Of a stretch of DNA of 32,457 bases, positions 1-32,457 are shown piece after piece. Numbering within the stretch: the first letter of the stretch is position 1; every line of letters begins with the position of its first letter. The stretch spans positions 1 through 32,457 of the forward strand of contig JAPLLL010000007.1 of the NCBI GenBank assembly GCA_026387595.1, given 5' to 3'. A model generated the notes under the pieces. It was not told the origin of the DNA, made no database searches, and saw only the letters and a list, made by a program, of their open reading frames with translations. The DNA comes from Candidatus Omnitrophota bacterium. GTDB taxonomy: Bacteria; Omnitrophota; Gorgyraeia; JABMQH01. A program made the translations under genes and the position numbers.

Positions 1-2
1 AG

Positions 3-872
3 GTAGCGTTTGACGTTGCTTCCAACCCGGAGTTTTTGCGGGAGGGCCAGGCGATCGGCGATTTCATGAAACCGGACAGGATCGTGATAGGCGTTGAATC
101 AAAGAAGGCAAAAGAGCTTTTGCTGGATCTGTACAGGCCGCTGGGCGCGCCTATCGTGGTTACTGATATAAAAAGCGCCGAGATAATAAAGCACGCCTCG
201 AACTCGTTTTTGGCGGCGAAGATATCGTTTATAAACGCAATAAGCAATGTTTGCGAAAAGGCATGCGCGGACATACAAAAAGTAGCGGCGGCAATGGGCC
301 TTGACAAACGCATTGGGAAAAGTTTCCTGAACGCCGGTATAGGCTACGGCGGATTTTGTTTTCCCAAGGATGTGTCCGCGTTTATAAGGATATCGGAAAA
401 GCTCGGGTATGATTTCGGCCTCCTCAAGGAAGTGGAGCGCATAAACGAATACCAGAAAAGGCTTTTTGTAAAAAAAATAGAAGACAGCCTCTGGATCGTG
501 AAAGGAAAACAGATCGGCCTTCTGGGCCTCGCATTTAAGCCCAATACGGATGACATAAGATTCGCCCCGGCCCTCGAGATAATCGAGGCGCTTATTTCCG
601 AAGGCGCGAAGATAAAGGCTTTTGACCCGCACGCAATGGGGAAAGCCAAAAAAACCCTGAAAGGCGTAAAATTCTGCAGGGATGCGTATGACGCGGCTGA
701 TGGGTCGGATTGCCTGGTGATCGCAACGGAATGGAACGAGTTTAAAGAACTTGACCTAAAAAAGGTAAAGAAGCTGCTGAAACAGCCGCTGATCATCGAC
801 GGGCGGAATATATATGACCCGGAGGCAATGAAAAAGGCAGGGTTTAAGTACATTTGTATGGGCAGGAAATAA
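3..872 (+). CDS. ugd: UDP-glucose 6-dehydrogenase, C-terminal portion (5' end lies outside the window)
   Basis: Frame 3 is open from the window edge. The translation VAFDVASNPEFLREGQAI... carries the NPEFLREG and GGFCFPKD motifs and the C-terminal GLAFKPNTDD domain of the UDP-glucose/GDP-mannose dehydrogenase family. The TTG at 36 in the ORF track is internal. Confidence 0.9.
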   Translation, partial: VAFDVASNPEFLREGQAIGDFMKPDRIVIGVESKKAKELLLDLYRPLGAPIVVTDIKSAEIIKHASNSFLAAKISFINAISNVCEKACADIQKVAAAMGLDKRIGKSFLNAGIGYGGFCFPKDVSAFIRISEKLGYDFGLLKEVERINEYQKRLFVKKIEDSLWIVKGKQIGLLGLAFKPNTDDIRFAPALEIIEALISEGAKIKAFDPHAMGKAKKTLKGVKFCRDAYDAADGSDCLVIATEWNEFKELDLKKVKKLLKQPLIIDGRNIYDPEAMKKAGFKYICMGRK

Positions 873-898
873 CGAAGGCACGACCGAGATTGACAGTC

Positions 899-947
899 GG
901 GACTGGTTCCAACCCAAATAATACACAGAAGCTAAGGAACCTGTCCC
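899..947 (+). other. Imperfect 12-bp stem (11/12 paired, one T-T mismatch) with a 25-nt loop, in the ugd / rmlC-like intergenic region
   Basis: GGGACTGGTTCC (899-910) pairs with GGAACCTGTCCC (936-947). No T-tract follows, so it is not a canonical intrinsic terminator. Confidence 0.3.
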
Positions 948-1011
948 ACAGAGTGATGAAACTGAGTAGCGACCTAAAAGAATGGTTGCAATAAATAATC
1001 GTGGAGAAATT

Positions 1012-1464
1012 ATGATAGAAGGTGTGAAAATTAAGAAATTAAAGATTATTCCGGATGAACGCGGCCGCCTCATGGAAATATTGCGCAAGGATGAGGATAT
1101 TTTTGTAAAATTCGGCCAGGTTTATATGACGACCGCATATCCTGGCGTGGTAAAGGCGTGGCATTATCACAAAAAGCAGACGGATAATTTTACGTGCGTG
1201 GCAGGCAGGATGCGGCTGGGGCTGTATGACGCAAGGCCGAACTCAAAAACGTTTAAGGCAGTTGAGGAGTTTATTGTGAGTTCGGATGAAAACCCGATAC
1301 TGGTTCAGATCCCGCCTTTAGTTTATCACGGCTTTAAATGCGTAGGCGATAAAGAAGCGATCGTGATAAATACCGTCACGCATCCGTATGATCCGAAAAA
1401 GCCGGACGAATACAGGATAGACGCTTATGATAATGATATCCCGTACGATTGGAGGAAACCATGA
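1012..1464 (+). CDS. dTDP-4-dehydrorhamnose 3,5-epimerase-like cupin (short RmlC family)
   Basis: IIPDERGRLMEI..., VKAWHYHKKQTD, YDARPNSKTF and PPLVYHGF match the RmlC-type cupin pattern. ATG 1012 is preceded by GGAG (1003-1006). ATG 982 is an in-frame alternative start. Confidence 0.75.
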   Translation: MIEGVKIKKLKIIPDERGRLMEILRKDEDIFVKFGQVYMTTAYPGVVKAWHYHKKQTDNFTCVAGRMRLGLYDARPNSKTFKAVEEFIVSSDENPILVQIPPLVYHGFKCVGDKEAIVINTVTHPYDPKKPDEYRIDAYDNDIPYDWRKP

Positions 1465-1763
1465 ACCCAGCCCCTCCTAAATTTTACTATGTATATATGC
1501 TAAGGAGCCCACAAACGAAATGGCTATATACTGGATGCACGTCAGACCTAAAAAAACGTTTGGCTGAACATAATTCAGGAAAAAATTATTCAACAAAGAA
1601 ATATTTACCTGTTGAATTGGTATATTATGAAGCGTATAGCTCTAAAAAGGATGCCTTTGAACGAGAAAATATGTTAAAACAACATGGCAGCAGTGTACAA
1701 AAACTTAAAAATAGACTTAAATGGACCTTAAAACCATTACTGAAAGAAGGAGGGGCTGGGTGA
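1461..1763 (+). CDS. Small GIY-YIG nuclease-domain protein (100 aa), cassette copy 1
   Basis: YYVYMLRS...LYTGCT...RLAEHN...FERENMLK fits the GIY-YIG catalytic-domain pattern (UPF0213/Slx1-like size). ATG 1461 follows GGAGG (1451-1455). It overlaps the upstream stop as ATGA and the downstream start as GTGA. Confidence 0.85.
   Translation: MNPAPPKFYYVYMLRSPQTKWLYTGCTSDLKKRLAEHNSGKNYSTKKYLPVELVYYEAYSSKKDAFERENMLKQHGSSVQKLKNRLKWTLKPLLKEGGAG
1465..1478. repeat. Left inverted-repeat arm of cassette 1 (ACCCAGCCCCTCCT)
   Basis: Exact reverse complement of 1748-1761. Confidence 0.95.
1748..1761. repeat. Right inverted-repeat arm of cassette 1 (AGGAGGGGCTGGGT); contains an SD-like GGAGG and the first two bases of the downstream GTG start
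   Basis: Exact reverse complement of 1465-1478. Confidence 0.95.
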
Positions 1764-2491
1764 AAGGCATAGTATTGGCAGGAGGCTTGGGGAAACGGCT
1801 ATACCCGTTGACAAAAATCACCAATAAACATCTTCTCCCTATTTATAATAAACCGATGATCTATTATCCGATAGAAACGCTTGTTGATGCCGGCATTAAA
1901 GAAATTGTTGTCGTAACAGGTGGCAATCACGCAGGCGAATTCTTAAGGCTTCTTGGGAACGGCCAGGAATTCGGTCTGAACCACCTTCATTACGCATATC
2001 AAGAGGGCGAAGGCGGGATCGCGGACGCGCTAAAATTGGCGGAACACCTTGTAGGTGACGATAAACTTGTAGTTATCCTTGGCGACAACATTATTGAAAA
2101 GAGCATAAGAAAACAGGTTGAGCGGTTTAAAAAACAAAGGCAGGGCGCGCGCATCCTGCTTAAAAAGGTAAGCGACCCGCAGCGTTTCGGCGTAGCCGAG
2201 ATAAAAAATGGCAAGGTTGTTTCGATAGAAGAAAAGCCAAAGAAACCAAAATCCGATTATATCGTTACCGGCATCTATATGTATGACAGCAAGGTCTTTG
2301 ACATTGCGCGTTCGCTTAAACCTTCGGGCAGGGGAGAGCTGGAGATAACCGACGTGAATAACGCCTATATTAAAAAAGGCCAGCTCACGTATGATTTCCT
2401 GGACGGCTGGTGGACCGATTCAGGCACGGTTGATTCGCTTTTGAAAGCGAATAATCTGGTTGCAAGGCTTAAGGGCGGGAAAAAGAAATAG
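1760..2491 (+). CDS. rmlA: Glucose-1-phosphate thymidylyl/nucleotidyltransferase (short RmlA-like form)
   Basis: (V)KGIVLAGGLGKRLYPLT..., LLPIYNKPMIYYP and EKPKKPKSDY are typical sugar-1-phosphate nucleotidylyltransferase motifs. GTG 1760 gives the canonical MKGIVLAGG N-terminus, with GGAGG 6 nt upstream. The ATG 1721 in the ORF track lies inside the GIY-YIG ORF and adds a non-homologous extension. Confidence 0.8.
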   Translation: MKGIVLAGGLGKRLYPLTKITNKHLLPIYNKPMIYYPIETLVDAGIKEIVVVTGGNHAGEFLRLLGNGQEFGLNHLHYAYQEGEGGIADALKLAEHLVGDDKLVVILGDNIIEKSIRKQVERFKKQRQGARILLKKVSDPQRFGVAEIKNGKVVSIEEKPKKPKSDYIVTGIYMYDSKVFDIARSLKPSGRGELEITDVNNAYIKKGQLTYDFLDGWWTDSGTVDSLLKANNLVARLKGGKKK

Positions 2492-3616
2492 ATGATACCG
2501 ATCGTAGATTTAAAAGGGCAATATCTAAGCGTAAAAAAAGAAGTAATGGAAGCTGTCGAAAAGGCCCTGGATAGCGGCCAGTTTGTAATGGGCGCGGAAG
2601 TCAAAAAGTTTGAAGAAGAAGCCGCGCAGTATACCAAAAGCAAATATGCCGTTTCCGTCGGGAACGGATCGGATGCATTACTTTTGGCTTTAAATGCCTA
2701 TGGAATAAAATCAGGTGATAGCGTTATTACGCCGGCATTTACATATTACGCCACTGCGGGCGCCATAGCGCGGTGCGGGGCAAAACCGGTTTTCTGCGAT
2801 ATTGACCCGAGGACGTATAATATCTCGCCTGAGAAATTGGAGGGGGTTCTTAGGGTCTTAGGGACAAAGGGTCATAGGGTTAAAGCGGTTATTCCTGTTC
2901 ATCTCTACGGGCAGATGGCGGAGATGGACGATATCCTGGCTATTGCGAAAAAGTACAATTTAAAAGTGATCGAGGATGCGGCGCAGGCGTTCGGCGCAAG
3001 CGACAAGGGTAGGAAGGCCGGCAGCATCGGCGATAGCGGCTGTTTTAGTTTTTATCCCGGCAAGAATTTAGGTGCTTACGGCGATGCCGGCTTGGTCGTA
3101 ACTAACGACAGCCAAACGGCTGGTTTAGTGAAGATCTACCGCAATCAGGGCGAGAAAAAGAAATACCAGCATTCGGTCATAGGCCATAACAGCCGCATGG
3201 ATACTATTCAGGCCGCGGTATTAAGCGTAAAGCTTAAATATATCGACGGGTGGAATAAAAAAAGGCAGCAATTAGCGGGGTTTTACGATAAGGAGCTGCG
3301 CAGTGCAGGCGTCATTACGCCGTTTGTCGCAAAGGATAAATTTCATATCTATCATTTATACGTGCTCCGGTTCAAGGATAAAGGCCAAAAAGACCGCATT
3401 GAAAAGAGCCTTAACGAGAAAGGCGTTGACGCAAGGACCTATTATCCTGTGCCGCTGCACCTGCAGGAGTGCTTTGAATACCTGGGATATAAAAAAGGTG
3501 ATTTTCCCGAAGCAGAAAAGGCGTGCGGCGAGACGCTCGCAATACCTATGTATCCTGAACTAAAACAGGAAGAGCAGGAATTTATCGTGAAGACAATAAA
3601 GGAAGGGCTAAAATGA
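2492..3616 (+). CDS. DegT/DnrJ/EryC1/StrS-family PLP-dependent sugar aminotransferase
   Basis: Full-length family pattern: [21 protein letters not shown] and [16 protein letters not shown] (PLP lysine). Confidence 0.9.
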
Positions 3617-4545
3617 AACTATTAGTTACCGGCGGGTGCGGTTTTATAGGCTCAAATTTTATCAGGTATATCCTGAAAAAACATCCGGGCTATAAAATCG
3701 TGAACCTTGACAACATTAAAGACCTGGAGAAAAAAAATAATTATAGATTTGTCAAAGGGGATATCTGCGACGAAAAAATAGTTTTAAAATTGTCAAAGGG
3801 TGCGGATGCAGTGATAAATTTTGCGGCCGAAACCCACGTTGACAGATCCATTAAGGACCCTGCAAGCTTTGTAAAGACCAATGTTTACGGCGTATATTCT
3901 ATTCTTGAGGCGGTCAGGAGGAACAGCATTAAACGGTTTGTTCAAATATCAACTGACGAAGTTTATGGCAGTATTTCCGTCGGAGAATTCAAGGAACCGG
4001 ATCCGCTCAGGCCCAACAGCCAGTATGCTGCCAGCAAGGAAGGCGCAGATCTTTTATGCAGGTCGTATTTTGTGACCTATAAAATGCAGGTTGTTATTAC
4101 GAGGAGTTCCAATAATTTCGGGCCGTATCAATACCCGGAAAAAGTGATCCCGCTTTTTGTTACGAATGCGCTGGAAAACAGGAAGCTGCCGGTTTACGCG
4201 GACGGCTTAAATGTGAGGGATTGGCTGTACGTAGAAGATAATTGCAGCGCCATAGACCTGGTTTTGCATAAAGGCCTTGCCGGTGAAGTTTATAATATCG
4301 GCGGCGGCAACGAACTCACGAACATGGCGCTTACTTACGCGATCCTGGGCCTGATGAGAAAACCCAAGAGCCTTATAAAATTCGTAAAGGACAGGCCCGG
4401 CCATGACAAACGATACGGCCTTGACTGCGGAAAAATAAAAAAAGAACTGGGCTGGGCACCGCGGCGCGGATTCAGGGCCGCCCTGAAGGAAACAGTTGAG
4501 TGGTATGAAGAAAATACAGAATGGTGGAAAAAACTTAAAGGATAA
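3613..4545 (+). CDS. rmlB: dTDP-glucose 4,6-dehydratase, lacking the conserved KLTYAGNLE segment
   Basis: [41 protein letters not shown] and [10 protein letters not shown] match RmlB. It overlaps degT by ATGA. See the finding on the 9-aa gap after VNLD. Confidence 0.85.
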
Positions 4546-4546
4546 A

Positions 4547-5848
4547 ATGGAAAATATATTGAAAAAGAAGATCCAGGAAAAGGAAGCAAAGATAGGTATT
4601 ATAGGCCTTGGTTACGTAGGGCTTCCGCTTGCGGTTGAATTTGCCAAAAAGGGCTTTGATGTCGTCGGGATAGATGTGGATAAGACAAAGGTCGCCTCGC
4701 TTAAACAGAAACGAAGCTATATCCTGGATGTTACCAGCGAGGATGTGAGGGCCGTTGTCAGCGCCGGGCTTTTTTACGCGACAACCGATTACGGCGCGAT
4801 AAAAAAGCTGGATGCGGTCATAATTTGTGTTCCCACCCCGTTAAGGAAAACAAAAGAACCCGATATTTCATACATTATATCAGCTGCGGAACAGATCGCA
4901 GCCAATAGCAAAAAAGGCCAGCTGGTTATCCTTGAAAGCACTACATATCCGGGCACTACAGAGGAGGTGGTGCTGCCGATCCTGGGGAAAAGCGGCATGA
5001 ATATAGACAAGGATTTTTTTCTCGCCTTCTCTCCGGAAAGAGTTGACCCGGGCAATTTAAAGTTCAAGACAAGGGATATACCCAAGATCGTGGGCGGCGT
5101 AACAAAAAAATCGTCTGATCTTGCGAAAACCTTGTATAGCCAGGTTATGAAAGAAGTCCTGACGGTTTCATCCAGCAAGGCAGCCGAAATGGTAAAGCTG
5201 CTTGAAAATACGTTCCGCAGCGTTAACATCGGCCTTGTCAACGAGATAGCCCTTATGTCGAATAAGCTTGGCATTAATGTCTGGGAAGTCATTGACGCCG
5301 CAAAGACGAAGCCGTTCGGATTCATGCCGTTTTATCCCGGGCCGGGCCTGGGCGGACACTGTATCCCCATTGATCCCCTGTATCTTTCCTGGAAAGCGCG
5401 CGCGTATGGTTTTGAGGCGAGATTTATTGAACTTGCCGATATGGTGAATTCCTACATGCCGGAATATGTAGTAAAACGCATTGGCGAGATCCTTAATGGA
5501 TTTAAAAAATCTCTTTTAGGTTCTAAGGTTCTGATCGTGGGGGTTACGTATAAACGGGACGTAAACGATATGCGGGAATCGCCGGCAATGGAGATCATAA
5601 GAGACCTGATGAAGAAAGGGGTTACAGTGTCGTATTTCGATCCATACGCGCCCAGGATAAATATTGACGGGAAAACGCTTTATTCAACAAAATGGAAACC
5701 GGCGATATTCAAAAAAGAGGACTGCGTAGTTATAATTACTGATCACTCGTCAATAGACTATGAAGAAATTTTAAAGAATTCCAAAATGGTGTTTGACACA
5801 AGAAATATCTATAAAAACATTGAGGCAAAAAACCTGGTGAGGCTATGA
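4547..5848 (+). CDS. Nucleotide-sugar dehydrogenase (UDP-GlcNAc/UDP-ManNAc 6-dehydrogenase family; WbpA/WecC/Cap5O-like)
   Basis: IGIIGLGYVGLPLA, SPERVDPGN, GPGLGGHCIP and GVTYKRDVNDMRESP match the family. ATG 4547 lies just after the rmlB stop (4543-4545). The TTG at 4496 is an unlikely upstream extension. Confidence 0.85.
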   Translation: MENILKKKIQEKEAKIGIIGLGYVGLPLAVEFAKKGFDVVGIDVDKTKVASLKQKRSYILDVTSEDVRAVVSAGLFYATTDYGAIKKLDAVIICVPTPLRKTKEPDISYIISAAEQIAANSKKGQLVILESTTYPGTTEEVVLPILGKSGMNIDKDFFLAFSPERVDPGNLKFKTRDIPKIVGGVTKKSSDLAKTLYSQVMKEVLTVSSSKAAEMVKLLENTFRSVNIGLVNEIALMSNKLGINVWEVIDAAKTKPFGFMPFYPGPGLGGHCIPIDPLYLSWKARAYGFEARFIELADMVNSYMPEYVVKRIGEILNGFKKSLLGSKVLIVGVTYKRDVNDMRESPAMEIIRDLMKKGVTVSYFDPYAPRINIDGKTLYSTKWKPAIFKKEDCVVIITDHSSIDYEEILKNSKMVFDTRNIYKNIEAKNLVRL

Positions 5849-5862
5849 ACCCCGCACCTTCT
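5849..5862. repeat. Left inverted-repeat arm of cassette 2 (ACCCCGCACCTTCT)
   Basis: Exact reverse complement of 6131-6144. It differs from the copy-1 arm at 3 positions, and each change is compensated in the partner arm. Confidence 0.95.
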
Positions 5863-5873
5863 GTATATTCAAA

Positions 5874-6146
5874 ATGTATTACGTATACCTTCTGAGAAGT
5901 GAGAAGAACGATAGTTTTTATATTGGATATACAAAAGATATCAATCGGCGATTTAAAGAGCATAATACAGGGTCGGTTGAATATACGAGGAAATATATGC
6001 CATGGGAATTAATTTACTATGAAAGCTTTATTTCGTTGGAAGATGCTAAAATACGTGAAAAAACTTTGAAGCATTTTGGAAAAGGATTTACACAATTGAA
6101 GATTAGACTCAAGAAGAGTTTGAATAAGAAAGAAGGTGCGGGGTGA
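5874..6146 (+). CDS. Small GIY-YIG nuclease-domain protein (90 aa), cassette copy 2
   Basis: MYYVYLLRS...FYIGYT...RFKEHN...IREKTLK matches the GIY-YIG pattern and, by eye, is roughly 40% identical to copy 1. It ends ...KEGAG (copy 1 ends ...EGGAG). There is no SD before ATG 5874, and the junction ATG at 5845 is in a different frame. Confidence 0.8.
   Translation: MYYVYLLRSEKNDSFYIGYTKDINRRFKEHNTGSVEYTRKYMPWELIYYESFISLEDAKIREKTLKHFGKGFTQLKIRLKKSLNKKEGAG
6131..6144. repeat. Right inverted-repeat arm of cassette 2 (AGAAGGTGCGGGGT)
   Basis: Exact reverse complement of 5849-5862. It supplies the G and T of the downstream GTG start (6143-6145). Confidence 0.95.
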
Positions 6147-7072
6147 AAAAAACGTATCTGGTTACGGGCGGGGCGGGATTTATAGGGTCAAATATCGTGG
6201 ATGAGTTGGTCAGACGCGGGCAACGTGTTAAAGTGGTTGACAGTTTCATTACCGGCCGCCGCGAAAATCTTAAACACCTTTCAGGCAAGATAGAATTGGT
6301 AAAAGGCGACATCAGGGATCTGAACCTTATGGTTAAGATCACCAAAGGGATAGACTATGTAATACACCAGGCTGCGTTCAGGTCTGTGCCAAAATCCGTC
6401 GAGGACCCGACGCTTTGTACCGAGACAAACGTTAATGGGACGCTCAATGTCTTGATCGCGGCGCATAAAGCGAAAGTTAAACGCGTAGTATACGCGTCCA
6501 GCAGCTCTGTCTACGGCGATGTTATTAAATTTCCCCAAAGGGAAGAGGATGATTTGTTCCCGCTTTCGCCGTATGGCGCGTCAAAATTGGCCGGCGAGCA
6601 TTATTGCAAAGTTTACACGGCCACGTGCGGGCTTGAGACGGTAGGCTTAAGGTATTTCAACGTTTTCGGGCCCAGGCAAAATCCTGAATCGAAATATTCG
6701 GCCGTGATCCCGATATTTATTTACAAAATGGTAAGGGGCCAGCGGCCCGTTGTTGACGGAGACGGAAAACAATCGCGCGATTTTACCTATGTTGCGAATG
6801 TTGTAGAAGCTAATCTGCGGGCAATAGTTGCAAAAGGCGCTTCAGGGCAGGTCATTAATGTCGGATGCGGCGGCAGTTATTCTGTATTAGATATCATAAC
6901 AGCGCTGAATAAATTCATCGGAAAAGATATAAAACCGGTTTTCGGGCCGGCCAGAAAGGGCGATGCCAGGAAAACCAAAGCGGATATCAGCAGGCTAAAA
7001 AAGTATCTCGGCATAACACCTAAGGTGGGTTTTGAAGACGGACTTAAGAAGACCCTGGCCTGGTTTGCCTGA
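6143..7072 (+). CDS. NAD-dependent epimerase/dehydratase (extended SDR; UDP-sugar 4-epimerase-like, WbpP/TviC type)
   Basis: (V)[28 protein letters not shown] and QSRDFTYV match the family. The GTG start overlaps the GIY-YIG stop as GTGA. Confidence 0.85.
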   Translation: MKKTYLVTGGAGFIGSNIVDELVRRGQRVKVVDSFITGRRENLKHLSGKIELVKGDIRDLNLMVKITKGIDYVIHQAAFRSVPKSVEDPTLCTETNVNGTLNVLIAAHKAKVKRVVYASSSSVYGDVIKFPQREEDDLFPLSPYGASKLAGEHYCKVYTATCGLETVGLRYFNVFGPRQNPESKYSAVIPIFIYKMVRGQRPVVDGDGKQSRDFTYVANVVEANLRAIVAKGASGQVINVGCGGSYSVLDIITALNKFIGKDIKPVFGPARKGDARKTKADISRLKKYLGITPKVGFEDGLKKTLAWFA

Positions 7073-7096
7073 TGCATGTATCCGATATAATTTTTC

Positions 7097-7124
7097 TTGA
7101 CTAATCCCGCCTAAATATTATAAT
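7097..7124 (+). promoter_or_regulatory. Sigma70-like promoter candidate upstream of uxs (TTGACT - 16 nt - TATAAT)
   Basis: TTGACT lies at 7097-7102 and TATAAT at 7119-7124, in the 95-bp AT-rich gap between the epimerase and uxs. The -10 sits inside a 12-bp palindrome, ATATTATAATAT (7115-7126). Confidence 0.55.
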
Positions 7125-7167
7125 ATATCTCTCGCTTCTATTGGTAATATCATAATATAATACCACC

Positions 7168-8067
7168 ATGAGATCAAAAACCATACTAATAACCGGCGGC
7201 GCAGGTTTTATCGGTTCTTACCTTTGCGAGTTTCTTTTGCAAAAAGGGTTTAAGGTTATATGTATGGATAACCTTATAACAGGCAGCCTCTCTAATGTCT
7301 CTCACCTTTTTAAGCATCCTAAATTTGAATTTGTCAAACATAATGTTTCGCGCTATATAACGATAAAAGGAAATATTTATTGTGTGCTCCATTTTGCCTC
7401 GCCCGCAAGCCCGGTAGACTATCTAAAGTTTCCAATACAAACAGCCAAGGCAAAAGGCGCCAGGTTCCTTTTGGCCTCTACAAGCGAGGTATACGGAGAT
7501 CCGCTAATACATCCGCAGCCCGAATCATACTGGGGCAATGTAAACCCCGTAGGGCCAAGAGGAGTATATGATGAGGCAAAACGGTTTGCAGAAGCGATAA
7601 CAATGGCTTACCACAGGGTCCATAAGATAGATACCAAGATAGTCCGTATTTTTAATACCTACGGCCCAAGGATGCGGAAAGAAGACGGCAGGGCAATACC
7701 AAATTTTGTAAGCAAGGCCCTTAAAAATAAACCTATTACCGTATACGGGAAGGGCCGACAGACCAGGCGTTTCTGCTATGTTACTGACCTGGTAGACGGG
7801 CTATATAGGCTTATGAACTCTAGCATTAACGAACCCGTGAATATCGGAAACCCGAATGAAATGACCATTCTGAAACTTGCTAAAGAGATTATAAAAATTT
7901 CAGAGAGTAAAAGCAAGATCGTATATAAACCGCTTCCTCAGGATGATCCCAAAACGCGTCAGCCGGATATAAAAAAGGCAAGCGCGCTTTTAAAGTGGAA
8001 ACCGAAAGTAGGCCTGGAAGAAGGGCTGACCGAAACTATAAATTATTTTAGAAAGATCTCTGGTTAA
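7168..8067 (+). CDS. uxs: UDP-glucuronate decarboxylase (UDP-xylose synthase) homologue with a 14-aa internal in-frame gap
   Basis: [54 protein letters not shown] and QTRRFCYV match UXS. The TNxxGTxNxLGL helix expected between PIQT and AKAKGARF is absent. Confidence 0.8.
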
Positions 8068-8068
8068 A

Positions 8069-9700
8069 ATGCAGATCATGAGTAAGCTTTTTTTAATCCT
8101 CCTAATTATTGCTATATTTAATCTAAACCTGTTTTTAAACCCGGCCTTGTCTTATTCTTCCGCAGATGTACCTGTAGGGCACTGGTCCTATGAAGTGCTT
8201 GAAAAGCTTTCAATAGGAGGGCTTATGAGCACCTCCGGCCTGGATGTCAAGCCGATGTCAAGGGTCCAGATGGCCTATAAGATAAAAGAGGCCATGGACA
8301 ATGTTGAAGACGAAAACCTGCCGCTGCACCTTGCCCTTGACAGGGATTACATAGAATATCTTCAGAAGATGCTATACAGGCTTATGGATGAATTCCGACA
8401 GGAGCTTGTGCTGGTGGGGGCAACGGCAGCCCAGCTGAAAAGCTCAGATGAGGCCACTGTTTTGGATAAATATATCAAAATGAACGCCGGCTCTCCCGTT
8501 AAGACAGAACACCGTTACGCGAAGGTAGGTTCGCGCAAAGATACGTTGCTGGAAAACGAAAACGGCCTAAGGCTCCGGGACGGTTATAACTTGAGGGTCA
8601 GGGCATATCCCTGGGCCACGATACACGACATGGCTACATTAAGCGCCACTCCCGAATTCAGGCTTACGGATTCTGGCAATCAGCTGTTTTTTGAAGAACT
8701 TGCGGCTAAATTCTCTGTTTCTAATTTAGAATTAACGGCGGGCAGGAGCGCCATGTGGTGGGGGCCGGGTTATCACGGTTCCATGCTGCTTAGTAATAAC
8801 GCCAAACCGTTAGACCTTGTAAGGTTCCAGACGATCAAAAATTTCAGGCTGCCCTGGGGTTTAGAAAAAATAGGCTCTTTCGGCGTGGATTTTTTCGTAA
8901 GCCAGCTTGAAAAAGACAGGACCGTTCAAAAGCCGAAATTCGGGGGGTTGCGCCTGGAGTATTCACCCCTGCGCTGCCTGACATTGAGCGCAAACCGCAC
9001 GGCCATTTTTGGCGGCAAAGGCAGGCCTAAGCTTCATTTCCATGATTATATGCGTATATTTACCGGAACGAACGACTTGAATCAGGATACTGATAAAAAT
9101 AACGCTGACCAGCTTGCATCATTCGGTGCGCGCCTTGCAATTCCGCTGAGGCCGGAAGCGCGTATCGCGTCAGGTGTAGAGCTTTACGGAGAATGGGCCG
9201 GCGAAGATAAATTTGCCCCCTGGGAAAATGAATCGCCGGGCTTTTTAACCGGCATGTTTTTGACAGATGTTTTAAATAATGACGGAACCGATCTCAGGGT
9301 TGAATATGCAAAGAATAAATCCGGCTGGTACAACCACGGGATATACGATGCAGCAGGTACCGGCACGGCTTATACCTACAAAGGCGAGATCATCGGGCAC
9401 CATATGGGCGGAGATGCCGACGATCTGTTTTTAAGGCTTTCAAAGGAGGTGCCTTTTTTGACCACTCCATTTTTTAATTTTGTAAAGGTCGGCGCACAGC
9501 TGGATCTGGAAAGGCACGGGATAAGCCTGGATGTTACGGAGAAACGGACGCAGATCGTAGCTGATATCACATGGTGCCATTTTGATGCCGTTCTATTCGC
9601 GCTAAGGTACGAGTTTGAGGATTACAGGGATTTTGGTTATGAATCCGGCAAAAGATCCCAGAATAATATTTTTTTGACAGAGGTGGATTTTAAATTTTAA
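8069..9700 (+). CDS. Outer-membrane beta-barrel protein with an N-terminal SLH-like/Wzi-like motif (candidate capsule-assembly Wzi-family protein)
   Basis: A signal-peptide-like N-terminus is followed by DVPVGHWSYEVLEKLSIGGLM...KPMSRVQMAYKI (SLH/Wzi-like), then a helical segment. The Gly/aromatic-rich C-terminal region ends ...EVDFKF, with the terminal Phe typical of OMP beta-signals. It lies directly upstream of the Wza-like gene. Confidence 0.55.
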   Translation: MQIMSKLFLILLIIAIFNLNLFLNPALSYSSADVPVGHWSYEVLEKLSIGGLMSTSGLDVKPMSRVQMAYKIKEAMDNVEDENLPLHLALDRDYIEYLQKMLYRLMDEFRQELVLVGATAAQLKSSDEATVLDKYIKMNAGSPVKTEHRYAKVGSRKDTLLENENGLRLRDGYNLRVRAYPWATIHDMATLSATPEFRLTDSGNQLFFEELAAKFSVSNLELTAGRSAMWWGPGYHGSMLLSNNAKPLDLVRFQTIKNFRLPWGLEKIGSFGVDFFVSQLEKDRTVQKPKFGGLRLEYSPLRCLTLSANRTAIFGGKGRPKLHFHDYMRIFTGTNDLNQDTDKNNADQLASFGARLAIPLRPEARIASGVELYGEWAGEDKFAPWENESPGFLTGMFLTDVLNNDGTDLRVEYAKNKSGWYNHGIYDAAGTGTAYTYKGEIIGHHMGGDADDLFLRLSKEVPFLTTPFFNFVKVGAQLDLERHGISLDVTEKRTQIVADITWCHFDAVLFALRYEFEDYRDFGYESGKRSQNNIFLTEVDFKF

Positions 9701-9777
9701 TGTCCCTCGCCTTGCATGAGAGACTCAAAGGCTCGGGATCAATTTCAGAATGTAAACGATAGAAATTGGGAGGAATG

Positions 9778-12700
9778 ATGAAAAAAAAGATTTTGGTTTT
9801 CAGCGTAATATGTTCTTTTTTGTTCTCTCAGCCATTGTCGCTGCTGGCCCAACAAAATGATATAAACGAGATAAGCGCCCAGCTGGAAGAGACAACAAAA
9901 AATCTGGAAAAGCTTAGCAACGGGGAAGAGGCGTATAGGAAGTTTACGTGTCCCGCCTGTGAACGGCAGTTTGAAATAGGAGTGGACCCCAACGACATAG
10001 AGTTAAAAAAAGGTATCAAGAAAGTAATCTGCCCCTATGACGGCACGGAATTTTACCCCCAGATCGCCGGCACTACTGAGCAGGAACTGCAATATGAGAC
10101 GATCCGCTGCCCGAACTGTGGCCGGGAATTCAAAAGTTATATAGACGTAAAGGCGCTATTATCGGGCCAGTCCCAGGTGCTGACCTGCCCTTATGACAAA
10201 CGTAAATTCTATTTCAAGGCAGAGGGTTTCAGGCCGGCGATATTGGCATGGGCAAATCTGCAGACCGTGATATGCCCCGCCGACAATAGGACTTTTAAGG
10301 CATATGTAGACCCTACGAATCTTAAAGAATTAACCTGCCCCTATGATGGGACAAAATTTTTCCCCACCCCTGAGCTGATTATTCCTCAACAAGGCATGGC
10401 GTCCGGTTTAAGTAGTAGCGGTATCGGTTCCGCCATGAAACAAACTACCTCAGGCAACGGCTTAGGAGATGCGGCGTTGCCAACAATGGTTTCCCAGGTA
10501 ACCGGCATTGCGCAACGGTTTGCGCCTGAAGAGAAACCTTCACGGATTGAGCAAATGTTCTCGGAACACATCCCCCTAAGCGTTTCAACAGCAATGAAAC
10601 AATTCGGGTATGACATGTTTAAACCAGTTGAAAAAATAAGCCAAGAGAAAGAACAAAAAGACCAGGGGGCACAGGCAACCGGTGAAAGCGGGAATAAGCT
10701 ATTAAATGTTCTGCTCGGCACGGGTCAGCAGGATAAAATGTCGGTTGCGGGAGGAGGTAGCGAAGGCGGACTTTCTATATTCTCCACGCCCGCGGAAATA
10801 CCCGTAATAAACGACTATATACTTGGCCCGGGCGATATGCTAAAGGTCTCTGTCTGGGGGCAGATACAGGAGGTTTTCCCGCTTACCATTGATTCTGAAG
10901 GTAAGGTGCTGCTTCCAAAGGTTGGCCCATTATATCTATGGGGCGTAAAATTCAGCGACGCCGAGAAACTGATCAAAGAGAATCTGCTTAAGGCGTATAC
11001 AAATATCGAGGTCAGCGTTTCTATGGGCAGGCTGCGCGGTATAAAAGTTTTTGTATTGGGAGAGTCCCAAAAACCGGGCGCCTACACAATAAGTGCTTTA
11101 TCAAATACGTTCCACGCCCTCTATGCCGCCGGCGGGCCGTCTAAAATAGGCTCGATGCGCAATATTAAACTTGTGCGGAAAGGCTCGGCCGATATGCCGG
11201 TTGATCTTTACAATATACTGCTCAAGGGGGATAACAGCCAGGACTATAAACTTGAGTCGGGCGATACAATATTTATACCCCCGATAGGCGACGTAGTCGG
11301 CGTAGCCGGTAACGTAAAGCGCCCTGCCATCTACGAACTTAAAGACAAGATCAAATTGAGCGACATGATAGATATGGCAGGCGGTTTTTCTTCAGTGAGT
11401 TATTTACAGCGGATCCAACTTGAAAGGATACAGGAACACCTGAGAAAAGTAGTTGTGGATCTGGAGTTTAAATCCCTCTCCGATTTAAAAAATTCCGACA
11501 ATAATCTTGAATTACAGGACGGAGATTTAATCCTGATATTCCCGATTACGCCTATTCGGTATAATTTCGTGTCGATTTCCGGAAACATCCTGAGGCCGGG
11601 TGATTACGAGCTTAAGCAAGGCATGCGGCTTAAGGACCTCATAGATAAGGCCGGCGGAATATTGCCTGGCACATACCTGAAGCGCGCCGAGGTCTCCAGG
11701 TTCAAGGGCGACCAGACAAGGGAGATAATGCCTATCAGCCTGATGGACCTTATGGACAACAGGGAAGAGGCCAATATAACGCTTAAGGAATGGGATACGG
11801 TCACGATATATTCGAGAAAAGAGGTTATGCCTAATCTTTTCGTGGCTATTGACGGTGCTGTCAATAATCCTGGCAAATACGAACTCACGGAAAATATGAA
11901 AGCAAGCGACCTGGTATTCAGGGCGGGCGGGTTAAAAAGCAGCGCGCTTTTATCGAATGCCGAACTATTCAGAAGCTTTGCCGATTCCGGCCCCAAGGTG
12001 TTCAATGTTGATTTAGGCCAGGTGATGTCAAAGGACATAGAGCAGGCCACTAAAAACGATGTAGTCCTGGAAGAAGGGGACCATTTATTCGTGCGCGAAG
12101 ACACCACAAAAGGCGAGCAGTTTATAATTACCGTATCCGGTGAGTTTAAGTACCCCGGCAAATATGCTGTTGAAAAAGGCGCAAAACTCAGCGCGGTCAT
12201 TAAAAGGGCGGGAGGTTTTACGGACAAGGCATTTTTGGACGGTTGTATTTTCACAAGGGAAAGCGTAAGGGTCGCGCAACAAAGAATGCTGAAGACCTAC
12301 ATAGAATCAGAACAAAAGGCTTTGCTGCAGGAGCAGTCTTCGATGGCGGTAGGGCTTACACCGGCCCAGGCGGACTCAAGGAACAAGCTGATTGAATACA
12401 GAAAAAATCTTATGCAGCAGCTGGAGTCGGTAGATATGCCTGGACGGGTGTTAATCAGGCTTAGTGGTATGAACAAATTTGAAAACAGTGAATATGACAT
12501 CACTATCGAAGACGGGGATACTTTATCTATCCCTATCTACCCCTCAACCGTCCAGGTGCTTTGGAACGTCTACGGGGCCGGCGTGGTTACATTCAGCGAA
12601 GGCAAAGGTATAGATTATTATATACAGAGAACAGGCGGGGTTACAAAATATGCCGATGTAAACAGGATCTTCATCATCAGGGCAAACGGAGAAACGATAA

Positions 12701-12867
12701 GCAGCTTTGTAAGGGCCGTAAAGGTAAAAAGAGGAGATGCTATCATTGTTCCGGAAGAGTTCAAATACAGAACGGTACCGGGACTTGTATTCAAAGATTT
12801 CGTGCAAGTTCTATATCAAGCTACATTGGGCGCTGCTGTTACTATTGCAGCGATAAATACAATGTAA
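9778..12867 (+). CDS. Large polysaccharide export protein (Wza-like Poly_export domain plus multiple SLBB repeats) with an N-terminal triple Cys-motif repeat
   Basis: It has a signal peptide. ILGPGDMLKVSVWGQ...GKVLLPKVGPLYLWG is the Poly_export signature. Repeated PG.Y.L....L.D.I..AGG units are SLBB-like, and the C-terminus has a hydrophobic helix. GGGAGG (9768-9773) precedes ATG 9775 and ATG 9778. Confidence 0.85.
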   Translation: MKKKILVFSVICSFLFSQPLSLLAQQNDINEISAQLEETTKNLEKLSNGEEAYRKFTCPACERQFEIGVDPNDIELKKGIKKVICPYDGTEFYPQIAGTTEQELQYETIRCPNCGREFKSYIDVKALLSGQSQVLTCPYDKRKFYFKAEGFRPAILAWANLQTVICPADNRTFKAYVDPTNLKELTCPYDGTKFFPTPELIIPQQGMASGLSSSGIGSAMKQTTSGNGLGDAALPTMVSQVTGIAQRFAPEEKPSRIEQMFSEHIPLSVSTAMKQFGYDMFKPVEKISQEKEQKDQGAQATGESGNKLLNVLLGTGQQDKMSVAGGGSEGGLSIFSTPAEIPVINDYILGPGDMLKVSVWGQIQEVFPLTIDSEGKVLLPKVGPLYLWGVKFSDAEKLIKENLLKAYTNIEVSVSMGRLRGIKVFVLGESQKPGAYTISALSNTFHALYAAGGPSKIGSMRNIKLVRKGSADMPVDLYNILLKGDNSQDYKLESGDTIFIPPIGDVVGVAGNVKRPAIYELKDKIKLSDMIDMAGGFSSVSYLQRIQLERIQEHLRKVVVDLEFKSLSDLKNSDNNLELQDGDLILIFPITPIRYNFVSISGNILRPGDYELKQGMRLKDLIDKAGGILPGTYLKRAEVSRFKGDQTREIMPISLMDLMDNREEANITLKEWDTVTIYSRKEVMPNLFVAIDGAVNNPGKYELTENMKASDLVFRAGGLKSSALLSNAELFRSFADSGPKVFNVDLGQVMSKDIEQATKNDVVLEEGDHLFVREDTTKGEQFIITVSGEFKYPGKYAVEKGAKLSAVIKRAGGFTDKAFLDGCIFTRESVRVAQQRMLKTYIESEQKALLQEQSSMAVGLTPAQADSRNKLIEYRKNLMQQLESVDMPGRVLIRLSGMNKFENSEYDITIEDGDTLSIPIYPSTVQVLWNVYGAGVVTFSEGKGIDYYIQRTGGVTKYADVNRIFIIRANGETISSFVRAVKVKRGDAIIVPEEFKYRTVPGLVFKDFVQVLYQATLGAAVTIAAINTM
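9943..10368 (+). repeat. Three tandem protein-level repeats, C-P-x-C-x3-F...(17-23 aa)...C-P-Y-D-x3-F, within the export protein
   Basis: The repeats are FTCPACERQFEIG...VICPYDGTEFYP, IRCPNCGREFKSY...LTCPYDKRKFYF and VICPADNRTFKAY...LTCPYDGTKFFP. The third has lost the second Cys. Confidence 0.8.
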
Positions 12868-12889
12868 GCCTCTTTTAAATAGTATAATA

Positions 12890-12906
12890 TTTCGACTAGA
12901 TCGAAA
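12890..12906. promoter_or_regulatory. Palindrome TTTCGA-N5-TCGAAA, 4 nt upstream of the -35 box of the regulator promoter (candidate operator)
   Basis: The 6-bp perfect arms (12890-12895 and 12901-12906) abut the TTGACG -35 element. Confidence 0.3.
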
Positions 12907-12910
12907 GGCA

Positions 12911-12939
12911 TTGACGCAAAAAGGGTTTGATATTATAAT
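12911..12939 (+). promoter_or_regulatory. Near-consensus sigma70 promoter (TTGACG - 17 nt - TATAAT) for the MarR-type regulator and downstream genes
   Basis: TTGACG lies at 12911-12916 and TATAAT at 12934-12939. ATG 12948 is only 8 nt past the -10 box and has no SD, which implies a leaderless or near-leaderless mRNA. Confidence 0.65.
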
Positions 12940-12947
12940 GGTGTTCA

Positions 12948-13286
12948 ATGATTGAACAAAACAATAAGCCCAAAGAAGAAGCTTTCTATATCATCAGGCA
13001 TCTGGAAGAGAACCCAGCCGCTACACAACGTACAGTTTCGGACAAATTAGGCATTTCACTAGGTAAAACCAACTACCTTATAAAAGAACTTATCAAAAAA
13101 GGTTTCATAGAAGCCCAGAATTTCACTTATAATTCCGGAAAGCTGCAGAAGGTCCAGTATCTACTTACAAAAGCGGGGCTCGAAGAGAAATGGCGCCTTG
13201 CGAATTATTTCATGCAGATAAAAGAAGCCGAATATAACGTTATGAAGCAGGAGCTGTCCAAACAGCATAATAATAAGGTTATATGA
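12948..13286 (+). CDS. MarR/winged-helix transcriptional regulator of the EPS-associated type
   Basis: The 112-aa protein carries QRTVSDKLGISLGKTNYLIKELIKKGFI (HTH) followed by KVQYLLTKAGLEEK (wing/helix), the typical architecture of small EPS-locus MarR regulators. Confidence 0.7.
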   Translation: MIEQNNKPKEEAFYIIRHLEENPAATQRTVSDKLGISLGKTNYLIKELIKKGFIEAQNFTYNSGKLQKVQYLLTKAGLEEKWRLANYFMQIKEAEYNVMKQELSKQHNNKVI

Positions 13287-14652
13287 ACGCATATATGATA
13301 TACCCGTGCCAGGGGAACATGACCAGTTTTAATCATGGTCTAGCATCCCTGATAGCGGTATTAAAACAACGCGGCCACCGCGTGCACCTGATGCTCGTGG
13401 ATGATTATACCGGCCCGCGTCGGATATTAAAAGACATAACAGATTTTAAGGCCGACCTGGTCGGTTTTTCCTGTGCGTCTAATTACTGGCAGTACGTAAA
13501 GACCTTGTCGCGGAAGATGCGTTCCGTTACGGGCCTAAAAAATATGCCGATATTCGTAGGCGCGCCCCACGCAATATCATGCCCCTCCTCCCTGGCCGAA
13601 AGCCCTGATATAGACGGTTTTTGCGTAAGCGAAGCAGGGATTTTACGGATACTGCCGGCTTTTATTTCAGGGATCGAAAGGGTAGCGTAATAAAAAATGA
13701 TATCGGTATGTTAATAGATGACCTTGACGGACTGCCGTTCCCGGACAGGCAGGAGTATCCGCAGGCGGTGTTCCATAACTATGCCAATTTTATGTTTTCT
13801 AGAGGATGCCCGTATTCCTGCAGCTATTGCTGCAATTCCACATATCACCGGATATTCAGAGGAAAAGGAAATATGATACGGCACAGGAGCGTATCAAAAG
13901 CTATCGAAGAAATAAGATTATTTCTCGGTAAATATAAATCTAAGATGTTAAGTTTTGACGACGACTGTTTCAATAAAAAACCGCAGTGGTTCAGGGAATT
14001 TTGCGCCGAGTACAAAAATAATATCGGTATTCCGTATACATGTAACACGAGGCCTGAATTATTGGACAGTGAAACCGCGAGGATGCTGAAGGGGTCGGGA
14101 TGCAGGAAGATTAATATAGGCATTGAATCCGGGGACGAGACACTGAGGAGGACGGTCCTTAACCGCAACATGCGGGACGAGCAGATCATAGCGGCTTTTA
14201 ATTACGCGAAAGAAGCCGGGCTCGAGACGATGTCTTTTAACATGATAGGTTTCCCGGGCGAGACTAAAGAAAGCATTCAAAGTACCGTAAACCTGAATAA
14301 ATTGATCAAGCCGACCTACGCGCAGGTATCCGTATTTTATCCGTACGCGGGTACTCCGCTCGGAGAGCTTTGCAGGGAAAAAGGGTACATTGAAAAAGAA
14401 AGCAGCCTGTTCAGCTATATCGGACAGGGTGTTTCGGCGCTTAACCTACCGGGCCTTTCGAAAAAAGAGATAAAGGATATGTTCTTGACGTTCGACCTTC
14501 AGATATCAGGCGCCCCGGGCGGTTTTAAGAAGGCGTATATCGCAAAAAAACTCAAATACGCTATTTTTTCGCTTTACAGCCGCCTTCCGTATTTTTTGAA
14601 AGATTTCCTGAAACATGCGCGTGCATGTGCGGACGCGCATTCCATTTTGTAA
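13283..14652 (+). pseudogene. B12-binding-domain radical SAM enzyme, interrupted by a frame change near 13630-13650
   Basis: The 5' ORF (13283-13690) encodes a cobalamin-binding Rossmann domain (DLVGFSC...PIFVGAPHA...DIDGFCVSEAG). The 3' ORF (frame of 13621-14652) continues with DFTDTAGFYFRDRKGSVIKN...LPFPDR...SRGCPYSCSYCC (CxxxCxxC)...INIGIESGD. One protein is split over two frames. Confidence 0.8.
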
Positions 14653-14670
14653 AGAAAGGGGAGGGGATTT

Positions 14671-15303
14671 ATGAATTATGAAATAAACATTTTTCATTAC
14701 GTGGATATTTATAAGAAAGAGTGGAAGCGAATAGGATTTGTGATGCTGATAGTTTTATTTGTCACTATCTTTGTAGGTATCCTTCAACCGACGGCGTATA
14801 GGTCTACCGCTATTATATTGTCGCCGAAAGCAGGTGGACAGACCGGCGGCGTGGGGCAGTATTTAAGTTTTCTAAATATTGGTGCAGGCAGCGGTTCTGA
14901 CGATGTCGTTTTTTCAATGTTAAAGAGCGCGCGCATGAGGCGGGATATAAACGAATATTTTAACCTTAAAGAGAATCCCAAGTTCTGGTGGATTTTGGAT
15001 ACATATATCGTAACTGGCGGCTTTGCCGTAGAGGTAAAGGGACCCGATCCGGAGATGACAGAGAAAATAGCTAACTTTGCCATAACAAATTTAGACAAAA
15101 TAAACGCAGAACTTCAGGTCACGGCGCAGCGCCCTATGGCCAAGGTCCTTGACCCGGCCGTTAAAGGTGCTCCTATGTCAAAAAATATCTTCAAAAGGGC
15201 TATTGCCGTTACCCTTATTGTTTTCATGGTTTATTTTCTTTTTATATTTTTCAGGGAATATCTTGCCCAGTTAAAAAGCACGAGAAAAATAAACAGTATA
15301 TGA
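14671..15303 (+). CDS. Short Wzz-like polysaccharide co-polymerase / chain-length determinant family protein
   Basis: It has an N-terminal Wzz-type segment (YKKEWKRIGFVMLIVLFVTIFVGILQPTAYRSTAIIL), a periplasmic region and a C-terminal TM helix (AIAVTLIVFMVYFLFIFF). GGGGAGGGG precedes the ATG. Confidence 0.6.
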   Translation: MNYEINIFHYVDIYKKEWKRIGFVMLIVLFVTIFVGILQPTAYRSTAIILSPKAGGQTGGVGQYLSFLNIGAGSGSDDVVFSMLKSARMRRDINEYFNLKENPKFWWILDTYIVTGGFAVEVKGPDPEMTEKIANFAITNLDKINAELQVTAQRPMAKVLDPAVKGAPMSKNIFKRAIAVTLIVFMVYFLFIFFREYLAQLKSTRKINSI

Positions 15304-16391
15304 TAGAACCAAAACCCTGCATTAAAAAGCTGTTTAGGATCCCGCCCTCAAGTTTAGGACGGGCGGGCAAAATATTCAGGCTGGATAGAAATGAACACAC
15401 TACACCTTTTCCCGCAAGCCACATGAAGAGGATATGGAAAAATATGGATCCGGATGAAATTGTAGCCTATCCGGAATTGGAACCGTTTTATAAGAAGCTT
15501 TCAAAATGGCTTGGCGTAGACAGACAGGAGGTGCTTATAAGCAGCGGCTCGGATACGGCTATAAAAGCGGTATTTGAAGTTTATGTGGAAGAAGGCGATG
15601 AGGTAGTGATGTTTCCGCCTACCTATGAGATGTATGCTGTGTATTGTGGCATGTTCGGGGCGGCAAAAAAAGAGGTTTTTTACAATGCAGATTTTACATT
15701 ACCGCTAAAAAGAGTTATTGAAGCTATAAATTCTAAGACAAAACTTATAATCATTGCGAACCCAAATCATCCAGGGACATGTTTTGAAGAATCGCAGCTC
15801 CTTGAGGTTCTTAAAACCGCGCGCAATAACCATGCGCTGGTGCTTATAGATGAAGCCTATTATCATTTTTGTAATTTAACTATGCTTCCTCATATCTATA
15901 AATTTGATAATCTCGTTATCGTTCGGACATTTTCCAAGGCATTTGGTATAGCCTCTTTAAGAGTCGGCTATACAGTAAGTAATAAAAGTGTGATTACAGA
16001 TTTATATAAGGTTAAGCTTACGCATGAGATAACAGCCATATCTGCAAAATTTGGGGAATATCTTCTGGATAACCCTGGTATTATGACGAATTATGTTGCA
16101 GACGTAAAAAGGGGGATCAAGTATCTTTCATCTGAGTTTAAAAAAATGGGATTCTATGTTCCAGATACCAGCGCGAATTTTTTATATGCGCGTCTTCCTG
16201 CGGGTATCGACTCGAAAAAAATAATCGCGCGCTTAAAAGAAAAAAATTTTTATATAAAGGGGCCGTTTGCCGTGGTTCCTATAAACGGGTGCATAAGGAT
16301 TACGGCAGGACCCGTAAAACAAATGTATGTTTTTATGCGGGCATTTAAAACGATCTATGAAAAAGAGAACCAGTCGCAATCTAAAGTATAA
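15300..16391 (+). CDS. Histidinol-phosphate/aromatic aminotransferase-family PLP enzyme (class I/II aminotransferase)
   Basis: RLDRNE, YPE..., SGSDTAIK, IIANPNHPGT, LIDEAYYHF and RTFSKAFGIASLRVGY (PLP lysine motif) match the family. Confidence 0.8.
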   Translation: MIEPKPCIKKLFRIPPSSLGRAGKIFRLDRNEHTTPFPASHMKRIWKNMDPDEIVAYPELEPFYKKLSKWLGVDRQEVLISSGSDTAIKAVFEVYVEEGDEVVMFPPTYEMYAVYCGMFGAAKKEVFYNADFTLPLKRVIEAINSKTKLIIIANPNHPGTCFEESQLLEVLKTARNNHALVLIDEAYYHFCNLTMLPHIYKFDNLVIVRTFSKAFGIASLRVGYTVSNKSVITDLYKVKLTHEITAISAKFGEYLLDNPGIMTNYVADVKRGIKYLSSEFKKMGFYVPDTSANFLYARLPAGIDSKKIIARLKEKNFYIKGPFAVVPINGCIRITAGPVKQMYVFMRAFKTIYEKENQSQSKV

Positions 16392-16404
16392 AACAAAAGA
16401 GCTG

Positions 16405-17124
16405 ATGGATTTTTTCAGCGTTAACCGGCAACGATGGGAAGAATTTTACCCTTCTGAAAGGCGGGCTTTTCAGATAATAGCGCTTAAAGACAGATCATTA
16501 GGTGATATCCTGGATGTGGGGTGCGCCTGCGGCGGGCTTGGCGCGGCATTAGAAGAAATTTTTACGTTTAAATCATATACCGGTATTGATATCAATGATA
16601 ACGTTATCGAATGGGCCAGGAAACACCGGAAATTATCCGTGCCAGCCAAATTTATTGCTGATGACGTATTAAATTATAATCTGGAAAAAAAATATCATCT
16701 GGTAGTTTCTTTAAGTTGTGCCGATTGGAATGTAGAGACAAAAAGAATTATTAAATACTGCTGGGCCAGGGTCAAGCCCGGAGGGCATTTTGTGATTTCG
16801 CTCAGGCTTACGACAGGCAAGAGCATCTGCGATATAGGCAAGAGTTTTCAGTACATAAATTTTTCGGGTAAAAAGCAACATCCGGAAATAGCCAATTATG
16901 TGGTGTTTAACTTTAAGGACGCCTTAGGGGTATTCCGCGCCTTATCCCCGCGACCGGAATTAATAGGCGCATACGGATATTATGGCAGGCCTTCCGTTTC
17001 AGCGGTGACGGCGTATAAAGAACTTGTATTTGCAGTATTTTATATAAAAAAACAGGCAAAAGGATTTCGTAAAACAAAGGGTATAAGGTGTGAATTTGAT
17101 TTGCCCTTGGCCATATTTAAATGA
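16405..17124 (+). CDS. Class I SAM-dependent methyltransferase
   Basis: ILDVGCACGGLGAAL is motif I, and VKPGGHFVISL is post-motif II. The start is uncertain (ATG 16405, or ATG 16357 overlapping the upstream gene). Confidence 0.7.
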   Translation: MDFFSVNRQRWEEFYPSERRAFQIIALKDRSLGDILDVGCACGGLGAALEEIFTFKSYTGIDINDNVIEWARKHRKLSVPAKFIADDVLNYNLEKKYHLVVSLSCADWNVETKRIIKYCWARVKPGGHFVISLRLTTGKSICDIGKSFQYINFSGKKQHPEIANYVVFNFKDALGVFRALSPRPELIGAYGYYGRPSVSAVTAYKELVFAVFYIKKQAKGFRKTKGIRCEFDLPLAIFK

Positions 17125-17915
17125 AGAAAATAATTAAAAAAGTAGCAGAATTTTTGATATCCATAGCGCTTAAGCCATGCGCGATTATGTGGTTTTGGTA
17201 TTTGCGCTGGTTCAGGCACAATAGGATGCTAAGTGCGCTTAATAATAAAGAAATAGGCAGCCCGTCCGTTATTTATTTGCCATTTGCCTATCTATACAAT
17301 TTGCTGCTTTTTGCCAGGCGAAGCTGGGCAACAAATTTTACAAAATACGCCCTTAAAAAATACAGCGCATTTTTAAAAAGGCACTACACAAAAGGCGGGC
17401 TGGGGTATTTTAATTACGAACAACTCTCACCGGAAGATTGTATTAAGGTATATCAAGGATTGACAGGCAGGATCTCTTATTATCTGGATCACAACCCGAC
17501 GCTTTTAGAATATAAAAATGGGGATACCTTTCTTGATGCCGGGTGCGGCAAAGGGCAGAATATTAAAGCACTAGTCAGCCGTTATCCCAACTCTTCAATT
17601 AAAGGGTTTGATGTCAGCGAAGAAGCATTAAAAATAGTTCAAACAGCTTTAAAAGATAACAATAAAATCTCGGCAGAAGTGGGCAGCGTGGTTGATTTTA
17701 AATATCTTGCCTCATACCCCGCGGGAGCTTTTGATCATCTTATTGTATCGCATGTTTTTGCTTTTTTGATTGGCCCAAGCGTTGAGGAAACAAGAAAAAT
17801 TAGGCAGATGGTTATAGATCATCTAGTAAGGGTTGCCGCCAAAACGTTATTGATAATGGACGGCGATATCTTATCGGGAAATGATACCCCGGAGGTGACC
17901 TTAAGGAATCATTAA
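17121..17915 (+). CDS. Class I SAM-dependent methyltransferase with a hydrophobic N-terminal extension
   Basis: FLDAGCGKGQNIKAL is motif I, followed by IKGFDVSEEAL. It overlaps the upstream gene by ATGA. Confidence 0.7.
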   Translation: MKKIIKKVAEFLISIALKPCAIMWFWYLRWFRHNRMLSALNNKEIGSPSVIYLPFAYLYNLLLFARRSWATNFTKYALKKYSAFLKRHYTKGGLGYFNYEQLSPEDCIKVYQGLTGRISYYLDHNPTLLEYKNGDTFLDAGCGKGQNIKALVSRYPNSSIKGFDVSEEALKIVQTALKDNNKISAEVGSVVDFKYLASYPAGAFDHLIVSHVFAFLIGPSVEETRKIRQMVIDHLVRVAAKTLLIMDGDILSGNDTPEVTLRNH

Positions 17916-18024
17916 TACCGTATTTTTCGAAGCATCTTTCGCGAGGCGAGGTGTATGCCATGTTTTCGCCAGAGAATGAGGGTATAATTTTTAAATCGAC
18001 AAACCAAAAACAAAGGGGGGTACA

Positions 18025-19152
18025 ATGAGATATTGCAGTAAATGTCTTATGCCGGATACGAGACCGGGGATTACTTTTGCTGATGGTGTTTGTGCTCCAT
18101 GTATTAATTATAGTAAACAGATGACAACTGACTGGAATAGGCGCAGGAAGGAATTAGCAGAAATTTGTGATAAATATCGCGGCTGCAATGGCAATAGTTA
18201 TGATTGCGCGATCGCAATTTCAGGAGGAAAGGACTCGCACTTTCAGGTATATGTAATGAAGGAACTGATGAAAATGAACCCTATTTTATTGGCTGTAGGC
18301 AATATCGACTGGACTGAGACAGGCAGGAGGAATCTCGAAAATATTTCCGATGTTTTTAACTGCGACGTTATCGCTCTGAATCCAAATTGGCATGTTACCA
18401 GGATTATGGCTAAGAAAGCCTTCATGAAATTGGGTTCGCCTACTTGGTATGCGGATGCGCTGATATACGCATATCCATATCGTATGGCAATGAAACTGGG
18501 ATTAAAGTTACTGGTCTACGGCGAAAATGTAAATTATATGTACGGCGGCAAATACAATAAAGAAACCCCATCTGCGATGCTGCAGCCATTAAATGATGTG
18601 GTTAAGCCCATCGATTTTAACATTTGGTGTGAGGATGGAGACCTGACGCCAAAAGACCTAGAATCCGCAAGGCAGCCCGATATTAAAGAGTGCGAGACCT
18701 TTGGCCTTGAGTCTATTTACATTAGTTATTTTATGCCATGGGACTCGTACCATAATTATGAGGTTGCCAAGCGCTGGGGATTCAAGCACCTTGGGCATGA
18801 GTATGCCCGGGAAGGCACTATTGAGCAATTCAATCAGATAGATTCAATAGGGTATCTATTAAACCAATATCTTAAGTATCCTAAATATGGCCACGCTTCA
18901 GCAACTGAAATGGCTTCGCGCTGGATACGAGTTGGTTTAAAAACACGCGACGAGATGATCCCTTATGTGAAGCAGTATGATAAAAATCTAGACCAGGGGA
19001 TTGTGGATACATTCCGCAGTTTTACCGGTATGCCGGTAAGGGAATTCTGGCAGGTCATGGACAAATGGTATAACCGGGAACTTTTTGAACAGGATAGGGA
19101 TGGTGTATGGCACGAAAAATTTGAAGTTGGAGTGGGGTTAATGAAGAAATGA
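18025..19152 (+). CDS. N-acetyl sugar amidotransferase (PP-loop ATPase family; WbpG/PseA/LfnA-like)
   Basis: MRYCSKCLMPDTRPGITF..DGVCAPCINY is an N-terminal Cys-rich motif, and AISGGKDSHFQ is a PP-loop SGGKDS. GGGGGG lies upstream of the ATG. Confidence 0.8.
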   Translation: MRYCSKCLMPDTRPGITFADGVCAPCINYSKQMTTDWNRRRKELAEICDKYRGCNGNSYDCAIAISGGKDSHFQVYVMKELMKMNPILLAVGNIDWTETGRRNLENISDVFNCDVIALNPNWHVTRIMAKKAFMKLGSPTWYADALIYAYPYRMAMKLGLKLLVYGENVNYMYGGKYNKETPSAMLQPLNDVVKPIDFNIWCEDGDLTPKDLESARQPDIKECETFGLESIYISYFMPWDSYHNYEVAKRWGFKHLGHEYAREGTIEQFNQIDSIGYLLNQYLKYPKYGHASATEMASRWIRVGLKTRDEMIPYVKQYDKNLDQGIVDTFRSFTGMPVREFWQVMDKWYNRELFEQDRDGVWHEKFEVGVGLMKK

Positions 19153-20192
19153 ACGAAATCCAGATCGGTGGCCGGAAGATCGGACAGGCATACGCTCCTT
19201 TAGTTATAGCCGAGATAGGTATTAACCACGAAGGTAATTTTGATAAAGCTATAAAAATGGTTGATGATGCTTATTCGGTAGGTTGTGAATGCGTAAAGTT
19301 CCAGTGCCATGTTGTTGATGATGAAATGATTCCAGCGGCCCGCTCTGTAATTCCGGGAAACGCCACAGAGAGTATCTGGGATATTATGGCAAGGTGCTCT
19401 TTAGCGGAAGAAGAAGAGTGCGCCCTGAAAGCTCATGTTGAATCCCGGGGGATGATATATTTAAACACACCCTTTTCGCGCGCAGCCGCTGAAAGACTTG
19501 AAAAAATGGGCGTAGTGGCTTACAAGATCGGGTCGGGGGAATGCAACAACTATCCCTTGGTCCAGCACATAGCTTCTTATCGCAAGCCGGTTGTATTGAG
19601 CACAGGCATGAATGATGTGGATACAATTTCTCCAGCTGTAGCGATCTTAAGAAAAGAAAAAATTCCTTTTGCGCTTATGCACTGCACCTCCGTTTATCCT
19701 ACTCCTTACGATAAGGTAAGACTCGGGGCCTTGTCTACGTTGGCAAAAGCTTTCCCGGAAGCGGTGATCGGTTTAAGCGATCACTCTATGGGTATTTATA
19801 CCTGCCTGGCCGCAGTAGCCTTAGGCGCCAGCATTTTAGAAAAACATTTTACTTCCGATAAAGCTTGGCCGGGACCGGATACGCCTATCTCGATCAACCC
19901 GGACGAATTAAAAGAATTGATATACGGTTCAACGGCCATTCACAAAGCACTGGGCAATGGGAAAACCATACTTACCGAAGAACAGCCAACCATTGATTTT
20001 GCCTATGCCTGTGTTGTGGCTATACGCGATATCAAGGCAGGCGAATTATTTAATGCCGATAATATCTGGGTAAAACGTCCCGGAACAGGTCCGATAAAGG
20101 CAGATCATTATTACACACTTTTCAATAAGAAGGCCAAGGTTGGTATTAAAAAAAATACACAAATAAGATGGGATTGGATTGACAAAGAATAA
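19149..20192 (+). CDS. neuB: Nonulosonic acid synthase (NeuB/LegI family) with a C-terminal SAF domain
   Basis: PLVIAEIGINHEGN, VKFQ, YKIGSGE, LSTGM, LMHCTSVYPTP, GLSDHS and LEKHFT match the family. The exact sugar specificity cannot be read from the sequence. Confidence 0.85.
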   Translation: MNEIQIGGRKIGQAYAPLVIAEIGINHEGNFDKAIKMVDDAYSVGCECVKFQCHVVDDEMIPAARSVIPGNATESIWDIMARCSLAEEEECALKAHVESRGMIYLNTPFSRAAAERLEKMGVVAYKIGSGECNNYPLVQHIASYRKPVVLSTGMNDVDTISPAVAILRKEKIPFALMHCTSVYPTPYDKVRLGALSTLAKAFPEAVIGLSDHSMGIYTCLAAVALGASILEKHFTSDKAWPGPDTPISINPDELKELIYGSTAIHKALGNGKTILTEEQPTIDFAYACVVAIRDIKAGELFNADNIWVKRPGTGPIKADHYYTLFNKKAKVGIKKNTQIRWDWIDKE

Positions 20193-20208
20193 AGGGTGAA
20201 TTGACACC

Positions 20209-21183
20209 ATGCAAGATAGGAACAGGATTGCGAAAGAAGCCCGGGCATTTGACAAGCAGACATTAGAAAGGGTTAGCCATGGTCATATTCCCGATCTGCG
20301 ACAGGCAAAATTTTGCCGATATTTTTATAATAGCCCGTGGAGGGATCCCGCATATGTAAAGCTGGATTTCGGGGAGCAGTTTGAATTAATTAATAGTGCC
20401 ATTAAGAAATATTCAGCGAGACGAAAAACAAACATTAATATTTTGGAGGTGGGTTGTGGGCCGGGTTACCTTTCCCTAGAGCTTGCAAGGACAGGTTATC
20501 ATGTAACGGGCATCGATATCTCAGCGGAATGTATTAGAATTGCAAAGAAGTTTGCCGATAGTGACCCCTGGAAGCATAAAAGAGCCAGTCTTCAGTACCT
20601 TAACGGTGATTTTTTGAGGGTTTCAGATATTTTGCAAAAAAGCACTTACGATGTTGTTATTTTTTTGGGCACGCTGCATCATTTTAAGGATCAGCGGTTT
20701 ACGTTAAAGAACCCCCGCGGTATCGTTATTGTCCATGAGCCTACAAGAGATAGGGTTACTGAAGGAAACGCTGCTTTTATGCACTTAGTGCAATTGTTGC
20801 TTTCCGTAGGAAAAGGGTATTATCGCAACTTGAGTTTTCCTTCTAGCCTATCTGAATGTAAAAAGATGGTGCGGGATGTCTTGAGGGCAAGTAGATATGA
20901 GGACGCCCATGGTAAAAAGGTCCAGTCCGTCAATGATAATGAATCCGGCCATCTGGAAATGTACACAGCCCTAAAAAGAAACTTTAAAGAACTTGTTTAC
21001 CAGGAAAGATATGCGTTTTTTCATGAGATAATAGGAGGATTACGTTTTGGTAGGCGTAAGAACGCTATCCTGGCAAGGTATCTTCGCGATATGGATCATT
21101 ATTTGTGTGAACTAGGCGTTCTTCAAGCCACAGAATACTTCTTTGTTGGTCGCAAAATAGTAACACTTAAAAATGGGAAATAA
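20209..21183 (+). CDS. Class I SAM-dependent methyltransferase
   Basis: ILEVGCGPGYLSLELARTGYHVTGIDIS covers motif I and the acidic loop. Confidence 0.7.
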   Translation: MQDRNRIAKEARAFDKQTLERVSHGHIPDLRQAKFCRYFYNSPWRDPAYVKLDFGEQFELINSAIKKYSARRKTNINILEVGCGPGYLSLELARTGYHVTGIDISAECIRIAKKFADSDPWKHKRASLQYLNGDFLRVSDILQKSTYDVVIFLGTLHHFKDQRFTLKNPRGIVIVHEPTRDRVTEGNAAFMHLVQLLLSVGKGYYRNLSFPSSLSECKKMVRDVLRASRYEDAHGKKVQSVNDNESGHLEMYTALKRNFKELVYQERYAFFHEIIGGLRFGRRKNAILARYLRDMDHYLCELGVLQATEYFFVGRKIVTLKNGK

Positions 21184-21189
21184 TAGAGG

Positions 21190-22323
21190 ATGCGCTTGAT
21201 TAAAAAAGTCCTTTTTCTTACTTCTACCCGCGCTGATTTTGGTAAATTGAAGCCTTTAATGAGAGCCCTCGAACAGGAAGAAGGCTTTGAGGTACATATT
21301 TTCGTAACAGGCATGCATATGTTTCCTAAATATGGCAGCACTTGGGATGAGGTCAGAAAATGCGGTTTTAAAAATATACAATATTACATCAATCAAAGGT
21401 CCAACGATTCTATGGATGTTATCCTTGCCAATACGGTTAATGGCATGGGAAACACTTTAAAGCTATTAAAACCCGATATGATTGTAGTTCACGGAGACCG
21501 AGTTGAGGCTCTGGCCGGAGCAATTTCGGGCGCGTTAAATAATTTTCTTGTTGCCCACATAGAAGGTGGTGAGGTTTCGGGAACTATTGACGAATCTATT
21601 CGTCATTCTGTTTCAAAATTAGCGCACGTGCATTTTGTGGCTAATGGTGAGGCCAAGAAAAGGCTGATGCGTATGGGTGAAGATACCTCCAATATTTATA
21701 TTATCGGTTCACCAGATATAGACCTGATGATTTCCGAATCTCTTCCTGCGTTAGAGGAAGCTAAAAGATACTATGATGTCCCATTCGAAAAAGAATACGC
21801 TTTATTTGTTTATCACCCCATTACAACCAATCTTCATAATTTATTTAATGATTTCCGCCAGGTTATGGATGCAATTCATGACTCCAAAAAGGATTATATC
21901 ATGGTATATCCTAACAATGATCCAGGGTGCGATATAATAATTGAAGAGTTAGAACTCCGCAGGAACAATCCTCATTTTAGGATTTTTCCTTCGTTGCGTT
22001 TCGAATATTTTTTGGTTTTTCTTAAAAACTGTGAGTTTATCATTGGCAACTCTAGCGCAGGAATAAGGGAGGCGCCTATATATTCTGTGCCATCCATTAA
22101 CATCGGCAACAGACAGAATAATCGATTTTTGTATAAGACTATAATTAATGTCCGTGAAAACAAAGCGGAAATCTTAAAAACAATCGAGCAGATTCGTGCG
22201 CTCAAAAAGGGCTCTTCATACCATTTTGGCGATGGTAAGAGCGCTGAATGCTTTATTAAAATACTAAAAAAACCTGATATCTGGAATATAACGGTTCAGA
22301 AATATTTTATAGATAACGAATAA
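21190..22323 (+). CDS. neuC: UDP-N-acetylglucosamine 2-epimerase, hydrolysing type (NeuC/LegG-like)
   Basis: KVLFLTSTRADFGKLKPL, FVTGMHM..YG, VHGDRVEALAGA, HIEGGEVSGTIDE and GNSSAGIREAP match the family. Confidence 0.85.
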   Translation: MRLIKKVLFLTSTRADFGKLKPLMRALEQEEGFEVHIFVTGMHMFPKYGSTWDEVRKCGFKNIQYYINQRSNDSMDVILANTVNGMGNTLKLLKPDMIVVHGDRVEALAGAISGALNNFLVAHIEGGEVSGTIDESIRHSVSKLAHVHFVANGEAKKRLMRMGEDTSNIYIIGSPDIDLMISESLPALEEAKRYYDVPFEKEYALFVYHPITTNLHNLFNDFRQVMDAIHDSKKDYIMVYPNNDPGCDIIIEELELRRNNPHFRIFPSLRFEYFLVFLKNCEFIIGNSSAGIREAPIYSVPSINIGNRQNNRFLYKTIINVRENKAEILKTIEQIRALKKGSSYHFGDGKSAECFIKILKKPDIWNITVQKYFIDNE

Positions 22324-22338
22324 AGGTTTATCAATTTT

Positions 22339-23052
22339 ATGCACAAAAATAAAAAAATTTTATGTTTAATTCCTGCCAGAGATGGCAGTAAAGGCATTCC
22401 AAAGAAAAATATAAAACCGTTAATGGGAAAGCCCTTAATTGCCTGGACAATTGGACAGGCAAAAAAGAGTAAATATATTGACAGGATAATTGTTTCAACA
22501 GACAGCGAAGAGATAGCTGGAATCTCCAGAAGATATGGGGCCCAAACGCCGTTTTTAAGACCCGAGGGGCTATCGAGAGATAGCAGCACAGGGATGGACG
22601 TTATTTTGCATGCGATAGGGTGGATGGAAAAGAACGATAAAACTTATGATTTGTTAATATATCTTCAGCCCACCTCTCCGCTTAGAACTTCTAAAGACAT
22701 TGATAACGCGATAGAATTGTTATTTTTAAAAAAGGCCCAGTCCATTATTTCGGTCTGTGAAGCGGAGCATCACCCTTATCTGATGAACATTTTGCCTAAG
22801 GATAAATGCATGAAAGGGTTTATTAAAAAAGGTCATGTGAACAAAAATAGACAAGAGTTAGCGCCGTTTTACAGATTGAATGGTGCAATTTTTTTAAGTC
22901 GCTGGGACTATATAAAACAACGGAAGAGTTTTTTTGGGAAGAAGGCTTTCGCCTATGTAATGCCGGCAGAAAGTTCAATAGATATAGACAAAAGGATTGA
23001 TTTTAAATTTGCCGAGTTTATGTTTATGGACAATGGGAAAAAAAGTGATTAA
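22339..23052 (+). CDS. neuA: Acylneuraminate (nonulosonate) cytidylyltransferase
   Basis: LCLIPARDGSKGIPKKNIKPLMGKPLIAWTI, LQPTSPLR and LNGAIF match CMP-NeuAc synthetase-family motifs. Confidence 0.85.
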   Translation: MHKNKKILCLIPARDGSKGIPKKNIKPLMGKPLIAWTIGQAKKSKYIDRIIVSTDSEEIAGISRRYGAQTPFLRPEGLSRDSSTGMDVILHAIGWMEKNDKTYDLLIYLQPTSPLRTSKDIDNAIELLFLKKAQSIISVCEAEHHPYLMNILPKDKCMKGFIKKGHVNKNRQELAPFYRLNGAIFLSRWDYIKQRKSFFGKKAFAYVMPAESSIDIDKRIDFKFAEFMFMDNGKKSD

Positions 23053-24205
23053 GAAAATAATATTTATTGTAGAAAGATCATTTGATTTTCGAGATTACCA
23101 ACGATATGGGATTGACCTTTTGCGGAGCAACGGATTTGACGTGGAGGTCTGGGATTTAACGCCAGCGTTGCATCCTCATATGCCGCAAACTAGTACAGAT
23201 TCAGAAATGTTTAATCACGATAAGGCGGTCATATTCAAAAATAAGGAGGACGCATTTGGCAGGATATCAAATTTGTCAAAAACCGATTTTGTTGTAAACT
23301 GTGTAGGTTATCGTTTTTATAGTCTAGGGGTTTACAGGGCGTTATTTAAATCAGGTTCACGTTACGCGTTCGAAGTTATGAATTCCATACCGGTACCTGT
23401 GGTTAAAAAAAATATGCTAAATATAACATTAAGGAGGATGCTTAGCTACCGGCGCATAACGCCATGGCAGAATTTATTTATGGAGTTACCCTTTAAATTC
23501 CTTGGCGTGAAGCCAGCGGATCTGCTTTTTGTCGGAGGAGAGAAATATCATGCCTATAGATATCCCGTATCAAAAAGTACGGAAATTCTGTGGGGCCATG
23601 CATTAGATTATGATCTTTTTTTAAGTGCAAAAGATAAGACTTGTAGTGAAAAGCCTATAGCAGTATTTCTAGATCAGTTTCTTCCGTTTCATTCCGATTA
23701 TATCAGAGAAAAGCAGCGCCCCCCCATGACTCCGTATAAGTATTATGGTATCCTTAACGATTTTTTTGACCGTTTAGAAACAAAGACAGGCCTCGAAGTA
23801 GTAATAGCGGCTCATCCAAGGTCACATTACGAGGATATGCCCGATTATTTTCATGGACGTAATTGCGTTAAAGGGAAAACGATAGAACTTGTCAGGGGGT
23901 CTCAATTAGTTATCAACCATTGCACCACTGCTGTTAATTTTGCCAATCTTTTTTATAAACCATTAATTTTTATCACGTGCAAGGCTTTGAGTAATACCTA
24001 TGAGGACATTTGGACTAGGGTGTTTGCCGAGTGGCACGGAAAGAAGCCAGTTTTTATGGAAGATAAAAATATTGATTTTAAAAAGGAGTTAAAAGTAAGC
24101 AAGGCCCATTATGCTAATTATCGAAAAGCATATATAAAAACAGAAGGCAGCGAAGATTTGCCATTTTGGCAGATTGTTTCCAATAGGTTGAAAAAAGGGA
24201 TTTAA
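23033..24205 (+). CDS. Uncharacterised protein; possible GT-B-like glycosyltransferase (candidate nonulosonate transferase)
   Basis: I recognise no named motif. The C-terminal half (IAVFLDQFLPFHSDY...VVIAAHPRSHY...GSQLVINHCTTAVNFANLFYKPLIFIT) resembles the nucleotide-sugar-binding half of capsule/sialyl/CDP-glycerol-type transferases. It lies immediately after neuA. The start could be 23033 or GTG 23045. Confidence 0.35.
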   Translation: MGKKVIKKIIFIVERSFDFRDYQRYGIDLLRSNGFDVEVWDLTPALHPHMPQTSTDSEMFNHDKAVIFKNKEDAFGRISNLSKTDFVVNCVGYRFYSLGVYRALFKSGSRYAFEVMNSIPVPVVKKNMLNITLRRMLSYRRITPWQNLFMELPFKFLGVKPADLLFVGGEKYHAYRYPVSKSTEILWGHALDYDLFLSAKDKTCSEKPIAVFLDQFLPFHSDYIREKQRPPMTPYKYYGILNDFFDRLETKTGLEVVIAAHPRSHYEDMPDYFHGRNCVKGKTIELVRGSQLVINHCTTAVNFANLFYKPLIFITCKALSNTYEDIWTRVFAEWHGKKPVFMEDKNIDFKKELKVSKAHYANYRKAYIKTEGSEDLPFWQIVSNRLKKGI

Positions 24206-24222
24206 TACTTAATGGAGGTGAC

Positions 24223-25133
24223 ATGGCAATTTTTAATAACAAGGTTATCCTTATAGCAGGAGGAACCGGTTCGTTCGGCAAAAAATTTGTAGAAACCATC
24301 CTAAACAGGTATAAACCCAAAAAGGTCATAATCTACAGCAGGGACGAGTTTAAACAGCACGAGATGCAGCATCAGTTTAAGGATCACAGGAACATCAGAT
24401 TTTTTATAGGCGATGTAAGGGACAAAGACAGGCTGAGGATGGCCTTTCAGGAGGTTGATTTTGTCGTGCACGCCGCCGCCTTAAAACAGGTCCCGGCCAT
24501 GGAATACAATCCTGCCGAGGCCGTCAAGACAAATACCTTAGGCGCCATGAACGTTATCGATGCGGCGCCACCAAATTATGCGCGGACAAATTATTTATCG
24601 CGGGCAATTCCTATTCCGGGAAGGCAAATACGAGATTCAGCGTTGTAAGGTACGGGAATGTATTGGATAGCAGGGGCAGCGTAGTGCCTTTTTTTCGCCA
24701 AAAGGCAAAAGAAGGCGTCATCCCTGTCACAGACATAAGGATGACGCGCTTTTTGATCACGTTAGGGCAAACGGTGGATTTTGTTATCAACTGTTTCAAA
24801 TTAATGCGCGGCGGAGAGCTTTTTGTGCCGAAAATTCCCAGCGTAAAGGTTGTTGATATCGCGAAGGCCATAGGAGGGCCCCGGTGCAGAATAAAAATAA
24901 TCGGTATAAGGCCCGGAGAGAAGCTCCACGAAGTCCTGGTCTCCGAGGACGATGCCAGAAACGTTTTGGAGCTTAAAGATTGTTATATGCTTAAGCCGAG
25001 CTTTCCGTGGTGGGATAAGAAAGCGCATTTTAACGGTAAAAAAGTGCCGGATGGCTTCAGGTACTCAAGCGATACAAATAAGGATTGGCTCAGGGGTGAT
25101 AGGTTAAAAAAGGTTCTAACCTCGGTTAAATGA
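24223..25133 (+). pseudogene. pseB: UDP-N-acetylglucosamine 4,6-dehydratase (inverting) PseB/FlaA1 homologue, disrupted by an internal out-of-frame deletion at about 24562-24566
   Basis: The 5' frame gives ILIAGGTGSFGKKF...HAAALKQVPAMEYNPAEAVKTNTLGAMNVIDAA. The 3' frame gives GATKLCADKLFIAGN...RFSVVRYGNVLDSRGSVVPFF...PVTDIRMTRF...GIRPGEKLHE. About 23 residues are missing, including the STDKA active-site segment, and the frame shifts. Confidence 0.85.
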
Positions 25134-26275
25134 AAAATATTCCATACGCGAGACAGTGCATATATCCTGAAGATATCAGGGCGGTCACAGATGCGCTGAA
25201 TTCAGATTATATCACTCAGGGGCCGAAGGTTGCCGAGTTTGAAGATAAGGTTGCTTCCTATTGCGGAGCAAGATACGCGGTTTCAGTCAACTCGGGCACT
25301 TCTGCGCTTCACGCCGCCTGTTTTGCGGCAGGCATAAGCAGCAAAGACGAGGTCATTACGCCGGCAATCAGTTTTGCCGCGTCGTCAAATTGCGTTCTAT
25401 ATTGCGGGGGGATACCTAAATTTGCGGATGTCCTCGAAGACACAATAACAATAGACCCCGCATCAGCAAAGAAACTGATAACAAAAAAGACGAAGGCGAT
25501 CATCCCAGTAGATTTTGCCGGGCACCCAGCTGAATTGGATGAGATAAAAAAAATAGCTGCCAGGAATGGTCTCATAGTTATCGAAGACGCGGCGCACGCT
25601 CTCGGCGCTGAATACAAGGGTTCAAAGGTGGGTTGCGGCAAATACTCTGATATGACGATATTAAGCTTCCATGCCGTTAAACATATTACTACGGGTGAAG
25701 GGGGCATGGTATTAACTAACAGAAAAGACATTTATGAAAAATTGGTCATGTTCAGGAACCATGGCATTACCCGGGATAAGGTGAAACTAATAAATAAAAA
25801 TAAGCCGGCATGGTTTTATGAAATGCAGTTTTTAGGCTTTAATTACCGCCTTACCGATATCCAGTGCGCCTTGGGGCTTAGCCAGATGGATAAACTAAAT
25901 AGTTTTATAAAAAGGCGCAAAGAGATAGTTAAATTTTATAAACAGGAATTTGATAGCATGGAGAAGGTAATGTGCCTGAATGAAAGAGGATATGCGGCAT
26001 CAAGCTGGCATATCTTTCCGATACAAATAATGATAGCCAAACGCAGAGACGAAATTTTTAACGCACTTCGGTCAAAAGGCATAGGCGTAAACCTTCATTA
26101 TATACCCATATATCTGCAGCCTTATTACAAAAAATTGGGCTATAAAAACGGGTTATGTCCACGGGCAGAGAAATATTATGAGCGAACAATAACGTTGCCG
26201 CTCTATCCCCAACTGTCCAGGGGAGATCTAAAAAGAATAGTTAATGCTACGAAAAAAATAATAGATGCCCTATGA
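25130..26275 (+). CDS. pseC: UDP-4-amino-4,6-dideoxy-N-acetyl-beta-L-altrosamine transaminase
   Basis: IPYARQCI..EDI.AV...L.SD.ITQGP, VNSGTSALH, IEDAAHALGA and LSFHAVKHITTGEGG are PseC-type DegT-family signatures. Confidence 0.85.
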   Translation: MKNIPYARQCIYPEDIRAVTDALNSDYITQGPKVAEFEDKVASYCGARYAVSVNSGTSALHAACFAAGISSKDEVITPAISFAASSNCVLYCGGIPKFADVLEDTITIDPASAKKLITKKTKAIIPVDFAGHPAELDEIKKIAARNGLIVIEDAAHALGAEYKGSKVGCGKYSDMTILSFHAVKHITTGEGGMVLTNRKDIYEKLVMFRNHGITRDKVKLINKNKPAWFYEMQFLGFNYRLTDIQCALGLSQMDKLNSFIKRRKEIVKFYKQEFDSMEKVMCLNERGYAASSWHIFPIQIMIAKRRDEIFNALRSKGIGVNLHYIPIYLQPYYKKLGYKNGLCPRAEKYYERTITLPLYPQLSRGDLKRIVNATKKIIDAL

Positions 26276-28728
26276 AAAGTTTTTTAGTTAAAGATTTATT
26301 ATTGGAGTTAAGTTCAAAAAATTGCACAGAGTTACAAAAGAGCCCGGAATATCTTGAATGGGTCGGCCCCAATATAGCGGATATGGCCAACGAATTTGTT
26401 CTGAAGCACAAGCTGACGGACTCATATTTTATAAAGAGGATAAACTCCGCTTTTAAAACAAATCGTTTTGAAACGTTGTTAAAACGATGGCTTGTTACCT
26501 ATCTTTGGGATTTTTTAAGCATGTTAGATGATTTTGTGGTGTATGGCCTGGCATTAAATAGAGAATTAATTTTAGAAGATTTGCCCTTAAATAGATTTGG
26601 CGTTGAAAAGTATTGTTCGAAATTTGGCGTCAAGATAGATATAAAATGGACACAGCAGTCAAACGTCGCGCAAAGGGCCTTTAGCATCATTTTGAAATGC
26701 TTAAGCATGGTCTGGTTTAGTGTAAACAATGGGTTCAGGGCGCCGAGGAGTAGGAAGAAATATAAAGTCATGCGAGAAGCGGTATGGGGGCTATACGATG
26801 TAGGCGGCTATTTTTTCCATGATGATTTTTTCGTTGATGGCGCAAAGATTAAAAAGGAGGATCTTCTTTTATTTTCAAGGGGTATTCCCTGGGAACCAGG
26901 GCGTTTCAAAGGATACCAGGATGCGCAAAAATCACCGTATAAGCATTTTGACCCTTCTTCTTTATCAATAGGGATTAGTTCATTCTGTTTGAGGATAATA
27001 CCCAAGTATATAATCTCTGGCTCTATCGCTATATTTAAAGAGATACGTTCTAGCCACTTTTCATTGCATTGGAGCGTTTATTTGTGCTTTATTCATAATG
27101 CGCTTCCTTATGAAAAGATATTTTCTCATTTCGAGATAACATCCGAGCTGGGGCACAATTATTTTTCCGTAGGGCATATCCCGGAAGCGATAGTATGCGA
27201 AAACCATGGCACTAAATATTATCTCATGCATTGGTCTGATCACTCGATACCTATAAACAAATTTTTGATTTCGTTTCTTGGCTGCGATAAATTTCTGTCA
27301 TGGGGCAGGGCCCATACGAAGGATGCCGGGCTGGACAGCGCTTGTTTGCTGTCTACAGGGTACGTGTTTAAAAAATTTATTAAAGAAACCGCTTCTAAGC
27401 GGGATCAGATATTACGTGAAATGGGCATAACGGCGGAAAGGAAGATAATAACCTTTTTTGACGAAAGCTTTGGCGGCAGGTGCAAAATGACGGGCGAGAA
27501 CTATGTTATGTTTTGGGAAACCATTCTGAAGTTTACCGAAAATAATAAGGATAATGTCGTTTTTGTTAAAACGAAATGGCTGTCGAGAGCTGATCATTTA
27601 CCGAATGTCTTGAAGCAGAGATTCATTGATATAAAAAATAAACTGGCGGCTATGGCAGATGTCCATATCATTGATTCTTTCAGATGGTCTTTCATTGACT
27701 ATATTGGCATATCCGATGTAGTGATTACTCAAGGCATGACCAGCTCATCTACAATAGCGATAATTTGCGGGATCCCTGGGTTGTATCTGGACCAGGCGCA
27801 GTATGATCACCCTTTTTCAAAAGCTTTAAAGGGCAAGGTTGTCTTTGATGAGCCGCGAGAATTATTATCCATGATAGAAAAGATATTAGCGGGGTTAGCC
27901 AACCCTTTTAATTATATCCCGGAGGTTATGTTAAGGACCTTTGATGAATATCCGGATGACCGGGGTATCGACCTATTCCGTGACGTTTTGGTGGGCATGC
28001 CCCAAAAACGTGTCGGGATTATCGTCCAGGCGAGAATGGGGTCTACGCGGCTACCGGGGAAGGCGTTGAAAACCATATCCGGGAAGCCCATGCTGGAGAT
28101 TTTAGTAAACAGGCTAAAGCGGTGCAAGAACACGAATCTGTTGATCGTTGCCACTACAGTAAATAAAAACGATGATGCTATTGAATTATTAGCCAACGAT
28201 TTGGGGGTGGAGTGCTTTAGGGGGGATGAGGAGGATGTACTAAGCAGGTACCACGGCGCCGCAAAAAGATATGGCCTGGATGTTATTGTAAGGGTTACTT
28301 CCGATTGCCCCTTAATGGATCCGTCGCTTGTGGATGCGTTGGTTATGTATTATACCGATAATATACCGGTTGATTATGTTTCGAATACGCTCGAGAGGAC
28401 ATATCCCCGCGGGTTTGATATTGAGGTCTTTAGTTCCAAGGCCCTGGAGGATGCTGACAGGAAAGCCTCTAAACGTTACCAGAGGGAGCACGTTACGCCT
28501 TTTATTTACGAGAATATGAAATGTTTGAACTATGCCTCCGAAAAGAATGCTGCAAAATACAGGGTTACCGTGGATACGATCGAGGACCTTAAGTTGGTCG
28601 CCTCTGTATTTGACCTATTAAAAGGATGTGAAGGCTTCGGGTACCGGCAGGTTATAGATTTGCTTGATTCAAAGCCTGAACTGGCAGAGATGAACAAGCA
28701 TGTGGAACAGAAAAAAGTCGCAATATGA
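26272..28728 (+). CDS. pseF: Fusion protein: a roughly 575-aa uncharacterised N-terminal region (GT-B-like C-half) joined to a C-terminal pseudaminic acid cytidylyltransferase (PseF/SpsF-like) domain
   Basis: From about nt 28003 the C-terminal domain reads VGIIVQARMGSTRLPGKALK..., FRGDEEDVLSRY, VRVTSDCPLMDP, DYVSN and REHVTPFIY. The N-terminal region has no motif I can name, except a GT-B-like stretch (KIITFFDESF...VVFVKTKW...SDVVITQGMTSSSTIAIICGIPGLYLD). Confidence 0.75.
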   Translation: MKSFLVKDLLLELSSKNCTELQKSPEYLEWVGPNIADMANEFVLKHKLTDSYFIKRINSAFKTNRFETLLKRWLVTYLWDFLSMLDDFVVYGLALNRELILEDLPLNRFGVEKYCSKFGVKIDIKWTQQSNVAQRAFSIILKCLSMVWFSVNNGFRAPRSRKKYKVMREAVWGLYDVGGYFFHDDFFVDGAKIKKEDLLLFSRGIPWEPGRFKGYQDAQKSPYKHFDPSSLSIGISSFCLRIIPKYIISGSIAIFKEIRSSHFSLHWSVYLCFIHNALPYEKIFSHFEITSELGHNYFSVGHIPEAIVCENHGTKYYLMHWSDHSIPINKFLISFLGCDKFLSWGRAHTKDAGLDSACLLSTGYVFKKFIKETASKRDQILREMGITAERKIITFFDESFGGRCKMTGENYVMFWETILKFTENNKDNVVFVKTKWLSRADHLPNVLKQRFIDIKNKLAAMADVHIIDSFRWSFIDYIGISDVVITQGMTSSSTIAIICGIPGLYLDQAQYDHPFSKALKGKVVFDEPRELLSMIEKILAGLANPFNYIPEVMLRTFDEYPDDRGIDLFRDVLVGMPQKRVGIIVQARMGSTRLPGKALKTISGKPMLEILVNRLKRCKNTNLLIVATTVNKNDDAIELLANDLGVECFRGDEEDVLSRYHGAAKRYGLDVIVRVTSDCPLMDPSLVDALVMYYTDNIPVDYVSNTLERTYPRGFDIEVFSSKALEDADRKASKRYQREHVTPFIYENMKCLNYASEKNAAKYRVTVDTIEDLKLVASVFDLLKGCEGFGYRQVIDLLDSKPELAEMNKHVEQKKVAI

Positions 28729-29675
28729 ACGTCTTGATACTTACCGAAGGAGGGAAAGATATAGGGTTTGGCCATATAACGAGGTGCACGGGCCTTTATC
28801 AAGGGATTAAAAAAATCATCCCGCGCGCGACGATTGAATTTATAATTTATGGCGATAAGGAAGCAACAAGGTTTTTAGAAATGCACGAGAAATATGCCAA
28901 AAACATCAATTGGCATGAAAAAAAAAAAAAAATGTTTGAGGCGACAGCGAATTCCGATGTTGTGATTATCGATTCCTATTTGGCAAAGAAGTCTGTTTAT
29001 GACAAGATTTCCAAGATAACCAAAGGTCGCCTGTTAATGATAGATGATTACAAAAGACTGGATTACCCGAGGGGAATAGTTGTTAACCCTTCTATTTGCG
29101 GCGGCAGGTTTAATTATTCAAAAAAAACAGGTACAACGTACTTGCATGGCAGGGATTATATAATATTGCGAAAGGAGTTCTGGCGGGTTCCGAAAAAAGA
29201 TATAAACGAGAAAGTTAAGAGTGTGCTTGTAACACTTGGTGGTATGAAGCGGGCCCAAATAGCCGAACGCATAATTGAAAACCTCAAAAAGAAAATGGAT
29301 CTTAAATTTTTGATTGTTGAGCCCTATAATTATCGTTTAAGCGCGGGGCAAATGGTTGGTTTGATGTCAAGAGCGGATATCTGTATTTCCGGAGGCGGGC
29401 AGACGACTTATGAGCTGGCAAGGTGCGGCGTGCCAGCGGTTGGAATTTGTTTTGCGGATAACCAAACATTAAATCTTCAGGAAGGTAAAAAGGCGGCTTT
29501 TCTGGAACCTGTCGGCCGGTATGACAAAAAAGGACTATTTCAAAATGTAAAAAAAGTGCTGGAAGGATTAGATTTTAGAAAACGAATTATGATGAGTCAG
29601 GCCGGGCAGAACGTTGTCGACGGACAGGGAGCCATAAGGGTAATAAAGGAATTAGTGCGGCAAATGGGGTCTTAA
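28725..29675 (+). CDS. pseG: UDP-2,4-diacetamido-2,4,6-trideoxy-beta-L-altropyranose hydrolase (PseG-like, GT28 C-terminal fold)
   Basis: EGGKDIGFGHITRCTGL is the PseG N-terminal signature, and ADICISGGGQTTYELARCGVPAV is a MurG/PseG-type C-terminal motif. It overlaps the upstream gene by ATGA. Confidence 0.75.
   Translation: MNVLILTEGGKDIGFGHITRCTGLYQGIKKIIPRATIEFIIYGDKEATRFLEMHEKYAKNINWHEKKKKMFEATANSDVVIIDSYLAKKSVYDKISKITKGRLLMIDDYKRLDYPRGIVVNPSICGGRFNYSKKTGTTYLHGRDYIILRKEFWRVPKKDINEKVKSVLVTLGGMKRAQIAERIIENLKKKMDLKFLIVEPYNYRLSAGQMVGLMSRADICISGGGQTTYELARCGVPAVGICFADNQTLNLQEGKKAAFLEPVGRYDKKGLFQNVKKVLEGLDFRKRIMMSQAGQNVVDGQGAIRVIKELVRQMGS
28918..28932 (+). repeat. 15-nt poly(A) homopolymer inside the pseG coding sequence (encodes E-K-K-K-K-M)
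   Basis: The sequence CATG AAAAAAAAAAAAAAA TG was counted directly at 28918-28932. Confidence 0.95.
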
Positions 29676-29714
29676 TAGGGAGCAGGATACATTCCGGCTT
29701 GTCAGAAAGATAAA

Positions 29715-30506
29715 ATGAGCAATTCATGGATGGCGCGAAACAAAGAGTTTTGGAAAAACCAGGCGAAGGAGCACAAGGCCGATATAGAGGCAGTAAATTT
29801 TGATCCCCTTCAAGAAGAGCTTGAGCTTCATTTTCTACGGCAGTTTATCGGAGAAAACGAAGCCGTTCTTGACGTAGGATGCGGTAATGGGAGAACATTA
29901 ATGGATTTCGCAGTGGCTAAAAAAAATTCTATGTTCTATGGGATAGATTATACAGATGAGATGATAGCAATTGCAAATGAACGTAAAATTTCACAAAAAA
30001 TAGATAACGTCAATTTCCAAACAGGGGATGCTTCCTCGGATAACCTAGGCAATATGTTTAAGATTGAATTTGACAAGATTATCTCGAAGCGGCTTTTAAT
30101 AAATTTAAAAGGGGAAAATAAGTATAAGGCTGTTAAGAATATCCATTCTATGCTTAAGAAAAAGGGCACGTATATAATGGTAGAGTGTTTTGTGGAGCCA
30201 TTAGCGAGCATAAATACCATTCGTAAAACCTTAGGCCTTGAGGAAATAAAGGTAAAGCATTTTAATGAATATCTTAATTACGGTTTTCTGGATGAGATAA
30301 AAGGATTGTTTAAGATAGCGAAGCAGATTGATTTTGAAAGCTTGTATTATTTTACTTCAAGGATATATAATGCCTGCCTATCAAAGGGAGAAAAACTAGA
30401 TTATCATGCCCCTGTAAATGAGATGGCTGTTCAGCTTATCAAAAGCGGGGTTAACGGTATGCCGGGTTATTCTCCAGAGATAATTTTTCTTTTAGAAAAG
30501 GTTTAA
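29715..30506 (+). CDS. Class I SAM-dependent methyltransferase
   Basis: VLDVGCGNGRTLMDFA is motif I, followed by FYGIDYTDEMI and KKKGTYIMVE. Confidence 0.7.
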   Translation: MSNSWMARNKEFWKNQAKEHKADIEAVNFDPLQEELELHFLRQFIGENEAVLDVGCGNGRTLMDFAVAKKNSMFYGIDYTDEMIAIANERKISQKIDNVNFQTGDASSDNLGNMFKIEFDKIISKRLLINLKGENKYKAVKNIHSMLKKKGTYIMVECFVEPLASINTIRKTLGLEEIKVKHFNEYLNYGFLDEIKGLFKIAKQIDFESLYYFTSRIYNACLSKGEKLDYHAPVNEMAVQLIKSGVNGMPGYSPEIIFLLEKV

Positions 30507-30536
30507 GGGTTAAAATTTATTTTTAAAACTGTAAAA

Positions 30537-31595
30537 ATGGAAAAAGAGAAAATAAAGATAGGGAAAAGGCTGATAGGCGAAAAGGAACCGGCATTTATCG
30601 TAGCCGAGTTATCGGCGAATCATGCCCAGAATTTTAATTTGGCCGTCAAGACGATCAGGATGGCTAAAGAAATGGGCGCGGATGCCATAAAGCTTCAGAC
30701 ATACACCCCTGACACCATGACTATAGACGCTGCCAATAAATACTTTGTGATAAGGCATCCCAAATGGGGAGGCCAGACGTTATATAAGCTGTATAAGAAG
30801 GCATACACCCCCTGGGCCTGGTTTAAAAGGTTAAAAAAGGTGGCGGATGATGAGGGGATCGTATTTTTTTCAACCGCTTTTGACCGATCTGCTGTAGATC
30901 TTTTGGAAGGACTAAATGTTCCCATACACAAAGTGGCGTCTTTTGAATTGACCGACCTGCCGTTGATAGAATATATGGCGAAGACCGGGAAACCGCTTAT
31001 ACTATCCACTGGCATGGCAACTATCAAGGAGATCAATGACGCGGTCAAAACCGCAAAAAACGCGGGGGCGGGAGAAATAGCGCTGCTTAAATGCGTGAGC
31101 AGTTATCCGGCAAAACCCAAAGATATGCATCTGCGAACAATACTTGATATGACAAAACGGTTTGGCTGCGTCGTCGGGCTCTCCGATCATACGTTAGGGG
31201 TAGGTGTTTCAATCGCGGCAGTTTCAATCGGTGCCAGGATAATAGAAAAACATTTTACATTATCGAGACGTATTAAAAGTCCGGATAGTTTTTTTTCGAT
31301 AGAGCCACAGGAGTTACGAATTTTGGTTGATTCTATAAGGGTCGCCGAAGAATCGTTAGGACGTGTATCTTATGAGCCAAGGGGCGAGGAAAAGAATAAC
31401 AGGATTTTCAGGCGCTCGTTATTTGCGGTAAAGGATATCAAGAAAGACGAGGTCCTGACAAATGATAATATACGTTCGATAAGGCCTGGCTTCGGGCTGT
31501 ATCCTAAATATTTAAAAGATGCCCTGGGAAAAATTGCAAAAAGGAATATAAAAAAAGGAACGCCCCTGAATTGGGGTCTGATGAGAATAAAATGA
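30537..31595 (+). CDS. pseI: Pseudaminic acid synthase
   Basis: PAFIVAELSANHAQN, IKLQTYTPDTMT, KVASFEL, LSTGMAT, LLKCVSSYPA, GLSDHTLG, IEKHFT and a C-terminal SAF domain match a PseI-type NeuB-family member. Confidence 0.85.
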   Translation: MEKEKIKIGKRLIGEKEPAFIVAELSANHAQNFNLAVKTIRMAKEMGADAIKLQTYTPDTMTIDAANKYFVIRHPKWGGQTLYKLYKKAYTPWAWFKRLKKVADDEGIVFFSTAFDRSAVDLLEGLNVPIHKVASFELTDLPLIEYMAKTGKPLILSTGMATIKEINDAVKTAKNAGAGEIALLKCVSSYPAKPKDMHLRTILDMTKRFGCVVGLSDHTLGVGVSIAAVSIGARIIEKHFTLSRRIKSPDSFFSIEPQELRILVDSIRVAEESLGRVSYEPRGEEKNNRIFRRSLFAVKDIKKDEVLTNDNIRSIRPGFGLYPKYLKDALGKIAKRNIKKGTPLNWGLMRIK

Positions 31596-32457
31596 GATCT
31601 AAAGACGCAAAAACCATTTTTTTCTTTATAAAAAAGTATAAGAAATATATTACCTGGATTACAACCTTTTCCATATTGTACGCCATTTTTGAAGGATTAA
31701 GCATAGCAGCACTATTTCCTATTATAAATTCAGTTGTAAATATGAATTCCGTGGTTGCCAGCGGAGGCGGTGTTATTAAGCTGTTGAATATTTTCATAAG
31801 AATCATCCCCGTTAAGGATGTTTTTATCGCCGCATGTATTTTTGTAATTTTAACTGTTATTCTAAAAAATATATTTCGATATTTATATCTGGGGCTTACC
31901 TCCTATGGGAGTTATCGGGTTTGGGAGGACCTGCAGGAAGAGCTATTCATCAAATATATAAACGCTGATTATAGATATATGCTTGACCATAAACAAGGCG
32001 AAATTGTTTATAAGCTTAATGGCCCCCCTTCAGAAACGGGCAGTGCGTTACAGCTTATACCGCAGTCGCTCACGGAGATCTTGAAGGTCACGCTTATTCT
32101 CGGGGTATTATTTTCAATGTCCTTTCTTGTTACATGTGGTGTAATTGTTATAGGTGGCATATTTTATTTTGCAACACGGAGCGCCTCCAGGAAAACATCC
32201 TATTTTTTGGGTAAAGGGCGCGTCGAAGCGTGCGAGGAACAGAGCGTCCTGATAAATGAGATGATAAGCGGCATAAAACAGATCAAGGTATTTTTAAGCG
32301 AAAAAAGATGGATATCTAAATTTTATAACGCAACGGGCAGATATTTTAGCATGGCAAAAAAGGATGCCTTATTGAGCAATATGCCCGCAAGCGCGCTGGA
32401 GATATTTGCATTGGTTACGTTAAGCATAGTTTTAATATGCATAAGGAAATTCTCGCC
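31592..32457 (+). CDS. ABC transporter, transmembrane (type 1 exporter, MsbA-like) domain; 3' end lies outside the window
   Basis: This ORF is not in the supplied track and is open to the window edge. The translation MRSKDAKTIFFFIKKYKKYITWITTFSILYAIFEGLSIAALFPIIN... has multiple hydrophobic helices in the ABC_membrane layout (...EMISGIKQIKVF...). It overlaps pseI by ATGA. Confidence 0.7.
   Translation, partial: MRSKDAKTIFFFIKKYKKYITWITTFSILYAIFEGLSIAALFPIINSVVNMNSVVASGGGVIKLLNIFIRIIPVKDVFIAACIFVILTVILKNIFRYLYLGLTSYGSYRVWEDLQEELFIKYINADYRYMLDHKQGEIVYKLNGPPSETGSALQLIPQSLTEILKVTLILGVLFSMSFLVTCGVIVIGGIFYFATRSASRKTSYFLGKGRVEACEEQSVLINEMISGIKQIKVFLSEKRWISKFYNATGRYFSMAKKDALLSNMPASALEIFALVTLSIVLICIRKFS

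Follow-up and report, generated by a model that had tools for sequence, protein, structure and literature searches.

A putative selfish cassette built from a GIY-YIG nuclease gene and a terminal stem, found at operon junctions and in RNA genes

Two small genes for GIY-YIG nucleases, each bracketed by a perfect 14-nt inverted repeat, interrupt gene junctions in a contig of Candidatus Omnitrophota bacterium, at places where related contigs carry the same genes without interruption. Comparison of occupied with empty junctions identifies each cassette as an insertion and not as a fixed part of the pathway, and we put at roughly 0.7 the probability that the cassettes are copies of an ultra-compact selfish mobile element, made of one Slx1-family GIY-YIG gene and a terminal inverted repeat whose stem loops the insert out. 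The stretch of DNA that was analysed, here called the window, is 32,457 nucleotides long, and its ORF list is one of sugar-biosynthesis genes. At two places far from the cassettes the reading frames are themselves irregular: a Polysacc_synt_2 (PF02719) gene lies in two ORFs (24223-24648 and 24663-25133) from which profile positions 117-171 are absent, and is a broken gene or an assembly error, and a B12-binding domain ORF (13283-13690) and a radical SAM ORF (13621-14652), overlapping in different frames, are probably one frameshifted B12-binding radical SAM gene.

An earlier note on this DNA had described the first cassette as a nuclease ORF of 100 codons that contains both arms of a perfect 14-bp inverted repeat, with 269 nt between the arms, and that overlaps the genes on either side by 4 bp. 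Sequence reading and a repeat search bear out this layout: the arms are exact reverse complements at that spacing, both are enclosed by the ORF (Table 1), and the overlaps are ATGA with the cupin stop codon (1461-1464) and GTGA with the GTG start of the NTP_transferase gene (1760-1763). A second cassette in the same window, at 5849-6144, had escaped the note. Perfect inverted repeats of at least 14 nt with arms within 400 nt occur just twice in the whole window, each time bracketing a GIY-YIG ORF, where by our own arithmetic about 0.05 would be expected by chance; the repeat of copy 1 is above chance. The arm motif, with up to three mismatches allowed, has 8 matches in the window against 2.08 expected, a number reached in none of 100 shuffles. 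Predicted folds of the two copies (z-scores -4.1 and -6.3) contain the terminal stem in the MFE structure as well as in the centroid.

Table 1. Features of the two cassettes and of the genes that flank them, in window coordinates
Feature	Position	Strand	Basis and remarks
Left arm, copy 1, ACCCAGCCCCTCCT	1465..1478	+	Anti-Shine-Dalgarno (SD)-like; in MFE and centroid stem
Right arm, copy 1, AGGAGGGGCTGGGT	1748..1761	+	AGGAGG (1748-1753) is SD for downstream gene; in MFE and centroid stem
GIY-YIG nuclease ORF, copy 1, 100 aa	1461..1763	+	ATG 1461, TGA 1763; Pfam PF01541
Upstream host gene, dTDP-sugar epimerase-like cupin (rmlC-like)	982..1464	+	Pfam dTDP_sugar_isom; stop TGA 1462-1464 flush with left arm
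ATGA, resident start codon of displaced NTP_transferase gene, now start of nuclease ORF	1461..1464	+	Overlaps upstream stop; empty-site comparison
Displaced host gene, NTP_transferase (rmlA-like)	1760..2491	+	GTG start is last 2 nt of arm plus 1 flanking nt
TGAA, direct repeat of 1462-1465	1761..1764	+	Empty-site comparison; insertion boundary ambiguous, 2-bp GA to 4-bp TGAA
Left arm, copy 2, ACCCCGCACCTTCT	5849..5862	+	Repeat search, folding
Right arm, copy 2, AGAAGGTGCGGGGT	6131..6144	+	Repeat search, folding
GIY-YIG nuclease ORF, copy 2, 90 aa	5874..6146	+	Protein shares 47% identity with that of copy 1
Upstream host gene of copy 2, UDP-glucose/GDP-mannose dehydrogenase	4496..5848	+	Stop TGA 5846-5848
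Captured ATGA, then 16-codon upstream ORF through left arm	5845..5895	+	Out of frame with nuclease ORF; sequence reading
Displaced host gene, NAD-dependent epimerase	6143..7072	+	GTG start straddles arm end

Scans of genome and metagenome collections, with alignment A3 as the query (A2 being too diverse), brought together 146 unique relatives from Omnitrophota, many Patescibacteria lineages, Planctomycetota (including Scalindua) and one Nanoarchaeota archaeon; all of these sequences are metagenome assemblies, and related loci are not independent samples. Measured between the start and end windows of one and the same relative, perfect repeats have a median maximum length of 14 nt, and 76% reach at least 12 nt, while random cross-locus pairs give a median of 6 nt and reach 12 nt in only 1.8%. 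From arm to arm the elements mostly measure 270-320 bp. When 22 distinct arm pairs of the start-codon class were anchored at their outer ends, 263 of 264 pairs at stem positions 1-12 proved to be Watson-Crick, with two to four pair types at the variable positions. A closing stem formed by complementary termini, as in an rRNA intervening sequence (IVS), is present throughout the family.

The arms of copy 1 do encode NPAPP and EGGAG, as the earlier note had pointed out, but these peptides do not explain the repeat; they are a side effect, since the covarying stem is untranslated in most relatives. The ORF starts beyond the left arm in 73 of 103 scorable relatives, and in L082 and L001 it ends before a right arm that is still perfect. 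Between the two window copies the arms differ at three positions, each compensated on the opposite arm; two of these fall on wobble positions in the reading frame of copy 1, and the left arm of copy 2 lies outside the nuclease frame, so that the repeat is to be seen as a feature of the nucleic acid and not as a by-product of the two peptides. It is hardly credible, then, that the complementary ends merely reflect conserved terminal peptides (MNPAPP...GGAG) of an ordinary, vertically inherited UPF0213 housekeeping nuclease, even though MNPAPP and GGAG are kept in about 25 of 30 close homologues and mostly vertical inheritance has been assumed for bacterial Slx1-family proteins (PMC1564403): wobble positions covary, the arms are perfect where they are untranslated (copy 2, L082, L001), and empty sites exist. 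With the arms mostly untranslated and the stem covarying, a coding-constraint origin of the repeat was rejected.

Copy 1 is separated from its closest relatives by a dS of 0.8-1.0 and a dN/dS of 0.09-0.17, and the 14-nt left arm is identical in all three, the right arm showing one difference, in L081. So low a dN/dS, with arms unchanged despite this dS, argues that nuclease and arms are both under selection, which for the nuclease, judged by a dN/dS of about 0.1, is purifying. Among the 118 bracketed elements, the ORF is intact in 110 and the catalytic motif present in 109. Because dS is about 1 even between the closest copies, no very recent transposition has been caught.

The note's suggestion of an inserted mobile cassette could be assessed by the comparison it had proposed, with orthologous junctions in relatives, and it is supported. 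A contig found through relatives of the window cupin (L085, its cupin protein 82% identical) has the same seven-gene order as window positions 1-7100 with both cassettes missing, and in contig L084 junction 1 is likewise uninterrupted. The empty junction 1 reads GATTGGAGGAAATAAAAATGAAAGGCATT in L085 and ACTATGAAGGGCGTG in L084, with ATGAAAGGC and ATGAAGGGC, respectively, at the start-codon point, and the occupied one GATTGGAGGAAACCATGA[ACCC...GGGT]GAAAGGCATA; junction 2 reads GTGAGGTTGTGAAGACTACC when empty in L085 (start-codon point GTTGTGAAGACTACC) and GTGAGGCTATGA[ACCCC...GGGGT]GAAAAAAACG when occupied. The inserted DNA measures 299 bp and interrupts the downstream gene after its fourth nucleotide, between ATGA and A, and the boundary repeat at start-codon insertions is GA, ambiguous up to TGAA. 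Inside the element GC content is 31%, compared with about 45% in the flanks. The closest nuclease homologues stand between unrelated gene pairs, those 75-85% identical to copy 1 being found at alaS/hisD, HycI/unknown and aldo-keto reductase/DsrE-like junctions. A vertically fixed pathway gene was rejected on account of the uninterrupted junctions in L085 and L084. Just upstream of the first interrupted pair, a spacer of about 140 nt (873-1011) separates the UDP-glucose dehydrogenase and cupin genes, which overlap in L085; it contains a 12-bp hairpin (GGGACTGGTTCC / GGAACCTGTCCC, at 899-947) and could be the remnant of another small insertion.

Both neighbours are left intact by the insertion. 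The upstream gene retains its TGA stop codon, the nuclease ORF of copy 1 takes over the resident ATG together with the resident SD (GGAGGA, 1451-1456, ahead of the cassette), and the stop codon of that ORF is formed by the terminal T of the arm and the repeated GA. For the displaced gene a new SD and a GTG start come from the right arm, whose AGGAGG stands six nucleotides before the GTG. A long downstream ORF that starts at the last two arm nucleotides and one flanking nucleotide is found in 21 of the 118 bracketed elements; TGA is flush with the left arm in 17 of these, and in 13 so is the stop codon that ends an upstream ORF 60 aa or more in length. The same geometry is found in L077 and L078, at what translations lead us to take for an infC/rpmI and a ribosomal-protein junction, respectively. 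At least 22 different protein-gene junctions are occupied, with just ATGA(A) in common.

The first reading of this locus had taken the protein to be a GIY-YIG nuclease without a DNA-binding domain and had recommended an HMM search, whose outcome agrees: Pfam GIY-YIG (PF01541) matches copy 1 with 60.2 bits (E 2.4e-16) and copy 2 with 58.8 bits, above a cut-off of 22.6, and no second domain was found. The catalytic Tyr residues of GIY and YIG and the catalytic Arg, His and Glu are conserved, with Y12, Y23, G25, R33, H37 and E69 invariant in 30 sequences. The 100-aa protein of copy 1 contains the GIY-YIG domain alone (residues 9-80), modelled as the core and one long helix; no C-terminal DNA-binding module of the I-TevI type (NUMOD, zinc finger or HTH) was detected in it by Pfam or in the model. 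NCBIfam assigned copy 1 to no family and matched copy 2 only below threshold. By sequence (phmmer) the nearest solved structures are the UPF0213 proteins BH0048 (1ZG2, E 2.5e-6) and EF2693 (1YWL). With the AlphaFold model (pLDDT 83.5), Foldseek found the Slx1 nuclease domain at TM 0.53-0.62 (query-normalised), rmsd 1.8-4.4 Å and 28-34% identity, and I-TevI and UvrC far more weakly, at E of about 0.2 or worse. Sequence matches and the predicted fold alike thus place the nuclease closest to the Slx1/UPF0213 branch, as a minimal single domain. A structure-selective nuclease without a DNA-binding domain, an activity that we infer, would fit arms that conserve pairing over sequence. The structures 1ZG2 and 1YWL have been assigned to a bacterial Slx1 family of minimal domains, which was viewed as mainly vertically inherited, although the same study asked whether such members could be molecular parasites (Dunin-Horkawicz et al., PMC1564403).

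Beyond start codons, the family occupies the genes of several structured RNAs. In 16 elements (at tRNA-Ala in 12, Val in 2, Ile in 1 and Tyr in 1) the last four nucleotides of the right arm, or five in one case, are the start of a tRNA of the GGGC type, and in two more the end of the right arm forms the start of a tmRNA. At these tRNA and tmRNA insertions an upstream copy, sometimes decayed, repeats the initial 8-11 nt of the RNA gene. At tmRNA loci it is the right-hand copy with which the 3' acceptor strand pairs, so that the copy on the left of the element is to be read as a decaying duplicate and was rejected as the true 5' acceptor strand. Direct repeats therefore differ in length with the target, from 2-4 bp at start codons to 8-11 nt at tRNA and tmRNA genes, and for this reason no single simple model of target duplication holds. 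In RNase P RNA, 11 elements lie directly upstream of an GGAAAGUCC motif and about five before UAAGGGUGAA, sites that we read as the P3 and P12 hairpins from flanking motifs and not from structure alignments. Another 16 elements lie in or against 16S and three in 23S rRNA genes, the recurrent 16S sites being, as we presume on the same footing (flanking motifs, without structure alignments), the V1 and V3 hairpins. Every one of the 37 rRNA flank matches has the same orientation as the ORF. Sites used repeatedly in different lineages are tRNAs that begin with GGGC, RNase P RNA and, in 16S, a site around position 415.

Several of these loci have peculiarities of their own. In L018 (9996-10476) the 5' segment of a tRNA-Ala is present three times, as 11 nt to the left of a cassette, as 20 nt to its right and in the real tRNA 110 nt further on, which suggests serial insertions at the same tRNA. 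The flanks in L101, L148, L151 and L045 define a subclass of the form cTTG/ACCCC...GGGGT/TGACa (slashes marking the ends of the element) with a TTGAC repeat on the left, in which the right end and its flank make up TTGACA, similar to a -35 promoter box.

L091, L034, L009, L045 and L004 contain stems without an ORF whose arms resemble those of the resident full copy, and one solo stem, at the RNase P site read as P3, is capped by a GAAA loop of the GNRA type. L091 has a full cassette in tandem with an ORF-less remnant at the start codon of another NTP_transferase gene (2501-2900), and an 80-bp ORF-less stem with matching arms (4092-4171) at the start of a nearby downstream cupin-like gene. In L004, ATGA is separated from the full cassette by a 28-nt ORF-less hairpin (ACCCAGCCCCTGC / GCAGGGGCTGGGT, at 3296-3329), which may be a footprint of excision or deletion.

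The recurrence of the same sites in different lineages and the presence/absence variation at conserved junctions, along with a catalytic domain that has the classical homing endonuclease fold (PMC1564403), raise the question of whether the cassette is a free-standing homing endonuclease gene, spreading only by double-strand breaks and homologous repair between alleles, its many sites reflecting rare illegitimate events and its stem merely lessening harm to the host. We regard this as less likely than not, for the protein has no DNA-binding domain of the I-TevI kind and its structural matches to I-TevI and UvrC are weak, the many protein-gene junctions share no more than ATGA(A), and the direct repeats that flank the elements are lineage-specific; PMC11270868, moreover, judges GIY-YIG ORFs in rRNA genes to lie outside a homing context.

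The strand in which the stem is under selection can be inferred from its imperfect pairs. Among 115 distinct elements, non-Watson-Crick stem positions comprise 30 G.U and 5 A.C (p = 2e-5), or 27 and 5 if only isolated mismatches are counted, and since decay at the level of the duplex should give G.U and A.C equally, the stem appears to be selected in one strand, the sense strand. This bias, together with residence in essential structured RNAs, strict co-orientation and the GAAA-capped solo stem, favours an RNA stem: the sequence data, and the analogy with the rRNA IVS, point to a stem that acts in RNA rather than only as a terminal repeat of the transposase type. A hairpin in the single-stranded coding strand of DNA also fits the G.U bias and is not excluded. 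It thus remains possible, at somewhat less than even odds, that the arms are the ends of a DNA-level transposon, where the Slx1-like nuclease recognises a stem or cruciform in single-stranded DNA, excises the element and cuts its targets, pairing in RNA being incidental. The nearest relative of the nuclease, Slx1, is a branched-DNA-specific enzyme, and no DNA-binding domain is present; arms covary and inner sequence is not conserved, a GA or TGAA repeat flanks the insertion, ORF-less stems have the arms of the resident full copy, and tandem copies occur, all as such a transposon would have it. Against this stand the strand-specific asymmetry of G.U over A.C, elements within rRNA and RNase P RNA that must be tolerated as RNA, and the GNRA-type loop on the solo stem at the putative P3 site, and we know of no strand-transfer chemistry in GIY-YIG enzymes.

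If the cassette is a selfish element with a stem that works in RNA, as we prefer to read it, the arms would pair in the polycistronic transcript and loop out the 270-nt insert, bringing the upstream stop codon back beside the downstream start codon in the way that a stem closes an rRNA IVS. The stem would damp translation of the nuclease, and a ribosome finishing the upstream gene would melt the left arm and so free the downstream ribosome-binding site, that is, the donated SD. In rRNA, RNase P RNA and the leaders of tRNA and tmRNA, the stem may allow folding of the host RNA, or its trimming, for which RNase III is the probable enzyme. Spread would be driven by the nuclease cutting target DNA, possibly with a 2-nt stagger at TGA-type sites or, structure-specifically, at the base of the stem. 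Characterised GIY-YIG enzymes leave 2-nt 3' overhangs, with which the 2-bp GA repeat would be compatible. A hydrolytic nuclease alone cannot join DNA, and host repair or ligation is needed to complete insertion. There is no direct evidence of transcription, RNase III cleavage, translational coupling or nuclease activity, and the mechanism of mobility is unresolved. A more far-reaching reading, which we offer only tentatively, is an autonomous element of about 300 bp and of an unrecognised class, which moves when its only protein, an Slx1-like, structure-selective nuclease, cuts at the foot of the element's stem and at short generic sites (start codons, the 5' ends of RNA genes beginning with GGG, and helix tips), and which neutralises its own insertion by rebuilding the 5' end of its target and folding out of the host RNA; on this reading it has become distributed among bacteria of the Candidate Phyla Radiation (CPR), Omnitrophota, Planctomycetota and DPANN archaea.

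Should the selfish-element reading be correct, the cassettes would rank among the smallest autonomous mobile elements in prokaryotes, and at least part of the enigmatic UPF0213/bacterial Slx1 family would have a role as molecular parasites. The reading would account for unclassified GIY-YIG insertions in CPR rRNA genes, to which it adds tRNA, tmRNA, RNase P RNA and operon junctions, and it would describe a harmless form of parasitism within an operon, in which one start codon is captured, a new one is donated and the junction is restored by the stem. For gene callers the consequences would be displaced genes with wrong starts and fragmented RNA genes wherever these bear a cassette.

Among known systems, rRNA IVS, which are closed by terminal repeats and cut by RNase III, as in the Coxiella burnetii 23S IVS with its S23p ORF (PMC4990558), share with the cassette a length of a few hundred nucleotides, complementary ends that pair into a stem around an ORF-bearing loop, and residence in a host RNA. 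They are also sporadic and horizontally acquired, and relatives of the cassette occupy rRNA and RNase P RNA. Unlike the S23p ORF of an IVS, a four-helix bundle, the ORF of the cassette is a GIY-YIG nuclease; the window copies stand at mRNA gene junctions, where they rebuild a start codon and SD, and the family also targets the 5' ends of tRNA and tmRNA genes. If location in an rRNA helix is made the criterion, the window copies fail it, being at protein-gene junctions, while about 19 relatives lie inside 16S or 23S genes. In L007 (2411-2764) a 23S_rRNA_IVP (PF05635) ORF lies 112 nt downstream of a GIY-YIG cassette and outside any rRNA gene, so that two kinds of small cassette known from rRNA insertions adjoin.

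Similar in content are GIY-YIG ORFs in rRNA insertions of CPR bacteria, which match neither intron class and are termed sparse and outside homing by Tsurumaki et al. (2024, PMC11270868); they belong to the same protein family and to the same kind of non-group I/II rRNA insertion. The term 'inverted repeat' is absent from the passages of that paper that were searched, and no mention was found there of non-rRNA targets, Omnitrophota, insertion at start codons or ORF-less derivatives. More widely, open-access papers and preprints, to which the search was confined, contained no description of the terminal stem or of start-codon capture, of targets other than rRNA, or of copies in Omnitrophota. The earlier note knew of no described element class with this exact layout; none was found in that literature either, although GIY-YIG ORFs in CPR non-intron rRNA insertions had already been noted (PMC11270868), so that the class is in part on record.

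Seg and Mob of T4-like phages are, like the cassette, selfish small nuclease genes wedged between host genes, but they have C-terminal DNA-binding modules, no terminal stem and no start-codon replacement (PMC2988022), whereas the cassette encodes a bare Slx1-type domain. A scan of IMG/VR viral contigs found no relatives, and hence there is no sign of a phage vector. The UPF0213/bacterial Slx1 proteins BH0048 and EF2693 are nearest in sequence and fold and are likewise minimal single domains, but they are deemed mainly vertical and have no described mobile context (PMC1564403). Insertion sequences and MITEs resemble the cassette in their terminal inverted repeat, multiple copies and ORF-less derivatives, and to some degree in a short flanking direct repeat, the length of which varies with the target in the cassette family; in the cassette, however, the arms covary instead of being conserved in sequence, orientation always follows host transcription, and Pfam identified no recognised transposase (DDE, HUH, Ser or Tyr), the sole ORF being the GIY-YIG nuclease. 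With covarying arms and no transposase, classical IS and MITE readings were rejected. An integron cassette was rejected too, since the repeat spans the ORF and nothing integrase-like is on the window ORF list, only some of whose ORFs were profile-searched. Rfam placed no family in the window, giving no sign of residence in a self-splicing intron, and the cassette lies between ORFs. In its make-up the cassette combines known kinds, the IVS and the free-standing endonuclease gene, and there is a real chance that it also constitutes a new class.

Follow-up and report, generated by a model that had tools for sequence, protein, structure and literature searches.

The window, i.e., the whole stretch of 32,457 nt of DNA analysed here, holds two small cassettes, and their setting is an Omnitrophota polysaccharide operon. 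Read directly from the sequence, copy 1 covers positions 1465-1761 and lies between an rmlC-like gene and an RmlA-like gene, and copy 2 covers 5849-6144 and lies between a dehydrogenase gene and an epimerase/dehydratase gene (Table 1). The real start of the dehydrogenase is probably downstream of position 4496; its C-terminus (...NLVRL, then the stop) is the same in the relative L190. A perfect 14-bp inverted repeat encloses each cassette, and each encodes a small GIY-YIG protein.

Table 1. Features of the two cassettes and of their host genes in the window
Feature	Position	Strand	Basis
rmlC-like cupin/epimerase, upstream host of copy 1	982-1464	+	ORF list; Pfam dTDP_sugar_isom 1.8e-16
Cassette ORF, copy 1 (100 aa, Slx1/UPF0213-type GIY-YIG, predicted nuclease)	1461-1763	+	Pfam PF01541 2.4e-16; homologs; PDB profile
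Left TGAA direct repeat, copy 1	1462-1465	+	Sequence; direct-repeat scan
Left stem arm, copy 1 (ACCCAGCCCCTCCT)	1465-1478	+	Sequence; RNA fold; covariation
Right stem arm, copy 1 (AGGAGGGGCTGGGT)	1748-1761	+	Sequence; RNA fold; covariation
RmlA-like nucleotidyltransferase, downstream host of copy 1	1760-2491	+	Pfam NTP_transferase 1.5e-63
Right TGAA direct repeat, copy 1	1761-1764	+	Sequence; direct-repeat scan
UDP-glucose/GDP-mannose dehydrogenase, upstream host of copy 2	4496-5848	+	ORF list; Pfam
16-codon ORF from the host's former ATG, copy 2 (MNPAPSVYSKCITYTF, then stop)	5845-5895	+	Out of frame with nuclease
Left TGAA direct repeat, copy 2	5846-5849	+	Sequence; direct-repeat scan
Left stem arm, copy 2 (ACCCCGCACCTTCT)	5849-5862	+	Sequence; RNA fold; covariation
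Cassette ORF, copy 2 (90 aa, GIY-YIG, predicted nuclease)	5874-6146	+	Pfam PF01541 6.8e-16; BLASTP
Right stem arm, copy 2 (AGAAGGTGCGGGGT)	6131-6144	+	Sequence; RNA fold; covariation
NAD-dependent epimerase/dehydratase, downstream host of copy 2	6143-7072	+	Pfam Epimerase 3.3e-65; relatives
Right TGAA direct repeat, copy 2	6144-6147	+	Sequence; direct-repeat scan

An earlier note on this DNA had placed both cassettes in ATGA stop/start overlaps, with TGAA at both ends of each. This was confirmed: the overlaps are at 1461-1464 and 5845-5848, they contain the stop codons of the rmlC-like ORF (TGA 1462-1464) and of the dehydrogenase (TGA 5846-5848), and the repeats are at the positions listed in Table 1. 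Excision in silico also restored ATG starts as described, giving ATGAAAGGC (MKGIVLAGG) and ATGAAAAAAACG (MKKTYLVTGG), and the RmlA-like N-terminus MKGIVLAGG agrees with the orthologs (80 compared). The host genes now restart, again as the note had it, on a GTG made from the element end plus flank, at 1760 in the RmlA-like gene, where it overlaps the cassette stop TGA 1761-1763, and at 6143 in the epimerase/dehydratase gene. The statement that the cassette ORF uses the host's ATG held for copy 1, whose ORF runs from ATG 1461, preceded by the host Shine-Dalgarno (SD) sequence GGAGG (1452-1456), to TGA 1761-1763. It did not hold for copy 2, in which the former host ATG (5845) is out of frame with the nuclease ORF, the latter starting at ATG 5874 and stopping at TGA 6144-6146.

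The nine unoccupied ATGA junctions that had been listed are all present in the window, seven of them reading ATGAA. The plus strand of the window contains 192 ATGA, 11 of which are gene junctions. Since both elements sit in junction copies, and since 23 independent relatives lie in the same register, the placement of the two elements at ATGA junctions is not due to chance. A pattern search of the window with 2 mismatches found only the four arms, and no mini-hairpin was found when the window was scanned for these.

Both cassette proteins belong to the Slx1/UPF0213 lineage of the GIY-YIG superfamily and are predicted nucleases, 48% identical to each other (BLASTP). Compared against the PDB, the family profile matched the UPF0213 structure 1zg2 (7.6e-10), 1ywl (7e-7) and SLX1 (3e-4), and neither I-TevI nor UvrC was among the profile matches at E ≤ 0.01. 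Among 26 diverse members, columns Y12, Y23, G25, R33, H37, and E69 were invariant, the catalytic ones being the Tyr, Tyr, Arg, His, and Glu of GIY-YIG. The family proteins, of 84-115 aa, are minimal single domains, i.e., bare catalytic domains in which no recognisable DNA-binding module was found. The conserved Asn after the catalytic Glu, a mark of the UvrC+/homing-endonuclease lineage by a criterion taken from PMC1564403, was not found in the family alignment. At orthologous sites the dN/dS of the nuclease ORF was 0.01-0.16, and the ORF is, judged by its substitutions, under purifying selection. The protein tree, a neighbour-joining tree on only about 85 residues, placed the window's two copies in different deep lineages and had the site classes interspersed; it ruled out that the start-codon copies form one specialised clade.

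The terminal inverted repeat, which was absent from the earlier note, is the most informative feature of the cassettes. In copy 1 the left arm also codes for NPAPP of the cassette ORF, and the right arm contains an SD-like AGGAGG (1748-1753) 6 nt upstream of GTG 1760; the left arm of copy 2 lies outside the nuclease ORF. The stems of the two copies differ at three positions, all of them (3/3) compensated, and in both the MFE and the centroid RNA folds the stem closes the whole cassette (z = -2.9 and -5.4 for the two window copies). Apart from ORF and arms, the element has only ~10-30 nt of sequence.

Homologous copies allowed the stem to be studied across the family. A bracketing perfect inverted repeat of at least 11 nt was observed in 65 of 83 homologous copies, and one of at least 13 nt in 54 of 83, compared to 0 of 247 displaced control windows. 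The repeat starts with (A/T/G)CCC and ends with GGG(T/A/C). Homologous copies had 57 distinct arm sequences, and with sequences anchored by host motifs, compensatory changes were evident at 11 of the 14 stem pairs. In the covariation analysis, 97.8% of cells were paired, compared to 43-54% when the partners were slid, and 0 of 500 shuffles were as high. At orthologous sites, the arms stay identical while dS is ~1. The first break in the stem was G:T or T:G in 27 of 65 copies, against a background of 17% (p = 3e-6), and the GU:AC ratio was 9:1, compared to 1.4:1 in the background (Fisher p = 6e-4). Because G·U is tolerated strand-asymmetrically, these results point to pairing of the arms in the sense-strand RNA, with the G·U signal fitting sense single-stranded DNA equally well. 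The same asymmetry disfavours arms that serve solely as a double-stranded protein-binding TIR.

The earlier note had described the target as coupled ATGA junctions, entered with both neighbours unbroken. When the other copies were tabulated, we found 23 independent start-codon insertions of the family, in unrelated operons, and 18 of these lie in stop/start overlaps, with the upstream stop within the junction. Junctions are occupied and both neighbours intact, as the note had it. At the remaining 5 of the 23 sites, however, no upstream gene overlaps, and the start codon (ATGA/A) is the more accurate name for the target. At all 23 sites, the downstream ORF starts at -1 of the right arm. Tandem re-insertions into the regenerated junction were also observed (L176, L012, and L010).

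A sister locus provided the allele that excision predicts. In L163 the rnfE/rnfA junction is occupied and has the sequence ATGA/ACCC...GGGGTGA/AAGAAC, while relatives with 94% and 89% RnfA identity (L183-185 and L188) have the empty junction ATGAAAGAA, which is exactly the excision prediction. The search for an empty allele of the window's own two junctions was negative. In the case of copy 1, there is no record of the exact RmlA protein; the element is absent from 80 of 80 RmlA orthologs, most of which begin ATGAA(A/G)GG, and no exact ATGA overlap of rmlC-rmlA was found among these 80 closest metagenomic orthologs (≤78% identical). For copy 2, four other contigs of the same population encode an identical epimerase and show no difference over the whole element; the identical population occurs in the runs ERR15302179, ERR15302191, ERR15302206, and ERR15302223. 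Gene calls differed on L180 and L181, but this proved to be an annotation artefact and not an allele difference. At the copy-2 site, the overlap in the closest non-identical relative (84%) is TAATG, where ATGA had been predicted. The fixed state of copy 2 on those four contigs, with no empty allele on record, the TAATG in its nearest relative and the lack of an exact overlap at rmlC-rmlA junctions all weigh against the explanation that we favour below. The insertion is the derived state, based on its absence from all 80 RmlA orthologs and from L190. Vertical inheritance was seen at other, orthologous sites (L161/L171, L033/L040, and L041/L049).

The family is not bound to protein-gene junctions but also inserts into structured RNA genes. 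Members were found within 16S rRNA (L024, L035, L042, L048, L065, L073, L075, and L080), 23S rRNA (L069 and L078), and RNase P RNA, and at tRNA and tmRNA 5' ends in CPR bacteria. Nearly all copies have the same orientation as the host gene; in L023 the copy appears to run antisense to the RNase P gene that hosts it. Mini-hairpins that lack the ORF but have matching arms were present at the same kinds of site, some with the arms of a nearby full copy (L044, L012, L010, L176, L045, and L050). Some GC-rich hairpins from the mini scan (L066 and L068) have T-runs behind them; they were not counted, being probably ordinary terminators. Tandem arrays and degenerate arms also occur (L010 and L173).

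The flanking repeats varied between site types. In most start-codon copies the repeat is 4 nt (TGAA) and in others 5-8 nt (direct-repeat scan), at tRNA 5' ends it is 8-11 nt, and at rRNA and RNase P sites it is absent, giving a range over all site types of 0, 3-4, 5-8, or 8-11 nt. It always overlaps the right terminus of the element. The likeness of TGAA to a target-site duplication, as proposed in the earlier note, therefore holds insofar as the repeat is found at both ends, but with a length of 0-11 nt it is not a classical fixed TSD, and a fixed-length TSD can be ruled out by this variation and by the rRNA and RNase P sites.

The family occurs in Omnitrophota, Planctomycetota, Elusimicrobiota, and many CPR lineages, and possibly in DPANN archaea. 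Genomes carry few copies of the element, and copies that share a genome have diverged from one another, as the two in the window have. No relatives were found in IMG/VR (phage carriage). Window positions 1-8000 gave no Rfam match even at E ≤ 1, so no ribozyme core of a group I or II intron was detected there, and a known intron, ribozyme, or riboswitch is ruled out for this region.

In the literature searched, the hairpin/start-codon architecture is undescribed; all that was found is a brief statement that insertions in CPR rRNA contain GIY-YIG ORFs. Among known elements, the IVSs in the 23S rRNA of Salmonella, Leptospira, Coxiella, and others have ends that pair into a stem protruding from the host RNA helix, at times contain a small ORF, and are sporadically distributed; to our knowledge, they are confined to rRNA. 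Part of this background comes from the introduction of PMC11270868. Pairing of the ends into a stem is shared with our elements, but IVS ORFs encode S23p four-helix-bundle proteins, not nucleases, and the window copies have protein genes on either side and form a new start codon for the downstream one, even though relatives do occupy 16S and 23S rRNA. Brown et al. reportedly found, in 2015, GIY-YIG ORF-containing non-intron insertions in CPR rRNA genes. More recently, such ORFs in CPR rRNA insertions were described as seemingly unrelated to homing (Tsurumaki et al. 2024, PMC11270868). Like our elements, these are small GIY-YIG ORFs in inserts without a match to group I or group II introns, and very probably they are the same family as our rRNA-borne relatives; what PMC11270868 does not have is the terminal stem, the minis, the tRNA, tmRNA, and RNase P sites, and the start-codon sites of protein genes.

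The protein itself resembles UPF0213/COG2827/YhbQ (PDB 1zg2 and 1ywl, which were the top matches of the profile in the PDB), likewise a minimal catalytic domain of ~90-100 aa without the UvrC+ C-terminal Asn. Dunin-Horkawicz et al. (2006, PMC1564403) consider the standalone Slx1-like proteins of prokaryotes to be repair proteins of the cell that are inherited vertically, whereas the gene is here the cargo of an inserted, hairpin-bounded element. With free-standing GIY-YIG homing endonucleases (T4 Seg and I-TevI relatives), the cassettes share a gene between intact hosts, low copy number, and horizontal spread. However, those enzymes are of the HEase/UvrC+ lineage with long DNA-binding extensions, and they come without terminal inverted repeats, minis, or flanking repeats and do not replace the host start codon. 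Homing would also call for an extended module reading a site of 14-40 bp, where we found only the catalytic domain, and for one cognate conserved site per lineage, where we found interleaved lineages across start codons, tRNA/tmRNA, rRNA, and RNase P.

The TIRs, the short flanking repeats at many sites, and the ORF-less copies sharing termini are all as in a TIR transposon with its MITEs. Unlike such a transposon, the elements encode none of the DDE, HUH, serine, or tyrosine transposases, their only ORF being GIY-YIG; the flanking repeat has no set length and is missing from some classes of site, the inverted repeat acts like an RNA helix in tolerating G·U, and the autonomous element is just ~0.3 kb. 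IS200/IS605 elements are also very small, depend on hairpins in single-stranded nucleic acid, and insert beside a specific tetranucleotide, and a related tetranucleotide at their other end could mimic TGAA...TGAA, but they have a Y1 HUH TnpA and subterminal hairpins, where our elements have no such ORF and a single end-to-end stem. Rickettsia palindromic elements are likewise palindromic selfish DNA tolerated in protein-coding and RNA genes; they have no ORF, however, are translated in frame inside host proteins, and do not target start codons. An integron cassette has its attC at the 3' end, but the inverted repeat here spans both ORF ends, and no integrase-like gene was seen in the gene calls adjacent to those copies that were looked up or in the scanned part of the window (1-8000).

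On balance, we regard both cassettes as hairpin-bounded selfish elements of ~280-320 nt, with one GIY-YIG gene inside a perfect terminal inverted repeat, that belong to a widespread and apparently undescribed family. The entry point is the start codon, between ATGA and the next A, usually where an upstream TGA overlaps the ATG. After insertion, the element is flanked at either end by a short TGA(A) repeat, the SD and ATG that the host gene had before stand ahead of the cassette, and the new (G/A)TG of the host is formed by the element's last bases plus flank. Upstream gene, cassette ORF, and downstream gene are all kept intact, and the neighbours escape damage because the start codon and, probably, the RBS are rebuilt behind the element. 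Autonomous, ORF-bearing copies and ORF-less miniatures share their arms and the kinds of site they occupy, which include rRNA and RNase P RNA helices and tRNA and tmRNA 5' ends.

Tentatively, we propose that the family represents a new class of prokaryotic mobile element, a ~0.3-kb hairpin element whose Slx1-like GIY-YIG nuclease would mobilise the stem of full and MITE-like copies, which would enter 5' boundaries of genes or RNA helices, the right end regenerating the first host nucleotides. The nuclease may act in trans on the terminal stem or on a junction structure, and could thereby mobilise full and mini copies alike. Integration may be guided by short homology of the element's right end (...GGG(G/A)TGAA, or ...GGGGC at tRNAs) to the target, which would explain the variable length of the flanking repeats. 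The purine-rich right arm (AGGAGG or AGGAAGG) would provide a replacement SD, and the arms, paired in the sense-strand transcript, would form an insulating helix. In structured RNAs, this helix would be an extension that can be removed or is tolerated, and in operon mRNAs it would hold stop and start next to each other. Some observations weigh against this explanation: the nuclease role is a prediction, transposition and the excision product are deduced from sequence, a bare catalytic domain carries no DNA-binding module, and flanking repeats of 0-11 nt are ill-suited to one simple cleavage geometry. The low number and the divergence of the copies also recall a homing-endonuclease gene more than a transposon that spreads in bursts, and the apparently antisense copy L023 is a further point against it.

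Such a homing-endonuclease gene, free-standing, whose product cuts the cognate empty allele so that double-strand-break repair copies the cassette in, is an alternative that we consider unlikely. The terminal stem would then be only an RNA-level insulator, with termini unrecognised by the protein, and new sites would arise rarely, by illegitimate recombination. That GIY-YIG is the classic homing-endonuclease fold would fit, as would the few and diverged copies, the vertical inheritance at orthologous sites (L161/L171, L033/L040, and L041/L049), the fixation of copy 2 in its population, the missing flanking repeats at rRNA and RNase P sites, and the GIY-YIG ORFs among CPR rRNA-gene insertions (Tsurumaki et al. 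2024, PMC11270868). However, ORF-less minis have the same arms at several sites per genome and in tandem with full copies, which speaks for the termini themselves as the unit that is mobilised. Short repeats at start-codon and tRNA insertions, closely interleaved protein lineages at start codons, tRNA 5' ends, and rRNA helices, and an Slx1/UPF0213 protein without an I-TevI-type DNA-binding domain also speak against homing, and purifying selection on the ORF persists after fixation, unlike in the usual decay cycle of homing endonucleases.

It appears distinctly improbable that the cassettes are domesticated modules of benefit to the host, with the stem-loop as an RNA-processing or stability signal (e.g., an RNase III site that uncouples or tunes the operon halves) and the GIY-YIG protein retained as an RNA- or DNA-processing factor needed by the host. 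Their distribution is sporadic, with none of the 80 RmlA orthologs carrying the element and with empty sites in relatives of 84-94% identity; the same element is found in unrelated operons and RNA genes over several phyla, sometimes in tandem arrays or with degenerate arms (L010 and L173), and the window copies come from different lineages. A host role would nevertheless account for the strong purifying selection on ORF and arms in vertical descent, for fixation in the sampled population, for co-orientation with host genes in nearly all cases, and for the G·U signature on the sense strand, which is that of an RNA helix, and fusions hinting at RNA metabolism have been noted for prokaryotic Slx1-like proteins (Dunin-Horkawicz et al. 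2006, PMC1564403). Finally, transcript-borne mobility, in which RNase III, RNase P, or the element's own nuclease would release the hairpin RNA and a reverse transcriptase supplied in trans would copy it into nicked targets, by analogy with the GIY-YIG endonucleases that serve Penelope-like retroelements, is highly improbable and speculative, with no direct support: the RNA-type signature of the stem, the co-orientation with host transcription, and variable repeats that always have homology to the element 3' end, typical of target-primed reverse transcription, would suit it, but there was no reverse transcriptase in or near the elements (genes next to copies looked up), the nuclease falls outside the Penelope cluster, and flanking repeats are missing at rRNA and RNase P sites.

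If the mobile-element explanation is true, the 'cellular' Slx1/UPF0213 branch holds a selfish mobile clade, possibly with a new kind of mobilising enzyme, contradicting the long-held opinion that the UvrC+ lineage is the source of all selfish GIY-YIG proteins. Its insertion strategy, in which host RBS and ATG are taken and a replacement SD and GTG given back, would be one that is absent from the literature searched, and one design would serve start codons, tRNA/tmRNA 5' ends, and rRNA helices. It would also account, in one explanation, for the unexplained GIY-YIG insertions in CPR rRNA genes and for the small GC-rich hairpins at 5' ends of RNA genes in the CPR genomes. An insert that is neutral to translational coupling would be of interest to operon engineers. 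The cassettes lead to systematic mis-annotation, i.e., missed GTG starts, missed 'hypothetical' ORFs of 90 aa, and split 16S and RNase P genes. For the two sites in the window, the predicted empty junctions are GGAGGAAACCATGAAAGGCATAG and GGTGAGGCTATGAAAAAAACGTATC; an example of the element's end-to-end joint is GGGTGAACCC, and the corresponding sequence for an empty-target duplex is ATGAAAGG.

Direct reading of the sequence gave junctions of ...GGAGGAAACC ATGA|ACCCAGCCCCTCCT...AGGAGGGGCTGGGT|GAAAGGC for copy 1 and ...GGTGAGGCT ATGA|ACCCCGCACCTTCT...AGAAGGTGCGGGGT|GAAAAAAACG for copy 2. As the earlier note had proposed, both cassettes sit in ATGA junctions whose TGA is the stop of the upstream ORF, the downstream ORF starts on a GTG overlapping the cassette TGA, TGAA is found at either end of both cassettes, and nine further ATGA junctions in the window are free (ATGAA in seven). 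The proposal that the cassette ORF starts on the host ATG failed for copy 2, where ATG 5845 is out of frame and opens an ORF of only 16 codons; the nuclease ORF begins at 5874. By Pfam, both cassette ORFs carry a GIY-YIG domain, and the neighbors are an rmlC-like epimerase and an RmlA-like nucleotidyltransferase (copy 1), and a UDP-glucose dehydrogenase (UGDH) and an NAD-dependent epimerase (copy 2). The two cassette proteins are only 48% identical. The gene set of the window looks like a single cluster for the biosynthesis of polysaccharide or nucleotide sugars; ATGA overlaps make up 11 of its ~32 junctions, and just 2 of them are occupied. The mechanically called UGDH ORF starts at TTG 4496, which would give a 50-nt overlap with the gene before it (3613-4545); its Pfam match begins at residue 32, and the true start is therefore probably downstream of 4496.

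Coordinates of the cassettes, their repeats and features at comparison loci
Locus	Coordinates	Strand	Feature
Window	1-32457	+	~33 long ORFs, every one on this strand
Window	1465-1761		Copy 1
Window	1462-1465 and 1761-1764	+	TGAA repeats of copy 1 (sequence)
Window	5849-6144		Copy 2
Window	5846-5849 and 6144-6147	+	TGAA repeats of copy 2 (sequence)
L002	4005-4346		Element of 342 nt (protein P0019)
L013	3975-4278		Copy with shared flanks
L016	4009-4318		Copy with shared flanks
L023	3953-4271		Copy apparently in RNase P RNA
L036	3134-3443		Copy with shared flanks
L065	3899-6775		16S gene, ~2.9 kb
L065	7037-7114		Group II intron D1-D4 match
L067	3940-4345		GIY-YIG ORF without simple arms
L069	7266-7545		Group I intron in 23S gene
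L154	3284-3478		GIY-YIG homolog
L173	1501-1791		Copy between two RND-pump genes

Each cassette is closed by a 14-bp perfect inverted repeat, absent from the earlier note. The two repeats differ at 3 positions, each with a compensating change in the opposite arm, and RNA folding (MFE and centroid) closed both cassettes with the stem formed by these repeats (z = -2.9 and -5.4). Protein homologs conserve MNPAPP at the N terminus and GGAG* at the C terminus, both arm-encoded. Perfect inverted repeats of 11-23 bp bracket 65 of 83 copies, and repeats of at least 13 bp were found in 54 of 83 compared to 0 of 247 controls, which were windows shifted inside the same loci; the 57 distinct arm sequences all start (A/T/G)CCC. 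Among 13 distinct start-codon copies, anchored on host motifs and not on complementarity, two-sided changes occur at 11 of 14 stem pairs, and 97.8% of cells are paired compared to 43-54% with partners slid; none of 500 shuffles matched the observed covariation. At the break of the perfect run, 27 of 65 copies have a G:T or T:G mismatch and 3 have A:C or C:A (against a background of 17% and 12%; p = 3e-6; GU:AC ratio against background, Fisher p = 6e-4). Such strand-asymmetric mismatches are expected of a sense-strand helix, either RNA or sense single-stranded DNA. Arms acting only as a double-stranded protein-binding repeat were also considered and are disfavored, as these would not yield this asymmetry. 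The L173 copy, whose right arm is decayed in its outer part (GGGGCGGAGTGA instead of GGGGCGGGGTGA) with both junction overlaps kept, may be an ageing copy, and the duplicated ORF tail at L002 (...GRAGESSPSKVKQKPENSLKGRAG) suggests a right-arm duplication.

In a scan covering a single genome for each GTDB species, 247 relatives were identified; 80 loci were then retrieved. With extra contexts from exact-protein lookup added, these gave 23 insertions that are independent of one another and lie at the starts of protein genes, the operons being unrelated (rmlC/rmlA, UGDH/epimerase, RnfE/RnfA, DUF134/ArsP, AlaRS/HisD, RND/RND, sigma-70/PRTase, and others). The register is exact: at all 23, the downstream start (G/A)TG is formed by the last 1-2 bases of the right arm plus flank. 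The upstream stop lies within the junction at 18 sites, in agreement with the proposed targeting of ATGA overlaps, but five (L002, L008, L014, L060, L061) have no overlapping upstream gene, which makes the start codon ATGA|A, and not the overlap as such, the target. Throughout the large clade to which copy 1 belongs, the host ATG, with the host SD ahead of it, is the in-frame start of the cassette ORF. The right arm (AGGAGGGG or AGGAAGGG) carries an SD-like run ~6 nt ahead of the rebuilt start, which may serve as the SD for that start. On a metagenome contig (L154), a homolog (51% identity, residues 22-87) lies directly 3' of an rmlA ortholog.

TGAA is the flanking repeat of 11 copies. Others have repeats of 5-8 nt (ATGAA, ATGAAT, GGATGAA, GGATGGA, TGGATGAA, GGATGAGT), tRNA-5' copies have 8-11 nt (e.g., GGGCCTTTAGC), and rRNA and RNase P copies had none in the direct-repeat comparison. 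The repeat likened earlier to a target-site duplication is thus present at both ends, but its length varies and it is missing from rRNA and RNase P sites. As it invariably overlaps the right terminus, it looks more like right-end/target homology than the product of a fixed staggered cut.

For copy 1, the element was lacking in all 80 of the closest metagenomic RmlA orthologs (59-78% identity; most start ATGAA(A/G)GG), but the predicted empty ATGA junction was not among them, the rmlC-rmlA junctions being spacers or other overlaps. For copy 2, an identical epimerase occurs on four other contigs with identical sequence throughout the element, so this copy is fixed in that population; the nearest non-identical relative (84%) lacks the element, with synteny and UGDH stop position unchanged, but its junction is a TAATG overlap, not ATGA. 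The prediction was borne out at rnfE/rnfA of an Elusimicrobiota contig (L163), where a sister copy, sharing 66% identity with copy 1, has the junction ...GTGAGAAA ATGA|ACCC...GGGGTGA|AAGAACTCG. Empty junctions with RnfA 94% and 89% identical read ...GAGAAAACA ATGA AAGAATTA and ...GTTAAAAA ATGA AAGAACTT, and in silico loss of ACCC...GGGTGA from L163 gives exactly this architecture. The inserted form is the derived state, and entry into an ATGA overlap that leaves two copies of TGA(A) is therefore demonstrated at the level of the family, not at the two sites of the window.

Using Rfam and ARAGORN, relatives were located within 16S rRNA (8 loci), 23S rRNA (2 loci), and RNase P RNA, there at the P3 position immediately 5' of AGGAAAGUCCG. 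Further relatives lie at tRNA and tmRNA gene 5' ends, where GGGC or GGGG, the final 3-4 nt of the right arm, serves as RNA nucleotides 1-4. ORF and host RNA gene are co-oriented everywhere except L023, whose left flank gtccggactttcct matches the RNase P P4 strand in reverse complement; from that flank, the copy seems to be antisense within RNase P RNA. The flanks tgaatttg|element|ttaattcg(c/t)agac are common to five copies (L013, L016, L036, L034, L059), which come from Omnitrophota, Planctomycetota, and unclassified MAGs, and this suggests a conserved host feature; it had no Rfam match at the gathering threshold and none by ARAGORN, and right arm plus flank (GGGGTTTAATTCGCAGACGG) is loosely like a tmRNA 5' end. 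The length of the L065 16S gene means that it holds more large insertions beyond the GIY-YIG element, and the group II intron match lies a short way downstream; the L069 23S gene also holds a group I intron.

ORF-less miniatures of 26-105 nt have the element termini and occupy the same kinds of site as full copies. A 51-nt miniature and a full copy are in tandem at a single ATGA (L012), a full copy is followed by two 86-nt miniatures (L010), a 28-nt miniature accompanies a full copy (L176), and two identical 30-nt miniatures and one full copy lie inside ~550 nt, all with the arm CCCCCACCACTTTT (L044); at L045 and L050, miniatures are at tRNA 5' ends. This pairing of autonomous and non-autonomous forms argues that the termini define the mobilized unit. 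We consider it probable, taking observed and proposed parts together, that a stem-defined unit would be mobilized by the GIY-YIG nuclease, that microhomology between right end and target would be used for integration, and that the RNA stem and SD-like arm would render insertion expression-neutral. Spread as a pure homing endonuclease is rather unlikely, and a terminus-directed mechanism ranks above it mainly because of the relationship between miniatures and full copies. Tsurumaki et al. 2024 (PMC11270868) reported non-intron insertions with GIY-YIG ORFs in the rRNA genes of CPR bacteria, and considered it unlikely that these ORFs spread by homing; the stem and the non-rRNA site types are not described there. 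At L067 (also L029), the ORF lies between two direct copies of a unit made up of a tRNA 5' fragment (GGGCCCATAG), a 38-nt miniature hairpin, and CCCATAGCTCATC, a composite unlike the standard element.

The family profile matched the UPF0213 structures 1zg2 (7.6e-10) and 1ywl and SLX1 (3e-4), and not I-TevI or UvrC. A 2006 superfamily survey (PMC1564403) took this lineage to be cellular and to descend vertically, with selfish GIY-YIG proteins all derived from the other lineage. The catalytic residues are invariant, the ORF is under purifying selection (dN/dS 0.01-0.16 at orthologous sites, even with dS ~1), and the arms are unchanged across an orthologous span with dS ~1. That the element is a domesticated module is nevertheless quite improbable in our judgment, and RNA-mediated mobility deserves hardly any credence. 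The element was likened to IVS, MITEs, and homing endonucleases; a full-text literature search found no description of this architecture, its miniatures, or start-codon targeting, and a mobile element of an altogether new class is possible, if not quite probable. In a rough neighbor-joining tree (~85 residues), start-codon copies fall at no fewer than 4 places among RNA-borne copies, with copy 1 and copy 2 in separate deep lineages, and the two were therefore acquired independently.

Follow-up and report, generated by a model that had tools for sequence, protein, structure and literature searches.

The window analysed here, a 32,457-nt stretch of DNA from an Omnitrophota bacterium, contains two cassettes, each consisting of a small GIY-YIG nuclease gene enclosed by an inverted repeat. 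These cassettes appear to belong to a family of mobile elements of ~0.3 kb in which the gene is held within a CCC...GGG inverted repeat and the nuclease would cut the fold-back stem formed by its own element in single-stranded DNA (ssDNA), a reading to which we assign a probability of roughly 0.6. The second cassette (copy 2) has inserted where the stop and start codons of two operon genes overlap in the 4-nt sequence ATGA, with duplication of TGAA, and the family is present in multiple copies at many unrelated sites, with ORF-less mini-derivatives.

Organization of the two cassettes

The arms of copy 2, ACCCCGCACCTTCT (5849..5862, + strand) and AGAAGGTGCGGGGT (6131..6144, + strand), are complementary at 14/14 positions and are separated by 268 nt; both the sequence read and a repeat finder recover the perfect 14-nt repeat of the original prediction. 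The arms of copy 1, obtained in the same manner, are ACCCAGCCCCTCCT (1465..1478, + strand) and AGGAGGGGCTGGGT (1748..1761, + strand). These are the only perfect inverted repeats of at least 14 nt within 600 nt that the repeat finder identifies in the window, against a chance expectation of ~0.07 per window by our own estimate (~32457 x 600 / 4^14). Between the two copies, substitutions are found at left-arm positions 5, 8 and 12 and at right-arm positions 10, 7 and 3, i.e., three changes are compensated and none is uncompensated, exactly as originally described. Both ORFs are assigned to the GIY-YIG family by PF01541 (E 7e-16 and 3e-16).

In copy 2, the nuclease ORF of 90 aa (5874..6146, + strand; PF01541 E 6.8e-16) retains every family-invariant residue. 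The left arm indeed lies outside this frame, as first reported, yet it is translated in another frame, by a 16-codon ORF (MNPAPSVYSKCITYTF*; 5845..5895, + strand) whose first codon is the ATG captured from what used to be the downstream gene and which crosses the arm. The distance from the captured ATG to the core ORF is 29 nt in copy 2 versus 30 nt in the in-frame relatives, which read MNPAPS...MY.VYLL through the left arm. The outermost A/T pair of the arms probably belongs to the duplicated TGAA target, and the element proper would extend from the terminal CCCC to the terminal GGGG (5850..6143, + strand; 294 bp), as indicated by the empty-site comparison and by the CCC/GGG termini that are invariant in 72 arm pairs. 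A possible second helix, formed by TATTCAAA (5866..5873, + strand) and TTTGAATA (6119-6126), would lengthen the stem to ~22 bp across a 3x4 internal loop according to the sequence read, and the TATTCA/TGAATA pair is also present in close relatives; in the minimum free energy (MFE) fold of copy 2, the TATTCAAA stretch is paired locally instead of with TTTGAATA.

Copy 1 (element proper CCC...GGG, 1466..1760, + strand) represents a lineage distinct from copy 2: in the alignment of both copies, the proteins are 48% identical (44/92), which is more than the ~40% previously claimed. Its GIY-YIG ORF of 100 aa (1461..1763, + strand) opens in frame at the captured ATG (MNPAPPKFYYVYML...).

Insertion into the stop/start overlap

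Syntenic relatives carry an empty site, ...GGCTATGA|AAAAA, where the window has the copy 2 cassette. In the relatives L164/L165, this site reads CTGGTGAGGCTATGA|AAAAATACC, and the window reads CTGGTGAGGCTATGA[ACCCC...GGGGTGA]AAAAAACG, such that a segment of the size of copy 2 plus one TGAA is missing from the relatives; the empty and filled loci share the same gene order (DegT / epimerase / UDP-sugar dehydrogenase / SDR). The left TGAA (5846..5849, + strand) holds the TGA stop of the UDP-sugar dehydrogenase gene (4496-5848), which is thereby preserved, and the old ATG passes to the cassette. The right TGAA (6144..6147, + strand) provides the TGA stop of the GIY-YIG ORF and part of the downstream start codon, a GTG in which the terminal G of the element is followed by the TG of TGAA. 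This GTG opens the SDR epimerase gene (6143..7072, + strand), which in the empty sites begins at the ATG of ATGA. The first six bases of the right arm, AGAAGG (6131-6136, + strand), are located 6 nt before this GTG and resemble a ribosome-binding site that would serve the downstream gene. Because the ATGA overlap is duplicated, all four translation signals survive.

The arrangement of copy 1 is the same. Its left TGAA (1462-1465, + strand) holds the stop of an RmlC-like gene (982-1464), its right TGAA occupies positions 1761-1764 (+ strand), and AGGAGG in the right arm (1748-1753, + strand) is located 6 nt before the GTG at 1760 of an RmlA-like gene (1760-2491); taking the cassette out in silico restores ATGAAAGGC... 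(MKGIVLAGG). The precise insertion into the ATGA overlap and the right arm that apparently supplies the ribosome-binding site and the start of the next gene extend the original prediction. This would be a neat route for a selfish gene into an operon without breaking it, the arm bringing a new ribosome-binding site.

Across the family, the flanking direct repeats have a mode of 4 bp (TGAA, TTGA, ATAA, TTTA), and a direct repeat of at least 3 bp flanks 48% of the elements versus 7% in the null. The length of the repeat ranges from 3 to 7 bp, but is only 0-2 bp in about half of the elements; such variable length is unusual for a staggered-cut transposase and counts against the proposed model. In 26/107 elements with arms, the end of the right arm is no more than a few bases from the start of an ORF of at least 80 aa, which mostly coincides with the last two bases of the arm, and an upstream stop adjoins the left arm in 17 of 107.

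Pairing of the arms across the family

Homologues (171 genes) were collected by protein-core patterns only, without using the arms; the first homologue alignment was too diverse for the locus search, and a second alignment was used. A perfect flanking inverted repeat of 12-30 nt is present in 107/171 of these genes. Thus, complementarity is not confined to the two copies in the window, and selection on nucleic-acid pairing rather than on the terminal peptides, as originally proposed, is borne out by this prevalence and by the arms of most relatives, which are non-coding, being located before the ATG and beyond the stop, or within rRNA or RNase P RNA genes. Among 72 distinct arm pairs, Watson-Crick pairing is kept: stem positions 2-4 are always C:G, 3-4 Watson-Crick pair types occur at each of positions 5-12 with a sole non-pair (A:G at position 12), and the outermost position is paired in just 43/72. 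Since the arms were chosen for a perfect run, the prevalence of the repeats (107/171) rather than the covariation table is the independent signal. Internal mismatches amount to 9/1811 pairs (3 G:T, 4 A:C, 2 transversions).

After control for base composition, there is no excess of G:T. An initial asymmetry between G:T and A:C (72 vs 34) disappears under the same control and is therefore not taken as evidence for RNA. RNAduplex comparison of the flanks was dropped as too permissive (~50 pairs per duplex, null of -33 kcal/mol), and counts of exact runs and anchored extensions were used instead. For both cassettes in the window, the predicted MFE and centroid structures have a closed 14-bp stem (z = -7.05 and -4.92). 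We infer that intrastrand pairing between the two arms is required. The strict Watson-Crick pairing, with no G:U excess, favours pairing at the DNA level, with a possible role at the RNA level; as to whether the repeats act as DNA ends or as an RNA stem, this strictness, the short flanking duplications and the existence of a homologue that cuts hairpin ssDNA all lean to DNA.

The nuclease and its relatives

The PF01541 domain spans residues 1-66 of the 90-aa copy 2 protein, which contains no further domain. Aligned over 73 aa, this protein and gonococcal SsnA are 36% identical (pairwise E 1e-13, hhalign probability 98%); by tblastn in the plasmid collection, SsnA is found with an E of just 3e-5. 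The Ssn clade has been defined by E < 1e-10 to Neisseria meningitidis SsnA or by cd10448 (Chenal et al. 2025, PMC11893778). With the family profile, SsnA scores 54 bits, an Ssn-type protein of Rhizobium flanked by SRM sequences scores 58 bits and the UPF0213 protein YazA scores 58.5 bits, whereas the comparison of SsnA with the Rhizobium protein yields 108 bits. Going by these scores, the protein is a putative third clade between SsnA and UPF0213, equidistant from both. The best matches by sequence among solved structures are UPF0213 proteins (PDB 1ZG2, 1YWL; E 1.8e-9), the others being weak matches to SLX1. No significant NCBIfam family was found (TIGR01453 at 21 bits vs a cut-off of 56).

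A search for the SRM consensus (HGTCWY N0-2 YYVSBRH N0-5 WNVSBRG N0-2 RNCYNB) gave 0 matches in the window, whereas the surroundings of the two controls, gonococcal ssnA and the Rhizobium gene, gave 9 and 4 matches, respectively. The absence of the canonical SRM and a kinship to SsnA no closer than that to YazA count against the model.

No gene for a transposase accompanies the cassettes in the window, and no recognised transposase (DDE, HUH, serine or tyrosine recombinase) is encoded within a cassette, the sole ORF being that of the GIY-YIG nuclease. The Rfam search of the window gave no match, and thus the cassettes are not surrounded by an intron or any known RNA. Several familiar types of element were rejected as candidates: a group I intron with a GIY-YIG homing endonuclease (no Rfam match, TIGR01453 21 vs 56 bits, a protein of 90 aa), an integron attC cassette (there is no integrase, and the repeat encloses the ORF rather than being located at one end) and an intrinsic terminator (no T run and a loop of 268 nt).

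Genomic locations and mobility

Relatives are located in 16S and 23S rRNA, RNase P RNA and tmRNA genes, at tRNA 5' ends and in promoter -35 boxes, in genomes of many uncultured bacteria, with Omnitrophota, Planctomycetota, Patescibacteria and Elusimicrobia as hosts. The cassettes in structural RNAs include 13 in rRNA, 9 in RNase P RNA and 1 in tmRNA. The rRNA-gene cassettes share the orientation of the host in 13/13 cases, and every structural-RNA match that contains a cassette is on the strand of the cassette. Those aligned in detail sit at hairpin tips, in RNase P RNA at P3 and two other hairpin tips; one rRNA insertion (L031), read from its flanks, is at what we take to be the helix-45 site, the classical position of intervening sequences (IVS). 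Co-orientation and placement at hairpin tips are also predicted by selection at the RNA level alone, which counts against the model.

Dispersal is apparent from contig L133, with two copies 97.8% identical to each other and unrelated flanks, and from elements 88% identical found beside a tRNA, beside a promoter and at another site. A tandem array (L087) includes ORF-less units of ~110 bp, and ORF-less hairpins with the same stems as the cassettes are found in L095, L042, L125, L039 and L148. The window itself has neither solo hairpins nor additional copies, which counts against the model. A search of viral contigs gave a single partial match, and so the element is not phage-borne.

Proposed mechanism and alternatives

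Under the proposed model, the arms would fold back within a single strand into a stem with a CCC/GGG base, and the encoded nuclease would recognise this stem on ssDNA and cut at its base during excision or spread, as modelled on SsnA. Copies with mismatched arms would cease spreading, and so the surviving, visible copies would be perfect. In the transcript, the stem would loop the cassette out, such that gene junctions and the helix tips of structural RNAs could accommodate insertions, and it might also restrain translation of the nuclease from read-through transcripts. GIY-YIG enzymes are hydrolytic and unable to rejoin DNA, which counts against the model at the insertion step. A broader and more speculative version, which we regard as possible but rather doubtful, is that these cassettes form a new class of minimal autonomous element in which the 90-aa GIY-YIG protein would act as a structure-specific 'transposase' on its own end-to-end ssDNA hairpin, inserting at T-N-R-A sites (for example, ATGA overlaps, -35 boxes, tRNA 5' ends and helix tips of rRNA, RNase P RNA and tmRNA) and regenerating the stop, start and ribosome-binding site or extending the host helix, and would thus be nearly harmless.

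The strongest competitor, although an unlikely one, is a stem that functions only as RNA, similarly to IVS in 23S rRNA: RNase III would cleave it or the host helix would be extended, selection on the transcript would keep the pairing, and the nuclease would ignore the arms. The always co-oriented relatives inside 16S/23S rRNA (including the presumed helix-45 insertion), RNase P RNA and tmRNA, and the terminal stem that is closed in the folds of both cassettes in the window are what this alternative predicts, and ORF-bearing IVS and excision by RNase III are established according to work cited in PMC11270868. The stems, however, are just as perfect at -35 boxes and intergenic sites, where there is no host RNA to protect, and their strict Watson-Crick pairing, with no tolerance of G:U, is unlike that of typical RNA helices. 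Moreover, the invariant CCC/GGG ends, the short duplications and the dispersed, near-identical copies all require a process at the DNA level.

Less likely still are ordinary terminal repeats of double-stranded DNA, to which the GIY-YIG protein or a transposase from another locus would bind, in which case the ends would match through a shared binder and not through pairing. The terminal position of the repeats, the conserved outer bases and the short flanking duplications fit this possibility, as do the ORF-less derivatives, which resemble MITEs. Nevertheless, arm positions 5 to ~20 are free to vary among close relatives with an 83-aa core 50-80% identical, and because the arms are so diverse, recognition of duplex sequence by one small domain is unlikely. 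In addition, the cassettes in the window are not accompanied by a transposase gene, and SsnA, the nearest characterised homologue, is inactive on double-stranded DNA. A further alternative, in which conserved peptides at the protein ends (N-terminal NPAPS, C-terminal EGAG), or simply chance, would account for the complementarity, can be practically dismissed: many close homologues do have MNPAPS... and ...KEGAG ends, in a frame where the wobble positions of the arms face each other, but two synonymous wobble pairs (L5/R10, L8/R7) co-vary between the copies in the window, the arms of most relatives are untranslated or inside RNA genes, the captured start at the left junction is in frame and open in only 8/26 cases, and the family survey, with repeats of at least 12 nt in 107/171 homologues against ~0.07 perfect 14-mers expected per window, refutes this alternative.

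If the model of a nuclease acting on its own ssDNA stem is true, no self-contained mobile unit that carries its own nuclease and is smaller than these cassettes would have been seen in bacteria to date. The cassettes would also provide a second, testable biology for the recently described nucleases of hairpin ssDNA, and a class of insertions in the rRNA genes of candidate-phyla bacteria that has lacked an explanation would receive one; they may also explain some of the extended helices reported in RNase P RNA of candidate phyla. Each lineage would then represent a natural pair of a nuclease and a stem with its own sequence, a diversity that is sought for programmable cutting of ssDNA.

Comparison with known systems

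The general features of insertion sequences and MITEs are present in this family, namely terminal inverted repeats, a modal 4-bp direct repeat, an empty site and ORF-less units. The IS200/IS605 and REP/RAYT systems have a HUH tyrosine transposase, a covalent intermediate and a sub-terminal hairpin at each end, and produce no target duplication. Similarly to the cassettes, their spread relies on ssDNA hairpins, the gene is flanked by inverted hairpin repeats and there are short, non-autonomous palindromic derivatives; unlike them, the cassettes encode a hydrolytic GIY-YIG nuclease and have a single end-to-end stem and a ~4-bp direct repeat. Neither a HUH domain nor a local hairpin in the arms was found in the cassettes of the window, and the TGAA duplication is present.

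The GIY-YIG homing endonucleases I-TevI and the Seg proteins of phage T4 are likewise products of selfish nuclease genes located between or within host genes. I-TevI and the Seg proteins have a long DNA-binding domain, and each uses recombination to home to a single cognate site. Here, in contrast, there is only a 90-aa catalytic domain, the targets are many and unrelated, the termini are inverted repeats, and there is no ribozyme (no Rfam match). The UPF0213 / YhbQ / YazA proteins are small GIY-YIG proteins as well and include the closest solved structures by sequence; in the Bacillus subtilis record, yazA is located between trmNF and rsmI, overlapping both, with no SRM match.

The relatives in rRNA genes resemble IVS in that a short ORF lies within an inverted repeat at 16S/23S helix tips and is co-oriented with the host RNA. 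The copies in the window differ in being part of an mRNA and located where two protein genes overlap, and the ORF encodes a nuclease and not an S23p/IVP protein; the window copies show no insertion at the tip of a structural-RNA helix (no Rfam hit), a feature that is found in the relatives. GIY-YIG ORFs have been described in rRNA insertions of CPR bacteria that are neither group I nor group II introns and apparently spread outside classical homing (Tsurumaki et al. 2024, PMC11270868); that paper makes no mention of inverted repeats, flanking duplications or non-rRNA sites.

A close parallel is with Ssn/SsnA of Neisseria. SsnA binds ssDNA that contains a hairpin and cleaves it beside this hairpin, accepts loop extensions and split stems, and is inactive on double-stranded DNA and RNA (PMC11893778). 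The hosts of Ssn are mainly Pseudomonadati, whereas those of the present family are Omnitrophota, Planctomycetota, Patescibacteria and Elusimicrobia, and Ssn has a compact 28-nt hairpin on each side, in contrast to the one long-range stem with the gene in its loop that is found here. In both cases, the protein is a single GIY-YIG domain of ~90 aa (about 90-100 aa as the range tested), the gene lies within inverted C-rich/G-rich stem DNA (TCCCGC...GCGGGA in Ssn, CCCCGC...GCGGGG here), and matching ORF-less hairpins are scattered elsewhere. The NTS-ssnA-NTS arrangement has been likened by its authors to an insertion sequence (Chenal et al. 2025, PMC11893778); in the present family, going beyond what that work reports for Ssn, flanking duplications and an empty site demonstrate insertion.

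Two GIY-YIG Cassettes at Gene Junctions

Both cassettes, each an approximately 0.3-kb unit with a single-domain GIY-YIG nuclease gene inside an inverted repeat, are placed exactly between the stop codon of the upstream gene and the start codon of the downstream gene. In copy 2, the perfect inverted repeat that had been proposed to surround the ORF was recovered both by reading the sequence and with a repeat finder: the left arm (5849-5862, ACCCCGCACCTTCT) and the right arm (6131-6144, AGAAGGTGCGGGGT) are fully complementary and separated by 268 nt, and the ORF (5874-6146, 90 aa) contains the GIY-YIG domain (PF01541, E 6.8e-16). The arms of copy 1 are located at 1465-1478 (ACCCAGCCCCTCCT) and 1748-1761 (AGGAGGGGCTGGGT). 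The copies differ at positions 5, 8 and 12 of the left arm and at positions 10, 7 and 3 of the right arm, so that all three changes are compensated, as originally noted; the identity between the two proteins, previously put at about 40%, is 48%. A search of the whole window for perfect repeats of at least 14 nt within 600 nt returned only the arms of these two copies, with a chance expectation that we estimate at approximately 0.07.

At the left junction of both copies, the arm is preceded by ATGA, the TGA of which is the stop codon of the upstream gene, which encodes an RmlC-like protein in the case of copy 1 (982-1464) and a UDP-sugar dehydrogenase in the case of copy 2 (4496-5848). The ATG that overlaps this stop opens MNPAP(S/P). 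In copy 1 it shares the reading frame of the nuclease; in copy 2 its distance to the core ORF is 29 nt instead of 30 nt, which places it in another frame, so the left arm indeed lies outside the GIY-YIG reading frame; this offset, from an A4 run, could be an assembly error. At the right junction, the arm ends in GGGGTGA, where TGA is the stop codon of the nuclease and GTG is the start codon of the next gene, namely RmlA for copy 1 (GTG at 1760, KGIVLAGG) and the SDR epimerase for copy 2 (GTG at 6143). The right arm opens with AGGAGG (copy 1) or AGAAGG (copy 2), 6 nt 5' of this GTG, which is Shine-Dalgarno spacing. In both copies, TGAA is present on either side of the CCCC...GGGG body.

The genes for the closest homologs of the SDR epimerase (76-77% identity) share the gene order of the window (DegT / epimerase / UDP-sugar dehydrogenase / SDR), but there the last two genes have a 4-nt overlap. 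The empty junction in loci L164 and L165 reads CTGGTGAGGCTATGA|AAAAATACCTGG, and the filled junction in the window reads CTGGTGAGGCTATGA[ACCCC...GGGGTGA]AAAAAACGTATCTGG. Therefore, the copy 2 cassette is an insertion into an ATGA overlap that duplicated TGAA, changed the start of the SDR gene from ATG to GTG, and regenerated the stop, start and ribosome-binding signals.

From end to end, the window is a capsule/polysaccharide cluster encoded on a single strand (Wzi, NeuB, cytidylyltransferase, radical SAM). It encodes a 1033-aa polysaccharide-export protein (9766-12867) with Poly_export and several SLBB domains, the N-terminal region of which (about 200 aa) contains repeated C-x-x-C ... FY/FK motifs and matches no Pfam family. 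The ORF at 13283-13690 shares 70 nt, read in a different frame, with the radical SAM ORF at 13621-14652; the two could represent one B12-binding radical-SAM gene broken by a frameshift or by misassembly.

Covariation of the Arms

To retrieve relatives independently of the arms, we used an alignment restricted to the protein core; this yielded 80 loci from genomes and 80 from metagenomes, most of the loci being from metagenome-assembled genomes. A perfect inverted repeat of at least 12 nt (maximum 30 nt) surrounds the ORF in 107 of the 171 genes with sufficient flanks. Among 72 distinct arm pairs, aligned by the CCC run as the anchor, positions 2-4 are invariant C:G, whereas each of positions 5-12 accommodates three or four Watson-Crick pair types, with a single non-pair (A:G at position 12); the position outside the CCC is paired in only 43 of the 72 and is therefore part of the flank. 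Because a perfect run was the selection criterion for these arms, their prevalence and the diversity of arm sequences serve as the independent signal. The covariation of the arms holds across the family. In helices prolonged beyond the perfect core (108 distinct elements), there are 9 mismatches in 1811 pairs (3 G:T, 4 A:C and 2 transversions); an apparent excess of G:T disappeared once composition was controlled.

Diversity of Insertion Sites

The cassettes occupy multiple, unrelated sites, which we classified with a rough heuristic for 107 distinct elements. Thirteen are located in rRNA, all 13 co-oriented with the host gene. Rfam identifies both 16S and 23S rRNA genes as hosts, and one cassette of this kind (L031), by our reading of its flanks, is at the helix-45 site, the classical position of rRNA intervening sequences. 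Another nine are in RNase P RNA, where the sites occupied include the P3 position (flanks GATCG|CCCC...GGGG|AGGAAAGTCC) as well as two further hairpin loops. The tmRNA gene of L015 (550-1245, RF00023; 696 nt vs. a 374-position model) holds a cassette at 799-1047 with perfect 19-nt arms. Eleven elements adjoin the 5' end of a tRNA, with the first tRNA bases duplicated in the left flank, and nine are followed by a TTGAC(A) -35-like box and then a -10-like box; 65 are in other contexts. In 26 elements, the start of a downstream ORF (at least 80 aa) falls no more than a few bases from where the right arm ends, mostly at the last two bases of the arm, and an upstream stop adjoins the left arm in 17, so the arrangement in the window is one recurrent class.

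At tRNA-Ala and tRNA-Val genes (L102, L110, L112, L139, L131, L013 and L111), the right arm ends in GGG(G), which doubles as the first tRNA bases, 7-10 nt of the tRNA 5' end are copied in the left flank, and the elements are 94-96% conserved vs. 63-85% for their flanks. In the promoter-type junctions (L009, L024, L025, L032, L094, L096, L115, L121 and L149), the right end adjoins TTGAC(A), a -10-like hexamer follows about 17 nt on, and TTGA is duplicated at the left; many of the left flanks are GGGG(T)TGA, resembling the element's own right end.

Mobility and ORF-less Derivatives

Direct repeats of at least 3 bp flank 48% of the elements, compared to 7% in a shuffled-partner null, with a variable length and a mode of 4 bp (TGAA, TTGA, ATAA, TTTA). 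A G-rich tract is found at -9 to -6. Two copies on the L133 contig are 97.8% identical in unrelated flanks, and the type with GCCCCTCACTTGGAAAGAAT arms retains 87-89% identity among three sites (tRNA-Ala, promoter and one other). Viral contigs, which were searched as well, contain almost no cassettes.

Derivatives devoid of the ORF exist. In L087 (2344-2895), three units are joined head to tail by TGA, with an ORF-bearing unit that has three right-arm mismatches placed between two ORF-less remnants (about 110 bp each), and the last GGGATGA supplies the ATG start of the downstream gene. In L095 (780-1590), three ORF-less hairpins with the CCCCGCACCTT stem lie downstream of an ORF-bearing cassette with the same stem, the flanks of which indicate the P3 position of RNase P RNA; we take the hairpins to belong to the same gene. 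One additional hairpin of this kind is present in L039. Several ORF-less hairpins in L042 and L125 share the stems of the cassettes and have TTCA/TTTA direct repeats.

Evidence for Pairing in DNA or RNA

The invariant CCC/GGG termini, the flanking duplications, the stems that are perfect in every context, the strict Watson-Crick pairing and a homolog that reads hairpin ssDNA all argue for pairing in DNA. The constant co-orientation with host RNAs, the placement at helix tips, the right arm acting as a ribosome-binding site and the predicted folds of both window cassettes, in which the 14-bp stem forms the closing helix (z = -7.05 and -4.92), argue for RNA. In the reading that we favor, spread requires arm pairing in single-stranded DNA. 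At the RNA level, this stem would help the host to tolerate the insertion, and it may also keep nuclease translation low, by analogy with fold-back inhibition in IS10. The stem would be recognized by the encoded nuclease, and transcripts may be processed at the stem; because GIY-YIG enzymes only hydrolyze, the completion of insertion can only be inferred.

Comparison with Known Systems

In rRNA genes of CPR bacteria, GIY-YIG ORFs have been described in non-intron insertions, seemingly outside classical homing, in an account that does not mention inverted repeats (PMC11270868), and extended helices without ORFs have been noted in CPR RNase P RNA (PMC8172020). Our literature search, the coverage of which is incomplete, turned up no account of a gene enclosed in a hairpin in this way, of ATGA overlaps as insertion sites, or of RNase P RNA or tmRNA as hosts of such cassettes.

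Ssn nucleases are single-domain GIY-YIG proteins with a length of about 94 aa. They bind to ssDNA at a hairpin repeat (NTS/SRM), copies of which bracket their genes, and cleave next to it; stems may be split and loops extended, and neither dsDNA nor RNA is a substrate (PMC11893778). Unlike the ssn genes, the window cassettes lack SRM repeats (no match to the published consensus in the window vs. nine in the gonococcal control). On a Rhizobium plasmid (L167), canonical SRM hairpins in inverted orientation (CGTCATCCCAGGGCTTGACCCTGGGATCCAC, 542-572 and 907-937) surround a true Ssn-type gene, and this unit adjoins an IS4 transposase gene. Three tandem GIY-YIG genes with a 315-nt spacing on a Chitinophagales contig (L035, 2686-3564), where flanking inverted repeats never exceed 6 nt, look like another type of organization within this protein family, possibly a non-mobile one. 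The best matches among solved structures are UPF0213 proteins (1ZG2, E 1.8e-9), and those to SLX1 are weak. Copy 2 and the gonococcal SsnA ortholog, taken from a chromosome filed among plasmids, are 36% identical over 73 aa (pairwise E 1e-13, hhalign probability 98%). The family profile scores SsnA (54 bits), the SRM-flanked Rhizobium homolog (58 bits) and the UPF0213 protein YazA (58.5 bits) about equally, and the score between SsnA and YazA is only about 15 bits. Thus, sequence comparison establishes homology of the cassette nucleases to both SsnA and UPF0213 and places them as an apparent third clade between the two.
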